Shown: piece after piece, positions 1 to 64,000 of the stretch
Position numbering within the stretch: the stretch's first letter is position 1
Layout: each line of letters opens with the position of its first letter
Assembly: GCA_047284725.1 (NCBI GenBank)
Contig: JBJBEO010000001.1
Location: 1,688,203-1,752,202, forward strand
Direction of reading: 5' to 3'
DNA length: 64,000 nt
Origin: Synechococcus sp.
Lineage (GTDB): Bacteria > Cyanobacteriota > Cyanobacteriia > PCC-6307 > Cyanobiaceae
Made by a program: the position numbers and the translations under genes
Notes under the pieces: generated by a model
Seen by the model: the letters and a program-made list of their open reading frames with translations, nothing else
Database searches by the model: none
Told to the model about the DNA's origin: nothing

Positions 1-1
1 G

Positions 2-493
2 ACTGAACTGCTCCGCCTTTGGCTTCCATTGCTGCTCACTCAGGTCAGCCCGGGGATGCGCCCTCAGCTGGTGGCCTTGCTCAGTCATGCCCTGCAGCGC
101 AGCGTCAAAGACGTGGTTTTGCCAGGCCCCCTGCGAGGCCTGGCCCCGATCCATCAAGCCGAACGAGATCTGTGCGACCAGCTCGCACGCAACATGGTGG
201 ATGCCCTGCTCGGGCTCTCCCGTTCAGCCGGAGATCGCCTGGGGAAGCGTGACATCGCCCTGGAAGATCTCTCGATCGAGGTGCTTGACCGATTCTGGGA
301 TGAACTGGCCCGCACCTTGGAACAGGGCCCGGTGCTGGAGCGCAGCCAGCAGCTCGTGGCTGCCTTTCTGGAGGAGCTGAAACGCAACAGCATTCACCAG
401 CTGAGAGACCAAGGCGGCGTGAACGATCTGATCACTGAACTCGACGGGCTCAGCTTCAGCGCTGCAGCGCCTCCATCCACTGATCCAGCTTGA
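2..493 (+). CDS. conserved hypothetical protein, 5'-truncated by the window edge
   Basis: Frame is open from the window edge to the stop at 493; helical Leu/Glu-rich sequence. Confidence 0.7.
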   Translation, partial: TELLRLWLPLLLTQVSPGMRPQLVALLSHALQRSVKDVVLPGPLRGLAPIHQAERDLCDQLARNMVDALLGLSRSAGDRLGKRDIALEDLSIEVLDRFWDELARTLEQGPVLERSQQLVAAFLEELKRNSIHQLRDQGGVNDLITELDGLSFSAAAPPSTDPA

Positions 494-827
494 AGCCCAC
501 AAGGAAGGAGCCATCGTGCAACGCGACAAAAGGTCGCTTGATCAACTTTCCATCGGCGGCCAATGCATCGAGGGCCTCATCGTCTGACATCGCCTTGACC
601 GTGGACGAGCCCAAGGCTCGATAGCTCTGACCGCTGGTGTTGAAGAGTGGTTGACGCCCCCCCAGGAAGGCCACCGCAGCCGAGAGCAGATCCCGGGAGG
701 GAGGGTTCTCAGTGATCTCAATGACGTCGTGAGGAACACCCTGCTGCTCCAGCCAAACCAAAGCTTTTCTGCAGGTGGAACAGCGGGCGTAACTCCAGAC
801 CCTGAGCGTCTCAGAGGACGAGGTCAC
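456..827 (-). CDS. Spx/MgsR/ArsC-family thioredoxin-fold protein
   Basis: CSTC motif, FNTSG, LIKRPF. Confidence 0.9.
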   Translation of the reverse strand: MTSSSETLRVWSYARCSTCRKALVWLEQQGVPHDVIEITENPPSRDLLSAAVAFLGGRQPLFNTSGQSYRALGSSTVKAMSDDEALDALAADGKLIKRPFVALHDGSFLVGFKLDQWMEALQR

Positions 828-1183
828 TTGCCAAGCAGATTCTTGACGGCACCGAGAAGGCTGTTCGAGCCCTTGCCGGCACCGTCAGAAGGACGGGTGC
901 GCACCGTGACGTCGCCGTTGACGCTGGTGCGGCAGCTGAGGCGATAGTTGGCGGGGCGATCGGCGAGATAAACCTCTTCGACGTCGCTGCGGGGAGACAG
1001 GTTCTGAGCACCCTCGACCACTTCCATCACACAGGTGCCGCATTGGCCGACACCACCGCAGTTATTGAGGTTGTTCAGACCTTTGTAAGGATTGATTCCT
1101 GCGTCGAGCGAGGCTTTGCGCAAATTGGCACCCTCGATGCAACCGACCTGCTGGCCTTCCTGCTCAAAACGGATGGTGGGCAC
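824..1183 (-). CDS. 2Fe-2S ferredoxin
   Basis: NCGGVGQCGTC...RLSC cysteine pattern. Confidence 0.92.
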   Translation of the reverse strand: MPTIRFEQEGQQVGCIEGANLRKASLDAGINPYKGLNNLNNCGGVGQCGTCVMEVVEGAQNLSPRSDVEEVYLADRPANYRLSCRTSVNGDVTVRTRPSDGAGKGSNSLLGAVKNLLGK

Positions 1184-1264
1184 GGGTCGTTCACATGCTG
1201 GGCGCGCACCAACTTACAAGCAACCGGGTCCGATCCAACGCAACTGCAACGAATTCGGAGGGAT

Positions 1265-1792
1265 TCATTGAGATGCCGCGGCCGCCTGCGCCGCGGCAAC
1301 ACAGGTTTCCAACAACGGATGCACGGCATCAGCATCGCGCCAGCCACCGATCGAAGTCACCCTGCCTTCGAGGTTCTTGTAGACGCGAAAGAACTCCGCC
1401 ACATCCTCCAGCTGATGCTCGGCGATCTGACGGATGCTTTCAATGCCCCTCTGCCTGGGATCTGCCACGGGAACACAAAGAATTTTGCCGTCGTAGTGGC
1501 CTGTGTCGTGCATATCGAGCACCCCGATCGGGCGAGCGATGATCAAGCAGCCGGCAAAGGTGGGCTCCTCCATGATCACCATGGCATCAAGGGCTGATCC
1601 GTCCTCGGCCAGGGTGTTGGGAATGAAGCCGTAATCAAACGGATAGCGCACGGACGAGTGCAGCACACGGTCGAGCGCCATCACGCCAGCCGGCGCGTAG
1701 TACTCGTATTTGTTTCGGCTACCGGCGGGTATCTCGACCACCAGGTTGACGAGACCGGGGGCGGGAGAGGGAGACAGAGAGCGAAGATCCAT
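1265..1792 (-). CDS. ppa: inorganic pyrophosphatase (copy 1)
   Basis: VEIPAGSRNKYEY, YPFDYGFIPNTLAEDGSALD. Confidence 0.92.
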   Translation of the reverse strand: MDLRSLSPSPAPGLVNLVVEIPAGSRNKYEYYAPAGVMALDRVLHSSVRYPFDYGFIPNTLAEDGSALDAMVIMEEPTFAGCLIIARPIGVLDMHDTGHYDGKILCVPVADPRQRGIESIRQIAEHQLEDVAEFFRVYKNLEGRVTSIGGWRDADAVHPLLETCVAAAQAAAASQ

Positions 1793-1994
1793 CTCGATCC
1801 TGCGCAATGGGGGCGGGAGTGGAAACAGACGGGCGATCGGTGAGCACAGCCGCCACAGGAAAGCCGAGGGTGGCCAGTGCGAGCGAGAAGCCGATCAGCA
1901 CGAGCGATGCTCCAGACAATTCGTGAGCTTCAGGCCCTGGAGGCTCGGGCTGAGCAGGTTCAGGATTTGAAGCGGGGGCAGGCTCGGGGTCCAT
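1719..1994 (-). CDS. Pro-rich single-TM hypothetical protein
   Basis: ORF with one hydrophobic helix; overlaps the ppa start. Confidence 0.5.
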   Translation of the reverse strand: MDPEPAPASNPEPAQPEPPGPEAHELSGASLVLIGFSLALATLGFPVAAVLTDRPSVSTPAPIAQDRDGSSLSVSLSRPRSRQPGGRDTRR

Positions 1995-2119
1995 GCAGGG
2001 GTGTTGAAGGACAACCCGCTCGTGGATCTGACGTGAACCAAACGAGCGAGCACCGATCAAGGCTGAAGCGTTGACCGGTCTTTGCATCATGCCACCGTTT
2101 CCGATGACGGTCAGACCAG

Positions 2120-2593
2120 TCAGGCGGCAGGCCTGTCCTGGCGCTCGCGACGGGCGGCGAGGTCAGACGGGTCAGCGGGAGACAACGGCAACCCGTCCAG
2201 CTGAGAACGAATCATGCGCAACTCTTCAAGAATGGCCATCAAGCACTGCTGCGTCGCCGTTGAGGGCGAATTGAGCACCTCAACGGTGACCTCCTTGATG
2301 CGCAGCACGTCCTTCGCAAAGCGCGCGACCTCATTGGGATGAAACAGCAGGGGATCCTTCTGGTCACTGCGGTATTCGGGATTGAGCTTGCGAGGGTTGA
2401 AGGGAGGGTTGAGGTTGCGGGGATCGGTGTTGGTGTAGCGGTAGACCGATGCCCTGGAACGATTCAGGGATTTCTGAACCTCTTCAATCCCGACAAGCGA
2501 TTCAGAACGCGCCATCACGGCATCCACTTCGGCAGCACTTTCGACGCGGGGAGCGGAGACCGAAAGCGAAGAATCAACCGAACGGGGATACAT
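2120..2593 (-). CDS. conserved cyanobacterial HTH-like protein (often labelled resolvase)
   Basis: LNRSRASVYRYTNTD...LNPEYR motif; start uncertain. Confidence 0.8.
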   Translation of the reverse strand: MYPRSVDSSLSVSAPRVESAAEVDAVMARSESLVGIEEVQKSLNRSRASVYRYTNTDPRNLNPPFNPRKLNPEYRSDQKDPLLFHPNEVARFAKDVLRIKEVTVEVLNSPSTATQQCLMAILEELRMIRSQLDGLPLSPADPSDLAARRERQDRPAA

Positions 2594-2751
2594 GAAAAAA
2601 GGCCAGATTGACTCTTTGTCTCGCGGAGATTAGCAGTTGAGACTCAAGTTGCAGCCTTGATCCAGCGCGAAGGTGACAGTTCAGGAATTGCCAGAAAAAC
2701 CTGGCGACAAGGCAGCGGTGATAGCTTCCCGCTTCATTGCTTTTCTCCCCC

Positions 2752-4554
2752 ATGCGCGTCTCCCGCCTGATGCTGGTGACGCTGCGGGATGTGCCCGCTG
2801 ATGCAGAGATTGCATCTCACCAGCTGCTGTTGCGCGGGGGGTACATCCGTCGCGTCGGTTCAGGGATCTACGCCTATCTGCCCTTGATGTGGAGAGTGCT
2901 GCGCAAAATCAGCACGATCGTCCAGCAGGAGATGGATGCCACCGGCGCCCTTGAAACCCTGCTGCCGCAACTGCAGCCGGCTGAACTTTGGCAGCTCAGT
3001 GGTCGCTGGCAGGGCTACACGGCGGGTGAGGGAATCATGTTTCACCTCGAAGATCGCCAGGGGCGCGAGGTTGGCCTCGGCCCCACCCATGAGGAAGTCG
3101 TCACCTCCCTGGCGGGCGACCTGCTGCGCTCCTACCGACAGCTGCCGGTGGCGCTGTATCAGATCCAGAGCAAGTTCAGAGATGAGATCCGGCCGCGGTT
3201 CGGCCTGATGCGGGGACGGGAATTCATCATGAAAGACGGCTATTCCTTCCACGCCGACGAGGCCGACCTGCGCCGCTGTTATGGCGAGATGGATCAGGCC
3301 TACAAACGCATCTTCGCGCGTTGTGGCCTTCAGGCTGTCGCCGTGGAGGCTGACAGCGGAGCCATCGGCGGCGCTGCCTCCCAGGAATTCATGGTGACCG
3401 CCGAAGCGGGCGAGGACCTCATCCTCACCAGCGATGACGGGCGTTATGCCGCCAACCTCGAGAAAGCGGTTTCGATCCCCTCGGACGCGACGCCACTGCC
3501 TGCAGGAGAGGCGCAGGTGATCGACACCCCTGGTCAGGCCAGCATTGAAGACCTGTGTTCTGCCCAGAACCTCGACGCCACCCAGGTGGTGAAGGTGCTT
3601 GCACTGCTGGCAAGGCTGGAATCGGGGCAACAGCAACCTGTCCTTGTCTCTCTGCGCGGCGATCAGGAGCTCAACGAAGTGAAACTCGTCAATGCGATCA
3701 GCGCCACCCTCAACGAGGGCGTTCTGGATGTCACCCCCTTCAGTGCCGACCAGGTGAGCAACCAGGGACTGGAGGCCTGGCCCTTCGGCGCCCTTGGCCC
3801 CGATCTCCCCGACAGATGCCTGAAGGGTGCCAGATCCTGGGAAGAGACCTTCCTGCGCCTTGCCGATCCAACCGCCCTGCGCCTGGATCGCTTCGTCTGC
3901 GGTGCCAACACGGCTGACCAGCACCGCTGGGGCAGCAGCTGGTCAGACATGGCCTGCACCCCTCAGGAGGTCGACCTCCGCAATGCCCAGGCCGGGGATC
4001 GCTGCCTCCAGGATCCGGGTCAAACCCTGCGCGCCCGCCGCGGCATCGAAGTGGGTCACATCTTTCAGCTCGGGCGCAAATACTCCAGGGCCATGGACGC
4101 CACCTTCACCACCGCCGAAGGAGCCCAGGAACCCTTCTGGATGGGTTGCTACGGCATCGGGGTGTCACGTTTGGCGCAGGCTGCCGTGGAACAGCATCAC
4201 GATCAGGCAGGCATCTGCTGGCCCCTGGCGATCGCACCCTTTGAAGCCATCGTCGTTGTCGCCAACATGAACGATGAGACCCAGCAGCAGCTGGGGGAGC
4301 AGCTGTACAACACACTGCGAGCCAACGGCATCGATGCCCTCCTCGACGACCGCAGCGAGCGAGCGGGCGTGAAGTTCAAGGATGCCGACCTCATCGGAAT
4401 CCCCTGGCGTGTGGTGGTGGGTCGCGACGCCGCCAGCGGTCAGGTTGAACTGGTGGAGCGGGCAACCCGAGAGAGTCGGGTTCTACCCCACGCCGAAGCC
4501 ATCGCGATTCTTCAGAAGGCAATCCCCAGCGGCACCACCCCTACAGTCATCTGA
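2752..4554 (+). CDS. proS: proline--tRNA ligase
   Basis: LGPTHEE, FRDEIRPRFGLMRGREF, GIEVGHIFQLG, MGCYGIG. Confidence 0.98.
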   Translation: MRVSRLMLVTLRDVPADAEIASHQLLLRGGYIRRVGSGIYAYLPLMWRVLRKISTIVQQEMDATGALETLLPQLQPAELWQLSGRWQGYTAGEGIMFHLEDRQGREVGLGPTHEEVVTSLAGDLLRSYRQLPVALYQIQSKFRDEIRPRFGLMRGREFIMKDGYSFHADEADLRRCYGEMDQAYKRIFARCGLQAVAVEADSGAIGGAASQEFMVTAEAGEDLILTSDDGRYAANLEKAVSIPSDATPLPAGEAQVIDTPGQASIEDLCSAQNLDATQVVKVLALLARLESGQQQPVLVSLRGDQELNEVKLVNAISATLNEGVLDVTPFSADQVSNQGLEAWPFGALGPDLPDRCLKGARSWEETFLRLADPTALRLDRFVCGANTADQHRWGSSWSDMACTPQEVDLRNAQAGDRCLQDPGQTLRARRGIEVGHIFQLGRKYSRAMDATFTTAEGAQEPFWMGCYGIGVSRLAQAAVEQHHDQAGICWPLAIAPFEAIVVVANMNDETQQQLGEQLYNTLRANGIDALLDDRSERAGVKFKDADLIGIPWRVVVGRDAASGQVELVERATRESRVLPHAEAIAILQKAIPSGTTPTVI

Positions 4555-4571
4555 CAAGCGACCCGTGGTTC

Positions 4572-4997
4572 ATGCTCTCCGCCCTCCATCGTCTGACCAG
4601 GCAATTGATGAGCGTCACCCTGGCGGTGTGCCTTGGCCTCTGCCTGATGCTCTCCGCCTGTTCCGGGGCCGGAGCCTCCACCCTCACGGGTGATTACGTC
4701 GAAGACACTGTGGCCGTTGTGCACACCCTCCAATCAACGATTGCCCTGGAAGCAGACGATGAAGGCCGCGCCGAAGCGGAAACAGCAGCCACCGAGCTGA
4801 TCAACGACTACATGTCGCGCTACCGCCCTCGCCCGCAGGTGAATGGACTCAGCTCCTTCACAACGATGCAAACCGCCTTGAATTCCTTGGCCGGTCATTA
4901 CAAGACCTATGCCAACCGCCCGTTGCCGGACGCGCTGCGCAGCCGCGTGACCAAGGAACTGGGCAAGGCGGAGAAAGCCGTCGTCCGTGGAAGCTGA
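4572..4997 (+). CDS. psb27: photosystem II assembly lipoprotein Psb27
   Basis: Lipobox LSAC, SFTTMQTALNSLAGHY. Confidence 0.95.
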   Translation: MLSALHRLTRQLMSVTLAVCLGLCLMLSACSGAGASTLTGDYVEDTVAVVHTLQSTIALEADDEGRAEAETAATELINDYMSRYRPRPQVNGLSSFTTMQTALNSLAGHYKTYANRPLPDALRSRVTKELGKAEKAVVRGS

Positions 4998-5111
4998 ACC
5001 TCCTTTGATTCGCATGATTCGCAACGATTCCCCCTGGCCTTTTGACCGAAGGCAGGGGGAGCTGCGAAAATCATTGATTGTGCAGATTGGCGGCTTCGGG
5101 CCGCAGTGTCT

Positions 5112-6425
5112 TTGGCCAACGTTGTCGTCATCGGTGCGCAGTGGGGTGACGAGGGAAAAGGAAAGATCACGGATCTCCTCAGCCGCTCAGCTGATGTGGT
5201 GGTGCGCTACCAGGGCGGTGTCAATGCTGGTCACACGATCGTCGTTGACGATCAGGTGCTCAAGCTCCACCTGATTCCGTCTGGAATTCTGTATGCGGAC
5301 ACCGACTGCCTGATCGGGTCCGGCACGGTCGTGGACCCCAAGGTGATGCTTGGAGAACTCGACATGCTGATCGAGAACGGCATTGACATCTCCGGACTGA
5401 AGCTGTCGTCGACAGCCCACGTGACCATGCCCTACCACCGCCTTCTGGATGAGGCGATGGAGAAACAACGGGGTGACCGCAAGATCGGCACCACGGGCCG
5501 CGGCATTGGTCCTACCTATGCCGACAAGTCACAACGCAGTGGCATCCGGGTGATCGACCTGCTGGATGAAGATCGACTGCGGGATCGCCTGGATGGTCCA
5601 CTCAAGGAAAAGAACCAGCTTCTGCAAACCATCTACGGCGTTGAGCCCCTCAATGCCGAAGAGGTGATCACCGAATATCTTGCCTACGGCATCCGCCTCG
5701 CTCCCCACGTGGTGGATTGCACCCGTGAGATTCATCTGGCAGCCCGCAACAGGAAAAACATCCTGTTTGAGGGTGCCCAGGGCACCCTGCTCGACCTCGA
5801 CCACGGCACCTATCCTTACGTCACATCGTCCAACCCCATCTCGGGCGGAGCCTGCATCGGTGCTGGCGTAGGTCCCACCCTGATTGACAGGGTGATTGGC
5901 GTCGCCAAGGCCTACACCACCCGTGTCGGCGAAGGACCGTTCCCCACCGAACTCGAGGGCAGCCTCAACGACCACCTCTGCGATCGTGGCGGTGAATTCG
6001 GCACCACCACCGGACGCCGCCGCCGCTGTGGTTGGTTCGATGGCGTCATTGGCCGCTACGCGGTGGGCGTCAACGGTCTCGATTGCCTGGCCATCACCAA
6101 GCTCGATGTGCTCGACGAACTCGATGAGCTGCAGGTGTGTGTGGCCTACGACCTCGACGGTGAACGGATCGAGCATTTCCCCTCCTGTGCCGAGGAATTC
6201 GCCCGCTGCAAACCCATTTTCGAGACCCTCCCCGGTTGGCAGTGCTCCACCGAGGAATGCCGCACCCTTGAGGATCTTCCAGAGAAAGCCATGGCCTATC
6301 TGCGCTTCCTTGCCGACCTGATGGAGGTGCCGATCGCCATCGTGTCGCTCGGTGCTGGCCGCGACCAAACGATCGTGGTGGAAGATCCGATCCATGGTCC
6401 CAAGCGGGCGCTGCTCAGCGCCTGA
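5112..6425 (+). CDS. purA: adenylosuccinate synthetase
   Basis: [34 protein letters not shown]. Confidence 0.98.
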
Positions 6426-6484
6426 TCACAAGGCTGCGAGTCAAGGGGTGATACTGCGGAACGCATGCCGCGCCGTCATCCCTG

Positions 6485-7495
6485 ATGAGTTCATCCCGCT
6501 TCAACCAATCCGCCGTGCTTGATGTCGTGGGCATCGGCAACGCGATCGTGGATGTACTCGTGCAGACAGAGGACTCCTTCCTCACCCAGCATGGCCTTCA
6601 GAAGGGCGGCATGGCTCTGATCGATGAGGGCCAGGCAGAAGCCCTGTATCAAGCCAGCGGCCCCGGCCTGGAAACCTCCGGCGGATCCGTGGCCAACACC
6701 ATGGTGGGCATCGCCCAGCTGGGTGGCCGTACAGGATTCATCGGTCGCGTCCGGGACGACCAGCTGGGGACGATCTTCAGCCACGACATCCGCGCCGTCG
6801 GCGCCCGCTTTGAAACGCCCGCGGCCACCAGCGGTGCCACCACGGCGCGCTGTCTGATCTATGTGACCCCGGACGCTGAACGCACGATGTGCACCTTTCT
6901 CGGGGCATCCACACAGCTGGAGCCGGAGGATCTGGATCTGTCGATGGTGAAACAGACCAAGGTGCTGTATCTGGAGGGGTACCTCTGGGATAGCCCTGCG
7001 GCCAAGCGCGCCTTCATCGCCGGAGCAATGGCCTGCCGGGCAGCCGGCGGCAAGGTCGCCCTCTCACTGTCCGACGGCTTCTGCGTGGACCGCCACCGCG
7101 AGAGCTTTCTGGAGCTGGTGGATGGTCATGTGGACGTGCTGTTTGCCAATGAGGCTGAAATCAAGTCGCTCTATGAGAGCGAAGACTTCAACACGGCACT
7201 GGACAAGGTACGTGGCTGCTGCGAGGTGACGGCCATCACGCGTTCCTCAGCGGGATCGGTGGTGCTCAGCGGCAATCAGCGCTGGGACATCGGCATCTTC
7301 AGCCTTGGCGATCTGGTCGACACCACAGGGGCCGGCGATCTCTATGCGGGTGGTTTCCTGCACGCCTACACGCAAGGGGAGTCGCTGGAACGCTGCGGGC
7401 AGCTCGGTGCCCTCTGTGCCGGTCAGATTGTCACCCAGCTCGGGGCTCGCTCCCAGGTGAATCTCAAGGAGTTGATGGGCCAGCACCTCAACTGA
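6485..7495 (+). CDS. PfkB-family carbohydrate/adenosine kinase
   Basis: GGSVANT, DTTGAGDLYAGGF. Confidence 0.92.
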   Translation: MSSSRFNQSAVLDVVGIGNAIVDVLVQTEDSFLTQHGLQKGGMALIDEGQAEALYQASGPGLETSGGSVANTMVGIAQLGGRTGFIGRVRDDQLGTIFSHDIRAVGARFETPAATSGATTARCLIYVTPDAERTMCTFLGASTQLEPEDLDLSMVKQTKVLYLEGYLWDSPAAKRAFIAGAMACRAAGGKVALSLSDGFCVDRHRESFLELVDGHVDVLFANEAEIKSLYESEDFNTALDKVRGCCEVTAITRSSAGSVVLSGNQRWDIGIFSLGDLVDTTGAGDLYAGGFLHAYTQGESLERCGQLGALCAGQIVTQLGARSQVNLKELMGQHLN

Positions 7496-7877
7496 GGGGA
7501 GGCGTCACCAGGGTGACTGCATCGGTCGCCCAGGTGCCGTAGGCCTCCGATGCCCGGACATGCCAATGGAGGAACTGCGGTGTGTCGTAGCTGTGCAGGC
7601 TGAGCAGGGTCTGCTCCAGCAACGGCCAAGCCTCGGGTGTGGTTTTGATCAACAGCTGCACCTCCTCGGCACACTCAAGCCGGCCCTGCCAGCGGTAGGT
7701 CGACCGCACCGGCATCTGGCTGACGCATGCCGCCAGCTCCTGCTCCACCAAGGCTCGTGCCAGGGCATCAGCGCGCTTCGCGTCCGCTTCCGTGGTGAGG
7801 ACGAGCACCAGGTCGGAGTCCGGCGGCGGAGGGTTGACGCTCGTGCGTGCATGATCGCCGTTGGCGCAGGTGTTCAT
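7488..7877 (-). CDS. cutA: divalent cation tolerance protein CutA
   Basis: LAACV, STYRWQG, LLIKT, HSYDTP; start uncertain. Confidence 0.9.
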   Translation of the reverse strand: MNTCANGDHARTSVNPPPPDSDLVLVLTTEADAKRADALARALVEQELAACVSQMPVRSTYRWQGRLECAEEVQLLIKTTPEAWPLLEQTLLSLHSYDTPQFLHWHVRASEAYGTWATDAVTLVTPPLS

Positions 7878-7903
7878 AGGAGCCCATCGCGAAGGCCAGC
7901 AGT

Positions 7904-8701
7904 TCAGGCAAGGGGAGGCTTGGTCACCCGTGCCAGCAGGTCCTCCACGCTATGCACCAGAGCGAGTGATGGCGGAGGATTCGGGCGGCGTAGCAACCAC
8001 AGGGGAAGCGACAACTGGCTGGAGACCTGATGCCAGCAGCGCTCTGTCACCCCTCCCGACTGGCGACACAACACAGCCTGAATCGACCAGTGGCGGCAAA
8101 GGGCCTGTTCCAGGGCGCCTGTCTGGGTCGCCTGGCCTGGATGGATCAGGGCCAGATGGGCATCGGGCAAACCGGCAGCCACCGCTTGACGCAGCGCCTG
8201 GGGCGTGGGCAGCACCCGCGCGTAAAGCTCAGCACCAGCAGCCCGCAGGGGCGGCACCAGCTGGCTGAGATAACGGGCACCCACAGCCAACAGCAGGCGC
8301 TTCCCCCGCAGGGCTTCCGGCGGAACCTCCGCCACACTCTCCACCACACAGCTGTCAGCGGAGGGTTCAAGCAACCGCTCAAAGCGCAGCAACGGACAGC
8401 CCGACCGCTGCGAAGCCTGCTGCAGATGGGCTGTGATCTGCGTCGCAAACGGATGCGTTGCATCAACGAGCTGGTCGATGCCGGCGCGTTGCAAACGCGA
8501 GCAGATCGCCACGGGGCCTGCCAGCGGCCCCACCCAGAGATTGGACAGTGGCAGCGAGCGGTACACCCGCCCGGCACTCTCCGTCACCACACTGACGCTC
8601 ACACGCATCTGCCGCTGCAGCAAGGCGGACGCGATCACCGGCCCCTCACCGGTTCCTGCCAGCAGCCACACATGAGCCTGGCGATTCAGCGGCTTGTGCA
8701 T
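7904..8701 (-). CDS. cobK: precorrin-6A/cobalt-precorrin-6A reductase
   Basis: LLAGTGEG, VDATHPFA, CRQSGG. Confidence 0.9.
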   Translation of the reverse strand: MHKPLNRQAHVWLLAGTGEGPVIASALLQRQMRVSVSVVTESAGRVYRSLPLSNLWVGPLAGPVAICSRLQRAGIDQLVDATHPFATQITAHLQQASQRSGCPLLRFERLLEPSADSCVVESVAEVPPEALRGKRLLLAVGARYLSQLVPPLRAAGAELYARVLPTPQALRQAVAAGLPDAHLALIHPGQATQTGALEQALCRHWSIQAVLCRQSGGVTERCWHQVSSQLSLPLWLLRRPNPPPSLALVHSVEDLLARVTKPPLA

Positions 8702-8735
8702 CAGGATGACCTCTCCTTCAACGCATCGGACGGCG

Positions 8736-9200
8736 ATGAATCACTGCGTGCTCGAAGTGGAGGTGATGCAGGCACCCACCCTTCGCTACACCCAGGACAA
8801 CCAAACCCCGATCGCTGAAATGGATGTGCGATTCGACGGCTTGCGGGTTGACGACGCTCCTGGGCAGCTGAAAGTGGTGGGTTGGGGCAACCTGGCCCAG
8901 GATCTGCAGAACCGTGTGCAGGTCGGCCAGCGGCTGCTGATCGAAGGGCGCCTGCGCATGAACACTGTTCCGCGTCAGGACGGCACCAAGGAGAAACGGG
9001 CCGAATTCACACTCTCGCGTCTTCATCCTGTGGGCGGTGGTGCTGCTGCCCCTCAACCGAGCGGCAGCACACCGGCTCCCGTGCGCAAGGCGGCCCCACC
9101 GGCGGCTGCAGCCGCCCCGACTCCCCCCCCGTCCGAGCCCAGTGCTGCTCAATGGAACAGCGCACCACTGGTGCCCGACACCGACGACATCCCCTTCTGA
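8736..9200 (+). CDS. ssb: single-stranded DNA-binding protein
   Basis: OB fold, IEGRL, acidic DDIPF tail. Confidence 0.93.
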   Translation: MNHCVLEVEVMQAPTLRYTQDNQTPIAEMDVRFDGLRVDDAPGQLKVVGWGNLAQDLQNRVQVGQRLLIEGRLRMNTVPRQDGTKEKRAEFTLSRLHPVGGGAAAPQPSGSTPAPVRKAAPPAAAAAPTPPPSEPSAAQWNSAPLVPDTDDIPF

Positions 9201-9207
9201 TCTCAGC

Positions 9208-9447
9208 TCAGCCGCGCCGGTCATCACGCTCTAGACGTTCGCCGGCGCCCACCAGCAGCTGACCCAGTTCGCGTTCCAGTGCCGCGAGGTCGAGGCGCAG
9301 CTCCGGCCAACGCCCCCGATCGATCTGTTCCAGCAGCCAGGCACGATCCTGATCGAGATCCCTGATCAGACTGGCCAGATCCGGTTGGGCCGTCCCGCTG
9401 GTGAATTCACGTTCCATCTGAACTGGCATCTCCGACGATGTCTCCAT
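9208..9447 (-). CDS. conserved hypothetical protein
   Basis: LDQDRAWLLEQIDRGRWPELRLDLAALERELG; start uncertain. Confidence 0.65.
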   Translation of the reverse strand: METSSEMPVQMEREFTSGTAQPDLASLIRDLDQDRAWLLEQIDRGRWPELRLDLAALERELGQLLVGAGERLERDDRRG

Positions 9448-9505
9448 TCTCAATGGTGCAGTCCATGCATCGCGGTTGTGCAAGGGGTGCAGCAGAGTGA
9501 TTGCC

Positions 9506-10072
9506 ATGAAAGATCTGCTCTCTCCTGGAAATCTGATCACCGTCGCCGGCGGTGTTCTCACCGTGGTCGGTGCGATTGCCTACGGCACCGGTAACGCCAA
9601 TCTCAGCCTGCCGACGATCTTCTACGGCATTCCAATCCTGCTGGGAGGCCTGGCCCTGAAGTCATCGGAACTGCCTCCAGCGCTTCGCCTCACGCCTGCA
9701 TCGACCTTCAAGGCTGAACGGGAAGCAGCGCCCGAAGAACTCGGCAAGCTGCTGGCCGACGTCACCCGCTGGCGCTACGGCCAGAAAGCACACCTGGAGT
9801 CGTCCCTGGAAGCCCTCAAGCTCTGGGACGAGGACACCCCGTCCCAGCTGACGGAAATCGAAGAAGTGAATGGTGCCGAAGGCTACGGCCTTCGCCTGCG
9901 TTTCAGCCTGGGGGCCGTGAGCCTGCAACGCTGGCAGGAGAAGGAAGAGCGGCTTGGACGCTTTTTCGCCAAGGGGTTACGGGCGAAGCTCACCGAAATC
10001 GACCCGGAGCACATCGATCTCCATCTGCTCCAAGCCGCTGTGCCGGCCACAGGTCAGCATGGGGAGCAGTGA
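9506..10072 (+). CDS. DUF2854-type membrane protein
   Basis: Two N-terminal TM helices, DVTRWRYGQKAHLE. Confidence 0.85.
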   Translation: MKDLLSPGNLITVAGGVLTVVGAIAYGTGNANLSLPTIFYGIPILLGGLALKSSELPPALRLTPASTFKAEREAAPEELGKLLADVTRWRYGQKAHLESSLEALKLWDEDTPSQLTEIEEVNGAEGYGLRLRFSLGAVSLQRWQEKEERLGRFFAKGLRAKLTEIDPEHIDLHLLQAAVPATGQHGEQ

Positions 10073-10081
10073 ACGCAGGCG

Positions 10082-10945
10082 ATGGCTAGCGACGACGCTC
10101 TGAGGGTTTCCGTTCTTAGCGAGGCCCTTCCCTACATCCAGCGCTTCGCCGGCAGGCGCATCGTCGTGAAGTACGGCGGTGCAGCCATGGTTCATGCTGA
10201 GCTGCGCCAAGCGGTCTTTCGCGACCTCGCTCTGCTCACCAGCGTTGGCGTGCAGCCAGTGGTGGTGCACGGGGGCGGCCCTGAAATCAACACGTGGCTG
10301 AAACGACTCGCGATCCCTGCCGAATTCCGTGACGGCCTGCGGGTCACCGATCCCGACACCATGGACGTGGTGGAGATGGTGCTGGTGGGACGGGTGAACA
10401 AACAGATCGTCAACGGCCTCAACAAACTCGGTGCGAGGGCCGTGGGCCTCAGCGGCAGCGACGGAATGCTGGTGGAAGCTCGCCCCTGGGGCGACGGAAG
10501 CCATGGCCTGGTGGGCGACGTCTCCAGGGTCAATCCGGATGTGCTGGAACCCCTGCTGGAGAAGGGATACGTGCCGGTGATCTCAAGCGTGGCTGCCACC
10601 CGCGACGGCACGGCCCACAACATCAATGCCGACACGGTGGCCGGTGAACTCGCCGCGGCTCTGGAGGCGGAAAAACTGATCCTGCTCACCGACACGCCTG
10701 GGATCCTGCGCGACCGCGACGACCCTGAGTCCCTGATCCATCAGCTGCGTCTGTCGGAAGCCCGCCAGCTGATCGCCGATGGCATCGTGGCCGGGGGGAT
10801 GACACCGAAGACCGAATGCTGCATCCGTGCCTTGGCCCAGGGTGTGTCCGCCGCCCACATCCTCGATGGGCGGGTGCCCCATGCCCTGCTGCTGGAAGTG
10901 TTCACCGACGCGGGCATCGGCACCATGGTGATGGGACGCGGTTGA
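10082..10945 (+). CDS. argB: acetylglutamate kinase
   Basis: [31 protein letters not shown]. Confidence 0.97.
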
Positions 10946-10948
10946 TCG

Positions 10949-12049
10949 ATGAGCACGCCCACGGCCGCGGCTGAAGCCGCCCTGGAACGGGGCGATTACG
11001 GCCAGTGCCTGCAGCTGCTCGAACCGTTGGCGGCCGATCAGCCCATCACCGCCCCGGAGGGCGCCCGGATCCGCATGATCATGGTGACGGCCTGGATGGG
11101 GCAAGGTCAGGACGACAAGGCGCTGAGCACCTGTCGCCTGCTCACCCGCTGTCGCGACAGCGACCTACGCCTGCGCGCCAAACAACTTCTCGAGGTGCTG
11201 GAAGCTCCCAGCCTGCAGCGTCCGGCGAGCTGGTCGATGCAACTGCCCCCCATCGACGTGGCGGCACAGATGGGAAACCGCCCCAGGTCGGCTCGCCGCC
11301 GGCGATCGGGACCACCACCGCCGCCACCGCCGCCGACAGGCCCCACGCAAGCGGCCGCTCCAGGGTTTGCCGTTGTGGTGATCGCCGTGCTGGTGGGACT
11401 CACCCTGCTGCTGTCTGGTTGCGGCACCTTGTCGGCAGACATCGCACTGCTGGGCCCCGATCGCATCCAACTGGGCTGGACGAGCGACAGCGGCACCGGA
11501 CAGCTGCTCCCCTGGCAAACCGCCTTCGCCCGGGACCTGCCGGACGGCAGTCGCCCATGGCGATCAAGGCCCCACGGCATCCTGCCTGGGAGCCAACGTT
11601 TTGAAGCCCCAGTGCTGCCTGCGGCAGAGGCCGAACAGCTGCTGCGCGAGACGATGGCCACCGCCGCCCGGTCGACAGGGTTGGACCTGCCGGAACCGAA
11701 GTTGCGGCTGCAGGAACGCAATTGGTTGGTGGGGGTTCAGCAGACCCTCGACCTCGACCTCGACCTCCGGCCTCTGGCTGATCTGCCGATGCCGGAGCTA
11801 AAGGTCAGCGTCCGCCCATCCGTGGCCAGTCGTCGATGGAGCAGCGAACCACGCGACGCCAGCGTTGAAGAGGGCCAACTGGTCTGGCCCCTGAAAACGG
11901 GCGTGCGCAATCGCTTCCAGCTGCGGCGCTGGCATTGGAGCCGCCTGGGCCTTGGATCGGTGGTTGTGGCGTTGTTGCTCGGTCTGACCCTTCTGTTGCA
12001 GCAGGTTCGCCTCCAACTCGGTTTCGGATTTCCCGAGCTGCCGTCGTAA
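10949..12049 (+). CDS. DUF3153-type membrane protein
   Basis: TPR-like N-terminus, Pro linker, LLLSGC, C-terminal TM; lies between argB and priA. Confidence 0.75.
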   Translation: MSTPTAAAEAALERGDYGQCLQLLEPLAADQPITAPEGARIRMIMVTAWMGQGQDDKALSTCRLLTRCRDSDLRLRAKQLLEVLEAPSLQRPASWSMQLPPIDVAAQMGNRPRSARRRRSGPPPPPPPPTGPTQAAAPGFAVVVIAVLVGLTLLLSGCGTLSADIALLGPDRIQLGWTSDSGTGQLLPWQTAFARDLPDGSRPWRSRPHGILPGSQRFEAPVLPAAEAEQLLRETMATAARSTGLDLPEPKLRLQERNWLVGVQQTLDLDLDLRPLADLPMPELKVSVRPSVASRRWSSEPRDASVEEGQLVWPLKTGVRNRFQLRRWHWSRLGLGSVVVALLLGLTLLLQQVRLQLGFGFPELPS

Positions 12050-14314
12050 TCAGAGCTGGAGGGGATCGGGATCCACCGCCAGGGCCACATCGGCTGGCAG
12101 GCCCTCCCACAACGTGGATCCAGGAGGAAGTGGCAAAGCACTGGCCGCGGGGCCGTGCAAGAGCAATTGCCAGCGACTGCGACCGGCCACCCGTGCCACC
12201 GGAGCCGGCGCCGGGCCCAGCAGCCACCAACCGGACGCCGCGCAGAGGGGGCGCAACTGTTCAGCCAGCACACTGGCGGCCGTGGCCGTGGCGGCGGCGG
12301 ACGGTCCCGACAGCCGCAGCAGACAGGCCCGACTGAAGGGCACCAGCGCCGCCTCCCGGCGCAAGGCCACCTCGTCCTCAAGGAAGCGCTCGTAACGACC
12401 ATCCACCAGATGACGGATCACCGGATGATCCGGCGAGTAGGTCTGCACAAGCACCTGGCCTGGCCGCTCCCCCCGACCGGCGCGGCCCGCCAACTGCAGA
12501 AGGAGCTGAAGGCACTGCTCACCCGCACGCAGGTCCGGCCGATGCAGCAGCCCATCCGCCGCCAGGACCGCCGCCAGCGTGACCCGCGGCAGATCCATTC
12601 CCTTGGCAAGCATCTGCGTGCCCACCAGCACGTCAGCCTCACCGGCCGCAAACTGCTCCAGCAACCGCCGGTGTCCATCGCGTCCACCGGTGGTGTCGCG
12701 GTCAAAACGCAGGAGGCGCAGGCCTTCGAGTTCCTCGGAGAGCCTCTCCAGCACCCGCTGGGTCCCTGCACCGAAGGGCTTGAACGCCACAGACCCGCAG
12801 TGGCTGCAGCGCGACGCCACCTCCGCCCGATAATCGCACCAGTGACAGCGCAACCACTGGTGGCCAGCACGGCTGCCATGCACCGTCAGGGCCACATCAC
12901 AGTGGGGGCACTGCACCACCTCGCCGCAGCTGCGGCAGCTGAGGAAACTGCTGTAGCCGCGTCGGGGCACCAGCACCACCGCCTGGTCACCGCTCTCAGG
13001 CAACCGGGCCAGGCGATCCATCAGGGCACGACTGATCAGGCGTTTGTTCCCGTCCGCCAGCTCGAGGCGCATGTCGATCACATGCACCGGCGGCAGCTCC
13101 TGCTGGGAAATGCGCTGGGTCAGGCGAGACAGGGCAAGGGGCCCTGCGGGTGAGAGCTGGGTCCAGGTTTCCAGCGATGGGGTCGCACTGCCGAGCAGGA
13201 CCCTGCCACCCATGCAGCGCACCCGTTCGAGGGCCAGATCGCGGGCGTGGTAGCAGGGCATCGGCGACTCCTGCTTGTAGGAGGTGTCGTGTTCCTCATC
13301 CAGGACGATCAGCCCCAGAGGAGCGAGCGGCAGGAACACCGCCGAGCGCGTGCCGACCACCACCAGAGGTTCTCCCTGCTGACGGGACACCTCCAGACCG
13401 CGCCGCCAGGCGCGCACCCGATCCCGATCACTGCATCCGCTGTGGTACTCCACCACCCGCGCGCCGAAGCGACGACGACAGCGATCCACCAGCTGAGGGA
13501 TCAGACCAATCTCGGGAGTGAGCACCAGCGCATGTCGCCCGGCGTCCAGCTCCTTCGCCACCAGCTGGAGATACACCTCGGTTTTGCCGGAGCCTGTGAT
13601 GCCCCAGAGCAGCATCCCGCCACCGTCGGGCTGACGACTGAACCGTTCCATCACCTGCTGCTGCTCCGCCGTCAGCGCGCGGGCCGCTTCCAACTCCGGA
13701 TGACCTTCAGCTTCGAGCGCAGCCTCGGCGACGGCCCGTTGTTGGCGAAGAATCAAGGTCTTGGCCGCGAGGGCCTGCACCAGATGGGCACCAAATCCCT
13801 CAGCCAGGAGCTGCCGCTGCCAGCAACCGCCACGCTCCAGCAGATAAGCCAGGAGCTGCCGCTGTCGCGTCGGCAGCTCCTGACTGGAAAGACTCACATC
13901 AGCGCCAGGCTCCACCCACCACAACCGGCGCTCAGCGGCAGGAGGGCTTGGGCGCTGACCCAGCCAACCAGGCGGAAGAGCCGCTTTGAGCATCCGAAAG
14001 GGACTGGTATGACAGCGCCTGGCCATGGCATCGAGCCAGTGACGCCAAGCCGAATCCACCGCAGCGGTCTGCACCAGGGCCTGCACCGGCTGGATCCCTG
14101 AATCCAGCGATGCAGCCTCAACCTGTCGACAGGCCACCACCAGCCCCTGCAGGGGGCGCCCCCGCAGTGACACCCGCACCAGATCACCCAGGCCAACACC
14201 AAGCTGGGCACGATCGCAGTAACTGAAGGTCCGCCCATCGCGACCGGCCTCCAGCCACACATCCACCACAGTGATTGTCTCGACTGGCCTCTCGGCCGTC
14301 ACCTTCGCCTCCAT
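12050..14314 (-). CDS. priA: primosomal protein N'
   Basis: GITGSGKT, DEEH, four CxxC, GTQMLAKGMD, GRAGR. Confidence 0.97.
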   Translation of the reverse strand: MEAKVTAERPVETITVVDVWLEAGRDGRTFSYCDRAQLGVGLGDLVRVSLRGRPLQGLVVACRQVEAASLDSGIQPVQALVQTAAVDSAWRHWLDAMARRCHTSPFRMLKAALPPGWLGQRPSPPAAERRLWWVEPGADVSLSSQELPTRQRQLLAYLLERGGCWQRQLLAEGFGAHLVQALAAKTLILRQQRAVAEAALEAEGHPELEAARALTAEQQQVMERFSRQPDGGGMLLWGITGSGKTEVYLQLVAKELDAGRHALVLTPEIGLIPQLVDRCRRRFGARVVEYHSGCSDRDRVRAWRRGLEVSRQQGEPLVVVGTRSAVFLPLAPLGLIVLDEEHDTSYKQESPMPCYHARDLALERVRCMGGRVLLGSATPSLETWTQLSPAGPLALSRLTQRISQQELPPVHVIDMRLELADGNKRLISRALMDRLARLPESGDQAVVLVPRRGYSSFLSCRSCGEVVQCPHCDVALTVHGSRAGHQWLRCHWCDYRAEVASRCSHCGSVAFKPFGAGTQRVLERLSEELEGLRLLRFDRDTTGGRDGHRRLLEQFAAGEADVLVGTQMLAKGMDLPRVTLAAVLAADGLLHRPDLRAGEQCLQLLLQLAGRAGRGERPGQVLVQTYSPDHPVIRHLVDGRYERFLEDEVALRREAALVPFSRACLLRLSGPSAAATATAASVLAEQLRPLCAASGWWLLGPAPAPVARVAGRSRWQLLLHGPAASALPLPPGSTLWEGLPADVALAVDPDPLQL

Positions 14315-14643
14315 CGGTCATCGCGCTGGATGGGTTGCAGCTGTCGCAGGAATTTTTTAAGATACGGATGTTGGACAGCTATCGGCTGTTGTCGGAACCA
14401 CGCAGAGTTCCGTCCAGAGGGAAGACACGCAAGCTCGAGCCCAGGGATTCGTTCCATGTTGGCCGACCGGTCTGAGAAAGCCCCTGACAGCCCTGCATCG
14501 GTCCCAGATTCCAGTCAAACCTTGCTGATTCAGTTGCGTCACCGTCTGACCTCGGTTCCTAAGCACGCCTGAAGTTTGAACGCCATGAGCGGCTGCCAGT
14601 CCGCTGATGTGTTTACCCCTAATTCCGCTGCCCGAACGTCGTT

Positions 14644-16107
14644 ATGAGTCCTGCTGCGAGCAAAACTGCAAAGGCCACGCCAAAAGCCGCTGCCAAAGCA
14701 TCCATCGTGATGCTCGCAGATTCGAATGGAAAGGCGAAGCCGGTGAACCTGGGGGAAGCCAAGCCGGAGACGAAGAGCGCGCCCAAAACCAAGGCCGCCG
14801 GTAAAGCTCGGGCCAGCCGCGCCAAGGCCGCCACGCTTGCTGCCGGCACGGATCTCAAAGCCGCGGCCGACGAATTGCTGGCGGCAGCGGAAGGCAAGAC
14901 AAAAGCCACAAAAACCTCCAAAGCACGGAACACCACCAAAGGCTCGGCGGTCAAAACATCCAAGGTCGGAGACAGCACCGCATCAGCCGAGACCAAGACA
15001 ACAACCGCCAAAGCGGCTGCCTCCAAAACCGGCACCTCCAAGGCAGCTACAGCCAAAGCCACTGAGTCCCAGTCCGCCGGCACCACAGCCAGCACCGACA
15101 AAGAGGCGAAAGACGCAAGAGCCAAGGCCCTGGCCAGCATCAAGGTGGGCCCGAAGGGTGTGTACACCGAAGACTCCATCCGCGTTTATCTGCAGGAAAT
15201 CGGTCGGATCCGGCTGTTGCGTCCGGATGAAGAGATCGAACTGGCCCGCAAAATCGCCGATCTACTGCATCTCGAGGAACTCGCGGCCCAATTCGAGAGC
15301 GACAACGGACGGGAACCCGACAACAAGGAGTGGGCCGCTCTGGTTGAGATGCCGCTGATTCGCTTCCGTCGCCGCCTGATGCTTGGCCGGCGGGCGAAGG
15401 AAAAAATGGTGCAGTCGAACCTGCGCCTGGTGGTTTCGATTGCCAAAAAATATATGAATCGGGGCCTGAGCTTCCAGGACCTGATCCAGGAAGGGAGCCT
15501 CGGCCTGATCCGTGCCGCCGAGAAGTTCGACCACGAGAAGGGCTACAAGTTCTCGACCTACGCCACCTGGTGGATCCGACAGGCGATCACCCGTGCCATC
15601 GCGGACCAATCCCGCACCATCCGCTTGCCGGTGCACCTTTACGAGACCATCTCCCGGATCAAGAAGACCACCAAGGTGCTCTCCCAGGAGTTCGGACGCA
15701 AGCCGACCGAAGAAGAGATCGCTGAATCGATGGAAATGACCATCGAGAAGCTGCGTTTCATCGCCAAGAGTGCGCAACTGCCGATCTCCCTCGAGACCCC
15801 GATCGGCAAAGAAGAGGATTCCCGTCTCGGCGACTTCATCGAAGCCGACATCGAAAATCCCGAACAGGATGTTGCCAAAAACCTCCTGCGTGAGGATCTC
15901 GAAGGAGTGCTGGCCACCCTGAGCCCTCGGGAGCGCGATGTGCTCCGTCTCCGCTACGGCCTTGATGACGGCCGCATGAAGACCCTCGAAGAAATCGGCC
16001 AGATTTTCGATGTGACCCGTGAACGCATCCGCCAGATCGAAGCCAAGGCGTTGCGCAAGCTGCGTCACCCCAACCGCAACGGCGTGCTGAAGGAATACAT
16101 CAAGTGA
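14644..16107 (+). CDS. sigA: principal RNA polymerase sigma factor
   Basis: [46 protein letters not shown]. Confidence 0.97.
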
Positions 16108-16143
16108 TCACCGCTGGATTGGCGACCACGTGATCGATCCCAT

Positions 16144-16169
16144 AGCCCCTGCCTCTGGCAGGGGCTTTT
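16144..16169 (+). terminator. intrinsic terminator of sigA
   Basis: agcccctgcc-tct-ggcaggggct followed by a T run. Confidence 0.85.
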
Positions 16170-16182
16170 GACTGGTTCTCTG

Positions 16183-16899
16183 TCATTCCCAGTACTGCAG
16201 TGCGTCCTGCAGCAGACCACGGGCTGCACTGGCCTGGCCACCGGCGGCACTGAAACTGATGAGCGCCGCCAGGATGCTCGCTTCCAGCGGCTGCCCCAAG
16301 GCCTGCGCTGCTAGCCAGCGGCCGGCATGGAGCAGAAAAGTCTCGATGCTGGCGAGCATCTGGATACACAGGTCCACCTCGTCGTTGTAGTTGGAACAGA
16401 GGGTCTTGAGGGCCACCGCAAACAGGGTGGCGTCAGCCTCCTCGCTATGGAGCAGGGACCGGGCTTGATGGAGCTGGCGTCTGGCTGCCTTCTGAGCGGC
16501 CAGGATCGGCAACATGCGATGCGCCTGAGGGTCGCCGTCCTTCTGGGAGCGCTGAAAGTGCTTCACCCCGGCCTCCAGCTGCAGCGCCAGCAGCTCTTCA
16601 ATGGCGCGCAAGGCCGAGGCGACCAGATCAAAGCGAGCCGCCCGCTCAATCAGCACCGCCGCCGTCAGGTCGGCGCTTGGCTCCACCGCAGATTGATCGC
16701 ACGCATCCACCAACACACCAGCGGCGTCAAACATCAACCCGATCGTCGACACAGGCAAGACCGGGGCCGATGACGGCTGAGGCAGGGGCGCTGCCTGATC
16801 AGGGACGCCCTGACCTGGTCGCGTGATCCATAAGCGACCGTCAGCGCCCTGGACAAACGCCAGACCGAAAGCACACTCCACAACGGCACCAACCAACAT
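16183..16899 (-). CDS. hypothetical protein
   Basis: 238-aa ORF, no recognised motif. Confidence 0.55.
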   Translation of the reverse strand: MLVGAVVECAFGLAFVQGADGRLWITRPGQGVPDQAAPLPQPSSAPVLPVSTIGLMFDAAGVLVDACDQSAVEPSADLTAAVLIERAARFDLVASALRAIEELLALQLEAGVKHFQRSQKDGDPQAHRMLPILAAQKAARRQLHQARSLLHSEEADATLFAVALKTLCSNYNDEVDLCIQMLASIETFLLHAGRWLAAQALGQPLEASILAALISFSAAGGQASAARGLLQDALQYWE

Positions 16900-16934
16900 C
16901 CCCTCAGGTTGCTCAATCGAGCGGCCCGGGCCAA

Positions 16935-17165
16935 TCAGGCCAGCAGCCCATCCATGCCATGCAACACGTGGGTGACCTGATCAGCATTCACCCAGTGGAT
17001 GCAGCCGTCATCCACATCCGCAATCTGGACGAGGCCGTTCACCCGTGGGAAACGGGCACCCCCATCACAGAACACCACCTGTCCCATCCACCAGTCGCCA
17101 TCGTGATGGAGCGAGGCATCGCCCACCTTGCCCACAATCACAAAATCACCGGAGCGAACTTTCAT
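16935..17165 (-). CDS. DUF3104-family protein
   Basis: DWWMGQV..CDGGAR.P...QIADVDDG.I.WVNAD. Confidence 0.88.
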   Translation of the reverse strand: MKVRSGDFVIVGKVGDASLHHDGDWWMGQVVFCDGGARFPRVNGLVQIADVDDGCIHWVNADQVTHVLHGMDGLLA

Positions 17166-17179
17166 GGTACAGATGTACT
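17166..17179. promoter_or_regulatory. cyanobacterial LexA (SOS) box
   Basis: GGTACAGATGTACT fits RGTACNNNDGTWCB and abuts the DUF3104 start codon. Confidence 0.7.
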
Positions 17180-17252
17180 GAGCCCTGAGTTTTAGCGCTG
17201 TTGAGCTGACCTGTCAGCCGACCTGATCGCACCAAAGCCTTTCGCCATCCCT

Positions 17253-17726
17253 TCAAGCCCCTTCAACACTGTCGGTGAACTCCTGGAACGCACGCTTCAG
17301 CCGCTCCACAGGCGTTTCCGAAGGGGGGCATTCCTGATTCGTCCGCGTGGTGTAGGCCTGAATCAAACGGGCTTCAGGGTCAAGAATCGACGCAACGGCC
17401 CCCTTGAACAGCACAACACTGGTCTGACTGGTCAACCCGGACAGAAACGGCGACAACATCCAGCCGCAGGTGGTGTCATCGGCATCAACAGGCCCCTTGG
17501 GCTGCACTTCGAGGGGACGAAGCAGCTGGTAGGCACGCTCACCGTCGCCATCGGTGGTGTTGCGCAACCGGGCAATCACCAGCTGACCACTGGAGAGCAA
17601 CAGCAATCGGATCGTGCCCTCTGCCAGCAACGGAAGGAAAGCAGCGTCGGATGCCGCCGACGGGGCGGGCGCTGCGGCGGCGGAGGACTGATTGGGCCGA
17701 ACGCCATTCACCACCGGGCCAGGCAT
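17253..17726 (-). CDS. conserved hypothetical protein
   Basis: LAEGTIRLLLLSSG...ETPVERLKRAFQEF; divergent from hemC. Confidence 0.7.
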   Translation of the reverse strand: MPGPVVNGVRPNQSSAAAAPAPSAASDAAFLPLLAEGTIRLLLLSSGQLVIARLRNTTDGDGERAYQLLRPLEVQPKGPVDADDTTCGWMLSPFLSGLTSQTSVVLFKGAVASILDPEARLIQAYTTRTNQECPPSETPVERLKRAFQEFTDSVEGA

Positions 17727-17809
17727 GGGATCGACCTCATCACAACGTATGGCGAATCGTAAAGCTGACGGCGCGACTGCGTAGTCTTGACGGCTGCTAA
17801 TCACTGTTC

Positions 17810-18760
17810 ATGGCCCTCGAGCAACTGCGCATCGCCTCCCGCCGAAGCCAGCTGGCCATGGTGCAGACCAATTGGGTCAAGGCCGAGCTGGAGAAAGCCC
17901 ACCCTGGCGTAGCCATCTCTGTGGAGGCCATGGCCACCCAGGGCGACAAAATCCTGGACGTGGCGCTTGCCAAAATCGGAGACAAGGGCCTCTTCACCAA
18001 GGAGCTCGAAGCTCAGATGCTGGTGGGCCGCGCCGAAATCGCAGTTCACTCCCTCAAGGACCTGCCCACGAACCTGCCCGAAGGCCTGATGCTGGGCTGC
18101 ATCACCGAACGGGAAGATCCGGCTGATGCCCTCGTGGTGAACGCCAAGAACGCCGCCTACCAACTCGACACCCTTCCCAAGGGTTCTGTGGTGGGCACCA
18201 GCTCCCTGCGCCGCCTGGCACAACTGCGCCATCACTATCCCCACCTTGAATTCAAGGACGTGCGCGGCAATGTGATCACCCGCCTCGAGAAGCTCGATGC
18301 CGGCGACTACGACTGCCTGATCCTTGCCGCTGCCGGGCTCACCCGTCTGGGCTTTGGCGATCGCATCCACCAGATCATCCCGGGCGACATCTCCCTGCAT
18401 GCCGTCGGCCAGGGCGCTCTGGGCATCGAATGCGTCGACGGCAACCCCGACGTGCTGGAGATGATCAAGGTGCTGGAACATGGCCCCACAGCCGCCCGCT
18501 GCCTGGCGGAACGCGCCTTCCTGCGCGAGCTCGAGGGCGGTTGCCAGGTGCCCATCGGCGTAAACACCATGATCGAGGGCGACACGCTCACGCTCACCGG
18601 CATGGTGGCCAGCCTCGATGGAAAGCGCCTGATCCGCGATCAGCAGAGCGGCAGCACCGCCGATGCGGAAACCATCGGTAAACAGCTGGCAGACACCCTG
18701 AAGGGTCAGGGCGCTGGCGAGATCCTCAAGGAGATCTTCGACGCCATGCGCCCGCAGTGA
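17810..18760 (+). CDS. hemC: hydroxymethylbilane synthase
   Basis: [40 protein letters not shown]. Confidence 0.98.
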
Positions 18761-18780
18761 TCAGAGGCTGGTCGTCGCCA

Positions 18781-19329
18781 TCAGCGGGTGATCAGCACAG
18801 GGGTCCCCACATCCACCAGCTCGTAGAGCCTCTGCACATGGTCGTTGAGCATGCGCACACAACCGTTTGAAACGGCTGCGCGGATCTTGACCCAGTGAGG
18901 CCATGGCGTCCCATGGATCCCGAACTGATCCTCGCCCCGCTGCAGGAAGCCAATCCAACGGTGGCCAAGGGGGCCCTTGGGTCCAGTCACAGGATTCACC
19001 TTGCCGGATTTGGTGCTCTGATACTGGGGGTTCACCCGCATGTTCTCCACTCGGAAGAGTCCGCTAGGGGTGGGGGTTTTTGGATCACCGATGGCCACAG
19101 GCCAGCGACCCAGACGCTCGCCATTGCGGATCACACTGATATTCCTGCTGCTCAGATCAAGGTGGATTCGCGTTTCCGCCTGAGGGGCCAGGCTGGCGAG
19201 CTGCCGCTCCGGGGTCATGGCTGTTGCAGGTGCCATGGCTGTTGCAGATGCCATCGCCGTTGCACCGGCCGCCACGGCCGCCACCAGGGGGGCGGACGCC
19301 CAAAAAACCGCCACTCGCTTGCTTGCCAT
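18781..19329 (-). CDS. L,D-transpeptidase (YkuD family)
   Basis: VAIG..TP.G.F, GIHGT...SNGCVRM. Confidence 0.9.
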   Translation of the reverse strand: MASKRVAVFWASAPLVAAVAAGATAMASATAMAPATAMTPERQLASLAPQAETRIHLDLSSRNISVIRNGERLGRWPVAIGDPKTPTPSGLFRVENMRVNPQYQSTKSGKVNPVTGPKGPLGHRWIGFLQRGEDQFGIHGTPWPHWVKIRAAVSNGCVRMLNDHVQRLYELVDVGTPVLITR

Positions 19330-19456
19330 CAGACTATTAGGACCCACTGGTCTCAAATTAAATATCGACCAGAGAAAAGGCAGCCCGCAAAGGTTGAAGA
19401 CAAAAGAAAAGCGGGGTTTCCCCCGCTCACAGACTGCAGACCTGAACAGGCCGTCG

Positions 19457-20044
19457 TCAGTCGACCAGCTTGGGATCGATCTCAGCCATGTAGCGAGCTT
19501 CGCAGCTCTTGATGATTTCAACGGCTTTGTCGGTGCCGAAGAAGCCATTGACGCTGCAGGTGCCGGGCTTCTTCAGATCCTTGTAGTGCTCCCAGTAGTA
19601 GGTGGTTTCCTTCTTCCAGTGCTCTCCCAGATCTTCCCAACTCTTGATGTGATCCATGCGCTTGTCATCGGCCAACACCGCGATCACCTTGTCGTCGACC
19701 TCACCACCGTCATCGAAGGTCATGATGCCGATGATGCGGGCTTCGACGATCGAACCGGGGATCAGAGGCTCGGTCACACCGACGATCTCGATATCGAGGG
19801 GGTCGCCATCCTCATCCCAGGTGCGTGGGATGCAGCCGTAGGCAAAGGGGTAAGCCAGGGAGGAATAACCAACGCGATCAAGCTTGAGGTGACCCGTCTC
19901 GGTGATCAGCTCGTATTTGTTGATGGTGTTGGAGTTGAGCTCCACAATGGTGTTCAAGCGCAGCTCCGCCTCATCGGCGAAGGCAGGCAACACGTGCAGC
20001 AGGTTGGGCATGCTGCGGCTCGGAGCCTGGTCGAGATTGGCCAT
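19457..20044 (-). CDS. ppa: inorganic pyrophosphatase (copy 2)
   Basis: NKYEL, YPFAYGCIPRTWDEDGDPLD, DDKVI. Confidence 0.95.
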   Translation of the reverse strand: MANLDQAPSRSMPNLLHVLPAFADEAELRLNTIVELNSNTINKYELITETGHLKLDRVGYSSLAYPFAYGCIPRTWDEDGDPLDIEIVGVTEPLIPGSIVEARIIGIMTFDDGGEVDDKVIAVLADDKRMDHIKSWEDLGEHWKKETTYYWEHYKDLKKPGTCSVNGFFGTDKAVEIIKSCEARYMAEIDPKLVD

Positions 20045-20100
20045 GGGGGGCGATGAACAGCGCCGCGCATCCTACGAGCCACCACTGAGATGGCCTGGCC

Positions 20101-20388
20101 TCAGTCGACCAGCTCCACCCCTTTGCCGCGATAGAAGGCAAAGCGTTCGCAAATGTTGTCCGCTGCGGGCTTCGGGGTGTCGTAGCTCCACACCACATTG
20201 GTGAGCACCCGGCCCTCCACCACCACATCCCAGTAACGGGCCGTGCCCTTCCAGCCGCAGACCGTTGTGAGCGAAGACTCCCTGAAATACTCCATGCGCA
20301 TGGCGTCCCGAGGGAAATAGGGATTGCCATCCACGATCACAATGTCGTCGCTTTCAGCCAGCACAACCGCATCACAGAGGGCTTTCAT
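20101..20388 (-). CDS. DUF427-family protein
   Basis: VLAESD..VDGNPYFP..CGWKGTARYW..WSYDTP. Confidence 0.9.
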   Translation of the reverse strand: MKALCDAVVLAESDDIVIVDGNPYFPRDAMRMEYFRESSLTTVCGWKGTARYWDVVVEGRVLTNVVWSYDTPKPAADNICERFAFYRGKGVELVD

Positions 20389-20556
20389 AGCCTTGCCATC
20401 AGGAGCCCTCACCGTAAGCAGGGCCGTGCCCTGACCGATGGCGGCAACCGAGACAGGAAGGAGAGCACGAAGACGGCAAGCCGCACCGACCGGTGCCACG
20501 AACCGCACGGCAGCCCCATAGGGTTTGATTCGCCTCAGCCTGAAACGGCCAATCGC

Positions 20557-20730
20557 ATGGTGGACCTCTACCTCGCTGCCCGTCTGCATAACCGGATCTC
20601 AGACGCGGACTACAGGTCTCTGCTGCTGAAGCAGGACCTGGACACCCAGGAACAGAAACTGCGGCAAACCCTGCTCCGCCTGGTCGAGGCTGGATCGATT
20701 CGCCTCGAGGCGGCAGTCAGCGCCGCCTGA
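20557..20730 (+). CDS. small hypothetical protein (57 aa)
   Basis: Hand-translated [19 protein letters not shown]...[12 protein letters not shown]. Confidence 0.6.
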
Positions 20731-20776
20731 AGGCGCTAGCTGTAGGGGGCATTTCCGACAAGGAGCCTCTGCATCA

Positions 20777-21133
20777 ATGCTGATCACGACCACTCCCAGT
20801 GTTGAAGGCCAGAGCGTGATTCATTACCGAGGTCTGGTGACCGGCGAAGCGATCATCGGTGCCAATATTTTTCGCGACATGCTTGCCAGCATGCGCGACA
20901 TCGTGGGTGGACGCTCGAAGGCTTACGAAGAAGCCCTCGAAAAGGCGCGCCATGCAGCCACCGAAGAAATGATCCGACGTGCCGTGTCGATGAATGCCAA
21001 TGCGGTGCTGGGCGTGGACCTTGATTACGAGGTCTTCGGTGACGGTGGAATGATGCTGGTCTCGGTCAGCGGAACCGCTGTTTTGCTCGATGGACAGATG
21101 CCCAAGCGTGATCTGCCGCCGACGTCCCGTTAA
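20777..21133 (+). CDS. YbjQ/UPF0145 family protein
   Basis: [29 protein letters not shown]. Confidence 0.93.
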
Positions 21134-21234
21134 AAACTCTGGGGAAAAAAATAAGCACAATGCCCCAGGGCATCTTCAGGCCGATGGCCCCATCCTTGAG
21201 CCACGGGCATCAGACCTGGCCGGGTTGGGGACAC

Positions 21235-21260
21235 AGTCGAGGGTGAAACCTCGACTTTTT
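21235..21260 (+). terminator. intrinsic terminator
   Basis: agtcgagg-gtgaaa-cctcgact-tttt. Confidence 0.75.
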
Positions 21261-21295
21261 CATGGGCCAGGCCTCTGGGGATCCCGGGTGATCCC

Positions 21296-21634
21296 TCAGC
21301 CGAAGGTGTTGCCGTTCCACCCCCAAGCACTGGCCTTCACATCGTCGAAGCCGACGTAGATGCGATTGGCGGGGATCGCAAGGCGCTCGCTGATCAACGC
21401 GCAGAAGGCCGCCGTCATCGCCGGCGGCTTCAGTGCACCGATCGACTTGACTTCCACGTAGGCACAAGGCTCCGTGGTGCCGGCGAAGGTCATCGGCACG
21501 GCTGTTTCCAGCAGCGTCATCACATAGGCCTCCGGCTTGCCGGTCTGCTGCGCCAGAGTCGCCGACAGCTCCTTGAGCAACCCATCGGCATCCTCCACTC
21601 CGGGCAGGGACGTGCGCACGTTGATCAGGGGCAC
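21296..21634 (-). CDS. MIF/phenylpyruvate tautomerase family protein
   Basis: N-terminal catalytic Pro (MPLINV), GKPEAYV, VKSIG, WGWNGNTF. Confidence 0.92.
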   Translation of the reverse strand: MPLINVRTSLPGVEDADGLLKELSATLAQQTGKPEAYVMTLLETAVPMTFAGTTEPCAYVEVKSIGALKPPAMTAAFCALISERLAIPANRIYVGFDDVKASAWGWNGNTFG

Positions 21635-21833
21635 CGCAGATCAGGCAGGGATGGGCGCATCCTGCCAGGTTTCCAAGTGACAATCGTGAGCACGAACGCA
21701 CACTGCCGATAGGCTTCGATCGATCCGGAAGGAAGCAGGTGTTTCAGCCCAACGACCCCCGCTTCTGGAAAGCGATTCTGGGCGTGGTGTCCCTGACACT
21801 CAGCTGCGCCTTGGCCTGGCTGATGCTTCAGCT

Positions 21834-22064
21834 TTGAGCTCACCGTCTTTCAGTCGCCGATCGTGGCGCAATTTCCTGATCAAGATTGCGCTCTACTGGA
21901 TCGCGGAGTTGGTGATCTGCCGCATCGACGGATCACGGTTGATCTGCAGAGTGATTGCCAAGGGCTTCTGGCCCTGCCTGGCAACCTTTGCCCTGATGGA
22001 TTTTCTGGTGCTGCCGCAACTGGGGCAGCGATTGCGCAACCGCCGTCAGGGTCGAGAGCGCTGA
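21834..22064 (+). CDS. hypothetical membrane protein
   Basis: Hydrophobic ORF, start uncertain. Confidence 0.4.
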   Translation: MSSPSFSRRSWRNFLIKIALYWIAELVICRIDGSRLICRVIAKGFWPCLATFALMDFLVLPQLGQRLRNRRQGRER

Positions 22065-22327
22065 TCGGCCACCGCCTGGGCATGGATGGTGGTCATGGTG
22101 TCGTCAAGGCTGGCGATGTCATGGAGGCCATTCGCATCGAACCAGGGGGCTGTCGCCCAGTCGAATCCTTCACCAAAGGTGTTGTCGGGCGCCACCACAT
22201 ACCAGTGGCAATCAGCATCGGGCACATCCACTGCACATTGGGACCAGTCGCTCTGCCACTGGGGAACCTGCACCCACATCACAGCCGCAGCAAGCAGAGA
22301 CAGAAGCCCGCGAAACATGATTCCCAT
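22046..22327 (-). CDS. conserved exported picocyanobacterial protein
   Basis: Signal peptide, DWSQCAVDVPDADCHWYVVAPDNTFGEGF. Confidence 0.7.
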   Translation of the reverse strand: MGIMFRGLLSLLAAAVMWVQVPQWQSDWSQCAVDVPDADCHWYVVAPDNTFGEGFDWATAPWFDANGLHDIASLDDTMTTIHAQAVADQRSRP

Positions 22328-22386
22328 GCTGAGACGCAGACTGTAGTGTCCAACCACCGGACGCTGCGACTGATCAGGCTGGGGGA

Positions 22387-22530
22387 TCAGGCCTTGACCT
22401 TGCGGAACGCACGGATCTCGCGACTGAGCTCCTTGAGTCCAGACAGGAGACCAATCAAGGTGAGTGTGGCCACTCCGGTGATCAGAACCGTATCCCTCAG
22501 GGCTGATGGATCACTGATCAAAGACGACAT
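22387..22530 (-). CDS. small single-TM protein (47 aa)
   Basis: MSSLISDPSALRDTVLITGVATLTLIGLLSGL.. Confidence 0.5.
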   Translation of the reverse strand: MSSLISDPSALRDTVLITGVATLTLIGLLSGLKELSREIRAFRKVKA

Positions 22531-22620
22531 GGCAGACGTGAAGACCGACATCACAGCACCGGAGGAGCTGCTGTCTTGATAGCAACGGTGGTTCAATACG
22601 AACCAGGAGACCGGCACGAC

Positions 22621-23784
22621 ATGCAGATTGCGCGAGCCCTGAAGCTGTTCACCGGCTTGAGCCTCGCCACCCTTCTGCCGTTCTCCGCTTTGGCAGCGCC
22701 CCAGCAGACAGCACCGGCGACGCTCGCCGCGGCCGAACGCAGCGCCAGCCAGCGCGGCCGTGCAAAACCAGAGGCCCCGCAGAAACAACGGACCACCAAC
22801 GCGGACCTCAAGGAACTGCTGAATCGGGTGCGCGACACCGACAGCTCAGATCCGATCACGTACACGGAGTTCATCGGCGCCCATCACCAATTGCTGGGGT
22901 TGTACTGGCGCGACATCGCCAGTGACCGGGTCGGCACGCTCCCGCTGGTCACCTTGATGGGCCGCGGAGGTCGGTTTTCGGGCTGCGGTCGCGCCAGACA
23001 CGTGAACGCTTACTGCCCTGAATCCAGCGAAATCATTCTCAGCACCAGGGGGATGCAGTGGACTCAGCGCTTTTCCAAAGCCAAACGCAACCTGGTGGGA
23101 CTCACCGTGCTGGCCCATGAATGGGGGCATCACGTGAACCATCACAGCACTCGAGGCCGCTACAGCAGACGCGAGGAAGATGCCGCCGACTGGCGGGCGG
23201 GACGGTATCTGGCCTGGCTGATGGCCAATGACGCCCTCTCGGTGAAGGATTTCACCGATGCCGCCAACCTGTTCTTCAGCATCGGCGACTTCCACATGGG
23301 GTCGCCTCACAACAATCCAAAAGCCCGTTATGAGGCCTTCATCGCCGGGGTCGGTGACGAACAACCGACAGGCCTGCAACGCGATGGCTGGACGATGGAC
23401 ACCTCGGAAACGTTTTCAAAAGTGACCAATCATCGGGGCAGTCGAGGCGATGGCAAGCCTGGGCCCAAAAAGGTGACGGCCGAGGTGTATCGCTTCGAGA
23501 TCGAGAGGGGCGGACAGATCGCCGGCAACATCTTCAGCGCGTTCCTGGGCCTTGTGAACTGCGGCACAGGGTCGGGCTCGTCCTGCACCAATGCTCTCGG
23601 TCAGCAGGGCCAAGCCAAACCCGATGGCTGGTACAGGCTTCGCACGATGCGCATCAACTGCGAACAGGGCACTTTCGACATCGACAACGATGGCATCAGG
23701 CGTCAGCCCCTGAAGGGCGACCGCAAAGGGCAGGCGGCTCTGATCGCAGAACGAGCCTGCACACCTGAGGGTGCCCAGGGCTGA
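22621..23784 (+). CDS. secreted neutral zinc metallopeptidase (YpfJ-like)
   Basis: Signal peptide, NAYCP, VLAHEWGHHV (HExxH), EDAAD third-ligand motif. Confidence 0.75.
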   Translation: MQIARALKLFTGLSLATLLPFSALAAPQQTAPATLAAAERSASQRGRAKPEAPQKQRTTNADLKELLNRVRDTDSSDPITYTEFIGAHHQLLGLYWRDIASDRVGTLPLVTLMGRGGRFSGCGRARHVNAYCPESSEIILSTRGMQWTQRFSKAKRNLVGLTVLAHEWGHHVNHHSTRGRYSRREEDAADWRAGRYLAWLMANDALSVKDFTDAANLFFSIGDFHMGSPHNNPKARYEAFIAGVGDEQPTGLQRDGWTMDTSETFSKVTNHRGSRGDGKPGPKKVTAEVYRFEIERGGQIAGNIFSAFLGLVNCGTGSGSSCTNALGQQGQAKPDGWYRLRTMRINCEQGTFDIDNDGIRRQPLKGDRKGQAALIAERACTPEGAQG

Positions 23785-24045
23785 CCAGCAGTAGGCACCG
23801 GCGGGAGAAGACGTCATGATCCGCGCAGATGACGGCGAGGCCATGGCCATGAACGGCAAACTCCTGGTGATCGGAATGCTGGTATCGCTGCTGGGGATCG
23901 CGATCTATGAATCGTTGCTGGTGCGAGGGCTGAGCCCGATGCCGTGACAGGCGGGGGTTCAACCAGCCGCAACCCAGGGCTAACCGGTTGATAACGACAC
24001 ATCGTGCAATCCCCGGCTTGACTTGTCGCGCAATCCTGAACCTGC

Positions 24046-24417
24046 GTGACCGAGCTCATTCCTCAGCCTGAGATGGAGCACAGCTCTGCTCAAGCGAGCG
24101 CCACGGCCTCATCTGGACGACCTCAGCCAACCGCCAAGGAACAGCATTTCCACACCCTGTTTCAAGCCAAACTGAGGGCCTACTGCCTCAACACCAAGCA
24201 GCGGGAAGCCATCCGCCGCAGCGAAGATCTTGCTGACAAAGTGCGGTACATCTGCAACGACCTTGAACTGATCCTGGCCGAACTTGAGAGTCCTGCTTTT
24301 GCGGAGTTCGATGCATGTCAGCAATCGTCACTCCATCACAGTCGAACGGCAGTGAAAAATGCCATGCATCACCTTGATCTCACCCGTCATTGGAGACCAA
24401 CTGCTCAGGCACAATGA
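24046..24417 (+). CDS. hypothetical protein
   Basis: 123-aa ORF; start uncertain. Confidence 0.45.
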   Translation: MTELIPQPEMEHSSAQASATASSGRPQPTAKEQHFHTLFQAKLRAYCLNTKQREAIRRSEDLADKVRYICNDLELILAELESPAFAEFDACQQSSLHHSRTAVKNAMHHLDLTRHWRPTAQAQ

Positions 24418-24686
24418 CGCAACAGACACCAATTCAATTCGGCATTCGCTGACATCAACCACCGTTTCCAGGCATCAACGGCAGGGTGTTGTTCAACTTC
24501 GCTCTCGCTCGTGTGATGGAATCCTCCTTCAGCGATGAAGCACAGATTCTCCGATACCAGCTGCATCGCAATGATGCTCTCGATACCCTCTGTTTCTGCG
24601 AGTCGTGCAAAGTGATCCGCAAAAAGATCAACCTGCTCCAACTGCGCGACGTCCGCAACTTTCTGGGCGAAGCCTCCTGACAAGCG

Positions 24687-24812
24687 ATGGATCCTGAAGT
24701 CCGTCAGTTTGTTGCGCTGCAGCTGTTGGTGATCGTGGTCCCCGTGGGCAGCCTGTTCGCGATCTGGATTGCCATGCTTGGTCGACGGCGTCATCATCGC
24801 GGGCACGACTAA
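24687..24812 (+). CDS. small single-TM protein (41 aa)
   Basis: MDPEVRQFVALQLLVIVVPVGSLFAIWIAMLGRRR; TM followed by a basic stop-transfer. Confidence 0.55.
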   Translation: MDPEVRQFVALQLLVIVVPVGSLFAIWIAMLGRRRHHRGHD

Positions 24813-25075
24813 AAGCGTGTTTGACACCGCGCCGGGTAGAACTGAAGTTCACCATCAAACTGACTTTCAGTTGGAGAGTAGACGTAGGGAGCACGGTTCC
24901 CGGTGCCCAGCTCACCGACTGAACAGTTGAAATCCTGCTGATCAATTTCAAGCTGAAATGTTTCCACTCTCACCCCTTCGGGTTCATCCCTTGCGGGCTT
25001 CTCAAGCTCAATGGGTGGCATGGGCGAAGCAGAGACACCGGCAGATGTGAGGGCAAGCGCAAGGGAGAACAACAT
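24809..25075 (-). CDS. exported hypothetical protein
   Basis: Signal peptide, two Cys. Confidence 0.55.
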   Translation of the reverse strand: MLFSLALALTSAGVSASPMPPIELEKPARDEPEGVRVETFQLEIDQQDFNCSVGELGTGNRAPYVYSPTESQFDGELQFYPARCQTRF

Positions 25076-25132
25076 CAGGAATGCCTGCTGGTCAGGCCGT
25101 GACGACTTGGAGGATTTGCAGGACTGACAGTC

Positions 25133-25324
25133 TCAGGTGTCACCGCTGGATGTCTCCATCGGCAGGATCGAATACTCAATCCGCTCATCGGAGCAACAGG
25201 TGCCTGCATAAAAGCGTTCCAGCTCGTCGTAGGCCTCGCCATAGCTTGAGAAGTGCAGACGGGTGATGCCATCCTCACGGCCATCGTCACGCACGATCCG
25301 GTAGGTCCTGGGTTCAGAGGTCAC
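25133..25324 (-). CDS. small conserved protein with CCSD motif
   Basis: FSSYGEAYDELERFYAGTCCSDERIEY; GTG start overlaps the upstream stop. Confidence 0.65.
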   Translation of the reverse strand: MTSEPRTYRIVRDDGREDGITRLHFSSYGEAYDELERFYAGTCCSDERIEYSILPMETSSGDT

Positions 25325-25530
25325 TCCGACCGGGAAGGTGTTGTTGGACTTTGACGGCGACAGCGCCGATCGGGGGGACGTCGCCAAAAGCTCAAATAGG
25401 CCTTGGCCGTTGACAGATCAGCGCAATACACGCAATTCCGTCCTGTGCATGGGCGATAAATCGGCCCGTCATGCCCTTCAAACCGATGCATCACCAGGCC
25501 GTCCCGTTGCAACGGCTGCGAGTCATCCAC
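25321..25530 (-). CDS. small Cys-motif protein (YRxCxGxxCVYC family, copy 1)
   Basis: YRPCTGRNCVYCADLSTAKAYLSFW; paralogue at 31278. Confidence 0.65.
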   Translation of the reverse strand: MDDSQPLQRDGLVMHRFEGHDGPIYRPCTGRNCVYCADLSTAKAYLSFWRRPPDRRCRRQSPTTPSRSE

Positions 25531-25690
25531 CGCCTTCCTCCCCTTGCTTGAGGTGCACGAGCACGCATTGGTCCACACACACGCCATCGTTGATGTCACA
25601 CGTGGTGATGCATTCGAAATAGGACTCGACGGGGTCAGCCAACTCATGCTGTTCAGACACAGCCAACGGCCCCATCGCTTGCATCGTCAT
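25523..25690 (-). CDS. small 4-Cys protein (55 aa)
   Basis: Hand-translated DPVESYFECITTCDINDGVCVDQC. Confidence 0.7.
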   Translation of the reverse strand: MTMQAMGPLAVSEQHELADPVESYFECITTCDINDGVCVDQCVLVHLKQGEEGGG

Positions 25691-25790
25691 TCACCGTCCT
25701 CCACTGATTAAATCCCTGGGAAAAATCTATCCCTGCCGTGATCGCATTCTTGCTGAGATTGAGAAGAACAAAGTACCCAGAGACAATTAC

Positions 25791-25973
25791 CTAGGCCTGA
25801 TGATTCGCCTCTTCCTGCTGGCGAATCAACCAATCAATCGCCTCCTCGAGACGCAACGGTTCAAGCCGCCAGGTGCGATGACGCCTGCCACCACAGTCAA
25901 CGCGGCGGTAGGCGCGACCATCAATCACCACCAGGCGGGGATGCTCCTGACAGGAGTGACTGGCCTCAGTCAC
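25791..25973 (-). CDS. small hypothetical protein
   Basis: RLVVIDGRAYRRV..LEEAIDWL; start overlaps the upstream stop. Confidence 0.45.
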   Translation of the reverse strand: MTEASHSCQEHPRLVVIDGRAYRRVDCGGRRHRTWRLEPLRLEEAIDWLIRQQEEANHQA

Positions 25974-26265
25974 GTCGGAGCCAGGACGAAGCGCCTCCAA
26001 ACCAATCGCCAAGATCATCATCAGGGCGGAAGTGATCGCCGGGATCCGTTGAGCCCAGATCGAGATCGTCGAGCAGTGCATCCACACCGCAGGGCGCTTC
26101 GGTGCGTTGACGCTGTCGCTGGGCACGATGGACCCAGCTCATCACCGTGCGATCACGGTCGGCATATTTCTGCAATAACACGCGCTCTTTCAAGCTGACC
26201 GGATCGCCACACGCCATCCGCTCAAGAATGGCCTGCAACATCAATCGAGTGTTGGTTGTGAGCAT
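25966..26265 (-). CDS. conserved hypothetical protein
   Basis: MLTTNTRL.LQAILER....VSLKER..LQKYADRD; GGAGG RBS upstream. Confidence 0.75.
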   Translation of the reverse strand: MLTTNTRLMLQAILERMACGDPVSLKERVLLQKYADRDRTVMSWVHRAQRQRQRTEAPCGVDALLDDLDLGSTDPGDHFRPDDDLGDWFGGASSWLRRD

Positions 26266-26385
26266 GAAATCCCTCCTTTGGCCTCTGATAGGGCGCGCAG
26301 GATGGCATCACTGTGGCCGCCACGACAGAACACCGTCCCTGTGGCCGAATCAAAACACTTCTTCGCTCCTCCGGTAGGAAGGAAA

Positions 26386-26904
26386 TCAAAAGAAGCGGTG
26401 GCGGTGCGTCACCTTGACTGCCTGCAATCGTGGGTCCATTCGCTGCACCAGGTCGCCCGATCGCCCCTGGCCTTCGAGCACGATCCGCTGATTGGTTCCC
26501 TTGACCCGAACAGCCAGTTCGGAATAGGTCCAATCCCCACCCGATCGCGACGCCACAACAACAATGTCAGCCTGGCCCTTCGGTCCGGAAATGGGGATCA
26601 ACAGCCGAGCATTGCCTCTGGACCCTCGGATCTGCACGCTGCCCGACACCAACCAGCCAGGCGCAATCGGCTGTCCGATCGCCCGCTGCACACGCTCATT
26701 GCTCCGCACCTGAGCCAGGGCATGGGCATAGGGCGTACTCGACTTCAGCAGGCCGAAAACGCCCAACACCGCCATCACCACGAAACCGGCACAACCCAGC
26801 AGCACCGTGGCCAGCACGGCAGGCACAAACCAGCACCAGTGGCGTGTGAACCAATGGCCAGGCTTGGCTTGGGGCATGGGATCGGGCCTTGACACATCAG
26901 GCAC
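26386..26904 (-). CDS. Coa1-like (cytochrome c oxidase assembly factor family) membrane protein
   Basis: TM helix, SSTPYAHAL...VQRAIGQPI...IPISGPKGQA. Confidence 0.7.
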   Translation of the reverse strand: MPDVSRPDPMPQAKPGHWFTRHWCWFVPAVLATVLLGCAGFVVMAVLGVFGLLKSSTPYAHALAQVRSNERVQRAIGQPIAPGWLVSGSVQIRGSRGNARLLIPISGPKGQADIVVVASRSGGDWTYSELAVRVKGTNQRIVLEGQGRSGDLVQRMDPRLQAVKVTHRHRFF

Positions 26905-26955
26905 ACATCAACAGCGTGCGATGCCTTCAGAATGCAGGAGATCCGCAGAGCTTGC

Positions 26956-27486
26956 ATGCGCCGGCTGTTCGTATTGCTGCTGATGGGCTTGGCCTTGATC
27001 TGGCCCGTCTCTGTGCAGGCCACCTCTCTGGAGGTGACGATCCACAGCATCAGCGCTGACGGCGTCGGCGATCCGATCGGCAGCGTCAGCATCCGCGACA
27101 GCGATCAGGGCCTGGAGGTGATTCCCACCCTGACCGGTCTCAGCCCTGGCGAGCATGGTTTTCATCTGCATGAGAACAACAGCTGCGACCCAGACCTCAA
27201 TGGCGAAGGTGTTGCTGTTGCCGGGCTGGCGGCTGGTGGTCACTGGGATCCGGACGACAGCGGCACCCATCTCGGACCGTTCGGCAACGGGCACCGCGGC
27301 GATCTCAGCCGCCTGATCGTGGACGATGACGGCAGCACTCCCACCAGCGTGGTGGCGCCCCGACTGAGCACCGCCGATCTTCCTGGCAAGGCCCTGGTGG
27401 TCCACGCCGGTGGTGACACCTACAGCGACACCCCGCCTCTGGGTGGTGGGGGAGCCCGCATCGCCTGCGGGGTGGTGGGACGTTGA
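26956..27486 (+). CDS. sodC: periplasmic Cu/Zn superoxide dismutase
   Basis: Signal peptide, HGFHLHE, GGHWDP, GHRGDL, VVHAGGD, GGGARIACG. Confidence 0.95.
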   Translation: MRRLFVLLLMGLALIWPVSVQATSLEVTIHSISADGVGDPIGSVSIRDSDQGLEVIPTLTGLSPGEHGFHLHENNSCDPDLNGEGVAVAGLAAGGHWDPDDSGTHLGPFGNGHRGDLSRLIVDDDGSTPTSVVAPRLSTADLPGKALVVHAGGDTYSDTPPLGGGGARIACGVVGR

Positions 27487-27590
27487 TCCATCGGCTCCTC
27501 GGTGTTCAGGATCGCAGAGTCGCGGATGGCCTTGCAGCCCAGGCTCAGCCTGCCTAGACCGAGGCCTCAGCGTTGGGAGCAGACATCGGC

Positions 27591-27941
27591 ATGCGGACGT
27601 ACAACGTGCGGTTTGAAGCCGATGGCGCTGATCTGTTCGTGGAACTTCATTCCAACGACGATCTCAATCGCCTGCATCTGCTGGAACAGGTGATGGCGAT
27701 CCTAGAAGACCGGCACGGCCTTGAAATCCAGACCAGCGAACAGGGTGATGTCACCCGGGTGGAGCACAGCGATGGATCGGAATTGCTGGCCTGGCTCTCG
27801 ATTGCCGAAGACAACGCCCGTCAGGCTCTGGATGACGATGGCCTCGATGAAATCCTCACCTGCCTGGCCTTTCTCGTGTTCCCGCCGGTGGTGGACACCA
27901 CCAGCACATCCCCTGAGGGGGTCACGACCACGTTGGCCTAG
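27591..27941 (+). CDS. acidic hypothetical protein
   Basis: 116-aa ORF. Confidence 0.55.
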   Translation: MRTYNVRFEADGADLFVELHSNDDLNRLHLLEQVMAILEDRHGLEIQTSEQGDVTRVEHSDGSELLAWLSIAEDNARQALDDDGLDEILTCLAFLVFPPVVDTTSTSPEGVTTTLA

Positions 27942-28561
27942 GCCACCGGCCCAGACGCGTTGGGAGATCCATCAAAACCCTGCCAGGCGAAGGCCCAGCT
28001 CCACCGAGGCAAGTCCCAGCAGGAAGGTCACGCCGAGCAGGGACGCTCCTTTAAGAGATCTCGCCATGCAGGCATCGGCTGTTGATGAACGTGATTGAAG
28101 CCGAATCGGACCGCGCAAACAGACACAACCGCCACCATTGCGCCATGGCTTCTGACCATCCCCGCGGTCGGAACGGTTGCCCGAGGGCGCGTTCGGGAGC
28201 CGCCGATCGATCCCGACTCCACTTCAAAGTTCAACAAAGGGAAGCCGCATCCGTTCAGACCTGACAGGTTGAGGCCATGAACGGACAACACACTCCCCTG
28301 CGCCCCCAGGCCCCCAACAACCGCACCAACAAACCATCAGCCCATCGAACTGAACAGCCCCGCGAGATTGCGTCCGGACTGATCAGCTGGAATGAACTGA
28401 TCGGCGAACGCTGAGCGCGCTTCCTGCACCCACGCCACCCATCCGGCCTGGCGAATGAGCAACTCAACGGGTATGCAGATCGGACACCACGTTCGACAGT
28501 GGAAGCATTCCCCTCCAAGACGGTCTTCGATCGCCTGTCGCGAGATCAACCTGTCGATGTC

Positions 28562-28861
28562 ATGAACAACCTTGCCGGTGCGTTTCTGAAAACCACGCCG
28601 CTGCTGATGTCGGTGAGTGCGGCGGAAGAATGCAGAAGCCGTAATGACAGGCAGAGCTATTTCGCGATCACACGCGATCTGGTGCAGGCCCAGTTCGTCC
28701 TGGCTGATGCGGAACTGAGCCGCCGTCTCTGGCAGGAGGTGGCCGATCGTGATCTGGAAGTCGGCCGCATCCTGCATCTGCTCTATGGCTGCGTCTGCCA
28801 TGACGACGACGACGAAATGACCCTTGTCGACGACACCTTTCTGTCGATGGGTCTCGATTGA
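28562..28861 (+). CDS. conserved hypothetical protein (RNDRQ..AQF..LW domain)
   Basis: Paralogous to the C-terminal half of 35107-35541. Confidence 0.75.
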   Translation: MNNLAGAFLKTTPLLMSVSAAEECRSRNDRQSYFAITRDLVQAQFVLADAELSRRLWQEVADRDLEVGRILHLLYGCVCHDDDDEMTLVDDTFLSMGLD

Positions 28862-28863
28862 CC

Positions 28864-29316
28864 ATGCGCTCGCTGGTGATCGCTTGGCTGATCCACGGCG
28901 CTCTGCTGCTCAGCCACCCCGCTCCGGCCTGGGCCCAACCGTCCATCACGCTGATGCGCTCGCCCAGCTGCGACTGCTGCAGCCGATGGGGGGAGCAGAC
29001 CGCCGCCGCTGGTTTCGCGGTCAAGGACGTTGTCACCGAGGCGATCGATCAGGTCAAACTCCAGAACGGCATCCCCGAAGCGCTGTCGTCGTGCCACACC
29101 GCCTTGGTGGAGGGCTATGTGATCGAGGGCCATGTACCCGCTCCATCCATCCAGCGGTTGCTGAAGGAACGGCCCGACATCCAAGGGCTGACGGCCCCAG
29201 GCATGCCGATGGGGTCACCTGGGATGGATGGTCCGGGGATCATCCCTGAACCCTTCGACGTGCTGGCCATCACCAGCGATGGCAGCACCCATGTGTTCGA
29301 CCGTTACAGCTCCTGA
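28864..29316 (+). CDS. DUF411 metal-binding protein
   Basis: SPSCDCC, SCHTA..GYVIEGHVP, PGMPMGSPGM. Confidence 0.92.
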   Translation: MRSLVIAWLIHGALLLSHPAPAWAQPSITLMRSPSCDCCSRWGEQTAAAGFAVKDVVTEAIDQVKLQNGIPEALSSCHTALVEGYVIEGHVPAPSIQRLLKERPDIQGLTAPGMPMGSPGMDGPGIIPEPFDVLAITSDGSTHVFDRYSS

Positions 29317-29480
29317 CGCCCGGGCGTCCGGTCATCACGAACACAGGCATCCCCCTCACAACGCACCTCACACTGCGGCTGCTGACCGTGGTATTGGCTG
29401 GGTTCCCGCATCGCCCAGTATTCGTCGACAACCCCGAGGATGTAGGTCCCCAGGCGACGCATCAGCGTTTTCAATCCCAT
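29304..29480 (-). CDS. small hypothetical protein (58 aa)
   Basis: LGTYILGVVDEYWAMREP..QCEVRCEGDAC. Confidence 0.5.
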   Translation of the reverse strand: MGLKTLMRRLGTYILGVVDEYWAMREPSQYHGQQPQCEVRCEGDACVRDDRTPGRQEL

Positions 29481-29528
29481 GGCTTCAGCCTGCCCAGCGC
29501 TCTCTCCAGTGTGGCGACCGATTGAGCG

Positions 29529-30650
29529 ATGACACTGCAACACCTGGCGGTGAGTGGCTACCGCTCTCTCCAGAGCGTGGTGCTGCCCCTGAGGCAACTG
29601 ACGCTGATCACCGGGGCGAACGGCAGTGGCAAGTCGAATCTGTTTCGTTCGCTCCATCTGATCGTGGCCGCCGCCCGGGGAGACCTGGTGGCAGCGCTGG
29701 CCCGGGAAGGGGGATTGCCCGCCGTGCTCTGGGCAGGTCCGGAACGGCTCAGCCGCGGCATGCGCAGCGGAGAACAACCCGTCCAGGGTGGTCCGCGCCA
29801 GCAACCGGTGCGCCTGCGGCTTGGCTTTCACGCCGAGCCTTTTTCCTATGCCCTCGAACTGGGCTATCCGCAGGAGCGCGACACCGCCTTCGCCCTCGAC
29901 CCGGCCTTCAAAGGCGAGTGGATCTGGGCAGGAGGTGCCTTTCACCCCCGTTCCGTGCTGACGACGTGGACAGGCGGCAGTAGTGACACCGCCGACTGCA
30001 GCGTGTTCCAGGGGGGACTCGACCCGATGGAACACCCCGAGGTGCTGGCCCTGCGGGAACAGATCCTGAGCTGGCGGTTTTACGACAGCTTCCGCACCGA
30101 TGCCGAGGCACCGGCGAGACAGGCCGTGGTGGGAACCCGCTGCTTTGCCCTGGCCGGCGATGGCCATGACCTTCCTGCAGCGGTGCAGACGATCCTGGAG
30201 CAAGGCGATGGCCAGGGCCTGCAACAGGCGGTGGCCGATGCCTTCCCTGACAGCCATCTGAGCGTGAGCAGCGAGGGGGGCCTGTTTCGCCTGCGCCTGC
30301 ATCAGCCCGGCCTGCTGCGACCGCTGGAAACGAGCGAACTGTCCGATGGCACCCTGCGCTATCTGCTGCTGGCGGTGGCGTTGTTCAGTCCACGCCTCCC
30401 TCCCCTGCTGGTGCTGAACGAACCGGAGGGAAGCCTGCATCCCGAACTGCTGGAGCCGCTGGGGCGGTTGATCCGCGCAGCCGCAAGCCGCACACAGGTG
30501 TGGGTGATCGCCCATGCCCCCGCCCTGATCAACGCCCTGCGGAGCGATCCGACCTGCCATCACGTGCAGCTGCAACGGGAGCTGGGCGCGACGGTCGTGC
30601 AGGGGCAGACCAGCCTGGAACGCAGTGCCTGGCGCTGGCCGGCCCGCTAA
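29529..30650 (+). CDS. ABC/SMC-like AAA ATPase (AAA_21/RecF-like)
   Basis: Walker A GANGSGKS, signature LSDGT, LLVLNEPE.SLHP, H-loop. Confidence 0.9.
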   Translation: MTLQHLAVSGYRSLQSVVLPLRQLTLITGANGSGKSNLFRSLHLIVAAARGDLVAALAREGGLPAVLWAGPERLSRGMRSGEQPVQGGPRQQPVRLRLGFHAEPFSYALELGYPQERDTAFALDPAFKGEWIWAGGAFHPRSVLTTWTGGSSDTADCSVFQGGLDPMEHPEVLALREQILSWRFYDSFRTDAEAPARQAVVGTRCFALAGDGHDLPAAVQTILEQGDGQGLQQAVADAFPDSHLSVSSEGGLFRLRLHQPGLLRPLETSELSDGTLRYLLLAVALFSPRLPPLLVLNEPEGSLHPELLEPLGRLIRAAASRTQVWVIAHAPALINALRSDPTCHHVQLQRELGATVVQGQTSLERSAWRWPAR

Positions 30651-30713
30651 GGCACACCGAGCCCACGCCTGCGATCGGCAATCGTTAACTTTTGATAAGC
30701 AACGCTGAACCCT

Positions 30714-31205
30714 GTGCTTCGCACTGTTCTCACCCGGCCCTTCCTGGTCAACGCCGGCCTTCTGATCCTGCGGGTCTTCACCGGCACTCTTCTGATTCAC
30801 CACGGCTACGAGAAGCTGGCCAACATCGAAAACTTCGCGGCGGCCTTTGTGCGTCCGCTTCACCTGCCTTTCCCGATCACCCTCTCCTACCTGGCGGCGT
30901 TCTCAGAAATCGTGGGCAGCTGGTTGCTGATCACGGGACTGTTCACCCGACTGGGCGCAGCCGCCATTGCCGGCACCATCGGCGTGGCGATTTATCACGC
31001 CATTGCCGTGAATGGCTTCAACATCTACCTGCTTGAACTGCTGGGGCTTTATTTCGGCGCTGCCGTGATGGTGCTGACGGCCGGCCCTGGCCTGTTTTCA
31101 ATCGATGAGCTGATCGTGCGCAAGGTCGCACCTGGTGCGCGGGAGCAGGCCGAAAAACTCGAAGCCATCCTCAACAACGCGGCAACACCGGAATACCAGA
31201 ACTGA
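30714..31205 (+). CDS. DoxX-family membrane protein
   Basis: LLILRV..G..LIHHGYEKL, GLFTRLGA, GPGLFSID. Confidence 0.92.
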   Translation: MLRTVLTRPFLVNAGLLILRVFTGTLLIHHGYEKLANIENFAAAFVRPLHLPFPITLSYLAAFSEIVGSWLLITGLFTRLGAAAIAGTIGVAIYHAIAVNGFNIYLLELLGLYFGAAVMVLTAGPGLFSIDELIVRKVAPGAREQAEKLEAILNNAATPEYQN

Positions 31206-31222
31206 CGTCAGTCTGATCAACC

Positions 31223-31253
31223 ATCAAGGGGGCCTGCCCACCCCCCCCTTGAT
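31223..31253. terminator. hairpin between convergent genes
   Basis: atcaaggggg...cccccttgat inverted repeat. Confidence 0.55.
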
Positions 31254-31277
31254 CACCTCCCCCAGCCAGCCCTTTCA

Positions 31278-31499
31278 TCAGCTGACAGCAACGTGGGCCG
31301 GAGATCGGTCGCTGGTCCCTGCACGATGCGACTTCCTTCCCCAATACGACAGATGGGCTCGAGCGGTCGCCATGTCATTGCAATACACGCACCGCTCACC
31401 GGCGCAGACCCGATACACGAGGCCATCATCGCCAAGAAAAACGTGGACAGTACCACCATCGTCAGTGGTGATCAGACGGGAAGAAAGTAAAGACATCAT
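31278..31499 (-). CDS. small Cys-motif protein (YRxCxGxxCVYC family, copy 2)
   Basis: YRVCAGERCVYCNDMATARAHLSYW. Confidence 0.65.
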   Translation of the reverse strand: MMSLLSSRLITTDDGGTVHVFLGDDGLVYRVCAGERCVYCNDMATARAHLSYWGRKSHRAGTSDRSPAHVAVS

Positions 31500-31649
31500 C
31501 ACCTCATCTGAGGACACAAAGAGACTACAAATGGATCCCAATTGCGACAAGGCAACGATTGCATCACATAAAGCACCTACGCACAAACGCTCAGCCCTGG
31601 AAGCCCACCAAAGCAGCATCCACTGACAACCAGACTGCGTGTTCAATCA

Positions 31650-32460
31650 AGTAAGCATTCGGCCATCAACTGCGCAGTGAGCGAAGGCCATCGAGCGACG
31701 ATTCAGTGCAGCAGCGAAGGGCCATCTGCCTGCTCCCTTGCGATGCAAACAGATGCGAAAGTCCTCATCGGTGGGGAGCACCATTCCGTGCACCGATCAG
31801 CCATTCAGAGAACCAATTGAGAGACCTCACTCAGAGCAGACGTTCAGAACACACCAGCGTTCACCAGCAGGTGACTTTTTCACCCTCGTGCAGAAACGAT
31901 TGCATGAACTGTGTGAACACTGAGAGCTGTTGGTGAACTCACTGACGACCGCCAACCCTGCCGAGGATGCGTCGCCTTCGCCGATCAGCTTCAGGCACAT
32001 TGACTTCAGTCTCAGCCACCTGCCCCGAAGGCTGCAATGCGCGATTGAACTGATTGCCCTGATCCGCGAACGCAGCAACACTGATGGCAACGAGATCGGA
32101 GGCGCCGATGACGGCCGACACTCCACCCGAGCCCACACAAGAAGCACGCTGACTTTCTGGCCCCTGCTCCAACAGTTTTCACGCATTCGAGAGGGATTTG
32201 CCCATCGGCAGGCACTGCATTCGGCTTCGCCACGTCGATCGGCCCTCCATCCGCACCGCCCGAGGTGCCCTAAGGAGTCACGTCACCCTCCCACCTAGGA
32301 ACCTGGCCCCAGGCGCCAGAGCCAGTCGCTTCGATCCCTTCTCTTTTCAGTCCCTTTGCTTGAGGTTGCACAACCCAACGGCAACACTGAAAGTCGATCG
32401 ATCGTGATGAACAAACGAGCGAGATAGGCCGCCTTGTCCATCGGGGGAAGACGGCCTCAC
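31650..32460 (-). ncRNA. candidate large structured non-coding RNA (element A); ends approximate
   Basis: No credible ORF; many G.U-containing stems on the minus strand; homologous copy at 42245-42690. Confidence 0.6.
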
Positions 32461-32483
32461 CACATCAGCCCAACGCTGATGGC

Positions 32484-32522
32484 AACCCCCGCAGGTTTCC
32501 ACCAACGAAGCCTGCGGGGGTT
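32484..32522. terminator. terminator-like hairpin after the Nif11-like gene
   Basis: aacccccgcagg...cctgcgggggtt 12-bp stem. Confidence 0.65.
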
Positions 32523-32548
32523 TGCTTGTGGCAGCCCTTGGAGGAGCG

Positions 32549-32764
32549 TCAGTTGTATTCGCCGGGTGTTTCCTGCTTTGACACGGTGACCCGGCCCACC
32601 TTCTGCCCCGAGAAGCGCAGCAATTCATCGCCGGAGAACTCATAGCCCAGGCCTGCAGCGATCTTGGCGACATCGTCGGCGGTGGACGCCGCCAACACGG
32701 TCTGCTTGATCGACGCATCGTCTTGCATGCGCACGAGGAAGGCCTTCAACTGATCCAGAGCCAT
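32549..32764 (-). CDS. Nif11-like leader peptide family protein 1
   Basis: DQLKAFL..MQDD..IKQ.V.AA.TADDVAKIAA.LGYEFSGDEL. Confidence 0.88.
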   Translation of the reverse strand: MALDQLKAFLVRMQDDASIKQTVLAASTADDVAKIAAGLGYEFSGDELLRFSGQKVGRVTVSKQETPGEYN

Positions 32765-32859
32765 CAAAGGGAATGCAGCGTTCGCTAAGGCAGCGGACCA
32801 CCATCATCGAGCCAAACGGATTTTGATCGAAGCCGGCCGCAAAGCGCAGGCCAAAGCAT

Positions 32860-33420
32860 GGAACGGGCGATGAGAGCCCTCAACAATCAGGGTTCCCATG
32901 GGTTGGGCGTGGGCAAGATCGAGCTTCATGGTGCGTTGGCAGAGCAGGCTTCAATCACCTGCAACTTCCATCAGTTTCCTCCTGTCATCCCCCCGCTGAC
33001 GACTCCCCATCCGGGGACACTTTGCTCAGACCGCCTTAGCGTGATCAGTAAGGATGAGCTCAATCACACCACATCAAGCGAGGAGCCGCTGAAACACTTC
33101 CAAACAGTGAAATGCCTTCTCAAACCAGGGGGTGACCAGCGGCCATGAACAGTGGCCCTCCCGATCAGGAGAATGCCGCCGAAGCTGCGCGGCCATACAA
33201 CCACTTCAACGCTTCGATCGGCCCGAGGTGAAGAGATCGGCATTTCGGTATCGCTTCCTGCTCGATGGTGGAGCGGAAATGACGATCACCATTGTTTCTT
33301 CAGTCAAGAGGTCATGCAGGAGCGAATGAAAGCCGCAGGCACCTGCAACTTGAACGGGATCATGCCCAGTTTCAGCGCTGCGGGGTCGAGCAGTTCTGTG
33401 CGCAGTACTGACGAGTGATC
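32860..33420 (-). ncRNA. candidate structured non-coding element C; ends approximate
   Basis: No credible ORF; nested stems and a C-UUCG-G tetraloop on the minus strand. Confidence 0.4.
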
Positions 33421-33503
33421 GATGGAGTGATCGATGCCCAGCCACCCTTTGCCCTGATCTCAGCGCAGTGCTGACAGAGTGCTGCCACAACCTCTTCAAC
33501 ACC

Positions 33504-33848
33504 ATGAACCAACCCAGCCGTGACCAGGTGCTCGCCGTTTCAGCCGGCTGGGTAGCCGTGATTCTGAATGTGCTGCCAGGACTAGGAGCCGGCTATCTGT
33601 ATCAACGCCGCTGGACCGCCTATTGGGTGACCTCGGCGTTGGCGACAGCCTGGTTTGTCGCTGGCGCCGCCCTGGGGGGCGGATTGGAAGGAGGCAGTGC
33701 AAACCCAACACCGCAGAACCAACTCATTGGCCTGATTGGTCTTGTTTTGCTCAGCACCATCACGGCGACAGACGCCGGCCTCGCAGTGAAACGGGTACGG
33801 GCTCGCCTGACAACGGAGGTCACGACAGCATCGACTCCACTTCAGTAA
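33504..33848 (+). CDS. membrane protein
   Basis: LNVLPGLGAGYLYQRRW; three TM helices. Confidence 0.75.
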   Translation: MNQPSRDQVLAVSAGWVAVILNVLPGLGAGYLYQRRWTAYWVTSALATAWFVAGAALGGGLEGGSANPTPQNQLIGLIGLVLLSTITATDAGLAVKRVRARLTTEVTTASTPLQ

Positions 33849-34069
33849 TAACGACCGGGATATTCACCAGGGTGGTCGATACGGGTGACACGCACACCTC
33901 CAACGGAACGGCCAGACAACATGAGCAGATCACTCCCGGACACGGCGTACCCGAGGTCCTGGGCCAGAAGAGCCACCTGATCGGCCGTCATGGCTGCCTG
34001 CACCTTCGCCTGCAACAAGGGATCGCGGCTGAGATGGTCAAGAAAGCGTTGCAATGGTGTCGCCTCCAT
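33842..34069 (-). CDS. Nif11-like leader peptide family protein 2
   Basis: LQRFL..LSRDP.LQAKV.AA.TADQVALLAQDLGYAVSGSDL. Confidence 0.85.
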   Translation of the reverse strand: MEATPLQRFLDHLSRDPLLQAKVQAAMTADQVALLAQDLGYAVSGSDLLMLSGRSVGGVRVTRIDHPGEYPGRYY

Positions 34070-34114
34070 CCGCTCTCCAAAACTGATCGTTGATTCAACC
34101 TCATCCCCCATCCT

Positions 34115-34310
34115 TTGCACGGCAGAGAGCAACCTGACCGAAACGGTCTTGGCCCTGGTTCACACCTCGTTGGGAGGTGGACCTCTGCGGTCACTTCACC
34201 ACGACCGAATCACAGGACCTCGATCAGCTGGTCCCACCGAGGCCTTCTCGAATCCCCCACCGGACCTCATCGCCTCCTCAAGAGACCAACCGCTCCGCTG
34301 TGATCTGAGC
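34115..34310 (-). ncRNA. candidate structured leader/ncRNA element D
   Basis: Nested stems atcacag/ctgtgat, cggttggtctc/gggaccagctg, and gcagag/ctctgc enclosing two hairpins. Confidence 0.45.
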
Positions 34311-34444
34311 ATGAACCCGATGGCCATCTGCGCCAGCGAGGGCAGCAACGACCTCAAGTCAAGTCCAGGGGTTTCTTGACAGAGTTCATCAAGAATAAAG
34401 CACCCGGAACTTGACACTTAACCCCTGCTCAGATCAACACTGAA

Positions 34445-34570
34445 TCAGTGAAAAACTGCCAAGAAAGGAAAAGCGGTGACAACCACTGTGAGAACAATGA
34501 ACGACCAGATCAACATCAAACCGATACTGCGCTGATCAATCTCGTGGAGAGAAGGCGTACGCGTGGCCAT
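34445..34570 (-). CDS. small single-TM protein (41 aa)
   Basis: MATRTPSLHEIDQRSIGLMLIWSFIVLTVVVTAFPFLAVFH. Confidence 0.5.
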   Translation of the reverse strand: MATRTPSLHEIDQRSIGLMLIWSFIVLTVVVTAFPFLAVFH

Positions 34571-35008
34571 CGAAAAACTGCAACTACCCAAAGCCATAGC
34601 CACGATGAGCCGATCCCCACATCAGCAGATCCACTCACCCTCTTCACCCCCAAGCAGGGTGAAGCATGCTGTTCGGAATCAGAACGACTGCTCATAACAA
34701 TTTCGTCTTCAGAGCTTCGCCCAACCGAGCACCAGCTTCGACATCACCAGAAAGGCTTCATCACAGAAAGTATCGATAGTGATTGTCAGATCATGCTCCA
34801 CAGCCTGAGCAGCACCAGCAGGTAAAAACGCTTCACAAGCAATGCGCAACAACGGCAGCGCACGCAACCATCAAACAGCTGGTATGACCAGGCACGTTCC
34901 AGCGAACAGGACGCACTAAGTATCAACACCTAGACATGCCGCCATATGACTGATGAAGAAAATCCCGACATCAGGGGCATTCCCCCAACCGGTTCGCTTG
35001 AATATTTC

Positions 35009-35024
35009 TGTAGCAACAACTACA
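35009..35024. promoter_or_regulatory. NtcA binding site
   Basis: TGTA-GCAACAAC-TACA = GTA-N8-TAC, upstream of a DUF4278-type gene. Confidence 0.8.
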
Positions 35025-35090
35025 CATTGCCCACCCTTCTCCACTGTTGGAGCCCAGTTCACCTCAGGCCATGAAACGAAGGCCTGAACT
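35025..35090 (+). ncRNA. glutamine riboswitch (Downstream-peptide/class II-like), divergent
   Basis: ctcca/tggag hairpin, CAGTTC..TCAGGCCATGAAACGAAGGCCTGA core, typical NtcA + DUF4278 context. Confidence 0.6.
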
Positions 35091-35106
35091 ATCGATGGAA
35101 CGACCT

Positions 35107-35541
35107 ATGACCACTCTTCTCTATCGAGGTAAAACGTACGAAACTCATCACGAGCCTGCCCCGAGGGCTTGCCGTGAGTTGAACTACCACCAGCAGCACT
35201 ACAACACTTGCCGCGAACAGATCGCCAAGCGTGATCTCCACCCGCATCTGAACTATCGCGGGATTGCCTACACCAAAAACGCACAGACCATAGAAAGTGC
35301 GAATGCGGAAGCGCGGATGCGCAACGATCGCCAGGCCTATCTGACCATCGCCCGCGACCTCGCTGAGGCCCAGTTTCAACGGGGCGATGCGGAACTCTCA
35401 GACCGCCTCTGGGAGGAAGCAGGAGATCGCGACATGGATATTGAGCGCATCACACATCTTCTCTACGGATGCTGGTTCCAGGACGACGCTGAAGCCATGC
35501 GGGAAGCCGACGAGAATTACCTGGCTGCCCATCACTCCTAA
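35107..35541 (+). CDS. DUF4278-type protein fused to an extra C-terminal domain
   Basis: MTTLLYRGKTY...LNYRGIAY repeats followed by the RNDRQAY domain. Confidence 0.75.
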   Translation: MTTLLYRGKTYETHHEPAPRACRELNYHQQHYNTCREQIAKRDLHPHLNYRGIAYTKNAQTIESANAEARMRNDRQAYLTIARDLAEAQFQRGDAELSDRLWEEAGDRDMDIERITHLLYGCWFQDDAEAMREADENYLAAHHS

Positions 35542-35618
35542 ACACCCCCAAGCAGCACATCACCAACTCCGCTCCAAGCAACAGCGCTGCAGCGGAGTTG
35601 GTGAACCCTCAAAGCACT

Positions 35619-35819
35619 TCATCCACGCCAGGTGGGAACGCCATCCGAGAACAAAGCACCACGTTGAGTCCATAACTGCGATGGCTCGATCTTGAGCCCA
35701 TGCTCTGCGCAGAAACGAGATGCCTCCATCGTTGTCATCTTGGTGTGAAGCCCCTGAGCGAACACAGGATCCTTCTTGATGCGCGCCTTCAAGAGCCCGA
35801 TTGGTGTTGAAACAGTCAT
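35619..35819 (-). CDS. divergent Nif11-like protein
   Basis: LKARIKKDPVFAQGL...EASRFCAEHGLKIEPSQLW. Confidence 0.55.
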   Translation of the reverse strand: MTVSTPIGLLKARIKKDPVFAQGLHTKMTTMEASRFCAEHGLKIEPSQLWTQRGALFSDGVPTWRG

Positions 35820-35858
35820 GACGCACCTCGAGAAACGAAAAAGTACGAGAGCAGTGAT

Positions 35859-36068
35859 TCAGTTGTGCAACGGATGAGCAGTTAGCCAACACAATGGCAA
35901 CGTCTCACCAGAAGGAAAAAGCAACTCACCTTTGGCAAAGACTTCTGGATCCTGGAGCTCTTCCCCAGCATGAAGACGACCTTCGAGGGAGACCTCGAAG
36001 GGATTGATCAACTGATCCATGGCGAGAACCTCCACCAGAGATCCATCACTCTTTGTTTTTAAAAACAT
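35859..36068 (-). CDS. small conserved cyanobacterial protein
   Basis: LVEVL...LINPF....GRLHAGEELQDPE.F.K..L.FPSGE.LP.CW. Confidence 0.8.
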   Translation of the reverse strand: MFLKTKSDGSLVEVLAMDQLINPFEVSLEGRLHAGEELQDPEVFAKGELLFPSGETLPLCWLTAHPLHN

Positions 36069-36129
36069 GGCAGCCCACCTCTCGTTTTCAGCCTTAACAA
36101 CAAGCTAGGAGGATGCGATAGCAGCGTCA

Positions 36130-36363
36130 TTAGGTACGAATCCCCTTCTCTACGCAAACCAGCAGATGCCCATGGGAGAGGCGTCGTGCTCCCTCCGCGA
36201 TCAACGCTCCCCTCGGCGGGGCGCGGGCCGGCTGCGCAGGAGACAGGATCAGCCCATCGCTCCACGACCCTGCAAACACGAGCGGGGCAACCATCCACCA
36301 CCAAGCCGGCAACAACAAAAACCAGAGACCGTGATCGCAAAACTGCCCTGGACCCGCCATCAT
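36130..36363 (-). CDS. hypothetical Trp-rich protein
   Basis: ORF divergent from 36389. Confidence 0.35.
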   Translation of the reverse strand: MMAGPGQFCDHGLWFLLLPAWWWMVAPLVFAGSWSDGLILSPAQPARAPPRGALIAEGARRLSHGHLLVCVEKGIRT

Positions 36364-36381
36364 GTAACGAATTCGTTACAT
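36362..36381. promoter_or_regulatory. perfect 20-bp palindrome, putative operator
   Basis: ATGTAACGAATTCGTTACAT, 7 nt before the ATG at 36389. Confidence 0.55.
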
Positions 36382-36388
36382 CATTCTC

Positions 36389-36646
36389 ATGACTGTGGGT
36401 GAGGTCTTCCTGGAATCACTCTCTTCAGGAGTGATCACGGAAAGCGAGATGGGTTGGCTCACCGCCAACCAGGCCGGCTTCAGCCGCACGGAAGAAGCCA
36501 CGGCACTACGCCTCGGCCGCCTGATCGACGAAGGCAGCATCAACATCGGCTGCCGCATGCCTCGATCCACGTCCAGGCGCCATCAATTGGCCGATGAATG
36601 GCTGGAAACCCTGGGCCGTCGCCGTCGCCACGCGAATCGCAGATAG
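36389..36646 (+). CDS. conserved hypothetical protein
   Basis: MTVGEVFLESLSSGVIT..E..W......FSR.EEA.ALRLGRLIDEG.INIGCR. Confidence 0.8.
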   Translation: MTVGEVFLESLSSGVITESEMGWLTANQAGFSRTEEATALRLGRLIDEGSINIGCRMPRSTSRRHQLADEWLETLGRRRRHANRR

Positions 36647-36671
36647 GGCCTAAACGCAGATAGGGCCTAAA
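36638..36671 (+). repeat. 17-bp tandem duplication
   Basis: cgcagatagggcctaaa x2. Confidence 0.9.
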
Positions 36672-36763
36672 CAATGATCAGAACCCCCTGACCCCAAAGG
36701 TTTTCAGGGAATGCGGTCGCCCTGATCTCCTCTGGCTACGGTTCCGGCATCCGCCCCTGTGCG

Positions 36764-37129
36764 ATGGCTGCGATCCGTCTGCTGGAGCTGCTGATCCTGC
36801 TGGCGATGCTGAGCGGCTTCCTCGGGTTGCTGCTGCATCGCAACCTGTTTCTGAAGGTGCTCTCCATGGATGTACTGGGCAGTGCCGTGGTGGCGCTGTT
36901 CGTTCTGGTGGCTGCTCGCACCGGACTACGCAGTCCGATCCTGTCGACCCCTGACGCCGGCACCGCCTTGTCGGCGATCTTTCTCAACAGCACCGCCGAT
37001 GCCATCCCGCAGGCGGTGATTCTCACCGCGATCGTGATCGGCCTCTCGATTCAGGCCCTGCTGCTGGTGGTGATCAGCCGCCTGGCCCGCTTCGACCCCG
37101 TGCTGGACGTGCGCAGTTTCGAGCAATGA
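36764..37129 (+). CDS. mrpC: Mrp Na+/H+ antiporter subunit C
   Basis: RNLFLKVLSMD, DAIPQAVILTAIVIG. Confidence 0.9.
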   Translation: MAAIRLLELLILLAMLSGFLGLLLHRNLFLKVLSMDVLGSAVVALFVLVAARTGLRSPILSTPDAGTALSAIFLNSTADAIPQAVILTAIVIGLSIQALLLVVISRLARFDPVLDVRSFEQ

Positions 37130-38610
37130 ACGCCCTGCTCACTCCAGCGGTGCTGATCAGCTGGTTGCTGGCGCCCTATCTGGTGGCCTTTCTCGGTGCC
37201 CTGCTGCCGGCCCTTGGGGAAGTCCCCTTCCTGCTGTGTTGCCTGGCCACTGGCCTGATCGGGGCCCATGGCCTGATCGATGGCGACGTGCGCACCCTGA
37301 TGCTGCTGGGGGACCACGGAGTGATGTTGCAGTTCGACCCGATCGCCGCCTGGTTCCTGCTTCTGAACGCCCTGGTGATGATGGCGGTACGCCTCGACCA
37401 GTGGCGCGATCCAGGACGCTGTTCTCCCCTGCTGCCGGCGGTGCTGCTGGGGGGGCTCAACACCTGCTTCGTGGTGAGCGATCTGATCAGCCTGTACGTG
37501 GCCCTCGAGGTGGTGGGCATTGCGGCGTTTCTCCTGATCCAGCGGGATGGCTCGCAACGGATGCTGTGGATCGGTCTGCGCTACCTGCTGATCAGCAACA
37601 CAGCGATGACGCTTTATCTCGTGGGTGCGGGTCTGGCCTATGCCGTGACCGGCAGCTTCCGCTTCAGCTCCCTGACGGCCTTGCCTCTGGGCGCGGCGGA
37701 AGTGCTGCTGCTGCTGGGGCTGATCACCAAAGCAGGCCTGTTCCTGCCCGGACTGTGGCTCCCCCGCAGCCACGCGGAGGCGCCGTCGGACGTCTCAGCA
37801 CTGCTGTCAGGGGTGGTGGTCACCGGTGGGGCTGCCCCCCTTCTGCATCTGGCTGCAGTGGACGCCTCCCTGCTGCCGCTGCTGCGCATGGTCGGACTCG
37901 GCAGCACGGTGTTCGGAATCGGGCAGGCCCTGGCGGCCGCAGATCTGAAACGGCTTCTGGCCTGGAGCACGGTGTCGCAGATGGGGCTGGTGGTGCTGTC
38001 GCCCATGACGGGCGGCGCGGTGGCCCTGGCCCATGGGCTCGCCAAGGCACCGCTGTTCCTGATGGCAGGCCGCATCCAGCAACGCCAACTGCGGGGCTGG
38101 CAGGACCGGAGTCTGCCCTTGAGCCTGCAACTGCCGCTCTGGATCGGCTCGCTGTCGATCGCCGGTGCTCCTCTGCTGGCGGGCTTCAGCGCCAAGAAAG
38201 AACTCGATGCCACCCTGCCGGCGTTCTGGGCCGCAGCCGCCATGCTCTCCGGCATCGGCAGCGTGGCGCTCTTCGCCCGGATCTGGGGGGCGCCAGTGCA
38301 GACCGGCGACAGCAACCATCGTTCACAGCTGGGCAACGGCCTGCCGCTGGGCAGCAGCCTGTTGCTGGTGGTGGTCGTGGGTGGTGGCCTGCTGGGCGCG
38401 GCCAGAGGCCTGCTCACACCGCTCGACCTGCTGACGACGGCCCTGCTGTTCGCCGCGGGGCTCGGCCTCCACCTGCTGCTGCAACGACCGCGACAGACGA
38501 TCGCCGAACGGATCCCCCAGCTGGAATCCCTGCAGGATCTGATCGGCAACATCGCCGTGGTGGGAGCGGCCCTGCTGCTGGCGGTGAACCTGATGGAGGC
38601 CCGGGGATGA
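37126..38610 (+). CDS. mrpD: Mrp antiporter subunit D (NuoL/M/N-like)
   Basis: DLISLYVALEV, KAGLF..GLWLP..HAEAP..VSALLSG, KRLLAWSTVSQMG, AHGLAKA. Confidence 0.9.
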   Translation: MNALLTPAVLISWLLAPYLVAFLGALLPALGEVPFLLCCLATGLIGAHGLIDGDVRTLMLLGDHGVMLQFDPIAAWFLLLNALVMMAVRLDQWRDPGRCSPLLPAVLLGGLNTCFVVSDLISLYVALEVVGIAAFLLIQRDGSQRMLWIGLRYLLISNTAMTLYLVGAGLAYAVTGSFRFSSLTALPLGAAEVLLLLGLITKAGLFLPGLWLPRSHAEAPSDVSALLSGVVVTGGAAPLLHLAAVDASLLPLLRMVGLGSTVFGIGQALAAADLKRLLAWSTVSQMGLVVLSPMTGGAVALAHGLAKAPLFLMAGRIQQRQLRGWQDRSLPLSLQLPLWIGSLSIAGAPLLAGFSAKKELDATLPAFWAAAAMLSGIGSVALFARIWGAPVQTGDSNHRSQLGNGLPLGSSLLLVVVVGGGLLGAARGLLTPLDLLTTALLFAAGLGLHLLLQRPRQTIAERIPQLESLQDLIGNIAVVGAALLLAVNLMEARG

Positions 38611-39041
38611 CGCTCCTGCTCAGCACCAGCTTCCGACTTCTGCTCTGGGTGTTCCTCACCGGGGATCTGCGGCTGCTCAACCTGGTGATCGGACTCGGCG
38701 TGGCCCTGCTGCTGCCCCGTGACACCCACGTCCGAGAACCGCTGATGCCGTTTCTGCGGGCTCTGGGGAGCAGCCTGGTCGCCATTCCCACTGCCTATGG
38801 CGAGGCCCTGGCGCTGATCGTCGCCAATGGCCGGGAACAGGTCGACTGCACCCAGAAACAGATCAGCGCCCACGCCAGCTCCCGGGTGGTGTTTCTGGAG
38901 CTGCTGGCGATCACGATCACCCCATTCACGCTGGTGCTGGATCTGCATCGCATCCACCCCGCCCAGCCCGACAGTCCGATGAGCTTCCGCATTCATCGTC
39001 TGCAGCCCAAGGCCAGACCGCAGATGGGGAGGGAGGACTGA
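38607..39041 (+). CDS. mrpE: Mrp antiporter subunit E
   Basis: LLWVFLTGD....NLVIG, ITITPFT; ATGA-coupled. Confidence 0.8.
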   Translation: MTLLLSTSFRLLLWVFLTGDLRLLNLVIGLGVALLLPRDTHVREPLMPFLRALGSSLVAIPTAYGEALALIVANGREQVDCTQKQISAHASSRVVFLELLAITITPFTLVLDLHRIHPAQPDSPMSFRIHRLQPKARPQMGRED

Positions 39042-39289
39042 TGACCTTGATCAGCTGGGGGATGGTGCTGGCGCTGATGCTTCCCATCGCGTTGCTCTGC
39101 CGGCAATGCAGCACCTGGGAGCGGCTGGCCGCGTTTGGCAGCATCAGCACCAAAGTGGCGCTGCTGGCGTTGATGGTCGCGGTGATGCGCGGGGATCGGA
39201 TGCTGGCCCTGGTGGGCACGCTGATGATCAGCGCCGGGGATGCGGGAATGCTGCTGCTGGCACGGCTGCTGGAGGAGCACGAACGATGA
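39041..39289 (+). CDS. mrpF: Mrp antiporter subunit F
   Basis: WERLAAFGSISTK, three TM helices, operon position. Confidence 0.7.
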   Translation: MTLISWGMVLALMLPIALLCRQCSTWERLAAFGSISTKVALLALMVAVMRGDRMLALVGTLMISAGDAGMLLLARLLEEHER

Positions 39290-39573
39290 CGACCGCTGGC
39301 AACGAAGGGCTGAGCTTGATGCTGCTGGGCAGCGGACTGCTGCTCTGGTTCTGGGGCAGCTGGCCCCTGCTGGAACGGCAGTCGTTGCTGGTGAGGCTGC
39401 ACAAACTCACCGTGGCCGACTCCCTCGGCTCCCTGCTGATGATGGTCGGGCTGCTGATGCGCCGCCCCGACTGGTGGCCCCTGCTCAGCCTGGCGATCCT
39501 GGGGCTGCTGCTGTGGAGCACGATCTTCGGCTACGTGGTGGCGGCAGGGGTTCACCGCCGTCCGGGAGCCTGA
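39286..39573 (+). CDS. mrpG: Mrp antiporter subunit G
   Basis: RLHKLTVADSLG. Confidence 0.8.
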   Translation: MTTAGNEGLSLMLLGSGLLLWFWGSWPLLERQSLLVRLHKLTVADSLGSLLMMVGLLMRRPDWWPLLSLAILGLLLWSTIFGYVVAAGVHRRPGA

Positions 39574-39577
39574 GGCG

Positions 39578-40165
39578 ATGACGATGCCCACGAATCCGGC
39601 GCTGTTCGATCTCGATGGCTCGCTGGGGTTGCTGTTGCCGATCGGAGCCCTGCTGCCTCTGGTGGGCGTGCTGATGGTGAGCCAGACCAATCCCTATCAA
39701 ACGCTGATGCTCCGCGGCGTGTTCGGCTCAGTGGCGACCCTGCTGTATGTGCTGCTGGGCGCCCCGGATGTGGCGCTCACCGAAGCGATGGTGGGCACCC
39801 TGCTCTCCACGACCCTCTACGTGATCGCCCTGCGCTCATCGATGACGTTGCGCCTGGAGGATCGACGCAGCTGGCAGATGTCGACAAGCGCCGATGCTGC
39901 CGACTGCACGGACCCCGATCTGGACCACCTCAGTCGCTGGCTGCAGCCTCTGCATCTGCGGCTGCGCTTGGTGCGCGACGGCGAAGCCCCCCATGGCTGG
40001 CTCGACGATGAACGGCATCTGGTGATTCGCCATCCCCATCTGGAACAGCATCTGAGGGATCAACCCGGCCACCAGCACTGGGTGGAGCAGGGCGGCAGTC
40101 TGCGGCTGAGCCCGGACGCCCGGAGCCCAGCCGCAGGTGCGGCGGCGGAGGCGGTGGGGCCATGA
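39578..40165 (+). CDS. DUF4040 (MrpA/B-related) subunit
   Basis: LGAPDVALTEAMVG. Confidence 0.85.
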   Translation: MTMPTNPALFDLDGSLGLLLPIGALLPLVGVLMVSQTNPYQTLMLRGVFGSVATLLYVLLGAPDVALTEAMVGTLLSTTLYVIALRSSMTLRLEDRRSWQMSTSADAADCTDPDLDHLSRWLQPLHLRLRLVRDGEAPHGWLDDERHLVIRHPHLEQHLRDQPGHQHWVEQGGSLRLSPDARSPAAGAAAEAVGP

Positions 40166-40821
40166 CCTGGCTGTATGTGCTGGCAAGCGTGGTGCTGTTC
40201 GCAGCGCCGCTGGCGGGCCCCTTGGCCCAGACCTCCGGCATGGCCCCGGTGATGCAGGCCCTGGCGGAGCAGACCGGCGTGCCCAATCTCGTGTCGGGCG
40301 TGATCCTGGAGACCCGTCTGTTCGACACCATCGGCGAGGTGGTGGTTTTCACCCTGGCCTCGATCGGCGTGCGTCAGCTGTTCAGCGATGAAACGAAGCG
40401 CCACAGCATCCGCAGCCTCACCGACCTGCCCTCACGGGTGGTCTGTGAACAGGTCGCCACAATTTCATCGCTGGTGGCGGTGGAGATGGCACTGCGCGGC
40501 CACCTCAGCCCCGGCGGTGGCTTCGCTGCCGGCGTGGCCGGCGGCACGGCGATCGGCCTGGTGCTGATCAGTGGCGGCAGCCGCTTCACCGCCAAGCTGC
40601 ACAAACGCTGGCATGCCGACCGCTGGGAGAAGGCCGCCGTGCTGGGCTTCGTGCTGTTGGCGTTGCTCTCTCTGGAGGGAATCGCCCCTGGACTGGGACG
40701 TTTCGGTGAGCTGCTCAGTGGCGGCTGGATTCCGCTGCTCAACCTGCTGGTGGCCCTGAAGGTGACCCTTGGCTCCTGGGCCATGGTGCAGCGCTTCATC
40801 CAATACCGCGGTCTGCTGTAG
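40162..40821 (+). CDS. mrpB: Mrp antiporter subunit B
   Basis: PNLVSGVI...RLFDTIGE, GHLSPGGGFAAG. Confidence 0.9.
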   Translation: MTWLYVLASVVLFAAPLAGPLAQTSGMAPVMQALAEQTGVPNLVSGVILETRLFDTIGEVVVFTLASIGVRQLFSDETKRHSIRSLTDLPSRVVCEQVATISSLVAVEMALRGHLSPGGGFAAGVAGGTAIGLVLISGGSRFTAKLHKRWHADRWEKAAVLGFVLLALLSLEGIAPGLGRFGELLSGGWIPLLNLLVALKVTLGSWAMVQRFIQYRGLL

Positions 40822-40829
40822 ACGAACGC

Positions 40830-41660
40830 ATGCGCCTGCCGATCGAACAGCTCGCGGTCTTCGCCGAGGCCCCGTTTGAAGGCAACCCCGCAGCGGTCTG
40901 TTCGCTGCAGGCCTGGCTGCCGGATCGGGTGATGCAGGCGATTGCAGCGGAAAACAACCTGTCCGAAACAGCCTTCACCGTGCAGGAAGGCGACGGCTAC
41001 GGCCTGCGCTGGTTCACCCCGAGCTGTGAAGTCGACCTGTGCGGCCACGCCACCCTGGCGGCCTCACAGGTGGTGTTTGCTCAGGCACCCGAGCGAACCC
41101 TGCTGCGCTTCCAGACCCGAAGTGGTGAGCTGCGGGTGGACCGCGATCGTGACGGGCTGAGGCTGAGCTGTCCAGCCCAAGCGATGACGCCCTGCGTGGT
41201 GCCGGAGGGCTTGGTGGAAGCCCTCGGGGCCACACCCGAGCATTGCCTGATCGGCATGGATCTGATGGCGGTCTTTGCCTCAGAAGACTGCATCCAGGCG
41301 CTGATGCCGTCGATGGAAGCGCTGGCCGCCATGCCCGGCCGGGGCGTGATCGTCACCGCCCCCGGCCGCCGCGTGGATGTGGTGAGCCGCTTCTTCGCAC
41401 CGGGGATCGGCATCCCGGAAGACCCGGTCACAGGATCAGCCCACTGCAGCCTGGCGCCCTACTGGGCCCATCGACTGGGGCGGTCGAAGCTGGAAGCGCG
41501 ACAACTGTCAAAGCGGGGTGGCCGTCTGCGCTGCGAGCTGCAGGGTGAAAACGTGCTGATCAGCGGTCGCGTGCAGCCTTTTCTGAAAGGAGAGTTGATC
41601 CTCCCCTCCTCAACCTTCAGACGGATTCGTTCTCGAATGAATGCTCCATCAGCGCCCTGA
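40830..41660 (+). CDS. PhzF-family epimerase/isomerase
   Basis: FEGNPAAV, NLSETAF, RWFTP..EVDLCGHATLA, EDPVTGSAH. Confidence 0.93.
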   Translation: MRLPIEQLAVFAEAPFEGNPAAVCSLQAWLPDRVMQAIAAENNLSETAFTVQEGDGYGLRWFTPSCEVDLCGHATLAASQVVFAQAPERTLLRFQTRSGELRVDRDRDGLRLSCPAQAMTPCVVPEGLVEALGATPEHCLIGMDLMAVFASEDCIQALMPSMEALAAMPGRGVIVTAPGRRVDVVSRFFAPGIGIPEDPVTGSAHCSLAPYWAHRLGRSKLEARQLSKRGGRLRCELQGENVLISGRVQPFLKGELILPSSTFRRIRSRMNAPSAP

Positions 41661-41817
41661 ACAACTCCTGTTTCTTTTGCTCCAGAAACTCCTGCTCCTC
41701 AGAGGGACCACCCGGCCAGTTGCGAAGGGCATCGCAGGTGGTCTTGAACTCAAGCCTCAAGGCCACCAGGTTGTAGTTGAAGGTTGCGACAACGTCGTCG
41801 TTCATCGTTGGCCTCAT
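41617..41817 (-). CDS. small conserved hypothetical protein
   Basis: TCDALRNWPGGPSEEQEFL. Confidence 0.7.
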   Translation of the reverse strand: MRPTMNDDVVATFNYNLVALRLEFKTTCDALRNWPGGPSEEQEFLEQKKQELFRALMEHSFENESV

Positions 41818-41985
41818 GCTGGCCAATTATTGCCATCCATCTCGACGACTTGACGTATCCGTTGCCACCATGGTTTGCCTAGCAGATCTGGCTGGGTCCT
41901 GCGGGCTTGGGATGTGCGGAAACCTCCGTCACGGACGCGCAGGGACTTTCGCGATGGTTAGCGGGTTGACTCAATCCAACTTCCG

Positions 41986-42150
41986 ATGACATCCGAAATC
42001 CGCAACTGGGCCGTGGTGGCAGCAGCCATGGAAGCTCAGGGGACGACAAACAGCGAGATGTACCGACGTGCCAAGGCTATGGCAGAAGGCAAGCGTGACC
42101 CAATGCCGACAAGCTACCCCGCTGCCCCTTACAGCATCTCCATCGCCTGA
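41986..42150 (+). CDS. small protein, NW..E..G.T...Y.RA family (copy 1, 54 aa)
   Basis: Hand-translated MTSEIRNWAVVAAAMEAQGTTNSEMYRRAKAMAEGKRDPMP; paralogue at 49134. Confidence 0.75.
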   Translation: MTSEIRNWAVVAAAMEAQGTTNSEMYRRAKAMAEGKRDPMPTSYPAAPYSISIA

Positions 42151-42244
42151 CGATTGTCTCCGGTGACGATGGCGGTCTTCTCGTTTTGACAACGGCGAGA
42201 TCGCCATCTTGTTGACAGTCCAGATGTTGTCAGCCCAAAGAGGA

Positions 42245-42690
42245 AGGCCGCCTTCCCGAGTGGGAAGACGGCCTAGCTCGCTCGTTCGCGCATGGTTCAA
42301 CCCCGTCACGTCTTGGGAAAGAAGGAAAGGGGCGAAGCGTTCTGGCGTTGGCAACCCTGGGGCCATGACGTCCAGGTGTAGTGCTGATGAAGCTCCGGGG
42401 CACCTTGTCTGCATGAGCAGCGTTGGGCGGTGCAGTGGAGTGTCGATTCGCGTGGCGCACCGGATCAGTGCCTGCGAAAGGACCAGCTCTACGGATGAGT
42501 GGAAACTGTTGGAGCAGGGGCCAGAAGTCAGTCTGCTTCTTAGGTTTGCTCAGGTGGAGTGTCGGCTGTCATCAGCGCCTCCGATCTCGATGCACCTACT
42601 TTGCGCTGGCTGGGCGGGGTTGCCTATCCGTGTAAAGGCGCATTGCCTTTGCGGGCCAACCCACCGAAAGTTTGAACGGCGTGCCCTCAG
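42245..42690 (+). ncRNA. second, shorter copy of candidate structured RNA (element B)
   Basis: Collinear nucleotide homology to the reverse complement of ~32000-32460. Confidence 0.55.
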
Positions 42691-42699
42691 GCACCACCA

Positions 42700-43509
42700 T
42701 TATCTGGACAGCCGTTGATGCCTGAGGCCCACCAACGCGGCAGCGGCACCGTAATCAGCCGCAATCAGCTGCAACTCCGCCTGATTGATTTTCCAGATCA
42801 CCTGCACTGAAAAGGCCTGTCCCACAACCAGGCGAGCCGGGCAACGCAGAATGATGTCGTCGGGGAAATAGACAGTCAGCGGCTCGGATGGCACCCAGGT
42901 CCAAGCCATCGTCCCCGTTGCAGCCAGCGAAAGGTCTGGGCGAAGCCGCCACTCCTCTCCGTGCCATTCACCGTCGGGTTGCCACGCTGGCACCTGAGCA
43001 ATGGCCTTGGTCCAGGGGCTCGTTGAGGCCGCTCCACGATGTTCACGAATGCTTGCGGTTCTCACCAACGCGCCCTTCTGGCCGTACACCAAGCCAACAC
43101 TGTGTCGCGTCTCGCCTTTGGCAAGAAACAACTCAAAGGCTGCAAACTGTTCAACGTCGAGGCGGGGGATCAGCCAGGTGGCGGCACCATCGTCAAAGGC
43201 AAAGCCACGCATGGATGGATGCGCTGGATGCGCGAAGCCATCGCTCAGGCTGTGGTCAACAACGTTGTAATCCCACGCTTCAGCGATGTCTTTCCCATCG
43301 TCATAGAGGTAGCGATTGCGCTGATGGACCTCGTTGTGTTCGGCATCCGCCGTGAAGTGACGCGCGCTTTCAAAGGACTCCATGACCTCGCCGGAAGGCT
43401 CGTAACGGGTCCAGCGGCCATGCCATTCGCCCAGGTGATGGCGCCAGAAATTGGTCCAGTTTCGCCTGGAGGCTGACGCCGTCGTCGTTCCTTGGTTGTT
43501 GAGAGCCAT
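42700..43509 (-). CDS. DUF3598-type protein
   Basis: GEWHGRWTRY, ELFL..G..RHSV..VY...G.L......REHR. Confidence 0.75.
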   Translation of the reverse strand: MALNNQGTTTASASRRNWTNFWRHHLGEWHGRWTRYEPSGEVMESFESARHFTADAEHNEVHQRNRYLYDDGKDIAEAWDYNVVDHSLSDGFAHPAHPSMRGFAFDDGAATWLIPRLDVEQFAAFELFLAKGETRHSVGLVYGQKGALVRTASIREHRGAASTSPWTKAIAQVPAWQPDGEWHGEEWRLRPDLSLAATGTMAWTWVPSEPLTVYFPDDIILRCPARLVVGQAFSVQVIWKINQAELQLIAADYGAAAALVGLRHQRLSR

Positions 43510-43570
43510 GGTGGAAATCGGCAAAATCGGATCAGGCCCGCACCATCAACCCTTGCGTTGGCGATGGAGC

Positions 43571-43900
43571 TCAGACATCGGCATTGATCAATCCTGAACT
43601 GGGCTTGTAGGCAGCCTCGTGAATCTCCTCAGCCAGTTGTTTGATGGCGATCAGCGTTTCGCTGTCTGTCTGTGCCTGCCTCTCAGCGATTTCGCTTTGG
43701 ATGTTCTGGCCGACGATGATGATCGGCAAGAGCACAAGCTGCAGGAATGTCTGAGCAGTCCAGGAAATGATCTTGAGTGGATCCCTGGAGGCCAAGGCTT
43801 CTGGCAACGACACCAGCGCGAGGGCAGCAAAGGCATAAGCACACCACATCGTGCCAACCCTGTCAGTAATGAAAACAGCAAGCCGCTTGTTGAGACGCAT
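43571..43900 (-). CDS. DUF1003-like membrane protein
   Basis: LAVFITDRVGTMW, LQLVLLPIIIVGQN. Confidence 0.75.
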   Translation of the reverse strand: MRLNKRLAVFITDRVGTMWCAYAFAALALVSLPEALASRDPLKIISWTAQTFLQLVLLPIIIVGQNIQSEIAERQAQTDSETLIAIKQLAEEIHEAAYKPSSGLINADV

Positions 43901-43994
43901 CAAGCTCACGACAGCGAAGACGAATGACCCCGCAATGATGGGGCCGTGAAGCCTCCCTGAACACGGGGTTGACGGGTGCACCCGCGTGCGCCCC

Positions 43995-44285
43995 TCAGTT
44001 GCGACGGGCCGCACCCCGGCCATTGCCAATCAGACCAAGGTCGATGATCAGACCGATGGCCACCACCAGCACGCCACCGAAACTGCCCAACCCGCCAAAG
44101 GCGGCCACCGCCCAGCAGTAGCCCAGGGTGGTGGTGGGCAGCAGCACCAGGCCCAGCAAGGGAATCAGGGGGTTCGGCACACCCATGCCGGCAAAGGGGG
44201 CGAGCACGAAGGCGCTGTTGAACAGCCACATCAACAGCAGAACGATCCGTGGAGTCAGGAGACCGAGGGCAGCCAGCAGGCACAT
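43995..44285 (-). CDS. membrane protein
   Basis: MCLLAALGLLTPR, LGLVLLPTTTL. Confidence 0.7.
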   Translation of the reverse strand: MCLLAALGLLTPRIVLLLMWLFNSAFVLAPFAGMGVPNPLIPLLGLVLLPTTTLGYCWAVAAFGGLGSFGGVLVVAIGLIIDLGLIGNGRGAARRN

Positions 44286-44383
44286 CGGCCTTGTGCATCT
44301 GTTGCACAACTAGCGATGGCGGATGGCAGCTGGCCACCTCCAGCGCCGCTAAACCGTGGACATCGTGCACTGGAGCCAGCACC

Positions 44384-45175
44384 GTGACCTGCTCGAGACC
44401 CAGGCGACCGGATCGAAAGCCACGCCAACCATGGCAGCGCAGGGCAGCGGCCCTGGTGAGCATCGGCATGCTGAGCACCGCCCTGGTCGACTCCCCGGCG
44501 GTTGCCGATGCGACGTCCATGGCTCCAGCGACCCGGGAGGCCACGGCCACCCGGTTGGTGGGCACCTGGGTGCTCACCGACAACGACAACGTGCCCTTCA
44601 ACCTGATTCTGCGGGGCGACGGCAGTTCGCTCACCGTGATCGGCCAACGCCATCCGGCGCTAGGCACCCCCGAACGGATGACCCGCCATCAGCTGATGGA
44701 GACCGGCCGTTGGCGGCCCTGGGGCAACGGCATCCGTTCCGACTACGGCGACGGCTGGACCGACACCATCCAAGTGGGGCCCGCAGGGCCTGTGCAGTGG
44801 TCATGGAAACCGGGGGCTTCCCTGAATGCAGCGCCGACCAACCATGGCAAAGCGGTGCTGATGACCAGACCGGTGATGGACTGGGTGGGGGCCTACAAAC
44901 TCGAACCCACCCAACCCGACCAACCGGCCTACCTGGCGGTGCTCACCTCCTCAGGTCTGGCGTTCAACACGATTGACCGGGTGGCAGATGGGTCCTGGAG
45001 TCTGCGCAGCAACGGCAGTGTGCTGATCAAGTGGACCAGTGGCTGGCGCACCGCCATCACGGTGGATGGCGCCGGTGCACCGGCCCCTGACCAGGACCTG
45101 ACGGTGCAGCACTGGCGCCCCGGGGTGAGCCTCAGCGCCCCCGCCAGCGCCAGACGCCGTGGCCGGCGACTCTGA
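44384..45175 (+). CDS. exported protein with an internal duplicated beta domain
   Basis: Repeats VG.W/Y.L...G.W......GW; start uncertain. Confidence 0.65.
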   Translation: MTCSRPRRPDRKPRQPWQRRAAALVSIGMLSTALVDSPAVADATSMAPATREATATRLVGTWVLTDNDNVPFNLILRGDGSSLTVIGQRHPALGTPERMTRHQLMETGRWRPWGNGIRSDYGDGWTDTIQVGPAGPVQWSWKPGASLNAAPTNHGKAVLMTRPVMDWVGAYKLEPTQPDQPAYLAVLTSSGLAFNTIDRVADGSWSLRSNGSVLIKWTSGWRTAITVDGAGAPAPDQDLTVQHWRPGVSLSAPASARRRGRRL

Positions 45176-45204
45176 GCCTGCTTCGATCCAAACGCCCACA
45201 ACCC

Positions 45205-45681
45205 ATGCACAAGCTCTGGCCTCCCACCCTGGCGGTGACAACCGCCCTTGCCGCCATCACGCTCACGGCATCCCCCGGGCTCAGCCATGGCACGGCGGAA
45301 GAAGCGAGCCTGGGCGTGACGGTGGAGCCGCTCCAGGCCACCACTCAGCAATGGGATGGCACCCTCCTGCCGAGCTTCCCGAGCGGTCAGCCTGAGGTTC
45401 AGATCCTCAAGATCACGATCCCCGCAGGCGTGGTTCTCCCCTGGCATCACCACCCGGTGATCAACGCCGCCTACGTGCTCAAAGGCCAGCTCAAGGTGGA
45501 ACGTCTCGAGGGACCATCCCGGATCATCAGCGCAGGCGACACCCTGGTGGAAGTGGTGAACACGGTGCACAGGGGCCAGGCCCTGCCTGGCAGCGATGTG
45601 GAGGTGGTGGTGTTTTACGCCGGCACGCCCGGCACCCCGATCACGGTGATGACTCCCGCCGCCGACGCCCTCAGGCGCTGA
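45205..45681 (+). CDS. cupin-domain protein
   Basis: LPWHHHP.INAAYVLKG.L, EVVNTVH. Confidence 0.88.
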   Translation: MHKLWPPTLAVTTALAAITLTASPGLSHGTAEEASLGVTVEPLQATTQQWDGTLLPSFPSGQPEVQILKITIPAGVVLPWHHHPVINAAYVLKGQLKVERLEGPSRIISAGDTLVEVVNTVHRGQALPGSDVEVVVFYAGTPGTPITVMTPAADALRR

Positions 45682-45865
45682 GGCGAGCGGGTCGACGCGG
45701 CTTGGCCGCTTTGCCGACCTTGCCATTGTGATGGTCGAGCAGCCCGCGGCGGGATTTCTCCGCACTCACGAGCCGGTTCAGCAACGCCGTTGTGTCGTGG
45801 GCGGACAGGTCACCATCCACGCCCCACTTGAGGCACGACAAGGGCGTCATCGTCTGGACTTTCAT
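45671..45865 (-). CDS. small conserved hypothetical protein
   Basis: CLKWGVDGDLSAHD...LL.RL. Confidence 0.55.
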   Translation of the reverse strand: MKVQTMTPLSCLKWGVDGDLSAHDTTALLNRLVSAEKSRRGLLDHHNGKVGKAAKPRRPARLSA

Positions 45866-45979
45866 CGCATGACCCCGCTAAGAGACGATCAACGTACGGT
45901 GTGTATTCCGTGACAACAAGAAAGAAAATCTGAAAAAATCGCTGGGAATCTAAGTATTTATCTTCAGCCAATCTGCTCC

Positions 45980-46051
45980 GATCGCTTCACACTGGCTGCG
46001 GATTCCAGTTCCTGTGGCCTCACTGTGTTGATCCCACAGCATGAAGCGATC
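45980..46051. ncRNA. candidate 72-nt three-way-junction RNA
   Basis: gatcgcttca/tgaagcgatc closing stem enclosing actgg/ccagt and ctgtgg/ccacag hairpins. Confidence 0.4.
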
Positions 46052-46280
46052 ACGCCACCCACTGGTCGACATCCATGATTGTTTTGATCAGCAGGCCCAG
46101 GCGCTTGAATTCAGCAAAATTGAGATCCTGCACCGCCTGATCAAGGCCACTGTCGACCCACGCACCATCGCGTTGTTCCTCGATGTTGAAGTCTTGATCG
46201 AGGCTGTCGCGGCGGATGCGATAGGTGATGCCGTCGTCGTGGAGATAGTCGGCGGATTGGAGCTGCAGACCCATCAACAT
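46050..46280 (-). CDS. hypothetical protein
   Basis: WVDSGLDQAVQDLNFAEFKRLGLLIK. Confidence 0.6.
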   Translation of the reverse strand: MLMGLQLQSADYLHDDGITYRIRRDSLDQDFNIEEQRDGAWVDSGLDQAVQDLNFAEFKRLGLLIKTIMDVDQWVA

Positions 46281-46344
46281 CCGCCCCGGCACGGAGCTGC
46301 ACAAAGCAGGAGGCTAAGGGCTGGGCCTTGCCCCCCCAGCCGCG

Positions 46345-46581
46345 TCAGGCGGGCTTGGGCCGGGAGGCCGCACAGACCACCGCACCGCCGGCCACCAGGG
46401 TGAGGATGCCGGTGGTGATCAGGAAGGCCACCAGCATGTGGAAGGCCAGCACACTGCCCAGCAGCGACATCTTCACGCGCAACAGCTTGCTCTTGATCAG
46501 CAGAAGCAACAGCAGGGCCACCGTGGCCTTGAGGCCGGCCACCTTGGCGGCGCTGAGGGGGCAGAAGGGATTGAGCAGCAT
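46345..46581 (-). CDS. small membrane protein
   Basis: Two hydrophobic helices. Confidence 0.5.
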   Translation of the reverse strand: MLLNPFCPLSAAKVAGLKATVALLLLLLIKSKLLRVKMSLLGSVLAFHMLVAFLITTGILTLVAGGAVVCAASRPKPA

Positions 46582-46664
46582 CGCCTCGGAACAGAGCTGT
46601 TCAGTCAAGTGTCGCGAAATCACCCCATCAACCGAGAGGGGCGCTGGCAGCCAGGCGGGATCCG

Positions 46665-47324
46665 CTAGGGGGTGCAGGGCCCATTGGCAGTGACGATCAC
46701 CTCATCGCCGAGCTGCACGGTGTTGAGCAGGGTCTTGAGGATCGGCGCCTTGACGTTGATGCATCCCCCGGTGACCTTCTCGCCGATGCGGGCTTCGTTG
46801 TTGCTGCCGTGGATGGCAAAGCTGTACCAGCGGAACTTGCCGTCGTAGACGTTGAACTGGAACGGCTGCTTGACGCTGTCGATCGGCGCCAGGCTGATGT
46901 AGCCGATGCCGTATTCACCCACCTCGCCATCGCCCTTGAAGTCGATGGCATTCATGTTTTTGAACAAGGTGGTCTTGAGCTCGGCTTCGCTCTTGCCCGA
47001 CTGCTGGATCAGGGCTGGATCCATCACGAACTGATCATTACTGAGGATGGCGTTCACCTGAAAACGGCCCAGGGGTGTGTAGCCCTCCTCGAAGCGGGTC
47101 CCTGCACAGGTGACGCCATGGCGGCCGTAGCCCACCTGAAAGCGGGTGCTCTGGTCGCCGATCACCAGGGTGCCCTCGCTGCCGGCGGGGTCGTTGAGGT
47201 TCAAGGCGATCGTGATCGGTTGGCTGATCGTCTTGTCGGCCTCGGCTTCAGGCGGCTGGAGATCACCACAGCCGGCCAGGGCCAACGCCAGAGCGATCGA
47301 TGCCAATGACCAACGGCCTGCCAT
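46665..47324 (-). CDS. L,D-transpeptidase-like lipoprotein
   Basis: Lipobox LAGC, TPLGRF, AIHGSN...TGGCINV. Confidence 0.85.
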   Translation of the reverse strand: MAGRWSLASIALALALAGCGDLQPPEAEADKTISQPITIALNLNDPAGSEGTLVIGDQSTRFQVGYGRHGVTCAGTRFEEGYTPLGRFQVNAILSNDQFVMDPALIQQSGKSEAELKTTLFKNMNAIDFKGDGEVGEYGIGYISLAPIDSVKQPFQFNVYDGKFRWYSFAIHGSNNEARIGEKVTGGCINVKAPILKTLLNTVQLGDEVIVTANGPCTP

Positions 47325-47460
47325 GCCTATCCAGGAGCTGGCTTCATGCTGGCGAGGCCACCACGATCTGCAGGGGCTGAAACAGAGCGGGTGCATGCCA
47401 GTGAAGGATCCGACCTCGCCGCAACTGGCACAGTGCCGGTTGCGGGGGCTAGATTTCTTC

Positions 47461-47548
47461 TGTGAGGAGAAAAAACGCTCTCACGTGGCAACAAGGTCAC
47501 ACGCGTCTGCGTTTTTGAAACCCCTGCCTTCGGCGGGGGTTTCTTTTT
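47461..47548 (+). ncRNA. yfr2: Yfr2-family (Cyano-1) small RNA
   Basis: 5' GTGAGGAG, central stem with GGCAACAAGGTCAC loop (variant of GGAAACA x2), GC-rich terminator plus T run. Confidence 0.7.
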
Positions 47549-47583
47549 GGTCTGGAGCTGACCCTTGGATCTGGAGCGGACCG

Positions 47584-48531
47584 TCAGCCGGTGACGTAGG
47601 CCTGGAGATGGTCCGCCAGGGTGTGCACGAGGCGGCTGCGGGCCTGGCGGGAACTCCAGCCCATGTGGGGGCTGATCAGAAGGCGAGGGGTGTGAAGCAG
47701 AGCCTCCAGCTCCGAGCCGGGCGGCTCAACCGGCAGCACATCCAGGGCGGCACCGGCCAGGCGCCCCTGCTGCAACGCATCGGTGAGGGCCTCAAGGTTC
47801 ACCAGGCCGCCCCGGGCCATATTCACCAGCCGGGCGCTGGGCTTCATCCAGCCGAGCCGCTCGCGGTTGATCAGGTCGTGGGTGTGCGCTGTGAGCGGTG
47901 CATGCAGGCTGAGCACATCCGCCTGCCGCAACGCCGTTTCCAACTCTGCCGAGGTGCTGCGGCTGGTAAGGGCGAGGCCATGCATGCCGAAGGCTTCCCC
48001 GATCGCCAGCACCCCCCGGCCGATGTCCCCCGCCCCCAGCACCACCAGGGTCTGGCCCGCCAGTTCGTTGAATTCCGGCTCGATCAGCGAAAACACAGCG
48101 CTGCGCTGCCAGCGGCCGTCGGTGAGATCGCGGCGGCGCTGCTCCATGTGGCAGCTGAGCTCGAGGATCAGGGCCCAGGTGATCTGCACCACCGATGCAC
48201 GGCTGTAGCGACCGGCGTTGTGCACCGTGATGCCGAGCTCCCGGCAGGCCTCCAGATCCACCTGGTCCGTGCCGGTGGCCGCCACGCAGATCAGCCGCAA
48301 CTGGGGCAATTGCCGCAACAGCGATGCCTCCAGGGGGATCTTGTTGGTGATCACGATCTCAGCCCCGAGCAAGCGCTGCAGCCGTTCGTGGGGGGCGGTG
48401 GAAGGCCAGGCCTGCAGGCAACACCAGCGCTGCAGCGGGGCCAGATCCACCGGCCCAAGGCTGAGGGCATCAAGAAACACAGCCCGGGGCAGGGAGGTGG
48501 CCGCTGGGGCCTGGCGGGATGGCTCCGTCAT
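47584..48531 (-). CDS. D-2-hydroxyacid dehydrogenase (glycerate dehydrogenase-like)
   Basis: ATGTDQVD, GAGDIG, VNMARGG, LDVLPVEPP, SPHMGW. Confidence 0.92.
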   Translation of the reverse strand: MTEPSRQAPAATSLPRAVFLDALSLGPVDLAPLQRWCCLQAWPSTAPHERLQRLLGAEIVITNKIPLEASLLRQLPQLRLICVAATGTDQVDLEACRELGITVHNAGRYSRASVVQITWALILELSCHMEQRRRDLTDGRWQRSAVFSLIEPEFNELAGQTLVVLGAGDIGRGVLAIGEAFGMHGLALTSRSTSAELETALRQADVLSLHAPLTAHTHDLINRERLGWMKPSARLVNMARGGLVNLEALTDALQQGRLAGAALDVLPVEPPGSELEALLHTPRLLISPHMGWSSRQARSRLVHTLADHLQAYVTG

Positions 48532-48724
48532 CGGCCTGGTGCAACAGGGCCCTGAGTCTTAACGATCCAGGCATGAGGGGCATGTCAGCAACTCCTCACC
48601 GCCTGACCCCAACCACAGGCCTTTGCCGGGGTTCGCAACAGAAAAGTGGTCAACAAAGCCCCAGAAGCCAACACAACGGATTAGTTTCGGAAGGAAGTGA
48701 AAACCTCTACGGAGACGTTGAACG

Positions 48725-48958
48725 ATGAGTGAAAACACTCAGAAGTACGACGAGTTTGAGTCACCGTCGAACACTGACGACAAGTACGGCAAGTACGAGG
48801 TGCCTTTCCACACCCTCGAAAAGCACACCAAAGAAGAGTTTGATGCTGAGCACGATGCCGGCATCAACAACCCCGAAAGCCGTCACCGCGACAAGATCCT
48901 CGATCAGATCTGCGACACCCACCCCGGTTCACCCATGTGCAAGGTGTTCGACGACTGA
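48725..48958 (+). CDS. CP12-like protein (C-terminal Cys pair only)
   Basis: CDTHPGSPMCKVFDD C-terminus. Confidence 0.7.
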   Translation: MSENTQKYDEFESPSNTDDKYGKYEVPFHTLEKHTKEEFDAEHDAGINNPESRHRDKILDQICDTHPGSPMCKVFDD

Positions 48959-49005
48959 GCTTTCGTTCGATTCGAATCGATGGATGGGTGTTGTCACCCT
49001 TCCAG

Positions 49006-49031
49006 GCCTCGCCCACGGGCGGGGCTTTTTT
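49006..49031 (+). terminator. intrinsic terminator
   Basis: gcctcgccc-ac-gggcggggc followed by tttttt. Confidence 0.75.
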
Positions 49032-49133
49032 GATGCCCAGCGGCCGGAGGCCCGGATCCATCACGGCGCAGTGTGGATCGTCACGCCAGCCAGCGCCCGC
49101 AGCCATGACAATGGGCGCTCTGCACAAGAGTCC

Positions 49134-49304
49134 ATGGATCAAGTCGAACGCGACAACTGGGTGAGGATCGCTGCGCAGCTGGAATCCAGCGGGGTGACCG
49201 AAGGCGGCTTCTACCAGCGGGCCAGAGCCATCGCCGATGGCAAGCCCGACCCGATGCCGATGGGGTCGCCGGCCATGGACCCATCCGCCGATGGGCTGAA
49301 CTGA
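49134..49304 (+). CDS. small protein, NW..E..G.T...Y.RA family (copy 2, 56 aa)
   Basis: MDQVERDNWVRIAAQLESSGVTEGGFYQRARAIADGKPDPMP. Confidence 0.75.
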   Translation: MDQVERDNWVRIAAQLESSGVTEGGFYQRARAIADGKPDPMPMGSPAMDPSADGLN

Positions 49305-49335
49305 GCGCTCCAGCAGGTCAGCAGAGCCTTCAGCG

Positions 49336-49575
49336 TCAGCGCTGACCCTTGGCGCGAAAGCGAAAGGAAGGGTTGGTGCTGCCGTGTTTGGTGCGCCGCC
49401 CCGACACGCGTCGGCGCCAGGCCCGAAAGGATGCGGGCTTGAGTTCAGAGCGCATCAAGGCGATCACAGCCTGTTCCTTCAAGCCAAACTGAACAGTGAT
49501 CGCTTCAAAACTGGTGCGGTCTTCCCAGGCCATCTCGATCACCCGATCGATGTCCTGGTCGGTGAGCGGCTGCAC
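49336..49575 (-). CDS. TIGR03643/DUF2805-family protein
   Basis: RVIEMAWEDRTSFEAI..QFGL.E..VI.LMR..LK..SF..WR.RV.GR.TKH. Confidence 0.92.
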   Translation of the reverse strand: MQPLTDQDIDRVIEMAWEDRTSFEAITVQFGLKEQAVIALMRSELKPASFRAWRRRVSGRRTKHGSTNPSFRFRAKGQR

Positions 49576-49578
49576 AGT

Positions 49579-49749
49579 TCAGTGGTCAGGACGTTCATAG
49601 AGCGCCACGGCCAGCTCGCCTTCACTGAAGGGGACGCTGACGCTGCAGTGTTCGCTCGCCTCCCAGGGCTGCTCCGTCGGCAAGGACGCTGCTGCGAGGC
49701 CCTCGAGGGTGTCGGCGTCGGCGATCACAGCAGGAGGAGAGGTGTTCAT
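49579..49749 (-). CDS. small hypothetical protein (56 aa)
   Basis: Hand-translated; ends just before the next start. Confidence 0.4.
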   Translation of the reverse strand: MNTSPPAVIADADTLEGLAAASLPTEQPWEASEHCSVSVPFSEGELAVALYERPDH

Positions 49750-49786
49750 GTCGACATGACGGAATCAACGGGAAGGGTGCGAGGGC

Positions 49787-50020
49787 CTAGGCCACCACCG
49801 CCAGCCAGGCGCCAGCCACGGCCGAGACCAGGCCACACACCAGGGCCTGCACCACCGTGACGGAGGGGTTGGGTTTCTGCCAGCGATCGATGGTGCGGCA
49901 GGCCATCGCATAGCACTCACAATTGCGATCAAGCTTGTCGAGGTAACGCTCGACAAACGTCGGATCCAGCTCAAGTCGGTGGAGGCGGGCGCGGATCTGA
50001 TTGCGCTCGAACTGAGTCAT
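49787..50020 (-). CDS. hypothetical protein with C-terminal TM
   Basis: 77-aa ORF. Confidence 0.55.
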   Translation of the reverse strand: MTQFERNQIRARLHRLELDPTFVERYLDKLDRNCECYAMACRTIDRWQKPNPSVTVVQALVCGLVSAVAGAWLAVVA

Positions 50021-50071
50021 GGAGCTCTTCTAAACAACGGCGGCCGCGATCGCGAGCCGCGGCCGCCGCGC

Positions 50072-50515
50072 TCACGGGGCCGCCACCACAGGAGACATTT
50101 CGATCGAGCTGCTCAAGGTGAGGCGGGCATGAAAGATTTCAAACACCGCATCGATGCGCTTGGCTTCAAAGGTTGAGATCTCCAGGATCACAGCCAGGTG
50201 ATCGAGAAAGCGTCGCTCCTCCGCCTGAAAGGGGCCATCGGAGCGCATCAGTTCTGAGGCCATCGCATAGGCCGTCATCGATTGCGCCGTTGTGAGACAT
50301 TTCGCCGCCTCCAGCATCATCTGATGAGCGCCCAGGGAGCGCCGCAGGTCGAGAAGTTCATCGAGAAGGGCAATCATTTCGCCATCCGCCATCTGACAGA
50401 ACGGCTCGCGATAATCCAACGCATGCCTGAAGGCTCGCGTGCCCGCTTTGGTGAAATGACTGTCCCAGGAAACAGCGGCAAAGCCAACAGCCGCAAATGC
50501 TGTCAGAGAGTCCAT
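50072..50515 (-). CDS. TerB-family protein
   Basis: AAVSWDS, AYAMASELMRSDG.....ERRFL. Confidence 0.8.
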   Translation of the reverse strand: MDSLTAFAAVGFAAVSWDSHFTKAGTRAFRHALDYREPFCQMADGEMIALLDELLDLRRSLGAHQMMLEAAKCLTTAQSMTAYAMASELMRSDGPFQAEERRFLDHLAVILEISTFEAKRIDAVFEIFHARLTLSSSIEMSPVVAAP

Positions 50516-50751
50516 TCACAAGCCAACGAGAACTTTGGTTATGGCCTTGCGTGACTCGCCATTGGTGTGACAAGCACTACCAGAGTTGTCGATTAGGCAC
50601 TTCTACGGATGTCAGCCGTCGATCGGTCCCAAGCATGCGCTGCGTGCTGATTCTGAGCACCGCCCACTGACACACCAAGCGCCGAGACTGCGTGGTTCAT
50701 TCAACAGATTGAAGGCAGGAATGTTCTTAATGTTTCGCCGAGCAGAGGACG

Positions 50752-50904
50752 TCAACGGGCAGGCCGCTGGCTCCGCTTCAACTGCAACCACATCGCTTTC
50801 TCCAGCGATGTGAGCTTCGGGGCCTTCTGATTCAACACGGCCGTGGCACGACTCTTTGCGTTCTGGATGTACTGAGTGGTGCGATCAAGCTTGTCGAATG
50901 ACAT
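50752..50904 (-). CDS. small hypothetical protein (50 aa)
   Basis: Hand-translated MSFDKLDRTTQYIQNAKSRA..LNQKAPKLTSLEKA. Confidence 0.55.
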   Translation of the reverse strand: MSFDKLDRTTQYIQNAKSRATAVLNQKAPKLTSLEKAMWLQLKRSQRPAR

Positions 50905-50998
50905 CGCCAGAAGCTGCGCAGTGTCTCAATTTTAGACGAGCTAGACCCATAGGTGCTGTAGCATCCATGGCCGAATCGACGATCGAGGCGCGTCGGGA

Positions 50999-52504
50999 TC
51001 AGGCCGATCCATCGGCGGCAAGCCAGGCCTCCACACACCCTTCTGCGGCGGTGACCTGGTTGAGGTCCTCCATCAACACGATGGGAATGCGCCGTTCCCG
51101 GGCCTTTCTCATCCTTGTGGTGTCAAGACTGAGGCTGGTGGAAAGGAGGAAATCGGGCGGATTTTGTCTGGTGAGACGCTCGCGTTTCGCCAGACCGAGG
51201 CGTTCGGCATGGGCCACTGCCCGCAGGATCGGCGTGTCGGTCTGCATTGAGCGGGGTCCGGTGGGGACGAAGCTCAGTCCCTTCTGCAGGGGAAGCGTGC
51301 TTTGTGTCCAGGATGGTTCCGACTCCAGCGCGAGCATGGCCCGGGTCCAGACCTGAGCCGGGGGCTTCGCTGACTGCAGGCGCGGCGCCGACACCGCCGC
51401 CGAAGACGGTTGAAGATGGGCCATTCCCTTGATCAGGGCCTGAGCCAAGGGGAGGACATCGCCGAGAGCCGTGTGGGCCAAACGAGGATCAAAGCCAACA
51501 CCGTGGAAGGAGCAGAGGTGCTGCAATTTCTTGCTGTTCCCATGCGCGGGGTCACCGCCAAAGCCGCGCAGGGTGCAGATGCCAACACCGAGATCCACCT
51601 CCTGCTCGGAATGGTTCCGGAAGTGGCGCTCGAGGATGGGGAAGTCGTAGCGAAGGTTGTGGGCCACCAGCACATGCTGATCAAGCTTGGCCGCTAACTG
51701 AGCGGCAATATCGGCAAAGGCCGGGGCCTGAACAACATCGCGATTGCCGATCTGGTGAATGGCGGTGACGGCTTTGGGAATGGTGCAGCCGGGATTGAGC
51801 AAGGTTTCCCAGGTCTCCGTGATCCGGCCGCTGGGGTCGAGACACACCAGACCGATTTCAACGATGGAGCAGGTGGATGGATCCCGGCCTGTGGTTTCCA
51901 GGTCAAACACAGCGAAACCCTTGGCACCCTTCGGCAACAACAGCGGCAGCGGTTGCGCAACCTTGGCCACCGCTGGCGTCCGCACCTGAACCGATTGGGC
52001 GCCAGCCACGCGCTTGACGTTCTTTGAAACGCGGCGCTCGGCCTTGAGGGGCAGATTGGTCTCAATCCAGCGCCTGATCTCAGCGGGGGACTCCAGGATC
52101 GTTTGCGGAGTTGCCTCCAGGAGTTGCACGCGCTCCAGGCCGCTCACGAGGAATTTTTTGGTGAAGGCAACATCGGGCTCTCGAGCGGTGACGGCGCGCA
52201 GGCGCCCCTCCTCCAGCACCCGGCTATAGAGCACCACCTCCCGTTCGGAGCAAGACCCGTTGGCCTTCCGGTAGGTCACCCGTGCACGAACCTTTCCCTG
52301 CGGCGGGGTTGCAGGCGCGGCGGCGGGCTCTGGAACGTTGGCGGCAGGCGAAGCCGGGGAGCTGGGTGCTGGCGGCGTTGGTCGCTGCGAGGAGACGGGC
52401 TCGGTGTGGGCCTGCTTCCCCTTGAGTGCAGCTTTAAGGGCCAGCGCGATCACGCCGATCACAACGACCAGAGCGATCAGAGCAAGCACGGTGATCCACC
52501 CCAT
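50999..52504 (-). CDS. membrane-anchored DEDDh (DnaQ-like) 3'-5' exonuclease with WYL-like and BRCT-like domains
   Basis: VFDLETTG, VAHNLRYD, AHTALGD; N-terminal TM; VTYRKANG..SEREV; C-terminal RKARERRIPIV. Confidence 0.8.
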   Translation of the reverse strand: MGWITVLALIALVVVIGVIALALKAALKGKQAHTEPVSSQRPTPPAPSSPASPAANVPEPAAAPATPPQGKVRARVTYRKANGSCSEREVVLYSRVLEEGRLRAVTAREPDVAFTKKFLVSGLERVQLLEATPQTILESPAEIRRWIETNLPLKAERRVSKNVKRVAGAQSVQVRTPAVAKVAQPLPLLLPKGAKGFAVFDLETTGRDPSTCSIVEIGLVCLDPSGRITETWETLLNPGCTIPKAVTAIHQIGNRDVVQAPAFADIAAQLAAKLDQHVLVAHNLRYDFPILERHFRNHSEQEVDLGVGICTLRGFGGDPAHGNSKKLQHLCSFHGVGFDPRLAHTALGDVLPLAQALIKGMAHLQPSSAAVSAPRLQSAKPPAQVWTRAMLALESEPSWTQSTLPLQKGLSFVPTGPRSMQTDTPILRAVAHAERLGLAKRERLTRQNPPDFLLSTSLSLDTTRMRKARERRIPIVLMEDLNQVTAAEGCVEAWLAADGSA

Positions 52505-52760
52505 CACGATTCCTCAATAACGCTGGCTGCGCTCAGCGTATGAATCATTCAGACCGCCGTCAGCCGGAGGTTTTCAAGCCAGGCAAGGGGTCGACGCATC
52601 AGCCATCACAGCCCACTGCGACCAGTGACCCCACACAGCGACTGGAGGGCCTGGCTGCTGCAGAGGCGCGCTCTTCAGCTGGAACCCGACTGAGGGTGCG
52701 TGCACAATCTTGAGCACCTTGGGTAGACCGAAGAGACGTGTTGCCTCACCCGAGAGCGCC

Positions 52761-53262
52761 ATGGCCGACGAGCAAGAGCCGATCCCAACCGACCCCTCGA
52801 ATCTGTCGATCAAGCCATCGAGCAGCCAAGCGATCCAGCCCCAGGTGGAATGCAAAGGCATCCGTTCCCACCAGCGATTTCCCCAGGGATTTGTCTGGGC
52901 TCAGCCAAGAGCAAATTGAGCACCACTACAAAGCGATGCGCAACAGCCACGCTTCGCTGATGCGCTCCCGCGGCCAGCTGCAACGGCGCTCCAGGGAATT
53001 CAGTGAAGCGCGTTTGAACTTCATCAACACCTTGCGAACCTATGAAGAGCGCTTGGTGGCGATCGGCGAGGAAAAAGCAGAGGCGATGCGCCTGGCGCAA
53101 GACATGCACAAAGAACTGGAGGGGTTTGAGCACAAACAACAGGCCCTCGACGATCTGCTGAAGGATCTGGAAGAGGCCAAGGAGCACCCTGGCTTCTGGT
53201 CGATCCTGCAGATCAACAAACTGATTGAGCAGATGAAACTGCTGCTGCGCGGCTCCAACTAG
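52761..53262 (+). pseudogene. coiled-coil protein with an apparent 1-nt frameshift
   Basis: MADEQEP.. frame joins the RWNAKAS.. frame if one C is removed from cccc at 52839-52842. Confidence 0.55.
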
Positions 53263-53264
53263 CC

Positions 53265-53783
53265 ATGGGAGATCTCAGCAATCGTTTCGCTGAGCTCATG
53301 GCCCGCATGGCCAAGAGCGATGCCGACATCTATCGCACCATCGGTGAGCAGAACGCCCACGTGCGCCAGATGGTGGATGACTTGATGCCGCCTGAGGAGC
53401 CGAAGCCAGCAGACAGCAACGCCCTCGCCGCCGCGGGACTGCTACCGGCCGATGAATGTGCGCAGCCGGCGCTGAAAAAGCGGTTTGGCAAGGTGGCGGA
53501 GGCCCAGGCTTGGATTGAAAGCCAAATCGGGCCCGCCCCGAAAAAACCCACCTGGGCGGTGATTGTTCAGACCTGCCAGAGCGGCGCCTGGCCCATCAAA
53601 ACCAGCGCAAGCAGCAGCCGCAGCAAAGCCCTGAGCGAAACGGCCTTCGACGAACGGCTCAGCCAACTTGAATCGAAGCTCGATCAACGCCTGCAGCGGA
53701 TCGAATGGATGCTGACCCTGCTGGCCGAGACGCACCCGACGCTCCACGCCAGCACGGAACACCAGGAGTCATCCTCAGCCTGA
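53265..53783 (+). CDS. hypothetical protein with C-terminal coiled coil
   Basis: Starts 2 nt after the upstream stop; LKKRFGKVAEAQAWI. Confidence 0.7.
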   Translation: MGDLSNRFAELMARMAKSDADIYRTIGEQNAHVRQMVDDLMPPEEPKPADSNALAAAGLLPADECAQPALKKRFGKVAEAQAWIESQIGPAPKKPTWAVIVQTCQSGAWPIKTSASSSRSKALSETAFDERLSQLESKLDQRLQRIEWMLTLLAETHPTLHASTEHQESSSA

Positions 53784-54017
53784 AGGGATCACAACCAGGT
53801 TCAAGGCACGTATCACAGCCACGCCTCCATCACCAAGACAAGGGTGATGGAGCAGAACACGCCACACATCAATGGAAGAGCCTCTCGAGGACGTTCACCA
53901 ACCCGACCACGCACAGCATGTAGGCCACTCCAGCCATCCAAAGCCGGTGGCCGCAGCCGCACCCATCCTTCAACGCTGGCGTCAGACCACCACCCGTTGG
54001 CCACACCAACCACCACC

Positions 54018-54668
54018 GTGATCACCCCCCGCTACGGCGAGGCCCTGCAGTGGGCCGAGGAACTGCATCGGCCGCAGCGCCGCAAAGGCAAACAGGTTCC
54101 TTACATCTCGCATCTGATCAGCGTCAGCGCCCTGGTGTGGGAAGACGGCGGCCATGAAGATCAAGCGATCGCAGCGTTGCTGCACGACGCCATCGAAGAC
54201 GCCGGCCAGAGCCACCGCTCGATCGCCAATCGCTTCGGGGTGGCGGTGGCCGACATCGTGCGCGATTGCACCGACACCTCCCCCGAGGCCAAGCCTGGAG
54301 AGAAAGAGCCCTGGCTGCTGCGCAAAACCCGCTACCTCGACTCCCTCGCAGGGAAACCACTGAGCTCCCTGCTGGTGACTGCCGCCGACAAGGCCCACAA
54401 CGCCGGCGACATGGTGCTGGATGCCCGCCGCGATCCAGCGATGTGGCGCAAGTTCAATGCCGGCCTTGAGGGCAGTGCCTGGTACCTGCTGCGGATGCAT
54501 CTGGCGTTGGTGGGTCGCCTACCCGAGAGCCGCTCAGTCGAGCTTCTAGGGGAAGCCGTGAACGCCATCCTCAGCAGCAACGCCTATCAGCAGCTGATCC
54601 CAGCGGGATCCACCACCGAGAGATGGGCCAACACCTATCCCGAACGCCATGGCAGCCCTTTGCGTTGA
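54018..54668 (+). CDS. HD-domain hydrolase (RelA/SpoT/Mesh1-like small alarmone hydrolase family)
   Basis: H..QRRKG..VPYISH, AALLHDAIED, ADKAHN. Confidence 0.88.
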   Translation: MITPRYGEALQWAEELHRPQRRKGKQVPYISHLISVSALVWEDGGHEDQAIAALLHDAIEDAGQSHRSIANRFGVAVADIVRDCTDTSPEAKPGEKEPWLLRKTRYLDSLAGKPLSSLLVTAADKAHNAGDMVLDARRDPAMWRKFNAGLEGSAWYLLRMHLALVGRLPESRSVELLGEAVNAILSSNAYQQLIPAGSTTERWANTYPERHGSPLR

Positions 54669-54712
54669 AACGCCCGTGGGCCTTTGGGTTCCGGTGGCGG
54701 TGAGGGGTGTCG

Positions 54713-55105
54713 TTATCCCACCCGTTGAACGGTGGTGCCATAGCGGCTCAGCTGACGATCAACCGTGAGCAGGAGCATCGGTTCCGTTCGGCTCTGGCAC
54801 ACCAAAAGCCGGTCAAACGGATCACGATGCTCGCCATCACAATCCAGCTCTGCCACCGCCAACAGATGAGCCTGGCGAATCGACAACCAGCGAAACCCCT
54901 GGAGCGGCACCTGGCGCTCCAGTTCCGCCAGGTCGACCTGTAATCGACCAAGCGACACCTTGATCGCCATCTCCCAGAGAGAAGCCTGGCTGACAAAGAC
55001 TTCCGCCTCGGGCATCTGCACGCGCTCCACCACCGCCTGGGGCAGCCGTGAATCTCCATTCAGCCACCACAACACCAGATGGGTGTCCAGCAACAGGCGT
55101 GTCAC
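54713..55105 (-). CDS. vapC: VapC-like PIN-domain toxin
   Basis: LLLDTHLVLWW, SLWEMAIK, HRDPFDRLL. Confidence 0.92.
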   Translation of the reverse strand: MTRLLLDTHLVLWWLNGDSRLPQAVVERVQMPEAEVFVSQASLWEMAIKVSLGRLQVDLAELERQVPLQGFRWLSIRQAHLLAVAELDCDGEHRDPFDRLLVCQSRTEPMLLLTVDRQLSRYGTTVQRVG

Positions 55106-55332
55106 GGCAACGCCTCGAATAGCGCATCCAGCGGTGCATCAAAGTCGTCCGCCATCTGGATCTGGCCGCGCATCGCACCGGGCGCTGCCACGGTCCGGTC
55201 TTGGTCCTGCCAGCTGACCAAACGCGCAATCGGGACGCCGGCCCGGGCGATCACCACCTCCTCCCCCTGCTCCACCACCTGCAGCAACTGGGAGAGCTGG
55301 GTCTTGGCCTGATGGATGTTCACGGGCTTCAT
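55102..55332 (-). CDS. Phd/YefM-family antitoxin
   Basis: VNIHQAKTQLSQLL..V.QGEEVVIARAGVPIARL, DDFDAPL. Confidence 0.92.
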   Translation of the reverse strand: MKPVNIHQAKTQLSQLLQVVEQGEEVVIARAGVPIARLVSWQDQDRTVAAPGAMRGQIQMADDFDAPLDALFEALP

Positions 55333-55345
55333 CAGCGACCGCATT

Positions 55346-55367
55346 GAACTAAGTCTTAGCTTAGTTC
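55346..55367. promoter_or_regulatory. putative TA autoregulatory operator
   Basis: gaactaag-N6-cttagttc inverted repeat just upstream of the antitoxin. Confidence 0.6.
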
Positions 55368-55399
55368 TGAGTCGTCCGATTGTCGCAGGGCTGAATCCT

Positions 55400-55700
55400 C
55401 AAAAGCGTTGATGGCATTGGGCGTATCTCCTTCAAACGATGTGGGAAATGCTTCTCCATGTCCACGCGCGTGATCACCGCCAAGACCTGTGCGTGATCAC
55501 ACCGATTCAAAGAAGTTGATCTTGACGGCGAGCTTGGATGGGGCCGATGGCTTGAAAAAGGCCTCGGTTTGGCTTGGCGTCGTCGATGTCGACTTGGAAG
55601 TGGTTGGTAGCAACGCTGTTGTGACGGCTTGATCACCAGCCAAACCATCCACAAAGCCTGGGTTGCGGTTCAACGGGATTGGAAAGGAAGCTTCCCGGCC
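55400..55700 (+). pseudogene. decayed MNT (minimal nucleotidyltransferase)-like remnant
   Basis: Fragments HAR..DLCVITP and VDVDLEVV in broken frames upstream of the HEPN remnant. Confidence 0.35.
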
Positions 55701-55706
55701 ACCCAC

Positions 55707-55940
55707 ATGGCTGAATGCACCCCATTGGTGAAGGTCTGGATCCGCTAAAGGGAGGATGACTGGCACAACAGCCAGGTCGTGATCAATGCAGGTGGACAAC
55801 AACGCAACATCTGCTTTCACCTGCAGCAATGCCTAGATCGGCAGTTCAAGGCTGAACTGACGCGAATGGAACACCCTGTCCCCAAAATCCACAACCTGCG
55901 TGAGTTGTCTGATCTGTTGCATCAGGCGGATCAAAATTCC
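55707..55940 (+). pseudogene. HEPN-domain remnant
   Basis: WIR*REDDW..ICFHLQQC...KA.L......PKIHNLREL with an in-frame TAA and truncation. Confidence 0.65.
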
Positions 55941-55946
55941 AGGCGT

Positions 55947-56130
55947 TTAGAGCAGATCGCGGAATTGCTGAGGGGTCAGGCCTGCATCGCGAGCAATAGC
56001 CCCCATGGTGATGGCATTGATCGGGTCATGCCGTGGGATCACCAATCCCGGATTCGCGCACAACGCGAAAACCCAGTTTCTGGAAGACCTGTACCGCTTC
56101 TTTCTGACTGATGCCCGGAAGCCGCGGCAT
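55947..56130 (-). pseudogene. hicA: HicA toxin pseudogene
   Basis: MPRLPGISQKEAV.VFQKLGF.VVRESG then a frameshifted VIPRHDPINAITMGAIARDAGLTPQQF; 184 nt, not a multiple of 3. Confidence 0.8.
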
Positions 56131-56327
56131 CAGACAGCCAGCTCCAGGGTCTCCACGGTTTTCACACCAGCTTCCTCCGCCTCCACCTCCAGCCAGAGCT
56201 GGATGGCCTCTCGGATGTTCGCCAGAGCCTCGTCGCGCGACTCGCCCTGGGAATGGCAACCGGGCAGATCAAGGCAACTCACCGACCACCCCTCGTCGGT
56301 TTCCAAAAGGCGTATGCGGTACGACAT
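56130..56327 (-). CDS. hicB: HicB-like antitoxin (short)
   Basis: WSVSCLDLPGCHSQGESRDEALANIREAI. Confidence 0.9.
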   Translation of the reverse strand: MSYRIRLLETDEGWSVSCLDLPGCHSQGESRDEALANIREAIQLWLEVEAEEAGVKTVETLELAV

Positions 56328-56543
56328 CCAGGCCCAGGCAGTGGTATCAGCCTATCGACGCTGGCAGTCAACAACCGGCGGATCCGGTTCCTCGGCAATG
56401 CCACTCACCGCCGAGGGGATTTGGAGAGAACGAAAGGCGACAAGGGTGTGGATCGTTTCCTGCACCGCGCCGCCTTTGATGCAGGCGTGAACCTGAATCG
56501 ACTGCTGGAAAATCCTGCTTTGGGTTGAGCGTCGCTCCCCCGT

Positions 56544-56571
56544 TGAGAACGCTCTGCTGAGAACGCTCTGC
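56544..56571 (+). repeat. 14-bp tandem duplication
   Basis: tgagaacgctctgc x2. Confidence 0.9.
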
Positions 56572-56646
56572 AGACCTGATCTCCCTCAAGTAAGGGATGC
56601 ACAACACCGTGGGGAAGATGCATCGTGAGGAGGCTCAACTCCTTCC

Positions 56647-57141
56647 ATGCACTTCCGCCTGATCACACCCAGCCAGCTGTCGCTGTTCAGCATCAGCCCA
56701 GTGATCGGGGCCTGGTGGGAGGAGCTGCAGGCGCAGAAGCTGTTTGACGGCAGCAAGCCAGCAGTGAGTGAGCTGGATCAGCAGCTGTTTGCTGACGGCC
56801 TGCGCCACGAGCAGGTGCTGCTCACCAAGCTGGAGAAGGCAGGCCACAGCATTGCCCGACTGCCCGGCAAACAAACCGACGCCGACTACACCGCAACCCG
56901 CCAGGCGATGGCTCAAGGGGTGGAGTTCGTCCACCAGGCCTCGCTCTGCAATGAGGAGATGCGCGGCAGTGCCGACTTGCTCAGGCCCAACCGTTTGAAC
57001 GTGACGATCAGCCGGGCTCAAAGCCTCTCGATCGTTGTGGGCTCAACAGGCCTGGCCAGCGGCGTTGCTAACACGGTGGCGGAGGCCGAGCAGATCAATC
57101 GGTTGTGCCGCGTTATGAAAGATGGGGGGCCGATGCCATGA
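56647..57141 (+). pseudogene. internally deleted TM0106-type RecB-like nuclease/SF1 helicase
   Basis: ITPSQL..G.RHE..RGSADLL N-terminus fused in frame to helicase motif VI NRLNVTISRAQ. Confidence 0.7.
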
Positions 57142-58199
57142 CGCTCTGGCTGATCCGGGCGGGTTCCCATGGGGAACACGAACAGAAGTTTCTCGATGAA
57201 GGCCGTGTGTACGTCTGTTGGGACGGGCTTGATGTTGATCTCAGCAGCTTGAGTGAGCGGCAGAGCCTGATTGATCAGCTCGCCACGCGGTTTCCCGATG
57301 AGAAACCGAAGGCCTGGATGAACTGGTCATCGCAGATCTGGCCCTTCGCCCATGGGATGCAACCCGGCGACTGGGTGGTGATGCCATCGAAGCTGCAATC
57401 AGGGATTTACTTCGGAGAACTACAAAGCGACTACCACTACGAAGCCAGTGGCCCCGATCCCTACTTCCATTGGCGCTCGATCAACTGGTTCAGTGGCCTT
57501 GTGCCCCGAAGCACCTTCCCTCAAGACCTGCTGTATTCCTTCGGGGCGTTCATGACGATCTGCAGGATTCAGCGCAATGACGCAGAAGCGAGAACGAAAG
57601 CGATTGCATCTGTTGGCTGGAAGCCCGAGACCTTGGCGTCAGCAATCGCCGGATCACCAACATTCACAGCAACCACTAATGACTCGGCCACTGACGCTGA
57701 TGAAGGGAGCAACGTCGACCTAGAAGAACTGGCCGGCGATCAAATTGAGCGGCTGATCCAAGCCAAGTTCAAAGGCCACCGTTTAGCCGTGCTGGTGGAA
57801 GCCATCCTTCAAGCCGAGGGCTACACCACCTACCGCAGCCCTGAAGGGCCGGATGGCGGAGCCGACATCTTGGCCGCCCATGGCGAACTGGGGTTTGGCA
57901 ATCCCTCCATCTGCGTGGAGGTGAAATCCGGAGACACCCCTGCTGATCGGCCCATGGTGGACAAATTGATCGGGGCCGGGCAGAAATTCAGTGCCCAAAC
58001 CTGTTTGTTCGTGAGCTGGGCTGGCTTCCGCAGCAACGTGCAAAAGGAATTGGCTCGGGACTTCTTCAAGGTGCGCCTCTGGAGCCGGAAGGAATTGCTC
58101 GAGAAGCTGTTTCGCTATTACGACACCTTCCCAGAAGACATCCGGCTCGCTCTTCCCCTGAAGAAAGTCTGGATGGTGGCGGGTGATGCAGAGGAATGA
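57138..58199 (+). CDS. Mrr-type restriction endonuclease
   Basis: LWLIRAG.HGE.E N-terminal domain; GPDGGADI...VEVK catalytic motif. Confidence 0.88.
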   Translation: MTLWLIRAGSHGEHEQKFLDEGRVYVCWDGLDVDLSSLSERQSLIDQLATRFPDEKPKAWMNWSSQIWPFAHGMQPGDWVVMPSKLQSGIYFGELQSDYHYEASGPDPYFHWRSINWFSGLVPRSTFPQDLLYSFGAFMTICRIQRNDAEARTKAIASVGWKPETLASAIAGSPTFTATTNDSATDADEGSNVDLEELAGDQIERLIQAKFKGHRLAVLVEAILQAEGYTTYRSPEGPDGGADILAAHGELGFGNPSICVEVKSGDTPADRPMVDKLIGAGQKFSAQTCLFVSWAGFRSNVQKELARDFFKVRLWSRKELLEKLFRYYDTFPEDIRLALPLKKVWMVAGDAEE

Positions 58200-58435
58200 T
58201 TTGTCCCTCAGTTGAGAGAAGCCCAAAGCGCTCGATCTCCCTCATTCCAGGGATGCCAGCTGCCAAAGAAACGCAGAAAATGAACCCATCGGCCTAACGG
58301 CCCCAACGCCAGCCATGCCCTTAAAAGCCTCCTGCCAACAAACCTGCCTCGTAATCCGCAGCCGCGTTGGAGCCATGGCAGTGGCATGCGCGGCTCAAGC
58401 CACACGCTCATTCAGGGGATGGAGGGAGCCCTGAG

Positions 58436-61400
58436 ATGGACAGCAACTTCACTCATATCGCCGAATACGACAAAACTCTCTTCCGCTTAAGCAGCAATGC
58501 GGAGCGCTATTTCCCCGGCGACCCCAACACGGCGCTGATCAAGCTTCGGCAATTTGGTGAGCTGTTGGCCCAGCAAGTGGCTTCACGCTTTGGGCTCTAC
58601 ACGGGCAGCGAGGAAACCCAACTCGAGCTGTTGCGCCGTTTGGAGAGCAATGGCGATCTAGAACGCGATGTGGCCGAGCTGTTCCACAACCTGCGTAAGG
58701 CAGGTAATGCCGCCACCCATCGCCTCGAAGGCGACCACAGCACGGCACTGCAAAGCCTCAAGGTTGCTTGGCAACTCAGCCTTTGGTTTCACCGCACCTT
58801 CGGCCGAGACCCGAATTACCGCAGTGGCCCTTTTCAGCCCCCACAGCCTCCTGAGGCACAGCCATCGTCAGGGGATGAAGCACTCAGGCAAGAACTGAAA
58901 GCCCTGAAGCAGGGCTACGAACAAGCGCAAGCCAATGAAGCGGCCCTGATTGAGGCACTGCAAAAGCAAGCCCAGGAGCTGACTGCATCCTTGAGCCTGC
59001 AGCAGGAGTGGGAAAACCTCGCAGAAGAAAGCGAAGCCGAAAAAGCCCAACTCGCTGAGAGCCTGTCTGCCCTGCAGATTGCGGCGAGCCAACAACCACC
59101 GATTGCTCGCAAGCAGCTCAAGCAGGCCGCCAAACAGGCCACGAGCCTCATCCAGCTCGACGAGGCTGCCACCCGAAAGCTCATCGATGCGCAACTGCGT
59201 GATGCCGGTTGGGAGTGCGACACCAAGCTGCTCACTTATGCCAAGGGCACCAGGCCAGAAGCCAACTGCAACAAGGCGATTGCTGAATGGCCCTGCAAAG
59301 GGGGCTATGCGGACTACGTGCTGTTTTTGGGGCTCACCCCAATCGCCGCCGTTGAGGCCAAACGAGCCAACAAAGATGTGGCGGGAGTGCTCCCGCAAGC
59401 CGAGCGCTACTGCGAGACCTATGTGCCCGATGACCAAGGCAACGCGGCAGCCACCGCCGACATGGGCGGACCCTTTCCAATTCCTTTTGCCTTCTCCTCC
59501 AATGGGCGCCCCTATCTGCCGCAGTTAAAAACCAAGAGCGGCATTTGGTTTCGCGACACACGCAAAGACACCAACCTCCCTAAACCTCTGGATGGCTGGT
59601 ACAGCCCAGAAGGCCTCAAACAACTGGCCCGCCAAGACAGCCAACAAGCCCATGCGCAGCTGAAACGGGAAACCTTCAACTACGGCTTCCCGATGCGCCC
59701 CTATCAACGCCAAGCGATCGAAAGCACGGAAGCTGCGATCGAAGCCGGCAAGCAGCAAGTGCTGTTGGCCATGGCAACGGGCACTGGCAAAACCAAAACC
59801 TGCATTGCCCTGATTTACCGCCTGCTCAAAACCAATCGCTTCAGGCGGGTGTTGTTCTTGGTGGATCGCTCTGAGCTGGGCAAGCAGGCTGCCGACGCGT
59901 TCAAAGAAACGCGCATGGAAAGCCTGCAACACTTCGCCGACATCTACGGCATCAAGGAGCTGAAAGAGAAAGAGGTGGAAAGTGATACGCGCGTGCACAT
60001 CGCGACGGTGCAAGCGATGGTGCAGCGGTTGATGCTGGGCCACGACGAAGAAAAGCCCAGCGTCGACACCTATGACCTAATCGTGATCGACGAGTGCCAC
60101 CGCGGTTACCTGCTGGATAGGGAGCTCAGTGAACGGGAATTGGGCTTCCGCGATTTCAATGACTACGTCTCCAAATACCGCCGTGTCATCGAGTACTTCG
60201 ATGCTGTGAGAGTGGGACTTACGGCAACGCCAGCACTCCACACGGTCGACATTTTTGGTGAGCCAGCCTTCGTTTACAGCTACCGAGAGGCTGTAGTCGA
60301 TGGGTTCTTGGTTGACCACGAACCACCGACCCTGATCAAAACCGACCTCTCCAGCGACGGGATTCATTTCGCTGCTGGTGATGAGGTGAAGGTGTTTGAT
60401 CCGAGCTCCACTGGGGTGGATCGCTTCAACACCCCTGACGCCCTCGACTTCGAAGTGGAGAGCTTCAACCGCAAGGTGATCACCGAGCCATTCAACCGTG
60501 CCGTCTGCCAGTTTTTGGCAACCGAGTTGGACCCGCAGTCACCACAGAAAACCCTGATTTTCTGTGCGACCGATGCCCATGCCGACATGGTGGTGACGCT
60601 CTTGAAAGAAGCGCTTGAGGAGCAGTACGGCAGCGTCTCCAACGACGCGGTGGCCAAGATCACAGGAGCGAGCGACAAACCTGCTGATCTGATTCGCCAC
60701 TACAAGAACGAAGCCTTCCCCAACATCGCCGTCACGGTCGATCTGCTGAGTACAGGCGTTGATGTGCCGGCAATCTGCAACATCGTGTTCCTGCGGCGGA
60801 TGAACAGCCGCATCCTTTACGACCAAATGATCGGCCGCGGCACCCGGCTGTGCGACGCGATCAACAAGACCCACTTCCGCATTTTTGATGCCGTGGGCAT
60901 CTACGAAGCACTCAAAGATTTCAGCGACATGAAGCCGGTGGTGGCGGACCCGAAGATCAGCATCAGCCAGCTGCTGGAGGAGTTCAGCCAAGAGCATGAA
61001 CCCAGCACCTTGGAGCTGATCCGCGATCAGCTGGTGGCCAAGGTTCGCCGCAAGGTCCGCAGGCTCAGCGAAGACCAAGGCGATCAGGTGCAGCAAGTGA
61101 CAGGGGTGCAGCCACTGGATTTCGTGGGGCGGCTGCTGTCGTTACCTGTGGAAGAGGCCAGCCGTTGGGTGCAACGCATGCCACGCCTGGCCGAGGTGCT
61201 GGATGCACCCACGGGCCATGGCAGTAATCCCCAGGTGATCTCCGACCATCCCGATCACTTGCGCTCCACAGAGCACGGCTACGGCAAGGGTCAAAAGCCG
61301 GAGGACTACCTCGAAGCCTTCACGGCGTTCATCAAGCAGGGCGGTAATGAACTTCCAGCGCTCAATCTGGTGCTGCAAAAACCCTGGGAACTCACCCGCT

Positions 61401-61804
61401 CCGACTTGAAAGAACTGCGGATTGCCCTCGATGCCGAGGGCTACAACGAAGCAAGCCTGCGCACGGCCTGGCGTGACACCACCAACCAAGAGCTGGTGGC
61501 GTCGATCATGGGGCACATCCGCCGAGCAGCCTTCGGTGATGCCCTCGTTCCTTATTCAGAGCGGGTGGACAAGGCTTTGCTGCGCATCTTGGCCTCACGC
61601 AGCTGGACCAGTCCGCAACGGCAATGGCTGCAACGGATCGCCAGCCAGACCAAGTCGATCACGATCGTGGATCGAGCGGCCATCGACGATCAGGGCTTGG
61701 TGTTTCGAAAAGAAGGGGGCGGTTGGCCCAGGCTGAACAAGGTGTTCAATGAGGAGCTTGGCGAGGTGCTGGAGCTGTTCCAGCGCGAGGTCTGGGCGGC
61801 CTAA
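58436..61804 (+). CDS. hsdR: type I restriction enzyme subunit R
   Basis: ADY..VEAK nuclease, MATGTGKT, DECH, GLTATP, QMIGRGTRL. Confidence 0.96.
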   Translation: MDSNFTHIAEYDKTLFRLSSNAERYFPGDPNTALIKLRQFGELLAQQVASRFGLYTGSEETQLELLRRLESNGDLERDVAELFHNLRKAGNAATHRLEGDHSTALQSLKVAWQLSLWFHRTFGRDPNYRSGPFQPPQPPEAQPSSGDEALRQELKALKQGYEQAQANEAALIEALQKQAQELTASLSLQQEWENLAEESEAEKAQLAESLSALQIAASQQPPIARKQLKQAAKQATSLIQLDEAATRKLIDAQLRDAGWECDTKLLTYAKGTRPEANCNKAIAEWPCKGGYADYVLFLGLTPIAAVEAKRANKDVAGVLPQAERYCETYVPDDQGNAAATADMGGPFPIPFAFSSNGRPYLPQLKTKSGIWFRDTRKDTNLPKPLDGWYSPEGLKQLARQDSQQAHAQLKRETFNYGFPMRPYQRQAIESTEAAIEAGKQQVLLAMATGTGKTKTCIALIYRLLKTNRFRRVLFLVDRSELGKQAADAFKETRMESLQHFADIYGIKELKEKEVESDTRVHIATVQAMVQRLMLGHDEEKPSVDTYDLIVIDECHRGYLLDRELSERELGFRDFNDYVSKYRRVIEYFDAVRVGLTATPALHTVDIFGEPAFVYSYREAVVDGFLVDHEPPTLIKTDLSSDGIHFAAGDEVKVFDPSSTGVDRFNTPDALDFEVESFNRKVITEPFNRAVCQFLATELDPQSPQKTLIFCATDAHADMVVTLLKEALEEQYGSVSNDAVAKITGASDKPADLIRHYKNEAFPNIAVTVDLLSTGVDVPAICNIVFLRRMNSRILYDQMIGRGTRLCDAINKTHFRIFDAVGIYEALKDFSDMKPVVADPKISISQLLEEFSQEHEPSTLELIRDQLVAKVRRKVRRLSEDQGDQVQQVTGVQPLDFVGRLLSLPVEEASRWVQRMPRLAEVLDAPTGHGSNPQVISDHPDHLRSTEHGYGKGQKPEDYLEAFTAFIKQGGNELPALNLVLQKPWELTRSDLKELRIALDAEGYNEASLRTAWRDTTNQELVASIMGHIRRAAFGDALVPYSERVDKALLRILASRSWTSPQRQWLQRIASQTKSITIVDRAAIDDQGLVFRKEGGGWPRLNKVFNEELGEVLELFQREVWAA

Positions 61805-61834
61805 TCGATTTGAAGGAGAGATGAGCAAGCAACC

Positions 61835-63274
61835 ATGAGCGGCCAATCCACCACTGACATCGTTTCCAAGCTGTGGAACCTCTGCAACGTCCTGAAGGAC
61901 GACGGGGTCACCTATCACCAGTACGTCTCTGAGCTGACGTATCTGCTGTTTTTGAAGATGGCCAAGGAAACCGGCACGGAGACCGGGATTCCTGAGGAGT
62001 GGCGTTGGGATGAGCTTGAGCGGCTCAAGGGCCTCAAGCAGCTGGAGCACTACAAGCTGCTGCTGCTGGAACTTGGCAGCTCAGAGAGCGGCGCTTCGTC
62101 GTTGGTGCAGGAGATCTATGCCAACGCCAACTCGTTCGTGAAAAAGCCCGTCACGCTGAACAAGCTGGTGGAGGAAATCGACAAGCTCGATTGGTACAGC
62201 GCCAAAGAAGAGGGGTTGGGTGACCTCTACGAGGGGCTGCTGCAAAAGAACGCAGAAGAGAAGAAGTCAGGTGCAGGGCAGTACTTCACCCCACGGCCAC
62301 TGATCGATTCGATGGTGGCGGTGATGCAGCCCCAACTGGGGGATGTGATCCAAGACCCCGCTGCTGGCACCGGTGGTTTTTTGATTGCCGCGCGCAGCTG
62401 GATCGCTGAGCACCAAGACATCTATTCCCTGACTGAGGCCGAGCAACAACGCTTCTACCGGCGCACCTTCTACGGAATGGAGCACGTGCAAGACACGCAC
62501 CGCTTGGCGTTGATGAACCTGATGCTGCATGGGCTTGATTCCGCCAGCGGCGAAGGGGGCATCCGCTACGGCGACACGATGAGCAGTGATGGCGAAGGGC
62601 TGCCCAGGGCCAGCTTGATGCTGACCAACCCACCGTTTGGAACGAAAAAAGGGGGTGGACTGCCCAGCCGCACCGACTTCACTTTCCCCACCGCCAACAA
62701 GCAGTTCTGCTTCCTGCAGCACATCTACCGGGGCCTTCAACCGGGCGGACGCGCTGCTGTGGTGCTGCCTGACAACGTGTTGTTTGAAGGCAACGTGGGC
62801 CGGCAGATCAGGGAAGACCTGATGGCCAAGTGTGATCTGCACACGATCCTGCGACTGCCCACGGGCATCTTCTACGCGCAGGGCGTAAAGACCAATGTGC
62901 TGTTCTTCACCCGAGGCCAACACGATCAAGGCAACACCGATCAGGTGTGGGTCTATGACCTGCGGGCCAACATGCCTAAGTTCGGCAAGCGCACCCCACT
63001 CACTCGTAGCCACTTCAGCGAGTTTGAAGCGGCCTACGGCTCTGATCCCTACGGCAAGGCAGAGCGAACAGCAACCGGACCAGAAGGGCGTTGGCAATGC
63101 TTCAGCCGCGATGAGATTGCTGCCCGCGACTTCAGCTTGGATCTGGCTTGGCTTCGGGATGAGTCAGGGGATGACGCAGAGGATCTACCGGAGCCTGAAG
63201 TTCTCGCCCAAGAGGCAATGGATGAGCTTGAGAGCGCATTGAGTGATTTAAGAGAGCTAATCAACCAGCTATGA
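61835..63274 (+). CDS. hsdM: type I RM N6-adenine methyltransferase subunit M
   Basis: GQYFTPR, DPAAGTGGF, NPPF. Confidence 0.96.
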   Translation: MSGQSTTDIVSKLWNLCNVLKDDGVTYHQYVSELTYLLFLKMAKETGTETGIPEEWRWDELERLKGLKQLEHYKLLLLELGSSESGASSLVQEIYANANSFVKKPVTLNKLVEEIDKLDWYSAKEEGLGDLYEGLLQKNAEEKKSGAGQYFTPRPLIDSMVAVMQPQLGDVIQDPAAGTGGFLIAARSWIAEHQDIYSLTEAEQQRFYRRTFYGMEHVQDTHRLALMNLMLHGLDSASGEGGIRYGDTMSSDGEGLPRASLMLTNPPFGTKKGGGLPSRTDFTFPTANKQFCFLQHIYRGLQPGGRAAVVLPDNVLFEGNVGRQIREDLMAKCDLHTILRLPTGIFYAQGVKTNVLFFTRGQHDQGNTDQVWVYDLRANMPKFGKRTPLTRSHFSEFEAAYGSDPYGKAERTATGPEGRWQCFSRDEIAARDFSLDLAWLRDESGDDAEDLPEPEVLAQEAMDELESALSDLRELINQL

Positions 63275-64000
63275 ATACACTTGAGGACACTAGCAACCAG
63301 GAAAGAACATCACTACCAGGCGGGTGGGAAACAGTCCCACTTTTAGAGCTTGGAGACCTAATCAGAGGTGTTACATACAAGAAACAGGATGCATCAATAG
63401 AGCCATTCACTGACTCAATTCCAATCCTGCGAGCGAACAACATCCAGAATGGCAACTTAGACCAAGAAGAGCTTGTCCACATCCCCCGGAACCTAGTTTT
63501 AGATATCCAATTGATAACCAAAGGGGATATCCTCATAGCAACATCTAGCGGAAGCATAAGCGTCGTAGGCAAAGCCGCACGGGCCCAAAACGATACGAAT
63601 ACAGCATTTGGTGCATTTTGCGGCTTGATAAGACCAAGACCTGAAATCAGCTCGAGATACCTGGGCCACTACTTCGGCTCGCAAGGCTATCGCCAGAGGG
63701 CTTCGGCGATGGCAAGGGGCGTCAATATAAACAATCTCAAGAAGGCACATTTTGAGTCACTTAGCGTCAATCTCCCTCCACTCAACGAGCAACGCCGCAT
63801 CGCCGACAAGCTCGACACCACCCTTACCGCAGTTGAAGCCTGCAAGCAAAAGCTCAACAACGCCGCCGAAACGATCCAGCGATTCCGCCAATCCGTACTG
63901 GCAGCAGCCGTTTCTGGCGGGCTAACGAAGAATCAAAATCAGTTCACCGAGAAACAGATTTCAGATGTGTGCACTGTAGTCAGAGGTGCATCACCAAGGC
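63271..64000 (+). CDS. hsdS: type I RM specificity subunit S (partial, runs off the window)
   Basis: LPGGWETV, RGVTY, PPLNEQRRIADKLD, FRQSVLAAAVSG.LT; ATGA overlap with hsdM. Confidence 0.93.
   Translation, partial: MNTLEDTSNQERTSLPGGWETVPLLELGDLIRGVTYKKQDASIEPFTDSIPILRANNIQNGNLDQEELVHIPRNLVLDIQLITKGDILIATSSGSISVVGKAARAQNDTNTAFGAFCGLIRPRPEISSRYLGHYFGSQGYRQRASAMARGVNINNLKKAHFESLSVNLPPLNEQRRIADKLDTTLTAVEACKQKLNNAAETIQRFRQSVLAAAVSGGLTKNQNQFTEKQISDVCTVVRGASPR

Follow-up and report, generated by a model that had tools for sequence, protein, structure and literature searches.

The window, by which we mean the whole 64,000-nucleotide stretch of Synechococcus sp. DNA analysed here, carries two diverged copies of a structured RNA that is probably the picocyanobacterial RNA Yfr103, encoded on the plus strand at copy 1 and on the minus strand at copy 2. 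This assignment takes identity, strand and extent jointly, and is made by matching a published description rather than by matching sequence. An earlier note on this DNA had proposed an undescribed RNA family; given the features shared with published Yfr103, the family is very probably not undescribed. According to the accessible text of Hou et al. 2016 (PMC5069720), which cites Voigt et al. 2014 for this RNA, Synechococcus CC9605 possesses seven Yfr103 paralogues of 290-328 nt, with transcription start sites mapped in this strain and very high abundance; their secondary structure is strongly conserved, as is an imperfect palindrome located between -29 and -58 (±1), and homologues are present in WH7803 and low-light Prochlorococcus. 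Yfr103 is reported to exceed all other transcripts of marine picocyanobacteria in abundance. The same text assigns to it over half of the primary-transcript reads of CC9605 at sea, treats it as non-coding and calls its function 'enigmatic'; the accessible part of a review (PMC6596454) holds nothing on Yfr103 function. The RNA family described here resembles Yfr103 in having several paralogues per genome (two in the window), in its hosts, which are marine Synechococcus, including WH7803, and Prochlorococcus, and in combining a conserved secondary structure with an imperfect palindrome that lies about 30-58 nt before the start; predicted lengths of about 300-330 nt may be a further likeness. Agreement in the position of the palindrome is independent only in part, because the start was placed with the published interval of -29 to -58 in mind. 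Two differences are seen. The copies in the window are 376 and 354 nt long, both ends being predicted, compared to the published 290-328 nt, and neither a Shine-Dalgarno sequence with a mini-ORF nor the upstream block at about -97 appears in the accessible part of the published description.

A profile built from related copies and run with nhmmer matches the window exactly twice, at 31990-32458 on the plus strand (E 2.2e-76) and at 42687-42233 on the minus strand (E 7.2e-98). Comparison of the window with itself by blastn aligns 32087-32261 with 42593-42425 (80.1% over 176 nt) and 32414-32457 with 42286-42245 (79.5% over 44 nt), and so confirms, together with the profile, the earlier claim of a diverged, collinear second copy. 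Of 334 aligned transcribed positions 229 are identical in the two copies, with 64 further gap columns, and the frame-breaking indels noted earlier are present and many. Each element is about 470 bp long, made up of a promoter of about 95 bp and the RNA, and not 800 (Table 1). Counted from the predicted start through the whole tail, transcripts of 327-334 nt form the family mode (28 of 51 copies), with lengths of at least 352 nt in 20 copies and 301 nt in one. Copy 1, with a predicted transcript of about 376 nt, is a long variant in which the helix 14 loop accommodates an extra hairpin. The two copies are oriented toward each other and lie about 9.8 kb apart.

Table 1. Coordinates of the two Yfr103-like elements and of their parts in the window.
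Feature	Position	Strand	Details	Basis
Promoter region, copy 1	31994-32088	+		Alignment A2 column-to-coordinate map
Upstream conserved block, copy 1	31994-32001	+	GGCACATT, degenerate	
Imperfect palindrome, copy 1	32033-32058	+	TGCAAT-N14-ATTGCC, about -56 to -31	
-10-like hexamer, copy 1	32077-32082	+	AACACT	
Yfr103-like RNA, copy 1	32089-32465	+		nhmmer match, invariant-A start, fold and covariation
GGAGG and mini-ORF, copy 1	32098-32152	+	GGAGG 32098-32102, 5-nt spacer, mini-ORF ATG...TGA 32108-32152	
19-mer, copy 1	32157-32175	+	CTGGCCCCTGCTCCAACAG, helix 7 and 8 core	
Family terminator hairpin, copy 1	32426-32457	+	Tail CACCACAT, not U-rich in copy 1	
Second GC-rich hairpin	32486-32530	+	CCCCCGCAGG / CCTGCGGGGG, 15-nt loop, then TTTGCTTGTG	
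Promoter region, copy 2	42592-42687	-		Profile match and alignment
Upstream block, copy 2	42685-42678	-	GGCACGCC	
Imperfect palindrome, copy 2	42647-42622	-		
-10-like hexamer, copy 2	42603-42598	-	CAAAGT	
Yfr103-like RNA, copy 2	42237-42591	-	Predicted transcript about 354 nt	nhmmer match
GGAGG and mini-ORF, copy 2	42540-42582	-	GGAGG 42582-42578, mini-ORF 42572-42540	
Intrinsic terminator, copy 2	42245-42274	-	13-bp stem, 4-nt loop, tail TCCTCTTTGG	Terminator scan

The family promoter combines a palindrome, GGCAAT-N14-ATTGCC, where a -35 box would be expected, with an nAnAnT -10-like box, in which A107, A109 and T111 (numbering of alignment A2) are invariant in all 54 copies. We took as the predicted transcription start an A that follows this box and is likewise invariant in 54/54. 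Relative to this position, the palindrome begins at -56 in 40 of the 54 copies (-55 in 13, -57 in one) and ends at -31 in 42 (-30 in 11, -32 in one). A simple sigma-70 scan returns no promoter at either copy, and the promoter part has no consensus RNA fold on either strand. In addition, just 9 of the 54 related copies have a 7-9-bp inverted repeat in the spacer between -30 and -10.

Downstream of the start, the RNA is a multi-helix domain supported by covariation. When 84 pairs were counted across the 54 aligned copies, 35 were found to change on both sides, compared to 17.8±2.4 in shuffles (none of 500 shuffles reaches 35), with two-sided changes in 144 cells against 36.9 in the shuffles; moreover, 92.2% of cells are paired in the consensus fold, and only 35-47% when the partners are slid. 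These data bear out the earlier claim of a structured RNA family. Single-sequence z-scores, which are -0.41 for copy 1, -2.33 for copy 2 and +0.79 for 32089-32464 folded as the minus strand, are uninformative, and it is covariation that carries the argument for structure. Long-range helices that close the domain are invariant in sequence (GAAGC/GCUUC, CUG/CAG, GGCCCCUG/CAGGG..GCC and CCA/UGG); peripheral helices are variable and tolerate insertions. Core helices 5, 7 and 8 lie beyond the reach of covariation support, since they show no two-sided change and the majority of their pairs are the same in every copy.

Several observations favour an RNA strand opposite to that of the earlier note, being plus for copy 1 and minus for copy 2. 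In the family alignment, G-U cells outnumber A-C cells by 333 to 107 on this strand, for which the alifold energy is -166.6 compared to -155.9 on the other strand. On the RNA strand, 28 of 53 copies have at least five T residues among the 9 nt that follow the hairpin, compared to 2 of 53 on the other strand. The terminator scan places the copy 2 terminator on the RNA strand as well, and the -10-like box and ribosome-binding site lie on the same strand as the G-U excess and the T-rich tail. Two of the stems named earlier are real helices seen from the other strand, aggccgtctt/aaggcggcct being the conserved terminator helix and ggagtgtcgg/tcggcgcctcc the Shine-Dalgarno hairpin; aggtg/cacct falls outside the consensus fold.

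The view that the region is non-coding also stands. Eight tested ORFs overlapping the copies, together with the ORF at 42209-42718, all score below the Pfam cut-off (13.3 bits at best, against 27). With frames broken between the copies and ORFs devoid of a Pfam family, we rejected the reading as a protein-coding gene or pseudogene. Likewise, no model of Rfam 15 matches the whole 64 kb window at its gathering score, in agreement with the earlier statement that no known Rfam family is present. Relaxing the threshold to E≤10 around the two copies gave 7 and 5 matches, none of them credible, the best sub-threshold match being to a microRNA model (25.1 bits, cut-off 70). RNase P, tmRNA, SRP, 6S and group I/II introns, and also OLE, ROOL, GOLLD, HEARO and Yfr1/Yfr2, were rejected as identities in view of the lack of an Rfam 15 match at gathering score.

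Near its 5' end the RNA carries, in all 54 aligned copies, a GGAGG, a start codon 4-8 nt after it (ATG in 50, TTG in 4) and a mini-ORF of 10-14 codons, the stop of which lies inside the closing helices. The mini-ORF has 14 codons in 49 of the 54 copies, among them copy 1 (MTADTPPEPTQEAR), in which the 5' arm of closing helix 5 is made up of codons 12-13 and the stop falls within closing helix 6. Two copies of the 54 stop early, at codon 11, and one of these is copy 2, where an early TAA leaves 10 codons (MTADTPPEQT).

The window probably contains two paralogous, stand-alone Yfr103 genes, and from their features we infer a mechanism that is plausible without being probable. In each gene the promoter palindrome would serve as operator for a transcription factor controlling very strong transcription. 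Yfr103 itself would be an abundant ribonucleoprotein scaffold that binds or sequesters protein, and this role is preferred to that of a short-seed antisense sRNA because the invariant core is taken to be a specific binding surface. The 5' GGAGG, start codon and mini-ORF may load ribosomes, and passage of a ribosome to the UGA might melt closing helices 5 and 6, thereby coupling occupancy to the fold. A more specific reading, which we regard as doubtful, is that Yfr103 is a ribosome-engaging RNA. As the last codons of the mini-ORF and its stop are the 5' strands of the closing helices, ribosome loading and the folded state would then be mutually exclusive, and the RNA would be either a translation-coupled switch or a sponge for ribosomes or 30S subunits, tuned by a factor that binds the palindrome.

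The conserved mini-ORF could also be read at face value, Yfr103 then being a tiny mRNA or dual-function RNA for an acidic peptide of 10-14 residues (consensus MTADTPPEQIxEAD), with the structured remainder as a stabilising or regulatory 3' UTR. Besides the universal spacing of GGAGG and start and the nearly constant length of exactly 14 codons, this reading can draw on the Prochlorococcus copies, in which the loop sequence differs and an in-frame start (TTG/ATG) and the same stop are kept (13 codons), and on the second proline codon, which varies among CCT, CCC, CCA and CCG. We consider it unlikely, however, in that codon periodicity is absent, the entropy at codon positions 1/2/3 being 0.560/0.645/0.589 in 51 of the 54 copies with no excess at the third position. 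Moreover, residues 9-11 and 14 vary non-synonymously, one sub-family reads MRDDGPTEQI, the early stop at codon 11 is found in the window itself, and Hou et al. 2016, in the accessible text, treat the RNA as non-coding (PMC5069720). The frame may instead be a by-product, because the conserved codons coincide with RNA positions that are base-paired and invariant in sequence.

A further alternative, which seems to us still less likely, is that Yfr103 is a base-pairing sRNA acting in trans, with the invariant 19-mer or some other conserved stretch as the antisense seed for mRNA targets. Several sRNA families are indeed multi-copy, abundant and stand-alone with a terminator, as this RNA is, and the 19-nt stretch is common to Synechococcus and Prochlorococcus copies. 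The 19-mer was itself our search seed, however, and its conservation is therefore known only from loci selected with it. It lies mostly within predicted helices 7 and 8, conservation is not confined to one seed but extends across about 300 nt in many blocks, and both the size and the closed multi-helix architecture are atypical of seed-type sRNAs. Other structured RNAs invite comparison. 6S RNA is abundant, stand-alone and highly structured, and its likeness lies in conserved features that suggest protein recognition over a short antisense seed. Unlike 6S RNA, which is a rod with a central bubble, the RNA in the window is a closed multi-helix domain that has no 6S match in Rfam, belongs to a multi-copy family and carries a 5' Shine-Dalgarno sequence and mini-ORF. 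OLE, ROOL, GOLLD and raiA similarly combine a sequence-invariant core with variable, insertion-tolerant peripheral helices. None of their Rfam models matches the RNA in the window, however, and at about 330 nt Yfr103 is smaller than these RNAs, as well as limited to picocyanobacteria.

A scan with the 19-mer seed gathered 98 loci, and in 95 of them the profile matches over 70 nt or more; the titles of the records are almost all those of Synechococcus, Parasynechococcus, Cyanobium, Vulcanococcus and Prochlorococcus. One locus of Synechococcus WH7803 has two profile matches. Copies are also carried by Prochlorococcus MIT 0707, MIT 0603 and four single-cell genomes, all of which we take to belong to the low-light clade. 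Complete or near-complete genome assemblies, several of them MAGs, contain three or four seed matches each, as seen for the single chromosomes or long MAG contigs of MIT S9507, MIT S9451, MIT S9503 and CUG2213. Clustering of the ORFs located within ±4 kb in 99 contexts revealed no neighbouring gene that is conserved, the only clusters present in more than 12 contexts being spurious ORFs that overlie the element. Nif11-like ORFs occur at this distance in 11 of the 99 contexts and an ORF of the 54-aa type in 7. No transposase or integrase family recurs beside the copies in these contexts, and an origin from phage or plasmid was rejected given that blastn yielded no match in phage or plasmid collections.

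It might be argued that such a distribution points to a DNA-level repeat with no role as RNA, be it a mobile-element remnant, a MITE, an island boundary or an attachment site, as the copies are multiple, lie among variable small genes, cluster at up to 4 profile matches per 20-kb locus and, in the window, face each other. That reading is nonetheless highly improbable when set against a strand-asymmetric G-U excess that is unexpected in double-stranded DNA, helices preserved by compensatory changes, terminator and promoter-like architecture on one strand, the lack of phage, plasmid and recurrent transposase or integrase associations, and published transcripts that fit the description in the accessible text (PMC5069720).

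Equally remote is the model that the earlier note had put forward, in which a single structured ncRNA of about 800 nt is encoded on the minus strand of 31650-32460. That the region is non-coding and repeated, that no Rfam family matches it and that some of the named stems are real helices agree with this model, which founders on both extent and strand. Family conservation ends near 31990-31994 and not at 31650, and 31501-32004 is matched by no locus among the blastn matches listed (120 of 125). With z = -0.06 when folded as the minus strand and -1.29 as the plus strand, the segment 31650-31990 folds no better than its dinucleotide shuffles, and the stems placed in it are therefore not above chance. 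A long-range gcgaaggc/gccttcgc pair does exist there (31681, 31974), but the region has three such 8-bp inverted pairs compared to 6.1±3.1 in shuffles. On the minus strand, moreover, the G-U to A-C ratio is reversed, T-rich tails are scarce, 32089-32464 gives the positive z-score reported above, and no conserved sequence precedes the hairpin in that orientation. The note had further suggested a possible link to gene-free regions upstream of Cyano-2, an RNA motif of Synechococcus that, like the RNA in the window, has gene-poor surroundings; no Cyano-2 match is found at gathering score in the 64 kb window or at E≤10 around either copy. A matching family, in addition, is already published, as far as the accessible text goes (PMC5069720). 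Our verdict is that the region holds a known RNA family that was mis-stranded and over-extended.

On its own, this result is routine annotation, namely two additional members of an RNA family that is already in the literature and that both gene callers and Rfam miss, and the correction of strand and extent means that an 800-nt 'new RNA family' is not carried forward. Public genomes suffice to recover the family (95 loci) and to align it, and covariation in it is clear. Rfam appears to lack a Yfr103 model, since none of its models matched, and this material would be enough for a covariance model. As handles on Yfr103 function, the analysis provides the operator-like palindrome that replaces the -35 box, the invariant closed core with its variable periphery, and the universally kept Shine-Dalgarno sequence and mini-ORF ending in the closing helices. 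If the ribosome-engaging reading were true, Yfr103 would not be simply 'non-coding'.

Beyond the family terminator of copy 1, the second GC-rich hairpin (Table 1) is seen also as an inverted match of the window to itself at 32484-32522. It is possibly a back-up or bidirectional terminator held in common with the convergent Nif11 gene. A similar hairpin is visible at the WH7803 copy.

The element flagged at 31650-32460 is repeated, structured and non-coding, as the earlier note had correctly sensed, and its second, diverged copy is real. Window self-blastn aligns 32087-32261 with 42593-42425 (80.1% identity over 176 nt) and 32414-32457 with 42286-42245 (79.5% over 44 nt) and, because these matches run inverted, copy 2 has the opposite orientation to copy 1. 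The family profile (nhmmer) matches exactly two places in the window, which correspond to these copies. Many frame-breaking indels are indeed present between them, and the longest ORFs over the flagged region and over the second copy belong to no Pfam family. Searched against Rfam 15, the whole 64 kb window gives no hit at gathering score, and at E ≤ 10 only sub-threshold, chance-level rows are seen around either copy, the best scoring 25.1 bits (cut-off 70). Cyano-2 is absent from these rows, and no link to this motif was found.

Features of the window discussed in the text (window coordinates)
Feature	Position	Strand	Remarks
Cu/Zn superoxide dismutase gene	26932-27486		
DUF411 gene	28858-29316		
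AAA_21 AbiEii-type ATPase gene	29529-30650		
Gene-poor stretch	31205-36390		G+C 0.54-0.60 vs ~0.62-0.68 nearby
Family profile match, copy 1	31990-32458	+	E 2.2e-76
Upstream block, copy 1	31994-32014		
RNA gene, copy 1	~32089-32465	+	
Second GC-rich hairpin	32486-32530	+	10-bp arms, 15-nt loop; 30 nt past copy 1 terminator
Nif11-domain gene	32549-32767	-	72 aa; Pfam E 2.4e-15
Glutamine-II riboswitch match	32814-32868	+	13.2 bits vs gathering 33; E 3.6
ORF	32858-33148	+	no Pfam family
DUF4278 gene	35047-35541		
54-aa ORF	41986-42150	+	MTSEIRNWAVVAAAMEAQG...; no Pfam family
Family profile match, copy 2	42687-42233	-	E 7.2e-98
RNA gene, copy 2	~42591-42237	-	
Upstream block, copy 2	42685-42665		

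A genome-contig search seeded with a 19-mer common to both window copies gave 98 loci, in 95 of which an nhmmer profile derived from 71 unique flanked copies matches at least 70 nt (L020 is matched at the seed only, and L025 and L096 are unmatched by the profile). By record title, the hosts are almost all Synechococcus, Parasynechococcus, Cyanobium, Vulcanococcus, Prochlorococcus or cyanobacteria without a name. Synechococcus WH7803 carries two copies, and three or four seed matches are found per single chromosome or long MAG contig. Up to four profile matches, some of them partial copies, cluster within a 20-kb locus (L010/L040, L054, L073/L089). Full-length copies are also seen in MAG contigs titled Salipiger bermudensis (L003, L021, L052, L071, L095), 'proteobacterium' (L050) and 'Flavobacteriia' (L088), which are probably mis-binned picocyanobacterial contigs.

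The consensus structure was derived from an alignment of 54 copies (A2), comprising two shorter Prochlorococcus copies and 52 near-full-length ones (69 unique copies clustered at 95% identity to 53, with row L085 left out for an invalid coordinate). RNAalifold places 84 pairs in 15 helices in the transcribed part. Standard pairs occupy 92.2% of cells, compared to 35-47% when partners are slid, and 35 pairs are changed on both sides (shuffles 17.8±2.4, with 0/500 reaching 35; slid 15-28), with 144 cells showing such changes (shuffles 36.9; slid 24-71). Covariation support is strongest for helices 3, 10, 11 and 14 and for the terminator; at column pair 136/144, for instance, 39 copies have CG and 13 UA, and at 227/349, 26 have UA and 19 CG. 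The domain is closed by long-range helices (GAAGC/GCUUC, CUG/CAG, GGCCCCUG/CAGGG..GCC and CCA/UGG) that are neither supported nor refuted by covariation, since none of their pairs is altered on both sides and most are invariant. Insertions are tolerated in peripheral loops, giving long variants of 352-383 nt. Single-sequence fold z-scores of the copies are unremarkable, and the upstream 95 bp have no consensus fold.

Four independent lines favour the plus strand as the transcribed strand of copy 1 and the minus strand as that of copy 2. First, the consensus fold contains 333 G-U versus 107 A-C cells, a ratio that is inverted on the opposite strand, and its RNAalifold energy is -166.6 on the favoured strand versus -155.9 on the other. 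Second, at least five T residues occur within 9 nt after the conserved hairpin in 28/53 copies on the favoured strand versus 2/53 on the other; a terminator scan likewise places the copy 2 terminator on the favoured strand, and the Prochlorococcus copies, whose hairpin is different, have a T run after it there too. Third, about 95 bp of conserved sequence flank the structured part on just one side, and the nAnAnT hexamer within them (A, A and T invariant in 54/54), 7 nt before an invariant A, is together with that A a promoter layout for the favoured strand; in the other orientation, conservation begins abruptly at the hairpin. Fourth, GGAGG and a start codon lie on the favoured strand. The minus-strand reading of copy 1 in the earlier note is contradicted by these data.

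The family is very probably Yfr103, and hence already known rather than undescribed, the match being to the published description, on each describable point, rather than to a published sequence. Hou et al. 2016 (Sci Rep, PMC5069720) report that Synechococcus CC9605 has seven Yfr103 paralogues (290-328 nt), which together yield 55.2% of the mdRNA-Seq reads of this strain, and that homologues occur in WH8109, WH7803, CC9311, WH8102, RCC307, CC9902 and others, as well as in Prochlorococcus SS120, NATL1A/2A and MIT9303/9313. The same source reports extreme abundance, responses to shifts in light and temperature, strong conservation of the secondary structure, and an imperfect palindrome that is conserved at -29 to -58 (±1) relative to the mapped start; it also recounts, on Voigt et al. 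2014, that Yfr103 was originally seen as the most abundant ncRNA of MIT9313, and terms its function 'enigmatic'. Nothing more on Yfr103 function was found in the literature searched. The present family is likewise multi-copy, has the same host range (WH7803 included) and a covariation-supported structure, and 28/51 copies measure 327-334 nt from predicted start to tail end. GGCAAT-N14-ATTGCC starts at -56 in 40/54 copies and ends at -31 in 42/54, the predicted start having been placed with the published palindrome figure already known. The window copies differ in being long variants (376 and 354 nt). What value remains comes from the unexplained Yfr103 biology and from a gene anatomy that is open to testing.

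In the conserved promoter architecture, the palindrome lies where a -35 box would be expected, and a simple scan called no canonical sigma-70 promoter at either copy. Farther out than the published palindrome, ~75-97 bp upstream of the predicted start, comes another conserved block, GGCACGCC...CAC..T.CG (A2 columns 22-42), which lacks a consensus fold and may serve as a second site for protein binding. In the segment that separates the palindrome from the -10-like box (A2 columns 85-113, ~-30 to -10), 9/54 copies have a perfect 7-9-bp inverted repeat (e.g. TTTGTGCC/GGCACAAA) that the others lack, and the mean best stem of the promoter spacer is 4.46 versus 3.48 in shuffles. The family terminator of copy 1 has no T-rich tail. 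The second hairpin, located between this terminator and the Nif11 stop codon, is followed by TTTGCTTGTG on the plus strand but by no more than TTGCCATC on the minus strand; a hairpin like it is present in the WH7803 copy. The copy 1 transcript may end here, and the hairpin seems better suited as a terminator to the Yfr103-like RNA than to Nif11, or may act in both directions.

All 54 copies have a start codon 4-8 nt after GGAGG (5 nt in 47; ATG in 50, TTG in 4), which opens a mini-ORF of 10-14 codons (14 in 49/54) with the consensus peptide MTADTPPEQIxEAD. The loop of covarying helix 3 holds this start codon, GGAGG is paired with a downstream CUCC in helix 2, and the 5' strands of closing helices 5 and 6 are made up of mini-ORF codons 12-13 and the stop. 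In the Prochlorococcus copies the loop sequence differs; the in-frame start and the same stop are kept.

The RNA gene stands alone, with its conserved promoter architecture and terminator, and encodes an RNA folded into a closed, multi-helix domain, invariant in sequence at its core and variable at its periphery. Invariance within helices is not needed for structure alone, and we therefore propose, tentatively, that this abundant RNA acts as a scaffold that binds or sequesters proteins and not as an antisense sRNA with a short seed. The invariant core would be a specific binding surface, a palindrome-bound factor would drive or gate transcription, and ribosome occupancy might be coupled, via the 5' ribosome-binding site, to opening of the closing helices. 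A tiny mRNA or dual-function RNA, as the conserved ribosome-binding site might suggest, is unlikely: third-position excess is absent (entropy 0.560/0.645/0.589 at codon positions 1/2/3 in 51/54 copies), non-synonymous changes occur at several positions, one sub-family reads MRDDGPTEQI, and two copies, window copy 2 among them, have a stop at codon 11. Conserved ribosome access fits these data better than a conserved peptide, and conservation of GGAGG and the mini-ORF may be a by-product of RNA constraints. An antisense sRNA appears somewhat less likely still for so closed a fold, and a DNA repeat, for a family with covarying helices, is highly improbable.

Just as improbable is the ~800-nt minus-strand RNA of the earlier note, which is about twice too long; ~340 nt of it lie outside the element because they have no conservation and their folding and inverted pairs are at shuffle level. 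Conserved family sequence stops near 31990-31994, and 31501-32004 was matched by no locus among the 120 of 125 blastn rows listed, not even by the closest relative, WH7803 (82%). The segment 31650-31990 folds no better than dinucleotide shuffles (z = -0.06 minus, -1.29 plus), and the long-range 8-bp pair between 31681 and 31974 exists but is not above chance, there being three such pairs in this region versus 6.1±3.1 in shuffles. On present evidence, this segment is a spacer, with the RNA gene on one side and a possible divergent small ORF on the other. In minus-strand orientation, the flagged stretch is the region downstream of the Nif11-domain gene.

The two copies face each other ~9.8 kb apart (32.46-42.24 kb), with the Nif11 and DUF4278 genes, an Mrp-type antiporter cluster and a PhzF-like gene between them, and each has a convergent small gene (Nif11 for copy 1, the 54-aa ORF for copy 2). 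In 7/99 contexts from other genomes, an ORF like the latter lies no more than 4 kb from the RNA gene, and in 11/99 contexts (L028, L037, L040, L042, L060, L071, L073 and others) a Nif11-like small ORF does. In several loci, blastn also matches the 3' end of the window Nif11 gene to sequence 0.9-1.8 kb away from a copy. The RNA gene may be loosely associated with islands of small-peptide genes. The weak Glutamine-II (Downstream-peptide) match, with an ORF just downstream, is probably due to chance, though this family is typical of these organisms. In the gene-poor stretch, GC skew is strongly negative and the Nif11 and DUF4278 genes are the only ones backed by a family match; further small genes or RNAs may be hidden there. 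The superoxide dismutase, DUF411 and ATPase genes lie just upstream of it.
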